NCBI GenBank assembly: GCA_964247055.1
Contig: OZ176051.1
Span: 12,400,001 to 12,464,000, forward strand
Reading direction: 5' to 3'
Origin: Paragordius varius
Lineage: Eukaryota > Animalia > Nematomorpha
Length of the DNA: 64,000 bases
Numbering within the stretch: the first letter of the stretch is position 1; every line of letters starts with the position of its first letter. Below, in pieces: positions 1-64,000 of this stretch. The notes below the pieces were generated by a model. The model was not told where the DNA came from. It saw only the letters and a program-made list of their open reading frames with translations, and ran no database searches. Made by a program: the position numbers and the translations under genes.

Positions 1-981
1 ATCATTTTGCAAAAAGTTATGCGTGCGCTATACTGACCATGCGATTCCATAAAACATTTGAAATAACGACAACCTAAAATTTTATGAAACTTTATAAATT
101 AATTAATTACATAAGCGGGATAATGAATTATTGATTATATAATGCATTTTAAATGATTAATCAAAAAATGTGGTTCCATTATTTAGGATCCTTGCTCACT
201 CAGATGAGAGGTGTTTATGCAATTTTCGACGAATATCTTTGTGATTATAAAAATATTTTTAATATAAGGTAAAAAATATAAAGCAAACGGTAATCATCGG
301 CTTTCTAATGTATCGAGACCTAAAAATTGCCCAAAAAGGCACATAATCATTTTTCAAAAACCATGGAATTAAATATATTTTATCCAACAGTAAAATTTGC
401 AATTAAATATCGTATAATTTAAAAGATTACTATGTTCATTATGACAACCATATTTTCTATCTTTTTCGTAGCTTGGTATAAAAAATAAGAAAAATTGGAA
501 TTATATATTTCTAGTTGTAAATTATTTAGTTTATTTACCGTCAAAAACATTAGGTTGATTAGCAGGCTTTGGAGGATATTTTGTAGAAATAATTTTGAGA
601 AAGTATGTGTTTAAGGATTTTTGATTGGGATAAAAAAATAATCATATTTATTTTTAATTATACAAAATGTATTAAATAGAGATATAGAAAATCATATTTT
701 TTCCAATTAGAAAAAGCATTTAAGCCATAATAAGGGTCATTATTGTGTTAGGGTTTGGCTATAATTTTTTTATGAAATAGCAAAAACAACGCTGAATAAG
801 GTGCTAATCAATAAATTTATTAAATTATCCAATTTACAAATCTTTCTTGACCTCTTCTTTTACGTCATTTTATATAATTTCAATCTATTTTTATCCATAT
901 TTCACATAACATGCCTCCCAAATAATTTTAAATTAAATATGATTAAATTTATAAAAATATAACCAAAAAAAATTAGACACC

Positions 982-1863
982 ATGAAAATTTTTCAAATCA
1001 TATACAACAACATCTCAACTATAGGATTTATTATTTTGATCATATATCTTGGTTTTCATTATAATGGAAAACAATGGTGGACATCTAAACCATTTGTGTG
1101 CTACATAATTTTTATAACTTTGCATGTAATCATTTTGGTGACAAATATCTTTGCAAATGCTATCCCAGTTACCATGTTACCATTAATTCGACAGATAATT
1201 CTGGTCCTTATGGCTATACCCAAATTCGTCATAGTAAACGATGTTATGCTCAAATGTATTTCCTTCAAGTCGAAGACATTTAAACGTATGCTAGGTGCTA
1301 TGGCACTGATTCCATTTGCAATAGTTGTGGCCACAATGGCGGCCATATTTATACCAATCCCACATATATTAAATACTAAAAATAAAAGTCCCATTCTTTT
1401 AATACTTATTAGGACTCTATTTCTTACCCGTTTTATATTATGTATCATTTCCGTTATAACGATATTGATGGCAGTAATTCTTTTGTTTAAAAAAAACAAG
1501 GCCTTAAAAAGGGTAGAAAGCATGCCATTAGCTCAAAACATTGTGATGAGATTGGAATCCGTTCCACAAATATACACTAATAATGTTAATGTAGGTCACA
1601 ATCACAGAATCGATAATCGTATATCTGCAATGACGAAAAATAGAATGCAGAGATATCTCAATGCCAAAAGGAATACCACAATTTTGATAGTTTTATCTGT
1701 GGGCTACATAATTAATGCGGTTGTATATCTTTGGCTAATTTTTGCCACTTTCGAGCCTAAAAACATAATTTTATCATTTTTATATAATCTGGATATTTTG
1801 TTTGCTATATTATTGTATCCGCAAAAGGATATTTACGCTAGAAACTTTCAGCGCCAAAGGTGA
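982..1863 (+). CDS. Intronless orphan seven-transmembrane (GPCR-like) protein, 293 aa, paralog 1
   Basis: ATG-to-TGA ORF with seven hydrophobic segments (about aa 4-26, 38-60, 64-87, 103-126, 138-168, 233-255, 263-280). A long basic loop lies between TM5 and TM6 (KKNKALKR...RYLNAKRNTT). The frame is conserved in a second copy at 17775. No DRY or NPxxY motif. Confidence 0.85.
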   Translation: MKIFQIIYNNISTIGFIILIIYLGFHYNGKQWWTSKPFVCYIIFITLHVIILVTNIFANAIPVTMLPLIRQIILVLMAIPKFVIVNDVMLKCISFKSKTFKRMLGAMALIPFAIVVATMAAIFIPIPHILNTKNKSPILLILIRTLFLTRFILCIISVITILMAVILLFKKNKALKRVESMPLAQNIVMRLESVPQIYTNNVNVGHNHRIDNRISAMTKNRMQRYLNAKRNTTILIVLSVGYIINAVVYLWLIFATFEPKNIILSFLYNLDILFAILLYPQKDIYARNFQRQR

Positions 1864-2645
1864 CAAAAAATACAGAAATATCAACTTACTGTGTACAGAT
1901 ATTTGATTGATTCTTATATGTTCTTATAAAAGATATAGGAATGTTATAGTCAATTTATTATTTTAACCATTTTAATCCGTTTGAAGCATTTTACAGATCC
2001 TTCTGTCATAATATATATCATTTTGATTTGATAATAGAATTTTATTGTTAATGGCATTCATAACCAATATAAGATATTATATGTTCAATAAACGTTCCTA
2101 TCCAATTATTTTTACCGATTTACATTTTCTTTATTCATCAACATACAATTTAACCCCTGAGATATTGGTGATGGGCATGCAGTTTACTTTTTGGCACAAT
2201 AGCAGTTGTCCGAAACGATCCTAAATAAAAACCAGGTTAACCCACTATATTCTAAAAATGATCTCTTTATATCGAAATTAAAACTAAAATTTCTAAACTT
2301 GAACCGGAACCCGGTTGGTTGCAAAAATTTGAAGTGATTTTGCCGGACCCAAGGGCTTAAGTAGGTACAGTAGCTTACCACAAATCACAAAATGGGGATT
2401 ACAAAAGCATTATATTGGGCCTTACGATTTAGGAAAGACATTTCTACTTTCATGGTCAGCGCAAAATTAACGAACATTATGATTGGTAGGATTCTTGATG
2501 GAGCATAATGATTCATAGATCAAAATATAAATTTTATTTAAAAAGTATATCATTATCTAGTGAATCTTTATTTTTTTAGGAGAGTGCGTAAAGTCTCAAG
2601 TTTTTAAGCCCCGCTAAGATAGGTTAGTTTTCATAAAATAAACAA

Positions 2646-3990
2646 ATATACTGTGTTATAAAAATGGTGGCTTTGTGATCTGTTTCCGGAAAGGCGGTAG
2701 ACCCATTCAAACCCAAATGTCGAAAAAATATAGCAATGTCCTCGCCCTTTTTAGATAGGCACCCAGTTTGGGCCCACTCCCTGTAATAAACGGTTTAAAC
2801 ACAAGTTTACAAAAATCGTGTCTTTGAGACAATTTTCCGGGACACGTGCTAGACTATTCGGTTTTAAATATGATTTTTTTTACTTTATTTCGATTGTGCC
2901 GAACATAATTGACTCGCATTTTTAATTTAGGCCTTCTTTTTAATCCCCCCCCCCCCGTAAAATGCCATTTTTTCAAAAAATCAAGTCCACAAAAATAATT
3001 TTTTGAATCTATTTTTCGTCCAAGGTAAGAGATCGTATAAAATTGATAAGGATTTCAGGTATTCCCTGTTAAAAGGCAAAAATTTAAGTCGTGCATGTTT
3101 TTATATGGATTACTGGGTAAAAATATACCCGCTAAAAACCGCCCCGTCATATCGAAATAGCGTGTTTTTGGGGCTAAATTTCAGAAATCAGGCCATATGA
3201 GTTCAATAGGTTAAAATAATTCGTAGCAAGGCAAAAATTTAGGTCGTGCGGTTTTTTTAAATTTGCCGTTAATTAGGCCCTTTATACGCCCTAACAAATG
3301 GGCTATCATTAAAGTATTATTTAGTTTTCAAGCCATTCTTCCAAAAACTATTTAGAGCATATGGAATGAATGATGATTCCAGGTATTCCTCTTTAAAGGT
3401 AAAAATTTTTATCGAACGTCTTTTTTATATTGGCCTTTGATAGGGGGCTACCCGCCTACAACGCGCCACCATATCGATACAGCTTGATTTTGGAGGCAAA
3501 TTTTGAAAACTTCTCAGGCTATATGAGTTCAATAAAAGCTTGGAATATTAACCGTAACGCGGTAAAGGTCAGGCGTTTATCAGTGTTTAATTTGGAGCCT
3601 TTTTGCCTTAAAAAACGCCATCATATAACGATTATTTAGTGTTGGCGTATTTTTTCGAATAACCCATGAGACGATGGTATCAAAGATGATTTCAAATATT
3701 TGCCCAAAGTAAGGATTTAATTCAGCACCGTTTTAAAATGAGACACCATACAAAAATAGGGTGGTTTTGGAGCTAATTTTCAAAAAAGTTAGGAAGCCAT
3801 ATGAGTTCAATAAAGGCTATAAATAATACCCATAAAAAGATATAAATTATAGTATAGCAGTTTTTTCAAACCGTCAATTTGACGCCTTCACACCAGTATT
3901 ATTTTAGTCTGAATGCACAGTTTTGAAAATTCTAAGAAGCTCCGTTTTGAGAATTCTATTAAATAATGTTTTAAAATAATCCACATATAT
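2646..3990 (+). mobile_element. Non-autonomous Helitron family C, copy 1 (3' end degenerate or truncated)
   Basis: Shares the 5' block tataaaaatggtggctttgtgatctgtttccggaaa..cggtagaccc and internal repeats (ccatatgagttcaata; gattccagg; aaaggcaaaaattt) with 39287-40937 and with the reverse complement of 43369-45354. Confidence 0.7.
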
Positions 3991-4714
3991 GAATTACAAT
4001 TTTTGAGCCCTTAATAGCGGCTTCACAGGCTCCAACTTACACTATCTTGTTTACCACAGTAATATAATTTCATAAAGTATCTAGCAATTTTAATAATAAT
4101 AGCAATATGGGCAGAAGGTTATGCATGAATACATCTATATATATGGAATTTTACAAATTGTGTATGTCAAAGCTCTTTAATAAAGATTTAAAAAAAGTTA
4201 TTTTGTGGAATTCCATTCACCGAAATCACAAATTGTACGCCAATTTTGCTAAGTCTTAGTGAAAAATAATCTTTTCAAAATCATTAAAATATTTTATAAA
4301 CTTTATAAAAATTTATTAATTTGGCGCAAAAATGGCGAAATAGTCAACTTATAATTTATTCCAAATGACATCAAAACATAATTTTTGATACTAATCTACT
4401 TTACAAAATTTGTTGAAACATAATATGGTATTTTTAAGCATAGTGTGATAGGCCGAAAAAAAGTTTCCTCTCAAGAGCCATGCACCATATACTACCAACA
4501 TATATTCCATATCTCCTTGCATATACAGACATTTACGCTCTAAATCGATGCCGGTCGCATAAATATGGTAGCTAAACTACCTCTTAAGGTGCCATTTATT
4601 TTAAAAAAAATAAACTATTATTTTAATTTCCAACATTTTCAGCTAGTAGTATCATCATGACCGGTTCAATCTTAATGCGTAATTCATGGCATCAAGGCGA
4701 ATTCCATATATATA

Positions 4715-4815
4715 CATTTTTTAAGCAAAGACAACATTTTTTCAAACAAACGCAACATTTTTTCGAGCAAATGCAACATATTTTCAAGAAAGATAAACAT
4801 TTCCAAGCGCAACAT
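4715..4815. repeat. Degenerate ~21-bp tandem repeat (caaacgcaacattttttcgag-like); related array in opposite orientation at ~46820-47000
   Basis: Recurring caacattttt(t)c / gcaaa(c/t)gc units; these explain the spurious QHFF-repeat ORF at 4657-4854. Confidence 0.55.
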
Positions 4816-5867
4816 AAAGTATCTATGTTTAAATTATATATAAAAGAACAATAAAGCTTTGCCATAATAAATTTAAAAACTTGGTCTCTAACTCAGAACT
4901 GGTTCTAAAACAGGTATATTTAAACTGGTTCCGGTTCCTGTTCTTTACATTTCTTTTGGTTCCAGAACCGATTTTTTAAAAAATTCAACGGCTCTTAAAA
5001 TTTCACAACTTTTCCGGTTCTTTTAGAACAACGGTATAGAACCGTTTGTGCTACCCTATTAAGCGCATGATTCAATTTTTTAAAAAATGTAAAATTCTCA
5101 TCTCAATCTTTGTCGCCATTTTTTCGTAATTTTTTAAACCATTAATACAAAAGGGAAATACATATTATGGTAGAAAACATAAATAATTAACTTTAAAAAA
5201 ATAAATCACAATTTTTCGATATTTATCTATATTAGAATCAGTTCGTTTGATTCGTGTTTTGGAGCTATCTGTGACATTCTGAAGTCAAGAAACTGTAAAA
5301 GATTTAAGTTTTTATGTCTAAGCATAAGAAGAAGGTTTGATATTTATTTCCCAATAACTTATTATTAAACAACAGTTTGTTTACCACTTTATACTCTGCG
5401 GGAAATTCAAAATGCATAGCGTAAAAAATTGAAAATGTAAATGTCTATTATCTATGATTCTGGATCATCTAAAAACACTTTTTTAAATTGTTTAGCCCAA
5501 AAATACTATATGACATATAATATTTAATTGGACAATCTGAGCTGTAAGAAGCGTTTAGCAATCATATTATGTAAAAAAGGGTTCGTATATCTAAAATTTT
5601 TGTCAACTGTTTCCATGTCTTAATAAATACCATAAAAACTCCATAATATTTTGCTAAAATTTTTAAAATATGCATTTTTCCAAAATATGTTTTGATGTCA
5701 TATCGATAATAAATACGCAATTTTTGCGATTATAAAAAATCAGCCCACTAGAGGGAGCGAAAAATTTGACACTCTTGGCACAAAAATTATAATTTTACAA
5801 CATTATTTTTATAGATATTTTAAGATCTGGAACATTTAGATAACAAGAAAAATTTTATCTAATAGAA

Positions 5868-8080
5868 CAGGGGCCAACACAAATGGCTTGAAGAGACACC
5901 TTTTCGACCTCAAAATTCCAAAGAGCCACTTTTTATTTATATATATCAAGACATTGGTAACAAATAAAATTTATTATATTAACATATAGATGTGCTAATT
6001 TTCATATCAAAAAGAAAATAAACAGTATAAATATAATAATGCTTTGCTAATTAAATTATATCAATGTGTAAAAAAAGATAAAAATATATGGATATGGTAA
6101 ACTTATTGCAATTCGATAGTATGACTAGAGTAGACTGTGGCGAATTTAATCGCCAAAATTAACCTTATTTATTCAGACAGCGAGTTTATCATGAGGTGCG
6201 TACATGAAATATATTATGTGTTTTAAGTATTTTGCGCGTTACAAGATCACGATGAAATCAAGCAATGGACCTGACTTAAAAGAAAGTACATAAAAGCACA
6301 TATATTAGCATCCTCAATTGATAGTCTCTGCAAAAGAAATTTTACCTCCTTAAAGGGAGCTGATAATCATGCAATTTAAAATGTATTGAGTCAAATATGA
6401 GTATGTCTTGTTTGATAACGATTGGTGCCCATCCACGATGGGAAAAAACAAGGGTAAGATGGAAACCGATGCCATAAATATGATCAAATATATATAATGC
6501 AGTGACACCGTAAAAATCTCTGTGCATATGATTGTTGTCGAGGAAAATGTCTAATAAAGTTTTTTTATCTAATAAAAATAAAAGAAATAAATATTTTTCA
6601 TTGCATAATTAAATTTTTAATGGGATATTCGTTTTGTATTTTTTTTGCTTAATTTCAGATCATCTATATCAATATTTGATACAGCACATCTCACATTCTC
6701 CAAGTTTTATATTTTTTATAAAATTCTATTTGTTTGCCCAAATAATAATTTTAATTAATTATTAGATTGCAAATCTAGTAATTCCGTTTGTAAATTAATA
6801 GGAGCGTTGATAGCTTCAACGTAGAATAAACAACAAAATAAATCATTTATTTTTTCATATTTTATAATATCCCTGTATCGATTATTAAAAGCTTTTAATA
6901 ATATGTAAATTTGATCTGCATATTTTGGAAAACGTTAGTTTTACCAGCTTTAAATCTATTCATTTTTGCAAATTGTTCAGCATTATTTTTTTTAAATGGC
7001 ATTCAAATAACATCAATTTTTTACAAAACGCTTAAATATGGTTATTAGCATCAACAATTAAATTATCTTGCTTTTGCAAGGATTTATTTAATTGATGTAG
7101 TTTTTCGGTAATATATATGGAAAAGCATAAATCTGACAACCAATCTTTATTAATTAATTCCCCTACCAAATAATTATTCTGCAATAGAAAATATATATCT
7201 TTTAATAATAATAAAAGCTTTTTAGACATCTCGACTAAGCCACCTTATGTTTGACAAAAATATAAGATCTTCTTATTCTGAAGGAAATTTTTTTTAATTG
7301 GCAACAATATAACATACCTTTACTATCGGCGTGAATGAAATTGTTGGTTGGAGATAATTAATATTAATTAAAGATTCTAATTTTATTATTTTCATTTCTG
7401 TAGTCATATGAATAAAATCCAAATGCATAATATTGGCATGTCTTTTTAAATTATATTCGCGAAACCCGTTTGTCGTAAATTTGCAAATAAGGCACTCCGC
7501 TTTGTTGAAAATTTGAGTAAACCCATATTTTAATTCCTTGTCGGGATTGTATTTTCTAGTTACTTTTTTAGATTAATGCATATTAAAGGCTAAATAAATT
7601 ATTTTAAATACCTATTTTTTGCAAGTAAATGTTTATTGGACCCAAATTATAATTCCCAGTATTGGTATGGAAGCCAAATAAATTATTTTAAATACCTTTT
7701 TTTGGCAAATAATTTAATGTTACAATGGACCCAAATTATAATTCCCAGTATTGGTATGAAAGCTAAATAAATTATTTTAAATAACTATTAGCAAGTAATT
7801 TAATGTTTTAATTTAATGTGAATGTTATCATCTTGAAGTTGTAAATAACATGCAAGAAAAAATGTGTTTTATAAATGATTAAATGAATGCGATGATAGAT
7901 ATTTATAATAGAGAATTTTAATAGAAGTTTCTAAAAATAATTGAATGTCAAAATAAAAATTCATAATTTACATATAAATTTTTTTTTAAAAAAATTAGAA
8001 ATTATTTTTTTAAAATAAATTTTTTTTTTCGAAATTTTCAATAAACCACTAGTGGCTCGCGAGTACCCTGTTGGACCCTG
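5868..8080 (-). mobile_element. hAT DNA transposon (Charlie/SPIN/Buster-like) with decayed, rearranged transposase
   Basis: Imperfect TIRs caggggccaaca (5868) and cagggtccaaca (reverse complement, 8080); perfect 8-bp TSD TAATAGAA at 5860-5867 and 8081-8088. Minus-strand remnants: CLICKF..REYNLKRH (~7500-7436), RWLSR (~7244-7232), DWLSDLCF..ITEKLHQLNKSLQ, KAFCKKLMLFE, NAPINLQTELLDLQSN. Confidence 0.85.
7585..7800. repeat. ~84-89 bp tandem repeat, about 2.5 copies, in the hAT 5' region
   Basis: aaataaattattttaaata starts at ~7591, 7675 and 7764; ggacccaaattataattcccagtattggtatg occurs twice. Confidence 0.85.
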
Positions 8081-8176
8081 TAATAGAAGGTCAAAGTTTC
8101 TTTCGTGTGACCACAAACGAGCCTAAAACTGAAAGCTCCATTAAAAACCTGATGTATTTACTTAATAATATATATA

Positions 8177-9416
8177 CACTGTGTGCAAAAAAATTTTTAA
8201 CGAAAAAATTTTTTTTCATGAGATAGCTTAAGACCAGCGTATTCATTTACCGCAAAAATTTTTATTTGATGACAATCTAGTTTTTGAAATATTGAGAGAA
8301 ATCGAAATTGGGCAAAATGAAAAGTAAGGATAATTCAAAAAATAATGATAAAATCTGAAATATTATTGTTTATTATCATTTTAGGAGATATTTCAATATA
8401 TAATAGCCTAAAATCATATAGTTAGGGTTTCTATAAAATTTCAGGTCAAAAGATGGCGTTTTTCTTATATCACATTTATAAGACAAAAAAAAATTTAATG
8501 AAACTATATTAAAATAATTTTTTTAATTATTTACTATTTAAACTCACTATTAAAATCTTAACATTCATATTTTATTCAGTAAAATAAACTTCTAAATCAA
8601 AATAAAACCTTGTTTTTTATTTTTGCATTATTTTGTCATCTGGTTTATGAGTGTATAAAAAATTTATACTGCTTTATTTCAAATTCTTACATGGGTGGCA
8701 ATTATTAAGTAAATAATTTATGCAAAATAGGATTGAAAATTAGTGGAATGTCAACCAACAATCCGTACAAATCCCAATACAAATATTAATTTGTCATAAA
8801 ACAGATTTGTTACAGGAAATTGTAGGGATTGTTGGTTGATATTCCTCTACTTTTAAATTTTGCATAAACTATATACTTAATAATTCTTAATCATGTAAGA
8901 TTCCAAAATGAAACAGTATAAATTTTTTTATACTCATAAACCAGATGACAAAAAAATGCAAAAAAAAAAGCAATATTTTTGGTTTTATTTTGATTTAGAA
9001 GTTTATTTTAGTGAATAAAATATGAATGTTAAGATTTTAATAGTGATTATAGGCAGTAAATAATTAAAAAAAATTATACTTTTATTAAATCTTTTTGTCT
9101 TTTAAGTGTGATAAAAGAAAAACGCCATCTTTTGACTTGAACTTTTATAGAAACCCTAATGATTTTAGGCTATTTATATATTGAAAATATCTCCTAAAAT
9201 GATATTAAACGATAATATTTCAGATTTTATCATTATTTTTATCCTTAATTATCCTTAATTTTCACTTTTTGCCTGATTTCGATTTTCTTTCAATATTTCA
9301 AAAACTAGGTTGTCAACAATTAAAAAATTTTGCGACAAATGAATACGCTGGTCATAAGCTATCTCATGAATAAAAAACTTTTTCGTATCAAAATGACCCT
9401 CTTTTTTGCATATAGT
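8177..9416. mobile_element. Foldback element family A, copy 1 (Chapaev3/CMC-like non-autonomous, ~600-bp inverted arms)
   Basis: Starts CACTGTGTGCAAAA and ends with degenerate ttttgcatatagt. The left arm (8177-~8785) and right arm (~8805-9416) are reverse complements along their length. It sits in a TA-rich site compatible with an ATA TSD. Confidence 0.8.
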
Positions 9417-10394
9417 ATATATATATAATTTGGAGTGATTAAAAAGCTAAGAAAACCCTAAAAAACTTACATTAGATTTTTAAGGACCCTTTCTTTAAAA
9501 AAACGAGCATAGGAAACACTTAAAGGGTCTCCTTTTTTTATTCGCTCCACCCAGTGTTGTGCGCACTAGCCTCTATATCCTCTTTTGGTTTAATATAAAG
9601 CATTATCGGCAAAATAAGGTGAAAAATAGTCTTTATACCTTTAAATACGGGCCGCCGGAATATTTGAGTTGAAAATGCGACCCGCTAAGCTATTTGTGTT
9701 GACCTCAACTGTAAAACGATATTTTATAAATTTTTTCAACACTATAAATAAAAATTACTCATGCTTTGTGTAAATGTGAAATTATGTTACCTGTAACTAA
9801 ATAATAATATTTCAAAATCAGGTTAACCTAAAAACAATTGACTAACTTATTTTATATTAAAAAGGGCATGGACAAATAATTGAATATTAGGAACAATGCA
9901 TTTTGGGTCTCATTGCTCATTTAGCTGAATGATTAAATATTCAAAATTTTTGGAGCAAAATTAAAACGAAAAAAGTTTTTCCCGCCGGTATATTGAGTTA
10001 TAAATTTTCTAATAATTCAGTTAATGAAAGATTATAAACGATCTATTAATTATAATCAAGTCCTAGAGCTAATTTAAATATAATTTATATAACAAAACTA
10101 TATTTTTACAATTAAAAACAATAATTACGAATAATACAGCCATATTATCCATTTATTACATTTTTTCTGCGCGATGACATTGGAGTAATTAACCGATAAA
10201 TAAAAGAATCAGTTTTTATTTTCTAAAGCCTTCAGATAGCTCCGACACACTGAAACGAACACTGATATTATAATCAATAATCATCAAAAATTTGGTTGTA
10301 AATTGTAACTTAAAAGCTTTCCGAAGTTAATTAAGTATCATCATAAATATATATTTATTTGCCTCCTGTTATTGTTGTTGAGTTTTAAATATCG

Positions 10395-10745
10395 ACCATT
10401 AGGGATCATTTAAAAATTTCTTCCACTCCGTTCTGTCATGGGCTTTCGAGATAGTTTTGCAGTCACATTGTAAGTGGTGAATTTTCGTACATCCAACGAG
10501 TATGTCTTCGGCCTCTTCCTTTGTTATTTACTTTTTATAACATGATATCCTTTTCCAAACACTATCCTCGAATTTTTTCCAAAGCCAAATTTTTGTTTGG
10601 TTATTTAACAAGAAGCGTTGTTTGTGTGTTGATTTTGTATGCATTATGGACACTCTTTATTTTGTCCTTTTATGTTATACCAAATATTTTCCTTCAGCAG
10701 AACATTTTAAAAGCGTTATTCTTTTCTCGTCATCATGTTTAATGG
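10395..10745 (-). mobile_element. 3' fragment of an RTE-like LINE
   Basis: The minus strand reads QGRGRRHTRW... and, after a frameshift, SKAHDRTEWKKFL*, matching the RTE C-terminal GRPRxRW...A.DR..W pattern. It contains stops and frameshifts. Confidence 0.55.
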
Positions 10746-11194
10746 AATTAGGGGTTTTTTAATCAAATTTTTGTAATTACGTATGTCATGTGTTTCCATA
10801 TTAATAATGTGAAACCCAAATGCATTTAGCTATTTAAAATAAATTAAAAAAAGCGGGAAAAGTTTGTGATGATTTTTTACAGTTTTATATTAAAAAATGC
10901 ATCATGCTCTTGAAAGGCTAAAAATCATATTTTTGAGTTTGCCCCCATGCTAAAAATATTTAATTTACGTTTCAAATCTTCCTGGCGTATAAAACTACCC
11001 CAAATACATGAAATGTTAACTAATGTTATACTATTTTACGAGTATGATTTAATTATTTATAATAGTCAAAACAAAGTTATATTAGCATAAAAAATTGATA
11101 TGGCTCTTCAAACCGTGTTTATTTAAGAGACATTTATCGACCTTCCGCCAAACATAACTTGTAAGTTGTTTCGCAAATATTAGTCTAATGTTCT

Positions 11195-13760
11195 CCAATA
11201 TGAATGAATGAATGAATGACAGCGTAGTTAATATATAACTTTTATGGACTTCATGGACAAATTTTTAGTAGGCTGATCTGTCTGAGGATAAATTGATTGG
11301 AGATTGTAAGGTGAGTGTCATCTGCTAATTGTTTTGACCATCTTTTTCTGGGTCTGCTTGGGCCCAGGATGATTGTTTTCTCGAATTTGTTATTGTGGAT
11401 GACGTGGCCAAAGTAACCTAATCTCCGTTTTATCATTTAAAGTTTTGTAGTCTTAGAATTGATTTTGCGGATCCATGCATTAGTAAGTTTGTCCGTCTAT
11501 TTTTTAGCAAGTAGCATTTTCCGGATTTGCTCAAAAGCTTGTATAATTTTTTGGTCAGTTTCAAACCCAGCTTTCACAGCAGGTTGCGATTGGGAATATT
11601 ATGGTATTTTATATTTTTATTTTGGTAATTTTGTTATTTTTCGTAAATACCATATCTTGCGATATGATTTCATTTAAGTCCTGACTGTGCTGGTTTTCGA
11701 ATTTCAGGTGTTATATTATTTATTATTTTCTTCAGTTCCTAAATATATATAGTGTCTAATGTTTCTATACAGTGTTTGCCCATTTTGATTAAGCATGTGG
11801 CGTCATTTGATATGACTTGCCATGAGATTGGCTCTCAAGATGTAATATTTGCAGAAGGCGTTGTAAATCGTATCGTGTGTCAGCAAAAGGACGGTATCGT
11901 CCGTGTATTTAAAATTATTAATTATTTATCCGCCTAGTTTTACACCGATATGATTCTGAGTATCTAACTTGGACCAGATATGTTCGGTGTAGATGACCCT
12001 TGACGGGCGCCCCTATTTGGAGGAAACCAATCAGAGGTACCGTGTCCTGTTTGAAACATGCCTCAGTGTTGCTTATAAAGATTTTATTTATTATTTGAAT
12101 GAGGCCAGGTGTTGTGCCAATCCGAGGCTTCCCATACTGTGTTATAAATAAGCTTGTCAATTGCTTTTGTGTTATCAATAAAACAGAGATAAAATGGTTT
12201 GTTGTGTCAATTTTCCATGATAAACCTAAGGTTGCAGGTATATGGTGTCTGGAGCCTCTTCCCTTCCGAAAACCATCTTGATTTTGTGAGTCTCAACTTG
12301 GGATAATAATCCAAAATACAATATTTTGAATAATATTTTTGAGACTTGCGATATAAGCGCTATTGTTGGGTAGTTGCTGCATATTATAGGGTTGCCTTTG
12401 AATCGGTATAAGTAGAGATTTGGACCAATTGTTTGACCAGATGTCGGATTGAAAAGTTTTTTGATAAGCAATTGTAAGTGTTTTGAAATGTATAGTAATT
12501 CTATAGGGATGTCGTCATATCCCAAGACTTTGTTGCAAGGAAGGGATTGGATTGCAAGGGCCTCTCTTTATAGGATGAGTGGTTTATCTGTGGGGAGGTT
12601 TTAGGGAGAATGCTTAACGTTTGAGTCACTGTAGAGATTTTTTGTTTCCATCTGTTAATTATATTATATTTTTCAGTATATCCTATTGGAATCAAGTATA
12701 GGGTTTTTGTAAATAATTTTCTTGTCACAATAGTTTGTTTGACTGAGGTGAAATGTTTATACCTTTTTTATTTATATTTTCGATTTCATCGCAAAAATTA
12801 TCGTAATATGCGTTTATATGAATTTCTTGTTGGTTAGCAAACTCTTTATTTAATTTGTTATAAAGCTCTTTTGGGATTGTTTTTGGCTCTATGTCTTTTT
12901 TCGGCAATATCGAGGACAGCTGATAAAAGTTAAGTCATCTTTTTCTTTTGTTTCCAAATTAGAAGTTTTTGTGAAATGGTGTCAATTTTAGTTTTTATAT
13001 AATTCCAGCAGTCATTGGTGTTCGTTTATAGATTCCAGTGATGCAAAGCTGTTAGTTAGTTAGTTCTATTATAAATGTATATTTTTGTTTTTATTGTTAT
13101 TTTTGGCTTAATTTTGGCATTTAGGAGGTTATGATCCGGAACGATTTTTTTCATTATTTTGACCAATAATAATCGATTTTTATTCTTGTCTTTGATCTGG
13201 GCCAATCCTGGTATAGAATTTATTCGGTTAAGAAAAGTAGGAGTTTGATATAAATAAATTGTTAATGATACAAAATGAGTCAAAATTTAGATCAAGAAAA
13301 TCAGAGTATTCATAATTAATTTTCTTACTGGCGTTACGATTGCCCAATCTTTTACCACCGCAAACCCTTAGTATTGAGGAGATCCCAACTTTTTGGATCT
13401 CCTAAAATAATTAGAAATTTTGTTTTTACTTCTGATGTTGCAAATTGTAGATCGGAGTAAAATTTTATTATAGTACCTTCATCTGAAGTGCTTGTAGGTG
13501 CTTAGTGTATGATATTGATATCTATTGGTTGGTAGGGAGGCGTGATATATTTCAGTCAAAATGCGGTTTTTATAAATCCGCGTTATGGCAATTGCTTGGT
13601 CATTAAGAAACCTACGCCATTTTTCACGACGTCCGCGTTACCTGAATGATAAGAACAAAGTCATTATGTATATAAGTACCTTGATCTTTTCAATGGGTAG
13701 TCCATGTATTAAAATGTTTCTATTTACCATGGAATTTGTAATAAGGTTGTGCCCACGGAC
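11195..13760 (-). mobile_element. Decayed RTE (BovB-like) non-LTR retrotransposon: APE endonuclease plus RT
   Basis: Endonuclease remnants RENGVGF, INIIH*APTS..FYSDLQ..IILGD and PDHNLLNAKIKPKI; RT remnant GNPIICSNYPTIALISQVSKILFKIL; C-terminal RRLGYFGHV..PSRPRKRW; 3' (CATT)n microsatellite tail, seen as (gaat)n at ~11200-11220. Confidence 0.85.
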
Positions 13761-14078
13761 ATTTCAGATACCTATATCGTTTTAATTACTTATTAGATTT
13801 GTTATAGGTTTGTTTCTTGGCTCCATGGGATATGTAAAGTTAAATCAGAGGTATGTAAGTGTGGAATATTTATGGATGAATAAAGAGTTTATGTTTACAT
13901 TAATTTAGGATAAAGCCTCCTAGTTGAAAATGTTTAGGGTGAAAAATATCTGTAATGTGATAGATTTAAATTAAGTTATGTTGGTGTTAAGAATTTAAGA
14001 TAAAAATTCGTTTTTCGTTTATCCAAAAAATCGTCAAATAAAATAAAAAAGGTAGGCATGCCAAGCCTCTACCTTTAA

Positions 14079-14552
14079 CACTTGGATGCAACGCATTTAT
14101 TTCAGTCCTGATTCAAATTGGGGTAGTTTGCTACGCCAGACTTGTATAAAATTATATATTTTTAAAAAAATGTAATGAATTAAAACCATGGCAAAAGTTT
14201 GCACTCATATAACATTAATGAACCGAAATATACTAAAAAAATATTAGAAAATACTTGATATTACTTATTCAGAGGCAAAAACCAAAGGTAAAAATATATC
14301 CAACATTACATGTATGTATAACCTAAATGTAAAAATAATGCAAATTATACCACTTTTTCTGTTTATTCCATATAGTTTGATACGGGAACCTTTTCTCCAA
14401 AACTAAATTTTATTTAGATATTTTGATTTTTATATATATTTTTATCAGGATAGAAGCATAAATTTAAATTGGTACCGTTTTTTTCATTAGTTTTATTATA
14501 AATATCAATTTAAATATTGTCTGGGGTATTTAGATACCCCAATTTTGAAGTG
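14079..14552. mobile_element. piggyBac-like MITE (TTAA TSD, CACTT...AAGTG ends)
   Basis: TTAA at 14075-14078 and 14553-14556. The internal sequence is homologous to 30007-30414 (atcaggatagaagcataaatttaaattgg; ctggggtatttagataccccaa). Related right ends (aaactacccc..catgaa(g/a)tgttaa) occur at ~11018 and ~53029. Confidence 0.65.
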
Positions 14553-14672
14553 TTAAATGAAAATATAGGTAAAAAAATAGGGTAACTAATAAAAAGGAAA
14601 AAAAGAACGGTTGTAAAATTCGACTAATAACGCGGCCATTCACGGTTTTGCAGGCATTGAAAGAATCTAAAG

Positions 14673-15336
14673 AAGTGGTTCTCAAAAGAAGGTTGGGGTG
14701 TACAAATTAGAGTGCGTGAAAATTTTGGGACGATTTAAATTTGCGACATACAAGTCGATTATATCTAATACATTCATTTTTAATTAAATAGATTATCAAT
14801 TATTTCTTGTGAAATATGTTCCAAAAACTCTTTGTTTACCTAAATCGTGAATTAAATTTAACCATAAATCTATTTACAGTTAAAACAAACACTCTTCCAA
14901 TAAAAACAGGACATTAGAGCTGAAATATGTTTCAATTATTATAAATCCCTTGGCTAATTTAATTATCGATTTCTAAAGAGGTTATATAGATATATTTTAA
15001 ATATGGAGATCTAACTTAATAAGTTTTTAAAATACTTATATATATAAAAAGCGCATAATCTATATATTATTTTGAATTTTCTTAATTATTTTCCTTATGT
15101 ATATATATATTTATGTGAAACTGGGCTCTCAATCTTGGTTCAAGAAAATTAAAATAAAAGGTTAACTGAGGCTGTCAGGCGCAAATTAACAAGATTTTAT
15201 GATATAAAAAAATATTTTATCAATTGCAGATACAAGGATTTCATAATAAATTCTCCAATTTTGCCGTTGTTTTTTGGGAGGGGAAGGGGGGTGTTTTATT
15301 TGGTGGGCATAAATGAAAAAAAGATAAGCATCTCTG
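14673..15336. mobile_element. hAT-Charlie-like MITE
   Basis: Degenerate (c)agtggttctcaaa ... aaaagataagcatctctg ends; near-perfect 8-bp TSD atctaaag/atccaaag; left end homologous to 47122. Confidence 0.6.
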
Positions 15337-15944
15337 ATCCAAAGCATCATTTGTCGCTCTGCGTTACTCCAACCTTACTCATTTCCTGCCTAATATCTAT
15401 CTTGCTTGTCTGTTTTCTATTAAGTTAGGTATACTGTCCCATATGTACAATATTCCGCCCATCCACCCCTTCTTTAAACTCTTACGCATATGTGTAACCC
15501 ATTATCGGTTTCACACAGTGACAGTCATAAAACCATTACCGTCGTATAAATTTTTATATCTTAATATTCCTATGAAAGACTGACCTTTTCGTGAAGACAT
15601 TAAATGCATAAATTATTATTTTAATCGATTCCAAAGATGTTTGAATAAATTACCCTAATGGCCATAAAAGTGTATTTAAAATTGCCCTTATCATATTCAA
15701 TCAAGGAAATATGTTGTAATGTTAAGGAGTTTCTTTTAAAAAACTAATACCTTAATCCATCGCATTAGGAATGGGTGTGAAGTAAAAGGGACCCTTTCAC
15801 ACAATAATTATCATCTAAAATCAAAAACATGATATATATATATATCCAATTAGACGTTTAATAATTTTGGTTAACTACAATAAACCATATTATTGGGTAA
15901 AAGAATTAAATTTTTAAATTACTGGTAGAGAAATTTTAAAAAGG

Positions 15945-16530
15945 ATTTAATTCTACAAGCGTGTCCTTCACTTCAAGTTGGTCCTGGACATATGTTGGTC
16001 CTTGGACACTTCAAGTTGGTCCTTGAACATTTCAAGTTGGTCCTGTGTCTATTTTGTTTTGTTTTTAACTTTTATCAACTAAATCGTATATAATCACCTA
16101 CATTATCGTTTTTAACATATTTTCTTTTATTTAACATAAATTTTAAATCTACAACTTTAATAATTGGGAAACCGTATATCTTTATTAATTTTTTTATTTT
16201 GGATATTTATAAGATTTTGACACGCGATTAAAAATATATAAGTTTTCTGGGTTATTATTTACAATATTTCATTAAAAACATTTAAAAGTTGATAAATTTG
16301 TTAAATTGGAAAAAAATTAGTTTGAAACAAAAAACAGGTTTTAGAACAAAATATTTTTTTAAATGAATAATTGTATAATAAATAAAGAAAATTAGGTTTA
16401 TTAATAAAAAATGCAAAAATTATGGTTAATCAAAATTTATTTAAGGACCAACTTGAAGTGTTCGAGGACCAACTTGCACTGTACAAGGATTAACTTCAAG
16501 TGTTCAAGGACACTCTTGAAGTGCAAATAG
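15945..16530. mobile_element. MITE family D, copy 1, with 21-bp subterminal tandem repeats
   Basis: cttgaacacttcaagttggtc arrays at the left (15961-16045) and inverted at the right (16443-16530); homologous throughout to 56665-57245; left terminus degenerate. Confidence 0.75.
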
Positions 16531-17774
16531 TATATTGAAAAATCGAAAATAACTATTTTAGTATGATTTATTTTTATAAATAAAGAAAATTCATATAATT
16601 ATTTGTGGTTTGTCATATTTGTTTAAATCATTTACGATCAATTTTATATTTTATGGGGTCAAAATTTTAAAAAATGGATGACTTGATAATGGAATAAGTT
16701 TAATAACCACAACAGGGTACAAAATACTGCCCTTGACAAATTAATTTGTGGGTAAAATAACTTTATTTGACAATTAATTGAGAAAATATTGAGCACCCAA
16801 ACTGTACCCAACTTGAAACATGAAAATTTAAACAGGTTGCGCGATCGTATTTCAGAATGGTTACTAATGAATTGAAAATGTAAGTCAAATCTTACAAGTT
16901 TAAACATTTTTTATAAGCGGGTTGATAAAATATATATTGGTAACACATTAAATTATGGAAAAATATAGTAAAAAGATTTATTACGCAAAATATAAAAGGA
17001 TTATACAGGTTTGGAAGCTGAATATAAAGTTTGGTTGTCAATAAAAAAATTTAAAGAAAATGTATGGGTTTGTATGTTTCACATGTAAAATCTATTTTCA
17101 TGCTTTTCGGATTTGGGTATAAAATGTATACAATACTTGTGGTTAAAATTTTATCATTTTAAAAATTTTGGTATCTCTAGTTTTGTTATAGTAGATATAA
17201 TACATGTAAATGGTTTATATGGGTGTCATTTTAACTCTGCTAATATTATTTAATCCTATTTTATGCAATAATTAATATTAAAGAAATAAATTGAACCTAG
17301 ATATTATAGATTAATTAATCATATATAGTTAGTACGTTGACTGCAAGTTTGAAAGATGTTTTGTTTGTCTATATTTTTGCGAAATATATACTTTTTAAAG
17401 ATATTTGGTTGAAGATGATATAATAAAATAAAATTTAATTACACATAAAATATTAGAAGGAAAACAAAATGATACTGTTCCAAATTAAAGGCTTTTAAAA
17501 TAATAAGTATGTTTATATTAGGGTGGCGAATATGTTATTTACAAAGTATTGTGGATGAAAAATAGAAGACTGGATAAGGTACTAAATAATTAATAAATTT
17601 AATTGAAGCAATCAAATTTTAACTAGACTTTCTTAGCCCATTTGCGTCAATATATATTTATGTGCATAGAATACAATTATAAACAATTTTTATCCATATT
17701 TCACATGTTTTACAAATAATTTTAAAATTTAATATTTTAACTTATATTGCAATCAAAAAAAAGTAATTGATGTT

Positions 17775-18659
17775 ATGAAATTTTTTTTTATAATCTTAAA
17801 CACGATTTCAATTATAGGATTTCTTATTGTGATTATATATCTCGGTTTTCATTATAATGGAAAACTTTGGTGGACATCTAAAACATTTGTTTGCTACATA
17901 ATTTTTATAAGTTTGCATGTAATCAATTTCGTGACAAAGATATATGCAAAAACTATTCCACTTAATATATTAATATTTATTCGACAGACAATTTTGGTTC
18001 TTATGGCTATACCCAAATTCATCATTGTAAACGATGTAATGATGAAATGCATTTCGTTCAAGTCGAAGACATTTAGACGTATGCTCGGTTTACCACTTAT
18101 ACCATTGGCAATAGTTGTTTCCACAATAGTGGCCACATTTATACCACCAAAGATATTAAGTATTAAATATAAAAATTTACAAAATCCGATTCTCCAAATA
18201 ATCATTAGGACTCTTTTTCTTACACGTTTTGTATTATGTATCATTTCCGTTATAGCGTTATTATTAGCGGTCATTCTTTTGTTTAAAAAAAAGAGGGCCT
18301 TAAAAAGGGTAGGAAGCATGCCATTAACTAAAGACATTTTAACGAGAATGGAATCAATTCCACACATATCCACTATTAATGTCAAAGCAGGTCGCAATGA
18401 CAGAACAAATAATAATAATATATCGGCAATGACTAAAAATAGGATACAAAGATATCTCCATGCCAAAAAGGACACTACACTTTTGATAGTGTTATCCGTG
18501 GGCTATATAATGAATGCCGTTCTATATTTTTACCTTATTTTCATCTCTTTTAGTAGTAAAAATATAGTGTTATCATTACTATACAATCTGGATATTTTAT
18601 TTGCTATATTACTAGACCCCCAAAAGGAAAATTACGCTAGAAACTTTCAACGCCCATAA
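17775..18659 (+). CDS. Intronless orphan seven-transmembrane (GPCR-like) protein, 294 aa, paralog 2
   Basis: Aligns end to end with 982-1863 (roughly 70% identity by eye, with small in-frame indels). Upstream and downstream flanks are also homologous. Confidence 0.85.
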   Translation: MKFFFIILNTISIIGFLIVIIYLGFHYNGKLWWTSKTFVCYIIFISLHVINFVTKIYAKTIPLNILIFIRQTILVLMAIPKFIIVNDVMMKCISFKSKTFRRMLGLPLIPLAIVVSTIVATFIPPKILSIKYKNLQNPILQIIIRTLFLTRFVLCIISVIALLLAVILLFKKKRALKRVGSMPLTKDILTRMESIPHISTINVKAGRNDRTNNNNISAMTKNRIQRYLHAKKDTTLLIVLSVGYIMNAVLYFYLIFISFSSKNIVLSLLYNLDILFAILLDPQKENYARNFQRP

Positions 18660-21600
18660 AGATCACAAGAATATGAAATTCAATTATAATATTTTAATAA
18701 GAAAAACAAATCTATTTAGATAATATTTTTTAATATATGGAAATTTTTAGTCGATTCAATGTATTTATATTTTTAACCATGTCTTAATTAACACTCAATA
18801 CAACGTTTATGTGGTTTTTAATTCCTAACTCACACCCTGATTTACTGTTTTTTAGTATTTTTGCAGTCCCTAGCTTCTACGTCATATTCCTTTTTATACC
18901 CCCTAAAATAAAAATGCCCTTTTAGGAATTTACCAGTTGCCTCAACCAGAAAATAAGAGTAATGAGGTTAACGATCAATTTAAGTTTTGAAGATGGATTT
19001 GGATATTGAAACCAGAACCAGGTTGTTTTCAAAAATAATTTGAAAAGAAAATATATTTTTGAACAGGTTCTAGGTATATCTATTGTTCTCTATTTATGAA
19101 TCATATTTGACATCAAAAAGTTTTGGGATAATGATTAATAAAATTTAACGGGTTGACAATGTAGAAAAAAAGCTATTTTAGTTTTTCTGCTATTAGCCAT
19201 CAAAAAATCGCATTCTTGTGGCACATTAGGTCGAATAAAATTTATACAACGGAGAAAACGCGCCAATAAAATTTTATTTGAGAATAAAATATATGATTTT
19301 CCTAAACGCAAAATATTATCGATAAAGATTATAAAAAGTTCAGAGGGTCCAGTACAAAAAATAATGCTAAAAAATGCACTTTGTCGTCATATTCGAATCC
19401 AAAAAATTTAAAATGCGGTGTACTACAATAGATTTGATAAAAGAATAAGCATTTTGTGAAAAAATAAATTATTGATTACAATCGATAACTCTAAATTTAT
19501 ACATAATAAATATCTTATTTTAATAACTTAAAAATATTAAAAAAATCCTTTATAAATATCTTATTTTAATAACTTAAAAATATTAAAAAAATCCTTATTC
19601 GACAACTCCCCTAAAATATATTTAACTATTTTATTCTATATTTATGAAAAAACTAATAAACATCAAAATCCAAATTACAAAATTATTATTTATTGAAAAC
19701 ACATAAAACCTCATTGATTTATACTTTTTAGCATTTTGTTATACTTGTTCCAAGATAATAAATTTTAAAATAATTTCCTCAAAAATAATTTTTTTGCCAG
19801 TACTTTAAGAATCGTGCAATAAAAATCTTATCTGGCACTAAAAGTTGGCAATGTATAGGTCGTTAAATACCGTTTCCACATGCTTCAAAAAAAATGAAAA
19901 ACTCTCAACATAATTTTGCCAAAAATTAGTTTTTTCTATGTCTTATAATTTTTCATACATAATTTATCATACACTTGTAATTCTTATCGCGCATCTCGAT
20001 ATTTTTGTGTATATATTAAATAAATTATCCCATTTTAATATATAGTATCAAAAAATCTTATCGTATAACTCTATATTACAAAGCATCTACCATAAATAAA
20101 GCAAGATTGTCTTAAATTACACATAATTTTTAAACCCTAAAGGACACCATAATACTGATGATCATAATTTATTAAAATATATATTTAATTGTATCTAGAT
20201 ATTTTATACCCCCGATTTTCACTGAGCGACAACTAAATTGTTGTCTCATTAAGATTATGATAAAAGCAAAATAATTGATTAGAATTTTTCATTTTTTTCA
20301 GAGAACCACTTATAATTAAAAGTAAAAAATCGCACTTTCGGCCAAGTTTAAATCAAAAATCTTGCAATGAGGCGGTAAAAAATCAAAATTTTTATCTTAT
20401 TTATTAACTTTTATATAGAGTATACCCATTAACCAAAGCGGAAGTAGTGTGTAATTTTGACAAATGCTACAGTATACAATTTGTGATAATTTTTTATTTA
20501 AACATTTTAAGGATTACAACTCCAAATCGTGAGTAATTTAAGCTATTCATTTTTGCTTTTGGCCTAAGCTGCCTAATTTAAAAAACTATGTTGATAAATA
20601 TCTCCATAAAATTCATGGAAAATTATATTTTATAAAAATTGACGGTTTTGTTAATACTATAAGATACTTCCGCTTGGGTGCAGATACTTTCTTTCCCATA
20701 TACATATTGGTTAAACTTAGTAAATAGTAAATTGAAAAATAGTTTATCGTATAATCGCAGCTTTCTTAAATAAAATTAGCGCAAATGTTTGGTTTTTTAA
20801 CGTCTTTCAATGAATTATTTAAAATCTAAAATCTTAATCAATAATGCGTTTAGGAATATCTTTATGGATTAACTAAAATTAAGCCGACCTCTATTGATAC
20901 GAACGGACCTAAATTGTTTTCTAGTACAATAACCACATTTATCATTTCGATATACAGCAAAAATTTAGCTATCGGTTAAAATATAATTTAAAACAATATT
21001 TTTTGATATGAACCATTTATTATTTTTTCGATAACTCCCTTCATTATCAAAGTTCAGCTTGCCAAATTAATTTATCGATTCATTTCAAAATATTTGTAAA
21101 CTTAACGCTGATTTCTAAATCTGGGGTCGCAAGTAATTCATTGTTTCGTAAAATGGATGAATCAGAATGCTTGTGATTGCACATGAGATTATATTTTAAA
21201 TAATATTTTTCTAAAAAACAATCTAAATTGGATTTTGGGGGCGTCCAGGGACCTCTAAAAATTTGTCCCTTTTGCCAACTATTTTGATCACATATGTAAG
21301 TTGTTTTGGGGTCATTAGTATTGTCATTGGTATTTAAGAGTTTATATTCTTTGGATTCAGTAGTATGATCTGTGATAAAAAAAATATAGTAAAATATTTG
21401 TTTATGTGGTTCATATGTTTAAAGCCTAAAGTTTGGAAATCCTTGAGAAAATTGTGTTGTCACAGAATTAGGCTGGTAGAGTTAGTAAACATATTTAAAC
21501 GAGTTGATGGCAATTAAAACATATCAAAACATACCTTTCTAAGTGATTAATGTGTAAAAACGAGCATGATCGATTTAAAAAATTGATGGGTATGTAAACA

Positions 21601-21899
21601 TATAATTAAAATAACAAAATAAAATATAAAATTAAATTATTAGAACTTAAAAACAGTCAGCAACCGGATCTTGAGAAAAAAATATAAAAAACTCCTGTGC
21701 CCTATACTTATAAAATATTTCGCAGTGAACGATATTTGTTAACACAAAATTATTTTTTGTGAAAGTTATTTTTTAACGAGGAATATTTTATATATTTGAT
21801 CTTTGCGATATCATTTTTTAAAACAGGGTACATGGTGTAACTTTAAGAATCAATTTGAAGTTTAAAGTATAATTTAAAAAATCCAAAACTCCTTGGATA

Positions 21900-22375
21900 A
21901 TATGAATTATGTTTCAAAAAATAACGCCAAAATTCAAGTAATGTGAGAAAATCATTATACCTAATTGGCGTTAGACCTACTATAACTTATGCTTGCGAAA
22001 CATGGCAAATAAGTAAAACACAGGAAAATATGCTGGATAATATGGAACAAAGAATGATAAATACATTTAAGCGAACAATCTCTCATGATAAACAATTCCT
22101 ACCAATTTCAAAATATATTCAAATCCGTAGACTTGGCTATTACGGTCACATTCAAAGATTAGATAACGATAATTGGATTAAATATATAACAAACCTTAAG
22201 CCAAACAAACAAAACAGAGTTGGTCGTCCAGCAATAACATGGGACAAAAACAGTACCCAAGACCTACAGGCCAAAAACATAAAAGCCGGGGACTGGTTGA
22301 ACAAAAAATCCTTCAATGCAATGACCAAACACCTAAACCCCGTCACGACGGGATGCCAAGGGACCCCTTGACAAC
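21900..22375 (+). mobile_element. 5'-truncated RTE-like LINE fragment (C-terminal RT region)
   Basis: VRPTITYACETW...IQIRRLGYYGHIQR...RVGRPAITW are hallmark RTE-clade C-terminal motifs. Confidence 0.8.
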
Positions 22376-22826
22376 AGATATCTATCTGCGTTATTCCAAA
22401 ATTAAAATTATATTTGATTGATTTTTTCTATTTATGCCGTATGTGATAAAGAAAAACTATTATATCAACCGTCAATTAGAAATATTGTAATATAAATACT
22501 TTTACTAACAAAGCTGTTTTTATTAGTAACTATGAAAATTGGCTTAATTATATAATTTTGAGACAGCTGGAAAGAACTGGCTATAAAATGGAAATAGAAA
22601 AACATCCTCTGCCGACATGCCTCGTTAAAGCAAGGATTGTTTATTTTATATTATTTACGATATAAATAACTAAAAAAATGATTAAATTATACCCGGTTCG
22701 TTTTGGTTCGTTTGTATTGCAATCTTTTTACTTAATAAACTGAGATTGTATTGGAAAGTGGCCTCTAAGACAACCGAAGTAATATTGTTTAAATCTGATT
22801 GTTTAGCCCTCCATTCAACAAGAGAA

Positions 22827-25800
22827 TTATTCTCGTGATTTGTTGGGAAATTTGTGGTTTCTAGATTTAATAATGATAATAATAATTTGAAATACTCCTG
22901 GATGTTTTAAAAATATTGTTATATATAAAAAAGTTAATTTACGCGTAGTATCATTCAATTGGTGTGAAAATATTTTAACGTCCCCACAATAACCATGAAG
23001 CCACCAGCAAACTTTGACTAGATTTGGGTCGTGACTAATAGTCCCTCGTATTTTTACATTGAGTTCTTTTATTTTTATGAACAAAGTTTTACACTTCTCG
23101 TTGCTATTACTATTATCATCAGTGAGAGCTTTAAAAGGGTTATCGTGATCAGGGGAATTCATGGTTGCAACATTCAAGGTTTCAGCTATATAATCAAATA
23201 TATATATACATATATATACTTTAATTATATAACTATTAACGGTCAAAAAGATAAATCATAAACTAAATAACATTTAAATTTTGGTTTATTTGAGAAAGTA
23301 TTTTTACGAACATTAATAAAGTTCATGCATAAACCAAGCACCGCTTTAATATAAATGGTTCATTATGTTAACTTAGCTATTGGCTTTAACTGTAAAATTG
23401 CAAATTTGTACTTACAATATCCAAAATTCATTTACTTGTTGTTATCAAGACAGACCAAAGATTCAAAACGATAATAATAATATATGTATAAAAATTAATA
23501 TTTTTCCCCTCTTATATCGCTTGAAAGTGACATTTGATGGGGAAACCTGAAATTTTCCAAGCCAATTTCGGCATACAGCAGCATATTAATGATTGGGATA
23601 AAGTTTCTTTATTTGGCCCACTATAGGTTGTTAAAACAGCGTTTGGTTCAGTGCATACGTAACACATGGACCAATCTTTTTCCGTTTTTCGAACAATGTT
23701 ATAACATGTATAAAGTGTGCTAGATAAGTTTTTTATAAGGACCAATGTGTCACATTTTTCTGAATGTGATTCACGCGCATCAATTATTTTGGTTGGAGAG
23801 CAATCTAAAATAAAGCATAATTCCCAGCTTAATCCATATATAATATGTATAATGATGTTTACTAGGGGAAATTGCAATCATACATTAATGTGAGTTAAAA
23901 ATATTTAACACTTAAGTAATAGGATTGAGGAATTTTAAAAATAAACGGGTAATACTCAAGAGGCAAAAAAATAAAAAATTTCAATTAATATTTGGTGATT
24001 CAGAAATATATTTTCCATATAATACAGCGAGGAAATTATTGAGATACCATATCCTTATATCACATTGCATTTAGACGCAAAACTACAAATATTTTTGCAA
24101 TTTGACCCATTTTTATTTTTTTAATTTTTATCTTGTAGGAAAAACCGGCGTTTTTAACAAAAAGAGGTTGTTTGAATTTGTAAGAGACATGGCAATCAAA
24201 GTAACGTTATTCAAAAAATATATGTTGATTATAATACTTGAAACGATCTTGTATGGAGTAAGGAATGTATAAGTATCATTAGCACATGAATATGTAAATG
24301 CAAGGTCATGGATTAACCCTTTTTCTATATATAGGAGAATTTTAATATTTAAATAAATAGTGAGATAGAGTACTTTATTTTAATTTGTTATTACAAAATA
24401 AGAGTAAAGTTGTACCATCTAATGTGGGGCATATCTTCCAACCAATATTTCCATCAATATCATTGGTTTGTTTAATCGTTTTATTCTTCTCCAATTCTGA
24501 ATCAATTGAACAATCCTTGGTACTAAAATATGGTTCCATAGTATTTCCAATACATTCCGAATGTTTCTTACATGAAGTTGTTTGGAGCAAATGATTAAGT
24601 TTATCATAGATGGTAGCTTTCTCTTTCCTTATTACGGTTGGATTGTTTTCGGTAGAAACTTCACCACGTTGTATCTTCCAAGCCTGGTCACCTTGAGTAA
24701 ACAATATATATATATATATAATATATTAATCAAATCGCCTTTTATAGACGACAATTTCTAAAAATTTCACTTGGTTTGATGACAAATTAGCATTTAGTTT
24801 AAGAAACTTTAAGGTCATAAATGGCAATAAAATTGATTTTTGTATTTTTAAAAAATTAATTATTCTTTTAGGCCCAAAAATATACTAGGCTATACTTTAA
24901 AATCGACATTTTTTATCAACGTATTTTTCCTTAAACACTACTCAAACAAATCACTTTCATAACCATTTCAGATACCTATATTATTTTTTGATCAATAAGT
25001 ATTCATTGTTGCCTAAATATTGAATTTTCAATTTTTTATAAAATATGATCAAATTTGGATTATATTCATACTATAGCATCAAATTTCAAGTTTTAAATTC
25101 ATTAAGGAATTTCAAATTTAGTTTGGAACTAAATTATATTTTAGTTTAAAAGGCACACAATCATTGAGGTTTCAGTTTTATCAAAAATATATTGGATTTA
25201 ACAAAAAATATACAAAAATAATTTACATTATTTTAATAATATAAAAAAATAACAGACAAAAATCAAATTTAATAAAAATTATACATATTCTTCTAAAAGC
25301 TACAAATTAAAAAATAACTTAAAATATTGTATTAGAAAACTTTTAAGTTAACTAATACAACACCTGATATTCTGCCCTCATACTTAACGCCCTTCACATC
25401 ATCGCCCTCAGGAGATAGGGCTAAAAATTCGACCAATTCTTTAAGGCGACGTCGTTCAATTTCTGAATTTTCCAACTTGAGAGCATTACTGTTTATTGTC
25501 ATTTGGTTCATATCCCGTGTAACGCGATCATTGATAGATTTTATAAGATGGTATAATGTCAACTCTGAAACCTGGTTTCTGATTTGCAAAAACATAATGT
25601 AAAATATATAAGGTTCCACAAATGTCTAGCTGATAAAGTTTAAAAATCATATTACTTTATAGAAACAAAAGGCATACCCAAATATTAACTTGAAAAATAT
25701 TAAGTAGTTTGTACGAAAACAAATATTTTGCATCTAATAATTAATCAAATTTATAATAGAATGACAAATGCAAATATCTAACAGAAACGCAAGCCCACCC

Positions 25801-27454
25801 AACATACTGCTTCTTTAAACATAAATAAACGATATCTAACACGACAGATAAGATATCATAAAATGTAATTTAAAACTTTTAAGGCAAAAAAGTGTAAGCT
25901 TGTGCCAAATAGGCAATATATATATATATATACCATTTACAATTCAAATTCACCTTTAAACAATTTAAATTCACCCTTGAACAATTCAAATTCACCCTTA
26001 AAAAATATAAATTTACCCTTAAGCAATTCAAATTCACCCCTAATTAAAATATATGTTTTTTAAGATTAAAAATTACCAATATTTTTATATATTTTTAAAA
26101 ATAAAAATTTTGTAATACTGAAAAAATAATAAACTATACCATAAAGATGTATTTCATACTAATAATGAGTTATATTAGTTCGAAAACACATAATTTATTT
26201 TTAGGGTGAATTTAAATTCTTTGAGGGTGAATTTGAACTGTAAATGGTATATATTTATATATATACCTTCTTTGAAAAATGCATTGTGCATAATCATTAA
26301 TGTAACGCCAAGTTACATCAGTAACCGAACCAAAAGTATCGAAAGCCATAACATAAGAAAGTTTTTTTTTCCAACCAAGACAATACATGAGAGGTTTGTC
26401 GAGGATACCCTCACAGGGATCCACATGTATCCATCGATCTTGACTAATTGAATAGTACTATGTAAAATGCATAGAAATTAGATGTGATCAATGTCATATT
26501 AGGGTTTTTTTCAAAATTTATAATCCAATATTGTATCTGAACATATTAAATATTTGTATACGCAAGTCATATTTAGTGATATTTAATCAAATAACTTTTT
26601 TAAAAAATTCGCATATTGAAAGATTAGAAAATATTATTTTAGTTGTGATAATGACATATTTACAAATTTGCTAAATGAACTTAACAAAATAAACCAAGTT
26701 TTTGATTCTGTTGTGTAGATAATACTGATTTGCTAAAATATCGAAACTTTTTATTAAATCAATAAATAATCTATTATAAAGTGCACCTCACACCAAACAT
26801 GATCGGCTGAGTCCATGACAAAACGGGCATGTAAACCTACCGCTCGTAAAAAAAGTGTGAAACAATTGGCCCATTCACCACATCGACCTGTCCGACTTTC
26901 AAGTAAAACTTCAGGGTCATTTATTCTTGGGAAAATAAATGGATTGAGTTGATTTTTGTAACATGAATGTATAGGGTTGGCTAAATCATTAATTAATAAT
27001 TTTTAGGCTGTTGATTAGAATTGTGAAAACAATTATGCAAAAGTATACATGCATTTGGACATTGATATAATTCTGAATGGACACCGAAGAAATCGTTAAT
27101 CTTAAAGTCCTTAGGTGATAAACTCTGATTTGAAAAATATATGAGTGGAGAATTACAATGTCCGCAGTTGGGAACCTTATACCATTCAAAAAACTCAATT
27201 TTAAACCATTTTAGCAATGATAAGACTAAAAAATCCTCCTGGTATAAATTCGATATGTTTTTAGGTGTTAATTGACAAAACTTATTAAAACTATTCTCTG
27301 CTTCTTGAAAAACTTTTATTGGTATAAGCGATTTTGCTTTGCTTTGTAGATGTGATGATTCGTATTGTTTACAATGATTAGCTTGCTTTACTATTGACAT
27401 AATAAATCCTACAATAATACAATAATATACGTTGTGATGGTTTAAAACACGCAT
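22827..27454 (-). CDS. NGLY1: Peptide:N-glycanase (transglutaminase-like core plus C-terminal PAW-like domain), predicted 651 aa, 7 exons
   Basis: Exons 27454-27049, 26980-26787, 26457-26267, 25578-25364, 24691-24416, 23861-23547 and 23185-22827, all GT-AG and phase-consistent. Motifs: [33 protein letters not shown] (catalytic Cys), DHVWCE (His), WIHVDPCE (Asp), [19 protein letters not shown]-like [13 protein letters not shown]. The exon 6 donor is the least certain junction. Confidence 0.92.
25933..26247. mobile_element. MITE family E, copy 1, in NGLY1 intron 3
   Basis: TA|CCATTTACAATTCAAATTCACC...GGTGAATTTGAACTGTAAATGG|TA; 21-bp units cttgaacaattcaaattcacc; homologous to 61950-62147. Confidence 0.8.
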
Positions 27455-27518
27455 GGGTTAAACACGATATGATACTACGTGTGATTTATTACCGAATAAA
27501 AAAAATATTTATTAATAC

Positions 27519-27576
27519 TTTATATACTTTTCACTTTATTGTAAAAAATACCCTTAAACTTGTTTTATCTGATTGG
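27519..27576 (-). promoter_or_regulatory. Candidate NGLY1 core promoter (CCAAT box plus TATA-like element)
   Basis: Minus-strand CCAAT (27572-27576) and TATATAAAG (~27519-27526), about 65 nt upstream of the ATG at 27454. The AT-rich background weakens this call. Confidence 0.35.
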
Positions 27577-30006
27577 ATAAACAATTTAAATATCGTACTT
27601 TATGGAATATTATTTTATGATAGTAAATGTATCTGTATTATCATAATACTTTTGAGGCCTTACGAATATAATAATTTTATTCCCTCTTTCGTGGGGTGAT
27701 TTTGGATAAAAATTAATACTTTCTTCCATAATTTATATTTAGTATGCACAAAAGCATTTTTTTAAAATATAAATTATAGATGGGGCACATAATGTCTCAA
27801 TTTTTGACGCCTCAGATGAGCAGGTTTGTAACCAAAAATTCCGAAATTGCGCTATAGGAGTTTCAAATAAGCTAAATTATGGCATTTATAAAAGCTTCCA
27901 AAAAGTACTTTGGCCCTTTAATATAATGGCAAAATTTTGTTGAAGTTTTATAGTAGAGACGTTATATAAACACCAAATTATATACACTGTGGGGAAAAAA
28001 GAGAGTTAATTCTTTTAAAAAAAATTTTCATGAGATAGATGAGTTCATTTGTCGCGAAATTTATTTGTTGACGGGCTACTTTTTGAATATTAAGAGAAAA
28101 TTAAAATTGGGCGAAATATGGATATAGGATATTTAAAAAATAACAATTAAACTGAGATAATGTGGTTAATTATTATTATCATTTATGGAAATATTTTAAT
28201 ATATAAATATCCTAAAATATAGTTAGGGTTTTTATTAATACTCACATCGACAATCGCGTTTTACTTTTAACACACTTGGATAAAAATTTAAACTATATAT
28301 AAAAAATTTTTATTTAATAGCTAAACTCAATAAATCTTAACATTCAATATTTATTCAGTTAAAAGACTTATGTATCAAATTGAAACTAAAAAAATATTGA
28401 TTTTCTTTTCATTTTTGTCATCTGTTTAATGAATGTATAGAAAAATATTGTTATTATCAGGAATTTCAAAGTATATAATTTTATGCAAAATAGGATTTTA
28501 AAGAGGAATATCAATCAACAATCCTTATATATCCCTGTAACAGGTTTGTATTAACACATATTAATATTAATGGGATATGTACGGATTTTTTGGTTGATTT
28601 ATTACTTGTAATCCCTATTTTGTATTAATTTATATACTTCGTAATTGATCATGTAATCCAAAATAAAACAGTATATCACTCATAAACCAGATGACAAAAT
28701 TAAAAAATAAAATACAATATTTTTTGGTTTTCTTTTAATATATAAGTTTTTTTTTACTGATTAAAATATGAGTGTTAATACAGTCATGTAGACTTTATTT
28801 TGTTAAAGATTTACTTTTTTTCGTTATTTGGGTATTAATATTTGGTAAAGAATATAAAAACAAGAGCAATATGGTATTACCATATCATATTCTCAAAAAA
28901 AGTAAAAAGTGAAGGGGAAGGGCGTCGGAAATCTTTGGTAAAAAATGAAAATACACTAACTACTAACCCTTCACTTAAAATTATTGTATAAAAGGGTTAG
29001 GAAAATCGTAATTTTTATCTCAATTATATTTTTTTTTTGTTTTGATATGGGAACGATTTTAGATAGATGCTATACTAAATAATCAATTTGATCCAATTTC
29101 GTTAGGATGTAACCCTGGTATTGCGGGTATTTTCCTTTAAGTGTTAGATTCAGATTATGTTGACGAAAATATAAGACCCACACAAAATATTGTGCCTGGC
29201 AACGATGGTTTTTTTTCATTTAGTATTTAGGTGTAAATGAGATCGGCGGGAATGAATTGATTGGACACTTGTCCTGGTGTCCTTGATGTTTTTTTCCCTT
29301 TATAATGTTAGATTCAGATTATGTTGACGAAAATATAGGACCCACACAAAATAGTGTGCCCCGCAACGATGTTTTTTTTTCATTTCGACTTTAGGTGTTA
29401 ATGAGATCGGGAATGAAAATATGACAACTTCATTAAACGGTTGAGGAAAAAGGAAAAGTACCGTTTTTGTTAATTTTAGAATATCATTTTTGGTCAGATG
29501 AAAAAAAGTCTAAGGCCTACAAAATTTTCGGGAATCCCAGAAATAACGAATTATCGTCTCGTCATTTTGTGGATGATTTAGACATGTCTATAAGTTCCAT
29601 AAATGCTATGAGACGAAGCATGACTCTGGGAATAGAGAAAGAGCCATTGAAAGGGTAGGAAAACGAAATGCAATGAAGGTCTAGTCGGGCAGGTCAAAAC
29701 AATCCTCGATAGTGATTGTGAATTGACCGTCAATGGGATTCTCAATAAATTACCCACAGAATGCAAATTATCCAAAAAAACCTTATATAAATTCAGTTCG
29801 ATAATATTTTTTTATAAACGCTATATAATCCATATCCATTTCCTATGTTTTCCCTTATATATATACACAATTCATTACATCCGTATATTTTGTCCGTTAT
29901 ATGTTTGTTTTATTTATTGTGATATCCTATTAAAAAAATTTATAATAAATATTTTTTTACCTATACATAAAAATTTATATTTAAGAGGTTAATTTGTTTT
30001 GTTTAA

Positions 30007-30414
30007 CACTTGAATACAACACATTCATTTTTAAGCTAAAACCAAAAGGTAAAAATTTAGTCAACGTGACATGTGTGCAATAATTGAAAAAGAATAACAA
30101 AATAAATCGCTTCTTCTATTTCTATCAAGGTTAGATGTGATTTAAATAAAAAATTATCTTTAATTATACCCTTAACACTAAATGAAGACGACATTTTGCA
30201 AATATTTTGTAAAATAAAAATGGCGTCGAAGTTGTTTGACATGGAACTTTTTTTTCAAAACAAAATTTTATTTAGATATTTTGGCACATTTATATAATTT
30301 CGATCAGGATAGAAGCATAAATTTAAATTGGGACCGTTTCCTTCAGTAGTTTTTTGAAAATCCTAACTCAAATTTACTCTGGGGTATTTAGATACCCCAA
30401 TTTGAATCGAAGTG
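30007..30414. mobile_element. piggyBac-like MITE nested in element B
   Basis: TTAA at 30003-30006 and 30415-30418; CACTT...AAGTG ends; homologous to 14079-14552. Confidence 0.65.
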
Positions 30415-30511
30415 TTAAACAATATTTAAGATTTTCATTTTTTACCAAAGATTTCTGACGCCCTTCCCCCACACTTCTTTTAATTTTTTAAAGAATATGA
30501 TATGGTATGCC

Positions 30512-33500
30512 TAAGGTGACCAGACGTCCCGCTTTTTTACACTTTGTCCCGCGTCCCGCTAGGTTTTTAAAATGTCCCGCTTTTTCACGATTATATAAAA
30601 AAAAATTTAATACAAATAAATTTTTTTTATCCGTTTAAATTTTTTATCAATGAATATCTTTAAAAGCTATTCTTCGAATTTATATCATATGATTATACAC
30701 TTTGATTCCTACTACTGTCATCATTATCAAAAAGCCAAATTAATACCACAAATCTCTAGATTAAAAGACAAATTAATACCACAAATCGGTAGCTTAAAAG
30801 ACAAATTGATATATCGGTACCTTACACGTTTATTCCAGAAAATTAAGGTAATATAGTATTTATTATACTAATGGTAGTTTATAAATATGAGCACATAAAG
30901 AGGTTGTAAATTCAACGATGAATTAATGAAAGATTTTCCTTTTATCAAAAAAACGAAGAATGAATCATCTGTTAAATGTCTTATATACGAGGGGGAATTC
31001 ACCCTAGCACATGGCGGCAGCATGATATTACAAAGCATATGGAAACACAGAAACATAAAAAATGTTTAGATATGGCGGCATCATCTTACAAAATGATCAA
31101 TATTTTTCCAAAAACCCCTTTTGGAGAGGAAGAAAAGAATTTGGCACTAGCTGAGGGCGTGTTATCTTTTCACGCCGTTAATCACAAATATTCCTTTAGA
31201 TCTATGGACTGTTAAAGGTTATTCGCACCTTATTCAATAAAAAATTTACATGTGACCGTACAAGGGCGGAAGCGATTGAATGCAATGTCTTTTCGCCACA
31301 TGCATTTTCTGAAATACAAAAAGATTTACATTAATTTCATATCGCTATACTTTGATGCATCTCACAAGGAAACAAAATTATTTCCCACTTTAATAAGATA
31401 TTTTGATCCAAAAACTGGAGTAATCAAAATTTTAGATTTAATTTCGCTACCCGGTGTAAATTCCGACATAAGTTTTACTTCAATAATGAATATTTTAGAA
31501 AATAATAATTTAAAAGACAAAATCATCGATATGCGCTAATACCATTACGAACTTCGGTGGAAAAGCAAGGAGGTGAACAAAAAATATTTTTCATAAATTA
31601 CAGATAATCTTAATCAAAACATTATTGGCTGCAGCACATTTACACAACGCTATTCAAACAGCTCTAATTTGTTACCCCTAGATGTGGAAAATTTATTTAT
31701 TAAAATATCTTTCTTTTTTATATATACACGGTACGCGTTGAAACGCTTAAGGAATTATGTCAAAATGCAGAAGTTCAATATCAAAAAATGCTTGGATATT
31801 GTAAAACTCGTTGGTTAGCTCTTCTGCCAGCTATCGAAAGAATTTTAAAAATGTATGATCCTTTAAAATCCTATTTTTATCACAGGACAACTGTCCTACA
31901 ACTTTGGAAAAGTTTTTTGAAAGTGAATCTTCAAAAATATGATTAGAGTCCCTACATAATCAAGCTTTTCTCTTTCAAAATGATATTAAATTGATAGAAG
32001 GTGATAAAATTTCGGCAATTGAATTAATCAATTAGGTTAGAACCTAATTCCAATGTCAAGAAAGGTTAGAAAATATTTTATACCATTAACCATCCGCAAT
32101 ATAAATAATTTAGAAAAACAAGGCTTAATAAATCGCCAAGATATCCTGTACCATATAAAAAAATTTATACAAACTGTAAAGATTATTTGGAAGACTGGAC
32201 GACGCAATTCAATGAAATTGATATTTTCATTGAATAACATTAAAACCAGAATTTAATTGGTGAGATGTTCAAAAAATATTTGATTATATCTGTTCCCAAA
32301 AATTCTTAGTTAAAAGATATATTAATAATGAAAAACTTAAATTATGGACAAAAAAATATACAGTAGAAAAGAAATGGTTGGAAATATTTCATCATTTTGA
32401 AGCCAACTATATTGCATACAATAATATTTAAAAAATTGTGGAATTTTCACTATCTTTACCAGGAATAACGCTGCTATTGAGCGCGTTTTTTCCACATTAA
32501 ATCAGGTGTGGATATCGGAAAAATCAAATTTAAATGTTGAACCTTTAAAGGCCGTTTTATCTGTATTTGACAAATTCTTGTGAAGACTTCTACAATATTT
32601 TAAAAAATGATGACAATCTGCTAAAACGCATTCACTCAAACAAAAAATATACCAAAGAATAAATTATTTTCTTATATTTATAAAGTTTTTATGTTAAAAA
32701 ATAAACAAAATTACTTAAAATATTGTATAAGTTTTCATAATTTGTCAAATTATATTTGAACACATAAAATGGCACTCATTCAACATTTAAATTTGATTCC
32801 GTGTCCTTACTTAATTTACTGTGGAACGCGTTCAATAGCAGTGGTTCAGGTAAAGATAATGCAAATTCTACATTAAAATATTGTATGGAACATAATTTGT
32901 TTAAAAATGATTATTTTAACCATTTCTATCCTACGTATTTTTTTCTGTTGTCCATAATATAAGTTTTCATTCATTAATAATGAGACTTCATAAAAAAGTG
33001 TCATTGTCCGTCTTGTCTTCCAAATAATCGTTTCTGTTTGTATAAAACATTTTTATATTCTGGCTATTCATTGAGCCTTGTTTTTCTGGATGCTTTATAA
33101 TATTGCGATTAGGTAATGGTATAAAATTATTTTCTAACCTTTTTTGACTTGGAATTTTGACCTTTGTCCTGTGATAAAAAATAGGATTCTAGAAGATCAC
33201 ATTTTTATAGATATTTCAATCGCTGGCAAAAGAGCTAACCAACAGTTCTACAATATCCAAGCATTTTAACTTCTATATTTTCCACATCCAGGGGTAACAA
33301 ATCAGTAGCTGATAGAGTTGTGTATCTGCCAATAATGTTTTGATTAAGATTATTCGCTAAATTGTTAAAAATATTTTTTGGCCGCTTCTTGCATCACCCA
33401 GCGCACTTTGTGATGATTTCGTCATAATTTTTTCTCGAATATTACAATCACTTTACCCCTTGTTAGTGCACATGTAAATTTATTGAATAAGGTACAAACA

Positions 33501-33665
33501 ACCTGTAAGGTACAAATTTTTTATATTTATAATGTATTTGTGTTAAAAATAAATAAATATTACAATAAATTTTTTGTATAAAAATTTTTGGTTGTAACCC
33601 CCAATGACCCCCCCCCCCTTCTCAGATTTGTCCCGCTTTTTCCTTAAAAAAATCTGGTCACCTTA
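30512..33665 (+). mobile_element. hAT-Blackjack-like transposon with disrupted transposase and an internal inverted transposase copy
   Basis: Perfect 13-bp TIR TAAGGTGACCAGA; perfect 8-bp TSD GGTATGCC (30504-30511 and 33666-33673); GTCCCG subterminal repeats. Remnants: AHGGRHDITKH, DAS..KLFPTLIRYFDP, MLGYCKTRWLALLPAIERIL, AIERVFS, KRIHSNKKY. Confidence 0.92.
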
Positions 33666-34637
33666 GGTATGCCATATAGCTCTTGTTTTTATATTCTTTA
33701 CCAAATATTAAAACCCAATTAACGAAAAAAGTAATTTATTAAAATAAAGTCTATATGACTGTATTTTGATAGCTGGTATATAATTAAAAAAATTATTTTA
33801 TAATTTGATAAAAAAAATGTCTTGTAGTAAAAGAAAAACGCGAATTTACTAGTTATTTATTATTTTAGGCTATTTATAAATTGTAAATATCTGCTAAATA
33901 ATAAATCTTAATAAATCAAGTTATATTCTTCTTAAATATCCCCAATAATGCTTAATTATCACTTTTTGGCCAATTTCGATTTCTTTTTATATTTCAAAAA
34001 CGAAACCAATATAATTTTATGCGGCAAATGAATACGCTGGTTATAAGCTAGCTCAAAAATATTTTATTAACAATTCTTTTGCACACAGTGATAAACTCAT
34101 CAAATGATTCTAGAGATTTAGGGTTTTATGAGTCATATTAAAAATATACTTTTGTAATAGACTTAAATTAAAATTTACAAATTAGAGCACATTACGCAGT
34201 GAGCATACACAAAAAATATATTTGTAATTAGAGAGAAATGCATTAAAATAAATGGTGTTTTTGGTTTAGGGCCTTACGAGGGATATAATACAGTTACCCA
34301 CTTTTATGGAAACAGCTGCATATCAGCACTAGGCAAAATTCTCATATGGGCCGCTTTTTATATGATGATTTATTTTAGTTGCCTATAGTTTACTAAAGGA
34401 AATTGGTATATATAAATATGTAATTTCCAAATTGGCTTCCGTAAAATCTATTCATGTAGTGCTAGCTAAAAAATATAGGAATAAGACTTAAGATTAATTT
34501 AAAAAAGATTTGTTAGTAAGTAAAAAATTGTAGAGCGAAAAATTTGTTTTTTATTTAATTTGCATTTTTCGTAGGAACAAAAAAGCTAAAAAGGACCGCA
34601 TATTTTATCTACTGGATTATGATTACAAAAAATATTA

Positions 34638-34639
<2 letters not shown>

Positions 34640-34696
<57 letters not shown>
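34640..34696. repeat. (TA)n microsatellite
   Basis: Uninterrupted TA run of about 28 units. Confidence 0.95.
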
Positions 34697-34698
<2 letters not shown>

Positions 34699-36049
34699 AC
34701 AAAATTATTATTTTTAAGGAAATGGTGTTTTAACATATTTTATGGTATTTAAGAACATGGTACAAAGTGAACAATATTTTGGACTTCCTCATCATTAAAA
34801 ATTTCTATATAAATAAATTGGTAACCTATCTATTCTATAAAAAAAATTAAGGTTTAATAAAGTATGATTGTCTTGAAATAAAAAAGGATTTGTCTTATAG
34901 GTTTTGTGAATTAAAATATTCGCTAAAAGATTAACAAATATTATCAGAAAATATATTATTTATAAAATAAAGTTGATCTTGAATTAAGATTTATATATAT
35001 ATGATAAAACAAATAATGGAATCGACTTTTGGGTGAAATAAAATGTTTAAAAATCAATTTTCACTAAATCTATACAATAAAAATAAGGTGTGTGAGCTTT
35101 GAGTTACGTTTGGGGAAAACGTATGAGCCCATTCCAATTCCAGAGTCAAAATCATTATCTTAATAACGCCAACGACTAAGCTTATTTGAATTAGATCCTC
35201 AGTTTTACCCAACCAATATAAAATTGTGTTTAAAACATCCCTAAAATTTTAGGTTTCAAAGACACTTCAAAAAACAACTTACATAATGTTCGAAATGCCC
35301 CGATAATAACTACTTTTTTAGTTTAGCTCTCAGTTTAGTTTCACCGTTTTATAGATATATTTGTTATTGCGTTAAAATAATTGGTGTATCTAAAAAAATT
35401 ATTGATTGCTTATATAATGTGCAATGTGCCTTTAAATGGTATTAGAAGATGCTAGTATTTTTATCATACAAACATAAACTGTAATCACTATGGAAATTAG
35501 TGTCTAATTTATAAACCGGCTTAGAAAATATAAAACTCTCTAGCACATTTATCCTCGATTTTTTCTTCGTAATGCAAATCGGTTTTGATTAAACAATGAA
35601 TAACCTTGTTCCGACTTCATACTTTTGGCCCAGTTTATGAATAAAATTGATAGTTAAGGCCAAAAATTGTGTTTCGAATTTTCATCATTTTGATATAATT
35701 TTAATATTTTTTTACAAATTATATACCTTTAAATCTATAAAGTTAAATTTTTACCGTACTAAGCTATTAAGTTGTTATTGTTAAAATAAATATTGACATT
35801 TAATACAAAACTAGCACCCCATTTACGCAATTTTTTAAAAAATGTTATCAGAAAACTAGGCCTTGGTCCAATTTTTTTCAAAAATATTTACTTAGCGTTT
35901 AGTACATAAAGTGCCCAATATCAATGTTATACATCAAATTTACTAGTACAGAGTGGCAAAAAAAATTAAAATTTTTGTTTAAAAACACTCTATATATATG
36001 TATATATATGTGATATTTAAACATAACATTGATATTATTTATTTTTTTT

Positions 36050-37088
36050 ATGATGTTTTTTTCAATCATACTCCTCATTGGGTGCCAGTATATATTAGCT
36101 CAATTACGGTTTGAATCAAAAGATATTCAGGTTCGGTATGAAACAAAGTTTTACGATCGACTTCTCGATGAATTCCCAGGAAGAGCTAACATAACAGTCA
36201 ATTTTGCGTACGCAACATTTCCCTACTACAATGTCAACTATAGCCAATTTGTTGATCAAGGGATTATTCCCAAATTAAACTTGGTTGATGGCCCTTATTT
36301 GATATTAGAAAATGGTGTCCCAATTAGACGCGGAAGGATTTATTTCTACGGTAAATAGTAATTCAAAGATAAATTTAAAAAAAAGTCTTATTGAAATTTT
36401 ATAATTTATATAGAATTCTATTTAATTGGTAAAATACTTTGTTTTCATGTATAATCTCATCTGAGTAGCAATCAATGTATTTCCAATTTAAACTTATAAA
36501 ACATGTTGATTAGGCCATCAATAAAAATTATATTAATCTAAATCATTATTACAATTCTTATTTGTTATAATATTATTTTTGCTAGAATGGGCAAATTTAC
36601 TCGAGGTCAGAACATATCATATGAAGGAATTTAATTTGGATTTAGCTAATTATTGGCAAGCTGACAAAAATTCTCGAAAATCCCCTAACATTCAAATATC
36701 TACCAAATATGGAAGACGGGTGCCATTTAAAGTATCAAACAATACCAAAATAAATTTTGCGATGAAGGGTTTATTTGATTATAGCGGATTTTTGTCCGTA
36801 ACAATAAATAATAAAACACTAAAGTTCGCCACACACGTTGGTTACTATTTAAGTGATTATAAGACTTATAATGGGCGAATGATACATCAACAAGAATGTT
36901 CAAATCTGTTCGAAGATCCAAATTTAGCCAAAACGTGTCAATTAACTCTTTTGGATGGTGATGGTAATATCCTGCAAACCAGCATCCGTTCAATTCGAAT
37001 CAATCGGACAGTGGTGGGAAATAAGTTTATGCAATTAAATATTGATAACGACAATTTACATACATGGACGATAAGAATAAATGGTTAG
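36050..37088 (+). CDS. Orphan secreted protein, 267 aa, 2 exons (36050-36350 and 36586-37088)
   Basis: Signal-peptide-like MMFFSIILLIGCQYILA|QL. The intron G|gtaaat...ttttgctag|AA (phase 1) joins the two ORFs of the track in frame. Five N-X-S/T sequons (NIT, NYS, NNT, NKT, NRT) and one Cys pair in the mature region. No family recognised. Confidence 0.75.
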
Positions 37089-37390
37089 TTTTTTGTCTTC
37101 CCTTCATAACCAAAACATTAGCATGAATTTTGTTAAAAACAATTAATATTATACTTATCATAGAAATAAAGGATAAATCAACTGGTAACTTTGTTCCTTC
37201 CTCTAACAGAACGATTGTGACGTTAAGTAAGTTATTTATTGCATAATTAAATCAATTTTGACACTATTATGACTATTCAACAAAACATAAACGAATATAT
37301 CTTCAATAGTTAAAAGTTTTTATATGCATTCAGATTATAATACCCTATCTAAAAATGCTACACAAAGCAGTGCAATCATTTAAAAATGTC

Positions 37391-38250
37391 ATGGCATATA
37401 TTTTTTTTCTATTTTTCCTTTTTTCGTTTTACGCATTTGAATAAGCATTTAAAAGAGGTCAGTCACAACGATAGATCGGTCGAAACAGGGACTCTATTTT
37501 TGTAATAAATACATACATTGTTTACTATTATAACTTATTATGAAACATATTTAGCCAAAAGTGTAAGGAAATACTATGGATGTGAAGATGTTGTTAGTTT
37601 CACAACACTCGGGTGGAATGTGAGGGATGTTGAGCTCCTAGGACCTACTTATGAATATTTGACGAAATTCGAGATTTACATGAACAACAATATTTTGGTT
37701 GTAAGTGGCCCCAGAGCAGAAATATCCAAATACAACAAAATTTATTTGAAAAAATCGAATTTGCTTCACGAAATCACATTAGTGGGTGAGAAATGCAAAA
37801 ACGAACGGAAAAGTAACTATTATGACAAATATGAAATATTGTGTTATTTGTTAATCATAAAATTGTTTGCTTTTTGATACATTGGCTAATAATAGGGGAT
37901 TGTGTGATGCGCTTAAATTTAACTATAATAACATTATTTAATACACGTAATTATCACACCGTTATTCCCCCGTGTGTCTTGATGGAAACATTATTAAGAT
38001 TATTTGAATTTTTTATATCTTAGATATTGAATGGAACAACCGTGCCAGTACCTGGGATCAAATCAAATCTTATCTCCTACCAAATCAATATAGCACGAGA
38101 ATGATAGTGTATAATGCTCATTATCAATACCAGTATGCGACATATTGTAGAGCGGATTCTTGTAGAAACTTGCTTTTGTCGGCTGGAGATCGTCTTGGAT
38201 TAATTAATAATCATTATAATTTATATGTTAGACCTATGGATAGGTCCTAA
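37391..38250 (+). pseudogene. Probable pseudogene of a secreted orphan protein
   Basis: Hydrophobic start MAYIFF.., a possible 52-nt intron at 37502-37553, an open stretch (KSVRKYYGCEDVV...), then a frameshift near 37860 and one frame with three stops ending LDIEWNNRASTWDQIK...YCRADSCRNLLLSAG...RS*. The composition is coding-like but multiply disabled. Confidence 0.4.
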
Positions 38251-39286
38251 GTCGAAATGGGTTTCGTTTTCAAATAATAAATTACAATAAAATTATATTA
38301 ATTTCGTTTTTTTTACAAAATCAATAAATAGGTATATTGTGATGGATTTAAGATTTTGTGCTAAATGTTATTATAAAAATAGACCTAAATAATGTTTAAA
38401 AAGCAGACAATGTTAAACAAAATACATATACAACTTCCAAAATATGTTGTGATAAAATCACATAAATCATTTACATCTTAAATTTTACTATTATGGATAT
38501 TTTTGATTGGATATTTAAGCCCTATTTGTTGGTTATTAGTATTTTGTAAAACAAATCAAATTAAGGAATGAATATTTGTTTATTAGCATAAAACATTTAT
38601 GTATATGCAAAAAAAGGGTTAACAAAAATTTTGTTTTTCATGAGATAGCATATGACCAGTGATTTCATTTGCCGCAAAAATAATTTGTTGACGACCTAGT
38701 TTTAAAAATATTAAAAAAAATCGAAATCGGGCAAAAAGTGAAAGGATAATTCAAAAAATAATGTAAAAGTTGAGATATGGTTTATTATCATTTTAGGTTA
38801 TTTTCAATATATAAATAGCCTAAAAATATTTAATAGGGTTTCTATAAAATCTTAACTCAAAAAATGGCGTTTTTCTTTTAACACACTTAAAAGTCAATAA
38901 AAAATTTATGAAACTATGTTAAAATAATATTTTTTAATTATTTACTAGCTAAACTCACTATTAAAATCTTAACATTCATATTTTATTCAGTAAAAAAACT
39001 TCTATATCAAAATTAAACTAAAAATATTGTTTTTTATTTTTACATTTTTTAGTCATCTGGTTTATAAGTGTATAAAAATTTATACTGTATTATTTTGGAA
39101 TTTTACATAAATGGGAGTTAGAAGTATATAATTAGTGCAAAATAGGATTTTAAAGTAGTGGAATATCAACCAACTATCCGTACAAATTAAGTTTGTTTTA
39201 ACACAAATTAATATTTTTAGTGGGATATGTACGGATCTTTGATTAATTTTTCACTAATTCTGTATTAATTTATATACTTTCGCTCA

Positions 39287-40937
39287 TCTATATATCTATA
39301 AAAATGGAAAAAAATGCTGGCTTTGTGATCTGTTTCAGGAAAACCGGTAGACCCATTTAAATCCAAATATCAAAAAATATAATCATTAATGAATGCCCCG
39401 ACAATAGTTTAGCCCTTTTTAATTAGTCCCCAATTCGGGCCCGCCCCGTGTGTAAAGAACCTTTTTTAAAAAAAAACAAGTCCACAAAAATCGTTTTCGA
39501 GACAATTTTCCGGAAGCGTTGGAACATTCGATTCCAAATATGATTTTTTATTTTTATTCGATTGCGCCGAGCATAGTCGGCTCAATTTTTAATTTAGGAG
39601 CCCCCCCCCCCCCCCCCCCTAAAATACCATGTTTTTCAAAAAAATTAAGTCCACAAAAATAATTTTTGGCTTTATTTTTCGCCCAAGGTATGAGACCGTA
39701 AAAATTCATTAAGGATTCCAGGTCTTCCTTATTAAAAGGCAATTTTAGTCGTGGGTTTCTTTCATATTCTCTGCCGGGTAAGGAGCTACCCGACTGATCC
39801 GTCATATCGAAATAGATACCTTTGGTAAATTTCGGAAAACCTATCAGGCCATATGAGTTCAATCAAAAATTTAATTCGATCGGATTTGTTAAATTACCGG
39901 TTAAATAGACCCTTCACGCTCTGAGAAATGCGCCACCATAGAATAATTTTTTAATTTTGAGACAATTTTTCCGAAAAATAATGAGAGCATATGGAATAAT
40001 TCATGATTCCGGGTATTTTCCGTAAAAAAGCAACAATATTAAAGAAGCGCTTTTTTTATCAGCCTCTGGATAGGGAGCTACACGCCTAAAACTGCTCCAC
40101 CATATCAAAATTGAGTTGTTTAGGAGTTAATTTTCAGAAAACTTATCCAGCCATATAAGTTTGATGAGGGCTTGAATTATTACCCGTAAAAAGGCAAAAA
40201 TTTTAGTAGAGTGGTTTTATTAAATCCCCTTAAGGCCCATGCACAGAAAAAGACGCGACCATAGAATGGCTTATTATTGGTTTTGAGACAATTTTTTAAA
40301 AATCTCACGATAGCATATGAAATCAGTCATGATTCCAGGTATTACCCGAATTAAGGCAAAAATTTTAATCGAGCGTTTTTTTGTTTCGCCCCTGGTTAAG
40401 GGGTCACCCGCATAAATCTGCGACACCATATCGATACAGTATGCCTTTGGAGCCGAATTTCAGAAAACCTATGTGTTTAATAGGAACATATGGAATCTAT
40501 GACAATTCCAGATATCAAATAAAGGCAAAAATTTTTCCCAACGCTTTATTACCCCCTGGGTAAAGAGCTACGTGCCAAAACTACGCCACTATATAGAAAT
40601 TGCGTTGTTTTGGAACTAATCAGAAAATTTATGAAGCCATATGAGTTCATTAAAACTTGAAATATTACCCGTAACAGATAAAAATTAAGGTCAGGCCTTT
40701 TTTATTAGCCGTTAATTTGGGGCCTTTATGCCCCTAAAAATAGGCCAATCACATAACGATTATTTAGTGTTAAGGTATTTTTGAAAACACCATGAGACGA
40801 TGGTATCAAAGATGATTCCAAATATTTGCGCTATAAAGGCAAAGATTTCGACTCGCTTTTCCATATGGTCTATGGGTAGGTGTCTACCGGTTTAAAACTG
40901 AGACGCCATACAAAAATGGCGTGGTTTACACATTTCT
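39287..40937 (+). mobile_element. Non-autonomous Helitron family C, copy 2 (3'-truncated)
   Basis: Classic 5' end A|TCTATATATCTATAAAAATGG at 39287; internal ~160/325-bp repeats; collinear with the reverse complement of 43700-45350. Confidence 0.75.
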
Positions 40938-40939
40938 GG

Positions 40940-42688
40940 CGAATTTTTATATCATTCTTTCCTTTAAAAGGGGACCAAAAATGAGTTACTTTTATGTCCC
41001 TTGATCCCAGCTGTGTGAACATAATTTTAAAATAAAACTTTTAACCATCATTTTGTAAAACGAAAATCTTATATTAAATCCAATGATAGTTGAATATTAA
41101 CTTTCAAAGGGACAATTTGAATTTGGTCAATTTCGAATAAACAATATTTGAGCCTATAAACTCGTAAAAGAATAATTAAAGACATTTTTTTATTTAATAT
41201 GTTATTCATTATTTTATCTCCATTACCTCTATTTATTGCAAATTGTTAAGATATCGGTGCTACATCACAGCGAAGCGTTACAGGGCAAGCTAGTGTGAAA
41301 TAAAAATAAGACAGGCATTGAATCAAATATAAGTCCATTATATTTACTTTTTCTATGTCATTGATCAATTTAGCTTTAACTCTTGATGCTAAAGGATGTA
41401 TAAACTTTTGGATTTCAGATGAAACATAGGATAAATTGTTAGGCGATTCAATGTTTCTCAGGTTTTCTCCCATTATTTGGTCAAACCGAGCTACAAGTTT
41501 TAGTAACGATAAGATTCTAGCATTTGGCGCTGAGTCATCCAGATACATTAAACTAACATGTCCTTGAAAAGGGAGATTTCGGTTGATAAGAAATTTCATG
41601 CAGGCCAATATTTGATGTGATAGGATCGATCAAAAAGTAGGCAACAATAACAATACGCAGATCTGTTCTTTGGTGAATATAAAAACCAAGACCTTTCAAC
41701 TTCAAATCCTTCTTTTTAACCGACACGTCGAAAAAACCAAATTGGGGCATTGAACGGATGATTTTTAGTTTCAAAGAATGGCATTTATTTTAATATATTT
41801 GAGGTCTACGAATAATCATTTTTGTGCGAAGCTGATTAGATATTACGGGTGGAAAATTATTATTAGAAAAAGGCGTCATCATTAAACTCTATAGATATAG
41901 CGCTTGGAATTACTAATGGTATATTTGTAGTTTTCTTATCTCTATATAGGAATAACTTGGGTTTCAGGTGCAGTAAAGTTTTATTGTTTGTATCGCATAC
42001 ACTTTTTCAATGTTATGGTCAGATATTTTCGTTAAATAAGATTTCATACTCATTCGCATTTTATTTGTTTTATTCTCTTCATGAATTTTTCGTTTCCTAT
42101 TTGCATAGCCGCTGAGTTTAGGCATTGATATCTGATGAATATGAAAGTAATAAAAAATACAAGGCTATATTAATAATATAAACCTACCCTGTTGGAGATG
42201 GAATGATCTTGTTAAAAAAATTAAATTGTTTTTTTAAATTGAATATGTATAAAATAAAAATGCAATTATAAATTATAAAATTAAGAGATAAAGTTTTGAA
42301 CAGAGCGAGAAGTTAAAATAATTAAATTAAAGGCAATAAAAGTATTAACAATATTTGCGTGATAAAGAAACGTTTTTTAAGCGAAAAAATAAGTTTTCAC
42401 ATCTTGAAGGGAATAATGAAAGTTGTTTTTTGCATAATGTTTGATCTTGATCTCATTTATATAATATTTATATTATTTTGGGGGTTACCTAAGTCGCTGA
42501 AAAATCTTACTTGAAAGTTGTTATTATTAGTGCATAATTTAAATTTAATTTTAAAAAAATCATGTAGGCGTCCCTAAATAACGGCGCCCGAGGCATGATG
42601 CACCCCCTTGCCCTACCCCCCTCCCCCTTGCCCTACCCCCCCCCCCCTTGCCCTACCCCCCCCCCCCCCCCCCATCGGTACGCCACTT
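40940..42688 (-). mobile_element. Truncated hAT-Tip100/ZMYM1-like (DUF4371-type) transposon
   Basis: Terminus (a)AGTGGCGTACC at 42688 followed by ggcaagggg repeats. Remnants: KFLINRNLPFQGH..ARILSLLKLVARFDQIMGENL..SYVSSEIQKFI..LASRVKAKLINDI, DVAPIS and IKGHKS. The other end is missing. Confidence 0.7.
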
Positions 42689-43368
42689 ACCAAATGAAAA
42701 AATAAAAAACAATATTTTTTATTTATATTTTGATGTAGAATTTTTTTACTGAATAAAATATCAATGTTTAGATTTTACTAGTTATTTAACTAGTAAATAA
42801 TTATAAAATTATTTTTATATAGTTTCAAAAAAAGTGTAAAAAGAAAAACGCCATCTTATGAAATGAGATTTTATAGAAACCCTATTTATATGATTTTAAG
42901 CTATTTATATATTGAAAATATCTCCTAAAATAATAATAAACCATAAAATTTCAACTTTTATCATTTTTTTTGAATTGTCCTTTATTATCCTTAATTTTCA
43001 CTTTTTGCCCGATTTCGATTTTTTTTCAACATTTTAAAAACTAGCTCGTAAACAAATAAAATTTTTACGGCAAATGAATACGCTGGTTATAAGTCTCATG
43101 AAAAAAAAAATTTAGAATTTTTTTGCAGACAATGTAATATATATATATATATAAATATATATTATTAAATTCTGAAAGTCCATCATGTATTTAATATCAA
43201 GTTAAATGATCCTTTGAGTTGGCTTCCAAACAATTATGAATGTATTAAAAGGTGTGAATGATTCACTATTTACATACCTATACGTATATAACGGGCTTCA
43301 AGTTTTTAAGGCATGGGTACACCAGGCATATTAGTAATATTAACGTATTTTTGATTTATATAAATTTA

Positions 43369-45354
43369 CTAGCGTAAATCTCGTACTGCTACGCAGCCCT
43401 AGGAAGTCTATTGGACTTCTGGGGGGAAGGGGGGGGAGGCTATTTTAAAAAAAGGACAATAAAATCCATAGATGTGGATTATTTCGAAACATTATTTAAT
43501 AGCTAGGATCTCATAGATTTTGAAAACGGTGCATTCATACTAATATATTGTTTACAGGTGTAAAGGCCCTAAATTGAAACGGAAAAAACCGCTATACTAT
43601 AATTTTTACTTTTTTATGGGTAATATTTAAAGCCTTTATTGAACTCGTATGGCTTCTTGAATTTTATGAAAATTAGCTCCAAAGCCACGCCATTTTTGTA
43701 TGGTGTCTCAGTTTTAAACCGGTAGACCCCTACCCATAGGCCTATGTGGAAAAAGCGCTAAGTTAAATTTTTTGGCTTTACAGAGAAAATATATGGAACA
43801 ACTTTTAAACCATCGTCGCATGGGTTATTCGAAAAAAATACCTCAACACTAATCTTTATATGATAGCGTATTTTTAGGGCACAAAGGCCCCAAAATAACG
43901 GCTAATAAAAAAAGGCCTGACCTTAATTTTTATTTAGTTACGGGTAATAATTCGAACTTTAAATGAGCTCATATGGCATAAGTTTATAATTAGTTCCAAA
44001 ACAACGCAATTTCTATATAGTGGCACAGTTTTTGACGGGTAGCTTCTTACCTAGAGGCACATATAAAAAAGCGTTGGGCAATATTTTTGTCTTTATATGG
44101 GGAATATCTGGAATAATGTCCATATGATCCTATAAAATCTTGGAAGTATTCCTTCAAAACCAAAAAATTGTTCTATGGCGTGAATTTTTCAGGGCGCAAT
44201 ACCTTTTTTAGCGACTCATTGAAATACCCCCCCCCCTTATACTAAAATATTTGTTTTTTAAGGGGTAATAAATATTTTAGGCCGTTATTGAACTCACATA
44301 ATCCTATAAGTTTTCTGAAATTTGGCTCCAAAGTCATGCTAAATCGATATAGTGACGCATTTTTACGCGGGGAGCCCCCTAACCAGAGCCTATTTAACAG
44401 CTAATTTAAAAAAAACCGATCGACTTAAATTTTTGCCTTTTTACGGGTAGTATTTCAGGCCCTTATAAATCCTATATGGCCTGATTTTTGAAATTAAACT
44501 CCTAAACAACGCAATTTTGATATGGTGGCGCAGTTTTAGGCGTGTAGCTCCCTACCCAGAGGCTGATAAAAAAGCGCTTCATTAATATGTTTGCCTTTTT
44601 ACGGAGAATACCTGGAATCATGGATGATTCCATATGCTCTCATTATTTTTCGGAATTGCCTCAAAATTTAAAAATTATTCTATGGTGACGCAATTTTCAG
44701 GGCGTAAAGAGCCTATTTAACCGGTAATTTAATAAATCCGATCGACTTAAATTTTTGACTTTTTACGGGTAATATCTTAAGCACGGATTAAACTCATATG
44801 GCCTGATAGGTTTTCTGAAATTTACCAAAGGTACACTATTTCGATATGACTGATCAGTTTTTAGCGGGTAGCTCCTTACCCGGCAGCAAATATAAAGGAA
44901 AACGACTAAAGTTTTTGCTTTTTAACAGGGAAGACCTGGAATCCTTATTGAAATTTTACGGTCTCATACCTTCGGTGAAAAATAGATTCAAAAAATTATT
45001 TTTGTGGACCTATTTTTTTTAAAAATTTTACGGGGGGGAGCGAAAAAGAGGGCCTAAATCAAAACAGCCAGCCGACTATGTTTGGTGCAATCGCAAATAG
45101 GTAAAAAAATCATATGGTCCAACACGTTTTTGGGAAAATTGTCTCAAAGATACGATTTTTGTGGACTTGTTTTCAAAAAAACAGTTTTTTACACGGGGTG
45201 GGCCCTAACTGGGGGCCTAATTCAAAAAAGGGCGAAGGTAGGGGCATTTATTAATGATTATATTTTTTCGATATTTGGACTTGAATGGGTCTACCGGTTT
45301 TCCGGAAACAGATCACAAAGCCACCACTTTCCATTTTGATAAATATATATATAT
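43369..45354 (-). mobile_element. Non-autonomous Helitron family C, copy 3 (both ends present)
   Basis: Minus-strand 3' end: hairpin CTGC-GTA-GCAG, about 14 nt, then CTAG|T (CTAG at 43369-43372). The 5' end ..tatatatttatcaaaatggaaagtggtggctttgtg is near 45354. Confidence 0.8.
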
Positions 45355-47121
45355 TTTTAAAAAATGATTTAAATTGAAAATAAAATTTCTTAGCCTAAGA
45401 GAAACGATTTGGTTGGAATGCATGCTCATATTTTTTGCAATATTAAATATTAAAGATATTGAAATTACAATTTTCATCAAACATTTATATGTTCTCGAAC
45501 CACCTATTCTCTAAAAGTATATTAAATTTACTCTAAATTGGGATAAATTTGGTCGAAATATAAGCAAAAAATCAAATTTTTACCGATAATATTTGGGATT
45601 TCGGAATTTCTAGGCCAAACCAATTAAATTGCCATTTAGAATAATATTATATATTGATTGTTATTTAAAATTATCAATCATAGAATACTCAATTCTAATA
45701 TAATAATTGCAATATTAAAATTGTAAAATAAATGCTGTGATTGTTGCGTACATAATATGGCAGTTAATTTTAATAATTTATATATTTTTTATTATTATTT
45801 ACAGATTTGTTTCACAAAAATTTTATATCCTAATTTTTAAAATATATTAATCTAATATCGGAATTAAAAATAAATTAATACATTTTGTAACGATCATTTG
45901 TAAATTAAAAACCAAATATTTGAGCTATATGCCAAAATAGTAAAAGGTAGGATAAAAAATATGTTTTTTTTGTTTTTTTTCTAAAAAGCTATATGAGAAT
46001 ATTGGTAAATTTTTTATTGAAAATTTCAGTTCAAAATCAGAAAATATTAACTGAAAATAGAAATTTTAATTTAAAAGTCTTTAAATTTATTTCATCTCAA
46101 TTTAATGTAATAATTTTGGTTCCTAAGGAGATTGAATTTTAAGTGGAGTTTATGACTCATTGATTGATTTCTTCATTGTCGTCCTAAACCAATTAGATGT
46201 GAGTATTAGATGTTTGCATCCCTTTTAAGCCAACATATATTGTAAATATTTATTATGATTATTAAGCCAAGGTATCTCATAGTCGTCTTTCATGTGATTT
46301 TTGCCCATCAACTATCCCAATAGAATGGATGTTCAAAAGGTCAATTTTTTAAATCTAGAAGCCTATTTGTGAAAATTATGTTAAACTTGAATATATTTGC
46401 TTCCATCTTTTTCATCAAGTCGTTCGAAAACCCAATCATGTTCGCAGTTGTGTAGTCTTTCAGAGCCTCCACACTCTTTAACATAAAATCCCAATTTTTA
46501 CTATTAGAAACCGTATTTCACTTGTATTAATTGAGAGAGCATATTCATCACATACAAACGATAACTTTCATCAGTGTTCGTTATGGCCCGCAAATGGTTT
46601 GTTTCAGCATAATTATTACTGACAAATGAAAATGTCGCTAGTTTTTGGAAAAGTTAACTAGTGTGTTTGTCTTATCAACTTTAACTATGATATGGATCAA
46701 AATAGACTCGTATTTTCTCGACGTCTTTTCTCGTATGCGCAACAAACGATAAATGTTTATGAATCATATATCATTTGATACCTAAAATTCGGGGTGATAA
46801 AGATACCATTTTTTATTTAAACGCAATTTTAAGCAAACGCATTTAATCATGCGAAGACAACTGAAATTTTTTTTATATGTTTGTTTAAAAAAATATGCGT
46901 TTGCTTGAAAAATTTTGTCTTTGCTTAAAAAGTTGCGTATGAAAAAATGTTGCGTTTGGTCGAAATGTGGGGTTCGGTTGAAAAAATGTTGCTTTTGATT
47001 GAAAATGGTATATCAAAATAATAAATGCGGCTACAATACCAGGAAAAAAGTTATATTAATTTTTCTGCTATTAGCCAAAATAAACGGATTTTTATAGCAC
47101 ATTAGAACAAATATAAATAAA

Positions 47122-47416
47122 TAGTGGTTCGCAAAAGGGGGGCATAGAAAAATCTAAAATAGGGACGTGAAAAATTTGGATATTTAATTAAAAATAAAAC
47201 TAGAAACAAATTGAAGGATTTCAGATGCGTATTATCAAGATTTGACACCGATATAGAAAGATATTTCGAAAATGCAGATATAAAGAATTTTGATTGGGAT
47301 TATCATATTATAACATATTTTACATTTTTATGTTTGATTTTTTGAGGGGGGGAGGGGGGGCAAGAATTTTAGTTTCAATTTGGTGAGGCGTGAAAAAAAA
47401 AGGTTGGGAACCACTG
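47122..47416. mobile_element. hAT-Charlie-like MITE
   Basis: (t)agtggttcgcaa ... ggttgggaaccactg TIRs; same family as 14673; TSD not recognisable. Confidence 0.6.
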
Positions 47417-48951
47417 CAATAGAGGAAAACGAATCAAAGAAATTTTATTTGTTAACATGGACCATGATAATAAACCTAAACACAAAAAATTATCTATAAT
47501 TTACGCTTTTTCAGAGGGTTTTAGAAATTTATAAAAATCGCGCTCTAGCTTTTTGATAATTTGGAAGCGAAAGTAGAACATATTTTCACAAAACATTCAA
47601 TATATATATACCTTTTTCATATATTTTTATGCAAGAAAAAGATCTATCTCTTCAGTCTACATCTTTTTACATTTCATTTATTTTTTATATATTTAAAAAT
47701 TTGCATTTTTTTATATTGTGCCATTTTTTATCAACTTTTTTCATAACAACTTTTTTATGAGTTTTCAGAACATTTATTTTATCTAGGAATGATGAGTAGT
47801 AGAACGGCCAAATAAACGACTCAGGGCTATGGCGGTCAGATTAAGGGAAACTACTATGATGATGGTATATATCTTCTAATGCAGGGGCGACACGCGAACC
47901 GCGGGTTTAGCATGCACTGCGAAAAGTTTGAAACTCCATATTTTGCAAAAATATCTCACAAAATAGTAAAAATGATATTTCCAACAAAATTTTTTGCTTA
48001 CAGTTATGCCGATGATTAAGACTTTTGTTTTATCTGTGCTAGTTTTCAAACAAAAATATTTTTTCAGAAAATTAATTTGATTAATAGGTGTTTTGCGTAA
48101 CTATATTATAATGTAATCAGGGTTTGATTCCAAATGGTAAAGTTTTTTATTTGCGGTGATTAGGCCCATGATAAATATAAATATTGTGAGGCAAGATGGA
48201 GTTATTGTGTAGCCCTACACTTATTGACTAATTGTTATCTTTCACTAGATGTCTCAAGCGAATCATAGTGTTCTCCTTTAATTAATTACTATCATAAATT
48301 GGGATTTTATTTTTCTTTAAGCAAAAATCATAGGCAGTTTGATGCAGTCGATAGCACGGTTTGATGTCATAAATTTATTTTTAATTTTGAAATTTTCTTG
48401 CCAACATTTAAAAAGTATGGCGTCATTGGTGAAGGCACTGTTGAAATCTGTTTTATTAATCGAGCAAAATATTTATTTCTATTAAATTTCACAAAATTTT
48501 GCAGCAACAGGAATTAAGTATGTTTCTATAAAAAGTGATAATTTTGTTCCAATCTCCTGGGATTTTTTCTTTTTTATCATAAGGTTGCTTGAATTAGGTT
48601 GCGTTTGGTATAATTTTATGATTTGTTTGTTAGATGCTTTAATTTTACAATTTTGTATGGGTAAGCTCACATTTCATGTGGTAGTGATTAAACAAGTAAG
48701 CTAATTTGACATTTGAGTGCTGAAAAGTTTAGTGTATTTTCCCTCCTAGATCCATACATTTTGGATACTAAACGTTTGAATAACTTCATTATAATATTTA
48801 TGGCATTTACAACCCAAAAATATTTTCCTATTTTTTAGGTTTTTTGGCTATTCCCAAACATATTTTTCTTTTTTGTTTTATTTTCTTTCGCTTTTTTCTC
48901 CATAATGTAAGCATGTTTGACATTTTTCCTTTTTTATTTTTCTCTCCATAA

Positions 48952-49245
48952 TAGGAGTGTCCGACACATGGCTTGCGGGCCGCATGAGTCATTAGGTATC
49001 TTTTGCGGCTCATAAAAAAATTAATAAAATATAAATGGATCTATAGTTTAAAATATCCTATATACACTTATTTATTTTGGATTCAAATTAAATCTAAGGA
49101 ATGTATTTTCCATCTTTGACAAAATATAATATATAGTAGTTTTATTGCGCTAGGTATAAATATGATAAAATAAATATTGATGGCCATATATTTCGAATGC
49201 GGCCCTCAGTTTCTGAAATGCGACCCGCGAGGCTGAACACCCCTG
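48952..49245. mobile_element. hAT-Charlie-like MITE (CAGGGGTGTCC type)
   Basis: taggagtgtccgac..gcgggccgcatg ... atgcggccc..tgaacacccctg; degenerate TSD ctccataa/atctatag. Confidence 0.6.
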
Positions 49246-50009
49246 ATCTATAGAAATAAGAATTTTCCTGAATAGTCATGTTTTTGGTTTTAAAGGCAGA
49301 CGATCATGCTGTGGTATTTAAAATTGTTAACCCTTTGTAGCATGATTATAATTTTTCGATTGAAAACCAAAAAAATAATCATATGCCATTTTATAAAATA
49401 AATATAAAACAATTTTATCAAATCTATTTGGACTATAAAACCATGGAGTAATTCCTAGACCATTAAAACCGAAACCGGGTTAGCTTATAAAAATATAGAA
49501 AGGATGGTGAGAAAGTGATACTGGAAAGATGTTGGTTCTAACCCAACAATATCGGTAAAATTTTCGGAACCAAGTTCCGGTTTAACAATCTGCCAAAGAT
49601 TGAATTCATCTTGGAGTTCGAGACCCCTGTGATATGGTCAAACAAATGATAGCTCAATTCGACTTAGTGAATGGATTTATCATGTGACTTTAGCTGGAAA
49701 CATTTATTTATTTGAAAAATAATTTTGCAGTACGATGTAAATTCCAAAGAGTTAATTTAATCAAGACATGACCCCTAAATTGCGGTCATTATGATAATAA
49801 TAATTAAAGTTATTTTTGGTTATTCAACTTCTTTAATATATATTATACCATCTGTATGCATAAACCATTGCCTCTTAACAAACGTATTTGGCACGCATGT
49901 GTGATTTTTAAAAGGTGGTTATCTAAAAATAAATTTTCTCCCACATAGTAACCCATAAAAGAATAAAATTATTGATTTTTAGGCATTATTAGTAACATTT
50001 TAATACACA

Positions 50010-50332
50010 TATATAAAGGTTTAATTTTTTAACGATAATATAATCCAAAATTTTATTATTTCAATCTTCACTTATTATTCTCACCCCGTGAAAAAGTATA
50101 GTTTGATAATCATTACACAAATTTTTAAAAGGTTGCCGATTTTTATAAAAAATGTGTTTTAACCAAAGTTGGACTTTTTACTAATTGAATCGTAAGACCA
50201 TTAAATTTTTTTATCAAAGTCGGTCCAATATAAGTCCCAAAAATAAATGATGCTTAATTATTTTCTTATTAAAGAGTAAAACCCAAAAACTTAATATATT
50301 ATATGTATTTCTTTTTTTTGGTATATACACAG
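50010..50332 (+). promoter_or_regulatory. TATA box, non-coding exon and 5'-UTR intron of microprotein gene 1
   Basis: TATATAAAG at 50010; candidate donor aa|gtatag at 50096 (alternative gtaaga near 50192); acceptor tacacag| at 50332, 20 nt before the ATG. Confidence 0.5.
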
Positions 50333-50352
50333 CCAACAAAACAAAAAAAGTA

Positions 50353-50550
50353 ATGGATAAAGTTAATAATGCCATGGATAGAGCGGGTGACAGCATGAAA
50401 GCCGGTTGTGATAAGGTTAAAAGTGGTGTTCAAGGTATGCAAGACCAAATGCATAATGCAGGCGGGAAAATGCATCAAGCCCAAAATGAAATGCAATCTG
50501 GCGCGAATCAAATGGCCCAAGGTGCCGATCGAATGACCAAAATGAACTGA
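50353..50550 (+). CDS. Small Met-rich hydrophilic LEA3/hydrophilin-like protein, 65 aa (microprotein 1)
   Basis: GC-enriched ORF in an AT-rich background. No L/I/F/W/Y/P; 10 Met. Hydrophobic residues fall at 3/4 spacing (1,4,8,11,15,19,22,26,29,33...). Splice acceptor upstream; AATAAA ~220 nt downstream. Confidence 0.85.
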   Translation: MDKVNNAMDRAGDSMKAGCDKVKSGVQGMQDQMHNAGGKMHQAQNEMQSGANQMAQGADRMTKMN

Positions 50551-51766
50551 GGAATAAAACTTTTCAATTCTCATTTTTATCAATTATTAATTCATCTTTT
50601 CCATTTACAAAATTAATCTATCCCATTGTTAGCGTAGTATAATTAGCGCAGTTTTTTGGATATTGTAAAATGATGCATATTCATTAATGTATATGATTTG
50701 TACATGTGCAATGCATCGTCTTCTGTAAATTATTGTTGTTTTATAACTGCCCAAAAATCTTTTCCGAAATTAATAAATTAGTTGTAACTTATAAATATTA
50801 TTAAAACTATCAAAATAAAAACGATTTAAAGTTCACTAGTATGCGGAAACGAAACCCGCAGAAGTAAAAAATATGTTTTTTAGACGTATATTACTCTAAA
50901 GGTCTTAGACTAAAACAAAAACCCTTATTTATTTAAACATTTTTCGGAGAACTATTTATAATGTTCGAATAGAGATTCTTATTCCCACTTTTTCTTTGCC
51001 AAATGTATTTTTTATTAACTTCGAATGGCAAACAAAAAATATCGTCTCATTAAGTAAATTAATAAATAATTAAATATATTTTTTGCACAAATTTCATTTA
51101 TGATGATAAAAAGAATTATGATGTAAAATTCAAAGGTACCACGAATATAACCTGATTATATATATATATATATTCATATATTAAAATCTTGTATTTTAAG
51201 TCTTGGCGTGTTTTTTCAAAAGCTAATTTATAATATTTCATAAAAAAACCCAAAACCGGAGACATTATTAATTATAAACTTAAATCCTTAATCACGAAAA
51301 GTATATAATCATCTATAAAAAACGAAATAATTTTTATTAAATTCAAAGTATATAATTTGGAGTCATACATTTTCAAATGCAAAGATGTGCTCTTCTAAAA
51401 AAAGCAAAAAGAGCCGAAATCGCATGGTATTAAGCAGACAAAAGGAAAATGTAAAAACACATTTTATTTGGAAGATAAATGCTAAACACTTCAAATATTT
51501 TGGTTGAAAGATCCGTTGAAATCAAGTTTAACTAATAGATTAAAAAGGTTTTTATCAAAAACTGGCCGATTCTAACAAAGTTTAAAATTATATTATCATA
51601 AATATAGTTTATAACATATTTTTCAATATTAAGAAGAAACTATCTTTAATCGAAATAATTATAATTATCGGTATGAAATTTTTATATCTGAAGCTTACAA
51701 CATAAAATATACCCGAAACTAGTTTCACGTGTCAAATAAATGAATCCCATAAACTTGTAGATAATA

Positions 51767-52039
51767 CAGTAAAAACTGAAATTATACGGACAAAACGTAA
51801 AAATTTAAAGTCAAATATTTTTTCTAAAAGATAACCATACTTTTTAAATCTTGAACCTAAATATAACTCATTGTTTAAAATGATAAAATGTAAAATCCAA
51901 CACACTTAATTCTAATTTTACAATTGTAATTTAAATAGCTTATATGGGAAAAATTTAGGTTTAAAAAAGTATGGTTGTTTTTTCAATAAAAACATTCTTT
52001 ATATTTTTACTTTTTGTCCGTATAATTATATTTTTACTG
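51767..52039. mobile_element. pogo/Tigger-like MITE (TA TSD)
   Basis: TA|CAGTAAAAACTGAAATTATACGGACAAAA ... TTTTGTCCGTATAATTATATTTTTACTG|TA. Confidence 0.75.
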
Positions 52040-52164
52040 TAATTGTTATATTATATTCAAAATTTGAAATTTCGCATGACTTATAACCATTGGGGTTTTG
52101 TACCTTTTAAATTCATCCGACATTTAAAAATAAGCATAATAAATAGATTAAAAAAATAATATTA

Positions 52165-52362
52165 CAGTCATTTATGATTAGAATTGTCAAACATACGTTT
52201 TTAATTGTACTTTTTTTTTAATTGTTTACAATAAATAAATTATTATTTTATGGCTTCAAAATGCGCACGCTGAAAGTTGACATATCAAACATCATAACAA
52301 TTAATAACAAAAGTAAAATTTATTAAAAACATATGTTTGACAATTCTAAACATACATAACTG
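52165..52362. mobile_element. Tc1/mariner-type MITE (TA TSD)
   Basis: TA|CAGTCATTTATGATTAGAATTGTCAAACATA ... TATGTTTGACAATTCTAAACATACATAACTG|TA. Confidence 0.75.
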
Positions 52363-53824
52363 TATCTGAGATTTTATCTTGGATTTTTCTCGCCATATAT
52401 TACAAATGAATATTTTCTATGATTGCTCCCTCCCCCCGCCCGCCTGACCCCGTCATGTTGGGTTTTTTAATTAAATAAACGCTTATAAACTAATTATCAT
52501 CTTAATGCACTTTTTCGATTTTTAATTATGGTTTTAACCTTTTCGCTGTAATTTTCAAGTAGAGAGAAAATCCTCCACAAACTTACTAGTTTGTGATCTT
52601 CGTAAAACAAACATAAATTAATATTAAAACTTTTTTGCAATTTCATTTTTTGTTCACGAAGACATTTAGGGGTAGTTTTCTACCCTTAGAGTGATTAAAA
52701 TTGAAACCTGTTTCTCCTGTATTAAATTAAAATTCTTAGTATTTAATAGTTTAACTTGTAGCTAATATTAAAATCAATAATATCAGAATCTGGTAAATTT
52801 TAAATCTTTTCAAAGTTGTTTATTATATATTTAATTATAACCTACAATTATTTGCCACGATTTAAAAATAAATAAAAAAAATGGCGGCGAAAAAGTTTGA
52901 AATCAAGATTTTTTGTTGAAAAATTTTTGTATCTTGCGCCTTGATATTTTTATATTTAGCCCAATGCTAAAATTTATTTGAATATAAATGGCCCGAAGGT
53001 ATAAAACTACCCCCAAAGGTCATGAAGTGTTAAATTTTTAATTAACTATCTTAATATTATTTATTATATACTACCAATTATATTTAAGATTAATTTAATT
53101 GAGGATTGACTATAATCATTTTGGGAAAAAATTCACTAAAATTTAAATATTTATATAGGGATTTTAGGAGCTGTTTATATCTAGTAATGTAAAATTTAAA
53201 CGACAAATATGCAGATATATAATGCTCACAAGGTATGTTTTCTTATGAAAAGATACTGGTACTACAATCTCAATTTTGTTCAACTTTCTCTATTAAGATA
53301 AGAATATGGTTATACTTTTTCAATCCAATTTTACAACAACTCAATATACCAACACAAATACTTATTAAAAAAATTTGTACCATAAGTGTTAAAAATAAAA
53401 AAAGCTCAAAATTGACATCCTTTATCATATATTCAAAATTATAGGAAAAGAATAAATTTTACTAAAAAGGTATGATGTAAAAAGATATGAAATACGTCAA
53501 TATTTTGATTTTTTCACAATTATTTTTAATGAGCACCTTAAATTTGGCTTATAATATGAAAATATCTATAATAATTGCTTGGGGGTAGAAGCCATTTATA
53601 TACATTGGCCCCGAGTTATACAGCTATACCATAATTTGTCCAACCAATTATATATTTTATTGATTTTCGATTTAATTGATTGAATGCCACAGAAAGAATG
53701 GTAGTGCCAATTAATTAAATGTTAATTTACTTTGGGCAATGGCATAAAGCCTGCAATGACAAGGGATGATTTAACAATTAAAATATATGATATGGCAGGT
53801 AGAGAGAGGTAGGTAATTTTTAAT

Positions 53825-53978
53825 TATAAATAATTTTCCATTTTTAAGTTTATACTTACCTTACAATTCAAAACCAGGTAAAGTATTCGTTAAATATTGA
53901 TAAAATCTTTGTAAAAAAATAACAGCAGAAGTAAATATGTCCTTGAAATTTAATTTAATAATTCTATAATATTAACAG
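53825..53978 (+). promoter_or_regulatory. TATA box, short non-coding exon and 101-nt 5'-UTR intron of microprotein gene 2
   Basis: TATAAATA at 53825; strong donor CAG|gtaaagt at 53878; acceptor ttaacag| at 53978, 8 nt before the ATG. Confidence 0.65.
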
Positions 53979-53986
53979 ATAAAAGT

Positions 53987-54136
53987 ATGGAAAATACGAA
54001 GAAAGGTATGGAAAAAATGGCTGAAGGAATGAAGGCCGATGCCCACGAGGCCAAAGGCTATGCAAAAGGTGCCGCCGATCAGATGAAAAGTCAAGCCCAA
54101 AGCGCTGCAAACAATGCTAATAAAAATATGAAATAA
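53987..54136 (+). CDS. Small Ala/Met/Lys-rich LEA3/hydrophilin-like protein, 49 aa (microprotein 2; not in the ORF track)
   Basis: MENTKKGMEKMAEGMKADAHEAKGYAKGAADQMKSQAQSAANNANKNMK*. GC-enriched; gapless similarity to microprotein 1; spliced 5' UTR; AATAAA ~115 nt downstream. Confidence 0.85.
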   Translation: MENTKKGMEKMAEGMKADAHEAKGYAKGAADQMKSQAQSAANNANKNMK

Positions 54137-54594
54137 ATTTCTAAATTAACTCTCATATGCATCATATATTATCATCACATTATAATTTATGTTTATGCGA
54201 CGAAATTGTTGCTTAAAAATGTGTCAAATTACGCAAATTATTGATTGTTGAATAAATACATTACATAAAATATATTTAATGATTGATTAAATTACAGAGT
54301 ATAATTGCAATTAATGCTATTTCCGCAAATTGCAATTTTTATGCTAAGAATCATAAATCCAGATGCGTTTTTTCAATACTAGGCCTATTTTGTTAAATAA
54401 AGCATATCATTCTCAAGTGATCGTTCATTATATACAAATATTGTGTTGTCATGCTTATTAATCAATAAAAATAGGTCTCTCTTTTATATTGCATTGAAAA
54501 ACGGGGTATATGCGTTTTATCGCTTATCTTCGCCTTGCGCATATAACCCTTTTTGTTAACGTAGCATGAGTTGACATTTTACCACAAATAATAG

Positions 54595-54740
54595 TATATA
54601 AGACATGACCTAGGATCTATATTTAAAATATCACTTTTTCATTCACACTTTTTCATACACCACCAAGTATATTTTTCTTATTATCCGTTTGTTTTTAATT
54701 TATTGCGAGGAAAACTTATATTTAATTTGATCTACTATAG
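54595..54740 (+). promoter_or_regulatory. TATA box, non-coding exon and 74-nt 5'-UTR intron of microprotein gene 3
   Basis: TATATAAG at 54595; CA/pyrimidine-rich leader; donor aa|gtatat at 54667; acceptor actatag| at 54740, 21 nt before the ATG. Confidence 0.6.
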
Positions 54741-54761
54741 ACTCACTCACTCACAACACAA

Positions 54762-54962
54762 ATGGACTCCAACAAAGGTAAAATGGGACAAAGTGCCGGT
54801 CAACACGGAAGTGCCGGAGCTGGACATATGGGACAATCTGGCGGTATGGGTGGTGCCGGCCAACACGGTGGTATGGGCGCAGGAATGCAAAACAAAGGAG
54901 GAAATTGCGATAGTGGAAAATGCCAAGATTCTGCCCACCAACACGGACAAAGCAAAAACTAA
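54762..54962 (+). CDS. Small Gly/Gln/His/Met-rich hydrophilin-like protein, 66 aa (microprotein 3)
   Basis: 20 Gly in 66 aa; repeated MGQS.G / GQHG motifs; only 10 amino-acid types; strongly GC-enriched; acceptor upstream and AATAAA-like signals downstream. Confidence 0.85.
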   Translation: MDSNKGKMGQSAGQHGSAGAGHMGQSGGMGGAGQHGGMGAGMQNKGGNCDSGKCQDSAHQHGQSKN

Positions 54963-56031
54963 AACACCCTTTTCAAACATTAAATTAACTTTATCGTAGT
55001 TTTACATAACAACACCCAATGTACACCACACATTTTATTAACGCAAAATAAATAATGCATTAATGTCAAAAATGATTGTAATAAATCGTAAATTGTATTT
55101 TATTATACGCTATATACAGCCTTTGTCTGAAAAATAGTTATAAAATTTGATGTTCAAAGAAAAAAGTATTCATTAAGGGTCACATTAATAATGTAGAGAA
55201 ACGATTTATTTTGACACTAAAGCCAAGTATATTAGTCAACAAGTGATAACTTAAAATTGCGACCTTTAAAAAATCCTATATCTGTTCCGTCAAAAAACCA
55301 TTTTTTAGTCCATTTAAATAATGCAATTTAATCGACATAAACCGAAATAGACCAGAAGACATAGATAAAAGTCATTTTATTACATTCTCACAGTAGATCT
55401 AATTTAAAACATCTAAAAGTTGCTTTGATGGGGAATTCTTCCGCATCTACCCACTATTAACCTGTTGACATCTGACATATTACCTCTTGACATCAGTGGG
55501 GGACTCTCGCAAATAATTTTAAAGACGTTAAAAATCGATTTAGGAATTAATAATTATGGGCAAAAAAGATAATCATTTGTCAGTTATGGATGGACATTTA
55601 TATATATTTCCAGAGAGATGGTTCAAAAGCTAATATGTTTTTAAACAAAAACCGGCTAAAATCTCAAATTACACACCTGGTAACAATTTATATTAATATT
55701 ATAAATTTATATAAGAATCAATTATATTCTAACACCGATTGGCTAATATAAAAATCAAATACTAATGGTATATGGAAATATATATATATAATGTGGTGTA
55801 TAAAAATGAGTATACAAACGATTAATTGTAAAATATGTTTTCAGTTAATATATAACATCTTGCCCAGCCAGTAAAATATGAAAATATAATTACGATTCTA
55901 AGAAGTTTACATGTATAAATTATAAACATATAATAATAATATAATTAATACTAATGATAAAATATGCGATAATACTCTATAAATAAATATACGATTTTTC
56001 TGTAATGAGATATATCTCAAAAAACTCTTAT

Positions 56032-59000
56032 TTAACTCTTTTCATCTCCTGCGTGTTCCTTTTCATTTGAATCTTGTTGTGTCTTTTTAGGCCAAGGCCA
56101 TTCACTGCCAACTTTAATAAGGATCCGATCTTTACTTTGAAAATTTTTTTCAACCAGTTCCTACCCAGCATACAAATAAAAATTATATAAATAATCAAAA
56201 TAAATATAATGTAATAACATACACACACACCTCGTATTAAAAAAGAATCAGGAAAAGTAATTAAAATTTTGAGACCTTTGGTTTTAAAACTCTTAAACCC
56301 TTAATTTTTAAAATGGTTATATTTATCCAATATAATTCAACCGAAGCACATAATAATTATAAACTAGATAAATATCATATATCATTTTTTTATACCAAAA
56401 AATCTCTTAATAAAAGATGATAATAGGCCAAATAAAATATACTGTAAAACAGAATTAAATTCAAACATGTTTACTTAGTTTATATTTTATTATTTTTGGC
56501 TCATTATTGTGGGATATCTAATTAATCTAAATGCGCCGATTATTTAATAAATATCATGAGGGGTAAGAGGATTGTAAAATTTTACGCTATTTAAATTGAA
56601 GAAACTTGCTCTATACATAAATTTCTGTTAGATGGTATATTATTATTATAAAGATAGTAGTATACCATTTGCACTTCAAGAGTGTCCTTGAACACTTTAA
56701 ATTGGCCCTTAAACTATTGAAGTTGGTTCTTTAACACTTCAAGTTGGTCCTTGAACACTTCAAGTTGATCCTTGAACATTTCAAGTTGGTCCTTGAACAC
56801 TTCAAATTGGTCCTTTGACATTTTTTGTTTAGTTTTAAACTTTACCAATCAAATTGTATATGATTCATCTATTCGTTTTTAACCTATTTTCTATTATTTA
56901 ACATAAATTTTAAATCAATATCACCTTTTAATTATTAAAAAACCGTATATCTTTATTAATTTCTTAAAATTATTTTGAATATTTAAAAGATGTCATTTAA
57001 AAATTTATAATTTTGTTGAATTGGAAAAAAATTAGGCTGATACAAAAAAGTGGTTTTTGAATAAAAATTTTAATTTTAAATGAATAAATATATAATAAAT
57101 AAAAAAAATTAGGTTGAAAAATAAAAAAATAAAAAAATATATCCAAAAATTATGGTTTAATCAAAATTTACAAATTCAAAGGACCAACATGAAGTGTTCA
57201 AGGACCAACTTGAAATGGTCAAAGACACTCTTGAAGTGCAAATGGTATGATTTAAATATTTCGACAAGTTTTTTCCTTTTAAAAAAGACCATTTTTGGGG
57301 AGGGGTATTAGGGAACAAGTATATTTTCAAAAATATTTTAAAAAAAGTTTAAATCATTAGAGTTTTCGATTTTTTCGACCGCTGCTTTTTAGAAAAAGTC
57401 AGATGTAAAATTCAGCAAAACTCCTTCAAATTTTGTATTTTGACTTGTTTCGTACAATAATAACAAAATAATTATAAAATGAAAGAACTAAAGCGTCTCT
57501 AACCCCAATTATCAAAATGAAATTTGACATCAAAATTGATAGCTAAATAGAATACAAATTGATAATCAAATAATTTAAAAATATCTAAAAAATATGTTTG
57601 TTTACTAAATCAAAAGTTAAGAGTTATTTTTAGCAAGAGCAAAAAAATTAGGGATATCTAAAATGCAAATTATTTATTTATCACATATATGTGCCAAAAT
57701 TTATTATGAGTCATCAATTAAAATGCATCCATATATACAAAACAACAAAAAAACCAAAAAATATTAATTATAATTAGAAATAGCCATATTATGTAAATAA
57801 AAATAGAGGAGAGATAAAAAAAAATACACCTATAAAAATTTATAATTAATTAATTAATTAAGGAAATACTATCCTTTAGGCGTTCAATTATATCATACTT
57901 TTGGCATTAATGTGTCTCTTATACACTAATTCATATGGAATAATTAAAGCACTACCCCAAATGGTATGAATCATTCATCTAAATATACCTAATGTACTAA
58001 TGTTGTGTTTTTAATTGGAAAAAAATAAACAGCTCGGACTGTGCTAGAAAATCCATTTTTATTAACATCATTTTTACTCAAAATTAAATAAAATCTTTAG
58101 TTTTAATCCACATATTCTAGAGATTAAATGGTAATTTTAACCCTGATTTAAAAAGTTGTCTCGTTATATAAAAGGTTATACCAAGTGTCATTAAAAGGTA
58201 TTACGAACCCTGTGAAAAACATACGGAAATAAAGCCAAACACCGATCACACAATTAAAAACATATAAAACACAAAACACTCTGTATAAATACCATTTTGT
58301 TACAAAATTAGTGATTAAATTAAATAGGGAGTTTTACACAAAATCATTGGTGAATACATTATCTTTAAAACATGTTTAAAATTAAAAAAACGTATTATTA
58401 TATGTTTTTGATGTGCATATCTTAAATAAAAATAGAAGAAACAATTTAAATTAATTTACAGTATGCTTTATAATGGTTGCTTATTTAAAACTATAGTAGG
58501 GCAATTTGCAACACATAAGTTTATAGGAAAAGAAAGGAAATAATTGCTTATGCAACATTTTGTCGTATTTTTCCATACAGTATTGGTTGCAAATTGTCCG
58601 TGAATAAGCAACCATTAAAATGCACACTGTATATTATACAATATGCATTTTAATCATTAATTTCGCACTATAGAGCAATTTGCAACATAGTAGTGTATGG
58701 AAAAAAGAAAGGAAATAATTGTTTATGCAACATTTTGTCGTTTTTTTCCATACAGTATTGTGTTGCAAATTGCCTAACTCTATAGTATGAAATAATCAAC
58801 CATTAAAATGCATACTATAAGTTTAAGTTAGAAATAAATATATTTTACCTCATTATGTTTTATATTTTCAGTCCAATCCATTTTCCCCATTTTTTCAATA
58901 CTTTTAACAATAAGCTTCAAAGTTTTTTGGGAACATCGTTTAACCGTTTCTAATACCATCCCAACTGATACCTTAAGACATAATATTTTTTATTATAAGC

Positions 59001-62000
59001 AAACAACTAATAGATTGGGTTTTTGAATAAACTTTATTCGAAAATATACATTTTAAGGTATATATTTTATAACTTAATAATGAAGTACACTAAAAACTTA
59101 TCAAAGATAATAAAAAACGCTTTTTTTAAAAAAAATAAAAGTAGGAACAAAAAAATCACAAAATTTTATAATTATAAAATATTTGGATATTGTTTACTCA
59201 TATGATGTATTAATATATTAGAATTAGAATTAACGCTTTAAATAAATTAAAATATTGTTGAATTTAAATTTTCCAATATTAATAATGTATTTATTTTATA
59301 AAGAAAATCATATTTGTGATTATATAATGACTAAAATTTTATCATATATAATTGAAAGTTTGTTTTGCAACTCTAATGTACACTACACAACGCAAATGAA
59401 AAGTTAAAAATTAATTAATTTTATTTAAAAAATTAGGAATAAAAATGTCGTTTTATATAATATAACAACTTTTATATTTTTAATTTAAATTTAATTATAA
59501 AAATTACTGCTTCAACATCATCCTTAAAGCTATCATAATCAGTTATCATTCCAATGGCAGCATAACCCATTCCCGCTTCTCTGGCCAAGCATACCTATTT
59601 TTTATCAAGTCAAAAAAATAAATATAACTTAAATTTATAAAATACACTGTATTCAAATATCATTATAGTGTTTATTTAACACATACCTATGTAATTAATC
59701 ATACTGGCAAAAAATTTATTTAACGTTTAAAAGTTATATAACACTGTGCGCAAAAAAGGGGGGTAAAAAAATAAACAAACATGATTTTTATCTAGAATAA
59801 TAAGAAATCCCTTGAAAAAGAAGGCCCCAAAATGGAAATACTCCATTTTTTCATTTTTGACTAGAAATAGATTTTTGTCCATATTTTTAAAATTTATTGA
59901 GCAAACATGATAAAACTTTTATATATTATATAAAACCTAATATATTCTTAAGAAAAATACATAAAATTATTTTAAAGTATCAATAATTTTTTTTATTCCA
60001 CAAAAATTGAATTTCGTAAATTTTATGACATTGTCAAAATATATTATAAAAAAATTATTTGTAAGAACTCCATATTGTTATTATTATTTAAGCTTATGAC
60101 TTATATATACCAAAGAGTTGGTATATAATAAAGGCTATGTATCCTTTTAAGTCCCTCAAAAAATTGTATTTTTTGAAAAATTTTCGCGATTTTTGTTCCA
60201 TTTTCCTCACATGCTTTTCACTGTTTCATAAATACAGTATCAGTAATCCGCAATTTTCAAATGCAAATACTGAAAAAACCAATAAAACTTCAAGATTATG
60301 AAATTCCCTTTACTTTGGATAAAAGTATATATATATTATTTAATAACATAGTTAATAAATTCAATTGCAAATTGAATAAAGACCTTTGCTACATTTGTGG
60401 AAGGTATCATCGCCCTACAAATTTGATTAAAATAACTGAACAAATAATTTCCCATTACAACATGTATTTTGCTGGGAAATTAGTTCATTACAAGGAAATA
60501 TGAGCCCACAGCAAGGTAATTATACTAATTCTGGTGGAGGGCTACAGACCAGGATGGAGAACGGTTTTATCAAACGCTCAAACATATAGAAAAAAACTAT
60601 ACTAGTTCCAATAGTTGGTGAATACTATTGGAATCACTTAATGTCTGACTAAAATATTCATTATGTATAAATAAATTTAAATTCTTATATGTATTTTAAG
60701 TGTTGTTGTTGGGTTAGACTTGAAGAGCTGTTGCAGGAGTTGCAAACGAAGTTTGTATTTGACAACATCTTGATAAGACCGGAACATTTTTATTTTAAAA
60801 TTTTGTAGAAACCTAATTAAATATTTTTATTGTAAAAGAATGCTTATAATTCTATCGAATAAAATCCATTTATTATCAGTTTTTCAATATATATAATTGT
60901 AATAATTGTTAGATTTATAATTTGGCAAAGTTTCTGGAAGTAGATTATTTACAAATGTCAGAATAATTTTGGTGCAAGGATAATTCTATTTTGTAACTAA
61001 AATTATATGAAGAAAATATACGTGAATACAAATAGAATTTTACTTAAAAAGATAAATATAGTGTATATAGCAAAAAAAGCTATTTATATTTCCGATGCTG
61101 CTTTCTGCATATCAAGAGGTCTTTAATTAAATTTATTATCTATAGATTAAATAGTATATAAACATTTATCCAAAGTAATGTAATGGGAATTTCATAATCT
61201 TGAAGTTTTATTGGTTTTTTCAGTATTCTTTGAAATTTGCGGATTACTGATACTGATACTGTATTTATGAAACAGTGAGAAGCATGTGAGGAAAATGCAA
61301 CAAAAATCGCGAAAATTTTTCAAAAAATACAAATTTTTTGAGGGACTTAGGAGGATACATAGCCTTTATTATATATACCAACTCTTTGGTATGTTAAATA
61401 TAAGTCATAAACTTAAATAATAATAACTCTTACAAATAATTTTTTTATAATATATTTTGACAATGTCATAAAATTTACGAATTTCTATTTTTGTGGAATA
61501 AAAAAAATTATTGATACTTTTAAATAATTTTATTTATTTAAGAATATATTAGGTTTTATATAATATATAAAAGTTTTATCATGTTTGCGCAATAAGTTTT
61601 AAAAATATGGACAAAAGACTATTTCTAGTCAAAAATGAAAAAATGGAATATTTCCATTTTGGGGCTTGCCCCAAAATTTTTGGGGTCTTCTTTTCCGAGG
61701 GATTTTTTATTATTCTAGATAAAAATCATGTTTGTTTATTTTTTTGTGCGCACTGTGTAATACAATCGTAAAAATGTTTTTACAAAAATTAACATTAATA
61801 AAAGTATTTGTATCATATAAACATTATCATAAAATATGGGTAAAGCACTTTTAAAATCTAAAAAAAATTTATTCCTGAGAAAAATTAATAGATAAAAAAT
61901 ATGTTTTAGAAGGCATATATATATATATATACTAAAAACTTTTTATATACCATTTACACTTCAAATTCACCCTTGAACAATTGTTTAACCCTAAAATAAA

Positions 62001-62611
62001 AATTACTTATATTTATTTGCATTTTTAAAAAATATTGTCAAAAATTAAGATAAAACCATAAAGATATATATATTTTATATTAATAATAAGTTATATGAGC
62101 CCGAAAACGCATAATTTATTTTTAGGGTGAATTTGAATTGTAAATGGTATATTTCTAATAAATGTTCAGTATATGCGTTTTAATTTAAAAGTATCCTCAT
62201 CATTAAGTAATATCGTATGTGCAAACATTTGAAACATAAATTGTTTAAATGTTTAATCATTATTATCATGGAGTAACAATAATACTGCTGATAAAATTAA
62301 CATACTTTTTTCATAAATTTCGCTCTAAGTAAGCGTTTTAAACTACAATGCATTATCTTTGTTTTATATCAAATTAATGTCCCATATTTTTTTTGTATGA
62401 AATTTAGGATACTCTCTTTCTTAATTAAAATAAAATTTTAAATAACACATATACTCACCTCTGGACATAGTGTCATATTAATAACGTGGGCGCCCCACCA
62501 ATTGTACATTTTGCTTTCGGCCCGAGTCGAATACCGCGGCCCATCTATCGTTATAGCTGTTCCTTTGGAATGGAATGAAAATTCCAATTCTTTAGCGCAT
62601 TGTTTGAAAAC
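56032..62611 (-). CDS. MTAP: S-methyl-5'-thioadenosine phosphorylase, 3' part (5' exons beyond the window)
   Basis: Phase-0 exons: 62611-62459 (VFKQCAKE..KGTAITIDGPRYSTRAESKMY..WGAHVINMTLCPE), 59594-59508 (VCLAREAGMGYAAIGMITDYDSF..EA), 58971-58849 (VSVGMVLETVK..DWTENIKHNE) and a probable last exon 56160-56032. The GPRxSTRAES and TDYD motifs are diagnostic. Confidence 0.93.
56665..57245. mobile_element. MITE family D, copy 2 (MTAP intron)
   Basis: TA|CCATTTGCACTTCAAGAGTGTC ... GACACTCTTGAAGTGCAAATGG|TA with 21-bp subterminal arrays (about 6-7 left, 2-3 right). Confidence 0.85.
58459..58817. mobile_element. Tandem dimer of a ~175-bp Tc1/mariner-type MITE (MTAP intron)
   Basis: Units 58459-58629 and 58639-58817 are each self-complementary (cagt(a/g)tgc..taatggttg ... 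caaccattaaaatgcacactg) and share the core ggaaataattg(c/t)ttatgcaacattttgtcg. Confidence 0.75.
59742..61757 (+). mobile_element. Chapaev3 (CMC)-like transposon G with ~520-bp TIRs and a transposase N-terminal remnant (MTAP intron)
   Basis: TAA|CACTGTGCGC ... GCGCACTGTG|TAA (3-bp TSD). Arms 59742-~60260 and ~61225-61757 are reverse complements. The internal LCYICG..ITEQIISHYNMYFAGKL..*AHSKV resembles the FCYICG...YFG.KLGDQDKSWAPH N-terminus as I recall it for Chapaev3 transposases. Confidence 0.75.
61950..62147. mobile_element. MITE family E, copy 2 (MTAP intron)
   Basis: TA|CCATTTACACTTCAAATTCACCC ... GGGTGAATTTGAATTGTAAATGG|TA; a shorter derivative of 25933-26247. Confidence 0.8.
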
Positions 62612-64000
62612 CTGATAAGTTTAATTTAAAATATAAATAAACGTAAATAATAATAAATGCCACCATATTTACACTCTAAAACGTTTTGATTTTAACATAT
62701 ACCCTAAATGATTGTAATTGTGAAGTGTGATTAAGAGTGTAATCAATTTTTATCCCTATTAATCTTTTCACAACCTAAAACCATTGGTTACATTTAAATA
62801 AAAATTTATAATTACCTATAAGAAAACATTTTATTTTTATTATTACAATTTTTACTGTGTCTGTTTATGATATATTAGTCTGTCATATTTAGGAATAACT
62901 TAGTTTTTAGAAACAAGCGCATAGAGCCGGCCCTCAGAAAATAATTTATGACTTCAAACCAAGTTTTTAAGGATGTTATTAAAACATAAAATATGAATTT
63001 TTATCGACTACTAAATAATTTGGAAAATTACCTTATTATTATAAAAAACTGAGATATAAATTCCCTGCATTAAAAGATATAAATACAGTAGATAGTGTCA
63101 TGCATTAGCTTTCAGAATATAAACTTGGAGACGCCATATAAGACAGATAAATATCAAAAAAATTTGGTAAACGTTATTCGGTTAAAAAATATATACTGAC
63201 ATTTATTAATTTTTTATAGCATGTAGTGAGATGGTTAAATTTTTTTATAGTATATTATTATATATAGGCAAGGGAGAATCAAATAACAACAGATTAATAT
63301 TATGTCATAAATATGAGAAAATTATTATAATGCAAAAATTATATATATATCAAATCAAATTTGTGTTAATTTAATTATGATACACGTTAATTTTTTTAGC
63401 AAAAAATATGGGCCTAATTTCATTTAAAAGCTTTGAAATTAATTTTATTTTGACAATGCCAGCCAAAGTAATTTTAATTTTAAATTAGTTTTTTGTTAAA
63501 CTAATGTCAAACAAATTCAAGATTTTCCAAAAAATTAACCCTACAAAAATAATCTGTCAAATACTTAAATCAACAAATGAAAGCAGGTCTCATCCTCCCA
63601 ACTTTAAAACATTATAATTCCATTCTGAATATTATATATAACTGATATAAGCAATTTTAATTGGCGTAATAATAAGAAAGGTTCAAAGCTAGTCGGATTA
63701 TTGAAAAAAAAGTGTCACAATTTTGTGTAAATATTTTTTTTATATTTTCAGTTTAATTCTGTCAAATTTTATTTTTTTTATTCCATAGAGAGTTTATATG
63801 TTCGATTCTGTAAATTTACCATATTATCACGTTAAAATTATATCTTATCTCAATAAAAAGGCTAATGCATCCATTAAAGTTTTAATAATTTAAATATTTT
63901 ATACTTAAGGCGTTATTATTCAGATGGTTAACTAAATTTTGACATGCCTTTATTGTATAAAATAGTAAATTTTGATTAAATGGCGAATTTTTTTAAAGCT

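Follow-up and report, generated by a model that had tools for sequence, protein, structure and literature searches.

Three short open reading frames, here termed ORF1, ORF2 and ORF3, lie on the plus strand of the window, that is, of the whole 64,000-nucleotide stretch of DNA that was analysed, and the coding sequence of each is a single exon:

50353-50550, plus strand: ORF1 coding sequence, stop included; 65 aa, with 15% Met and 12% Gly
53987-54136, plus strand: ORF2 coding sequence, stop included; 49 aa, paralogue of ORF1 and of a distant 48-aa gene
54762-54962, plus strand: ORF3 coding sequence, stop included; 66 aa, with 30% Gly, 8 Gln, 6 Met, 5 His and 2 Cys

The predicted products are of 5.2-7.0 kDa, and ORF3 starts 626 nt downstream of ORF2. 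As the original prediction held, the three proteins are entirely free of Leu, Ile, Phe, Trp and Pro (0%), a property found in no other of the 217 ATG-initiated ORFs of at least 30 aa in the window. The median content of these five residues is 34% among ATG-ORFs of at least 45 aa, and the next-lowest values are 16% (ORFs of at least 45 aa) and 14% (at least 30 aa). Each ORF coincides with a GC-rich island (GC 0.43-0.51 against 0.24-0.28 in the flanks), and a direct reading of the three N-termini reveals no hydrophobic stretch, hence no signal peptide; both features had been anticipated.

ORF1 and ORF2 have a further relative elsewhere in the genome:

G000:C2:4067343-4067486: distant paralogue, 48 aa, on the same chromosome, 8.4 Mb away

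The three proteins align without gaps from Met1, are conserved in length and start, and have a common N-terminus, M-[DE]-x5-M ... K-A ... K-G ... G-x2-D-Q. The alignment score of ORF1 and ORF2 was reached by 3 of 20,000 shuffles, and those of the other two pairs by 1 and 0 of 20,000; BLASTP aligns ORF1 with ORF2 at E = 7e-4. Between ORF2 and the distant paralogue, nucleotide identity at codon positions 1/2/3 is 0.60/0.69/0.29, and just 10 of the 21 identical residues are encoded by the same codon, which indicates purifying selection at the protein level on the three family members. Position-specific GC in the sense frame is 0.57/0.35/0.40 for ORF1 and 0.51/0.37/0.43 for ORF2, similar to the 0.52/0.35/0.36 of the HSP70 genes of the genome. 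Synonymous-codon log-odds relative to HSP70 usage were rejected as coding evidence: they are positive for the ORFs, yet higher in the antisense frames. A search of the genome with the family profile returned exactly these three loci. On sequence grounds, ORF1 and ORF2 arose by tandem duplication long ago within a lineage-restricted family, the distant paralogue being its sole other member in the 110-Mb genome. The lineage specificity initially proposed is borne out, as relatives of the family are absent from word-index searches and a profile search gave one borderline match.

ORF3 has no sequence relationship to ORF1 or ORF2, and no paralogue or homologue of it emerged from a word-index search, the ESM Atlas or a metagenome scan; several other frames are open across the same stretch. 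What argues for ORF3 being a gene is its composition, start context and position-specific GC. The idea of three copies of one kind thus gives way to a tandem pair and an unrelated, structurally different neighbour of similar composition, and calling the locus a "system", or a co-regulated or stress-induced one, is unsupported.

The surroundings of the three coding sequences contain the following candidate elements:

50040-50095, plus strand: candidate non-coding first exon of ORF1 (model only), G-poor, with a GTATAG donor at 50096 and TATATAA at 50010
50144, plus strand: TATAAAA of an alternative ORF1 model, with a GTAAGA donor at 50192
50330-50332, plus strand: candidate acceptor-like CAG of ORF1, preceded by a T-rich tract and 20 nt ahead of the ATG
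50553 and 50772, plus strand: AATAAA poly(A) hexamers of ORF1
53853-53877, plus strand: candidate non-coding first exon of ORF2 (model only), G-poor with a CCAG end, with a GTAAAG donor at 53878 and TATAAAT at 53825
53976-53978, plus strand: candidate acceptor-like CAG of ORF2, 8 nt before the ATG
54251-54256, plus strand: nearest AATAAA downstream of the ORF2 stop, at offset +115, a hexamer common by chance
54630-54666, plus strand: candidate non-coding first exon of ORF3 (model only), with a CCAA end, a GTATAT donor at 54667 and TATATAA at 54595
54738-54740, plus strand: candidate acceptor-like TAG of ORF3, 21 nt before the ATG
54979 and 55047, plus strand: ATTAAA and AATAAA poly(A) hexamers of ORF3

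A YAG ending 8-21 nt upstream of the ATG, and a purine at -3 together with G at +4, are found in all four genes (ORF1-3 and the distant paralogue). Of the 1,125 ATGs on the plus strand of the window, such a YAG precedes 28% and such a start context surrounds 12%, and the acceptor-like YAG and the start-codon context of the genes are not at chance frequency. TATAWAW lies upstream of 64% of random ATGs in the window, and 49% of 130-nt segments contain a poly(A) hexamer; at such chance frequencies neither is informative, so that the TATA box and the downstream AATAAA-type signal claimed for each gene carry no weight. What stands of the proposed identical architecture is the YAG and the start context, "identical" being a reading and not an observation. 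A short non-coding exon and an intron before each ORF are a plausible model. The candidate first exons are G-poor and end in CCAA or CCAG followed by GTA, and the implied 5'UTR introns would measure 101 nt for ORF2 and 74 nt for ORF3, whose CA/CT-rich candidate exon resembles the 21-nt leader after the acceptor. Real introns of the genome have similarly weak, AT-rich donors. The CAG of ORF1 could serve as acceptor of a cis-spliced 5'UTR intron or for trans-splicing. Searches of the genome for the rotifer spliced leader (sequence from PMC3795323; up to 2 mismatches allowed) and for a 31-nt segment of the Hormiphora californensis spliced leader were both negative. No heat-shock element of the strict pattern lies upstream of the four genes, nor in the HSP70 promoter control. 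As to the genome at large, its telomeres are TTAGGG, and neither the arthropod R&R cuticle domain nor the nematode Col_cuticle_N domain was found in it.

Some or all of the ORFs could in principle be untranslated, as chance ORFs in GC-rich non-coding islands, fragments or pseudogenes. Such an explanation would fit the absence of ORF1-3, the distant paralogue and two larger ORFs of the window from a 15-billion-protein collection searched by exact look-up, the alternative frames, antisense included, that are open across each of the three islands, the lack of any relative of ORF3, and the chance-level TATA and poly(A) motifs. Open antisense frames are nevertheless an expected by-product of composition, since they also extend over ORF1, where paralogy fixes the sense frame. 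The three-way paralogy of ORF1, ORF2 and the distant copy goes beyond composition, ORF2 and the paralogue diverge at third positions while length and start are conserved, the start context is strong in four of four genes, and five common residues are wholly absent over 180 codons, which is unexpected of chance ORFs. Absence of translation thus appears very improbable; ORF1-ORF3 are very probably real orphan microprotein genes of hydrophilin type, and the view that standard annotation could miss them is supported.

Hydrophilins are operationally delimited by Gly above 6% and a mean hydrophilicity above 1 (Kyte-Doolittle GRAVY below -1), and all four proteins lie on the hydrophilin side of both limits, with 12.3% Gly and a GRAVY of -1.08 for ORF1, 8.2% and -1.25 for ORF2, 30.3% and -1.13 for ORF3, and 8.3% and -1.26 for the distant paralogue. 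The AlphaFold2 model of ORF1 is one amphipathic helix from residue 2 to residue 63, with a pLDDT of 94.6, a single-sequence value for a lone helix that does not equate to a folded state in solution, whereas ORF3 is predicted to lack structure (pLDDT 55.8), i.e. to be disordered. The hydrophobic moment is maximal at 100 degrees, a level reached by 0 of 500 shuffles of ORF1 and 1 of 500 of ORF2. The periodicity of ORF1 peaks at 100-102 degrees (3.5-3.6 residues), at 1.32 versus 0.86 at 98 degrees, the 11/3 angle. Its Met residues (1, 8, 15, 29, 33, 40, 47, 54 and 61) occupy one helix face with seven-residue spacing. ORF1 and ORF2 are thus predicted to form a LEA-like amphipathic helix.

Membership of a known family was not obtained at the respective cutoffs, which are 25 bits (gathering) for LEA_1 (PF03760), 37.5 bits for YtxH (PF12732) and 35 bits for the NCBIfam sll1863 stress family. 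The distant paralogue matches LEA_1 with residues 1-40 on model positions 1-40 at 23.0 bits (E = 1.3e-4), below the cutoff, and at 20.5 bits (E = 0.075) on the whole-genome scale; ORF1, ORF2 and ORF3 give no LEA_1 match at E up to 10. Neither LEA_4 (PF02987) nor CsbD (PF05532), the two Pfam families suggested for a search, was matched, and 11-mer tandem repeats are absent. ORF2, and ORF2 only, reaches 13.3 bits with YtxH, far below its cutoff, and the sll1863 family scores 13.1 bits. Against 1.84 billion representative proteins, the sole match of the family profile is the hydrophilic repeat protein CAF0852798.1 of the bdelloid rotifer Rotaria sordida, at a borderline E of 7.5e-4. Word-index searches yielded no match, whether with ORF1, ORF3 or the family alignment, the ESM Atlas offered for ORF1 only leads below 0.9, to bacterial hypothetical proteins and a YtxH-like cluster, and a PDB sequence search returned chance beta-lactamase matches only. 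No similarity to tardigrade CAHS, SAHS or MAHS proteins was detected with the family profile against the 1.84 billion representatives or by word searches, nor for ORF3 by word search, Atlas and metagenome scan. The sub-threshold leads to LEA_1, YtxH and the Rotaria protein all point toward stress or hydrophilic families. Of the "LEA/hydrophilin-like" character initially claimed, the operational hydrophilin composition and a predicted amphipathic helix are retained, and no LEA family cutoff is passed.

A helix of this kind could also belong to structural or regulatory microproteins unrelated to stress, i.e. coiled-coil subunits or modulators packing their Met/Ala stripe on a partner or on themselves, the cluster then being a mere tandem duplication beside an unrelated small gene. 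The apolar spacing of ORF1 is heptad-like, with Met at 'a' and Ala/Gly at 'd/e', its single helix is predicted very confidently, and the N-terminal motif is kept across ancient paralogues, as for a specific interaction. Weak similarities to WXG100 (E = 0.034) and to ZorA and MakA segments (E = 0.008-0.03) concern helical bundle or hairpin families; all are well under the cutoffs, however, and Foldseek with the ORF1 helix gave no match. Moreover, the apolar stripe is very weak and devoid of Leu, Ile and Phe, unusual in stable coiled coils, and 8-12% Gly is unfavourable to a constitutive helix. We regard this explanation as possible, if unlikely.

Somewhat less probable still is a role as redox or metal buffers rather than as water-stress protectants, in which ORF1 and ORF2 would offer their exposed Met residues for sacrificial oxidation, methionine sulfoxide reductase (Msr) would restore them, and ORF3, rich in His, Met, Cys and Gln, would be a ligand of Cu, Zn or Ni. 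The precedent is MrpX, a small bacterial hypochlorite scavenger (20% Met, 44% charged residues) that a Met sulfoxide reductase regenerates (PMC4436054). Met amounts to 15%, 12% and 9% in ORF1, ORF2 and ORF3, respectively, running along one helix face in ORF1, and ORF3 combines 5 His, 6 Met and 2 Cys in 66 aa. Like MrpX, these proteins are small, and Met together with polar or charged residues makes up most of their sequence. MrpX is nevertheless periplasmic, carries a signal peptide and shares an operon with its Met sulfoxide reductase (PMC4436054), whereas ORF1-ORF3 lack a signal peptide and any sequence similarity to it, and, on inspection of the open frames between 36 and 64 kb of the window, no reductase-like one was apparent. 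Met within the apolar stripe has a structural role too, and is not strictly conserved, the distant paralogue having fewer (10%, one replaced by Ile).

The reading that we favour, with a probability of roughly 0.4, is that of three independent genes for small cytosolic hydrophilic proteins, whose likeliest function, a plausible one, would be that of hydrophilin-type protectants. The ORF1/ORF2-type proteins would be mostly unfolded in dilute solution. Loss of water, crowding, or an encounter with membranes or with partly unfolded proteins would turn each of them into an uninterrupted amphipathic alpha-helix of about 9 nm, whose narrow apolar stripe consists of Met, Ala, Val and Gly. Through its flexible Met face, the helix would offer a promiscuous, weakly hydrophobic contact surface, for which SRP54 with its 'methionine bristles' and Hsp21 with its Met-rich helix are precedents, and surface Met residues could absorb oxidants. 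ORF3 is an unrelated peptide, rich in Gly, Gln, His and Met and predicted to be disordered. Going further, one might imagine a new animal family of 'methionine-bristle' helical microproteins acting as shield and oxidant sink, remote kin of the plant LEA_1 N-terminal domain and of hydrophilic repeat proteins from anhydrobiotic bdelloid rotifers, with ORF3 as a functionally linked, disordered partner in a stress-induced locus; this we consider a long shot.

If expressed, these proteins would be among the smallest hydrophilin-type proteins of animals, below usual ORF cutoffs, and they illustrate that composition and paralogy can recover real microprotein genes in AT-rich genomes. ORF1, a near-minimal natural design of one helix with a Met stripe, is easily synthesised and could be used to test the protection of proteins or membranes by a weakly hydrophobic flexible helix face, together with Met antioxidant capacity.

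Among known systems, hydrophilins were reportedly set up by Garay-Arroyo et al. in 2000 as an operational class including LEA proteins and yeast Sip18, Stf2 and Hsp12. ORF1-3 and the paralogue resemble them in their small size, cytosolic nature and lack of aromatic and large aliphatic residues, and in the predicted passage from disorder to helix (ORF1, ORF2) or disorder (ORF3), but at 48-66 aa they fall short of most members in length, and their Met content is unusually high; the class is one of composition, not of homology or tested function, so that membership says little on function. LEA_1 (group 4, D-113 type) is known as a plant family, with which the first 40 residues of the distant paralogue are co-linear from Met1, in a region predicted as amphipathic helix, although these proteins are half as long as the domain-bearing plant proteins and the score is sub-cutoff. 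With LEA_4 (group 3), the LEA type of nematodes, rotifers, chironomids and Artemia, they share an amphipathic helix with a narrow apolar stripe and richness in A/K/Q/D/G; ORF1 differs by its periodicity of 3.5-3.6 residues, heptad Met and lack of 11-mer repeats. The Rotaria sordida protein CAF0852798.1 (A0A813WBF2, 171 aa) is uncharacterised and hydrophilic, with weak Dehydrin and Hsp12 similarity. It is 2.6 times longer, with tandem 11-mer repeats and with Phe and Leu in its stripe, and the match could reflect low-complexity convergence; it nonetheless shares with ORF1 the K-x-G-x-D-K-V-K motif and the 'MDK' start, at pairwise E values of 9e-6 to 7e-5.

The three small, co-oriented open reading frames (ORFs) of the original prediction are all present on the plus strand of the window, which consists of AT-rich eukaryotic DNA (27.6% GC) and occupies G000:C2:12,400,001-12,464,000:

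50353-50550, plus strand: ORF1, ATG-initiated ORF of 65 aa
53987-54136, plus strand: ORF2, ATG-initiated ORF of 49 aa
54762-54962, plus strand: ORF3, ATG-initiated ORF of 66 aa

The core observation made on these ORFs is right and lies well above chance expectation. They are the only ones entirely devoid of Leu, Ile, Phe, Trp and Pro among the 83 ATG-initiated ORFs of at least 45 aa, and likewise among the 217 of at least 30 aa, found in the window, where these residues reach a median of 34% and the next lowest contents are 14-16%. Their description as GC-rich islands also holds, with GC contents of 0.43-0.51, the highest of the ORFs compared, against 0.24-0.28 in the flanks, and with 150-nt GC islands coinciding with their positions. 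As predicted, none of the three bears a signal peptide, because their N-termini are hydrophilic.

ORF1 and ORF2 are very likely real coding genes, as judged from their kinship with a third ORF located 8.4 Mb away on the same contig (C2), hereafter the distant paralogue:

C2:4,067,343-4,067,486, same strand as ORF1 and ORF2: distant paralogue, ORF of 48 aa

The three proteins align without gaps from Met1, and their N-anchored gapless BLOSUM62 scores were equalled by only 3 (ORF1-ORF2), 1 (ORF1-distant paralogue) and 0 (ORF2-distant paralogue) of 20,000 residue shuffles, a procedure that controls for composition. BLASTP of ORF1 against ORF2 returned E = 7e-4, and a profile built from the three members matched exactly their own three loci throughout the scanned assembly (110.6 Mb, 44 contigs). 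Nucleotide identity between ORF2 and the distant paralogue is 0.60/0.69/0.29 at codon positions 1/2/3, and the same codon is used at only 10 of 21 identical residues, a pattern typical of an old duplication maintained by selection on the protein. Moreover, in the sense frames GC by codon position is similar to that of HSP70 genes of the same genome, and a start context with a purine at -3 and G at +4 accompanies all four genes (ORF1-3 and the distant paralogue) against a background of 12%.

For ORF3, no paralogue was detectable in the genome, and comparison with ORF1 and ORF2 revealed no similarity (z = 0.3 in the shuffle test, E above 10). It begins with the residues M-D-x2-K-x2-M common to ORF2 and the distant paralogue. 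Its probable status as a real coding gene is derived from composition, start context, position-specific GC (0.64/0.53/0.38) and place in the cluster. Multiple further frames are open over ORF3; this also applies to ORF1, where paralogy fixes the reading frame, and these extra frames are therefore a by-product of composition. Overall, we regard the non-gene explanation as highly improbable, if less so for ORF3.

The original prediction also ascribed an identical architecture to the three genes. This stands for the single coding exon and for the YAG ending 8-21 nt 5' of each ATG (11 nt in the distant paralogue), which is mildly significant in four of four genes since such a YAG precedes only 28% of the plus-strand ATGs in the window. 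It does not stand for the TATA and poly(A) elements, which are uninformative given that TATAWAW lies 5' of 64% of ATGs taken at random and 49% of 130-nt windows contain a poly(A) hexamer. Upstream of ORF1-3 are G-poor, CA/CT-rich stretches with a CCAA or CCAG end adjoining GTA. They are candidates for first exons, short and non-coding, and the introns implied by this model would measure 74 to 237 nt. The acceptor-like YAGs could equally be trans-splice sites; spliced leaders of rotifer and Hormiphora were looked for in the genome and are absent. Introns of HSP70 genes in this genome have similarly weak AT-rich donors (e.g., GTATGT, GTATTT, GTTTAT), and one of these HSP70 genes carries a TATA box, with no acceptor ahead of its ATG.

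HSP70-family genes also contain ultra-short introns of 23 nt and, nearby, about 28 nt (loci L012, G000:C4:12482100-12482620, and L013, G000:C6:5388072-5389224, of assembly G000), the former interrupting the Cys codon of the GIDLGTTYSCVGV motif. Introns of ordinary size (66-165 nt), again with weak AT-rich donors, adjoin them.

ORF1 and ORF2 are 3.4 kb apart, and ORF2 and ORF3 626 nt. That two paralogues lie close to a neighbour of similar composition is suggestive; the proposed co-regulation is conjectural. No shared motif besides AT-rich words was found upstream of ORF1-3, nor any heat-shock element upstream of the genes using a strict pattern that also scored none in the HSP70 promoter control. 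Two palindromic elements lie between ORF1 and ORF2 (51772-52035 and 52163-52364), with arms of 39+38 nt and 43 nt, 87-91% complementarity and overall spans of 200-265 nt; they look like MITE-type insertions.

Elsewhere in the window, an open frame at 62441-62620 on the minus strand bears the hallmark motif of methylthioadenosine/purine nucleoside phosphorylases (…GPRYSTRAES…WGA.VINMT…) and probably represents a single exon of an MTAP-like gene. The sharpest GC island (42476-42776, maximum 62% GC) reads in one frame as a Pro-rich low-complexity stretch. Paralogous intronless ORFs of 293-294 aa on the plus strand (982-1863 and 17775-18659) encode multi-pass hydrophobic proteins that match no Pfam family and lack an identical entry in the protein collection. 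Neither the arthropod R&R cuticle domain nor the nematode cuticle-collagen N-domain was found. Contig C2 (15,197,084 bp) has telomere repeats at both ends (CCCTAA at one and TTAGGG at the other; L010, L011) and is therefore a chromosome assembled from telomere to telomere, bearing the repeat that is canonical for metazoans.

Over their full length, ORF1 and ORF2 have their maximal hydrophobic moment at 100 degrees, equalled by 0/500 and 1/500 shuffles, respectively; at the 11/3 angle ORF1 scores lower (0.86 against 1.32 at the peak), and ORF2 about equal. Met residues of ORF1 (positions 1, 8, 15, 29, then 33, 40, 47, 54, 61) recur at heptad intervals, and the adjacent stripe position is occupied by Ala or Gly. 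AlphaFold2, run without an alignment, predicted a single helix at residues 2-63 of ORF1 (mean pLDDT 94.6), for which Foldseek found no counterpart, unsurprisingly for an isolated helix; ORF3 was predicted without secondary structure (pLDDT 55.8). Such a helix could belong to a microprotein packing on a partner, with no stress role, which we deem unlikely. The most likely reading, to which we give a probability of about 0.4, sees in them a small cytosolic protectant that would stay disordered in the dilute state and, upon dehydration, crowding or surface contact, would fold into a long amphipathic helix whose Met/Ala/Val/Gly stripe would supply a flexible, weakly hydrophobic face. SRP54 and Hsp21 bind clients promiscuously via Met-rich amphipathic helices. 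Met residues at the surface can also take up oxidants. An MrpX-type buffer (PMC4436054) for redox state or metals seems decidedly doubtful.

The proposed LEA/hydrophilin-like nature is sustained in its second term. Hydrophilins are defined operationally by composition (Gly above 6%, GRAVY below -1), and all four proteins qualify (Gly 8-30%, GRAVY -1.08 to -1.26). No LEA model exceeded its cutoff; the Pfam and NCBIfam searches gave nothing above cutoff, LEA_4 and CsbD, the families suggested at the outset, included. The best family lead was LEA_1 (PF03760), aligned at model positions 1-40 with residues 1-40 of the distant paralogue (E = 1.3e-4, 23.0 bits for a cutoff of 25; E = 0.075 at genome scale), and it matched neither ORF1 nor ORF2. 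ORF2 gave a sub-cutoff match to YtxH (13.3 bits). The family formed by ORF1, ORF2 and the distant paralogue thus falls within the compositional hydrophilin class, and membership of an LEA family cannot be demonstrated for it. Word searches, Atlas, PDB and a metagenome scan added no relatives; by these results, together with the domain and profile searches, the family is lineage-restricted, as anticipated. ORF1-3 are probably new, apparently orphan, hydrophilin-type microprotein genes, whose function we infer. Among 1.84 billion representatives, the family profile matched a single protein (E = 7.5e-4), an uncharacterised hydrophilic repeat protein of 171 aa from the bdelloid rotifer Rotaria sordida, which has the motif K-x-G-x-D-K-V-K in common with ORF1 and is itself weakly similar to Dehydrin and Hsp12.
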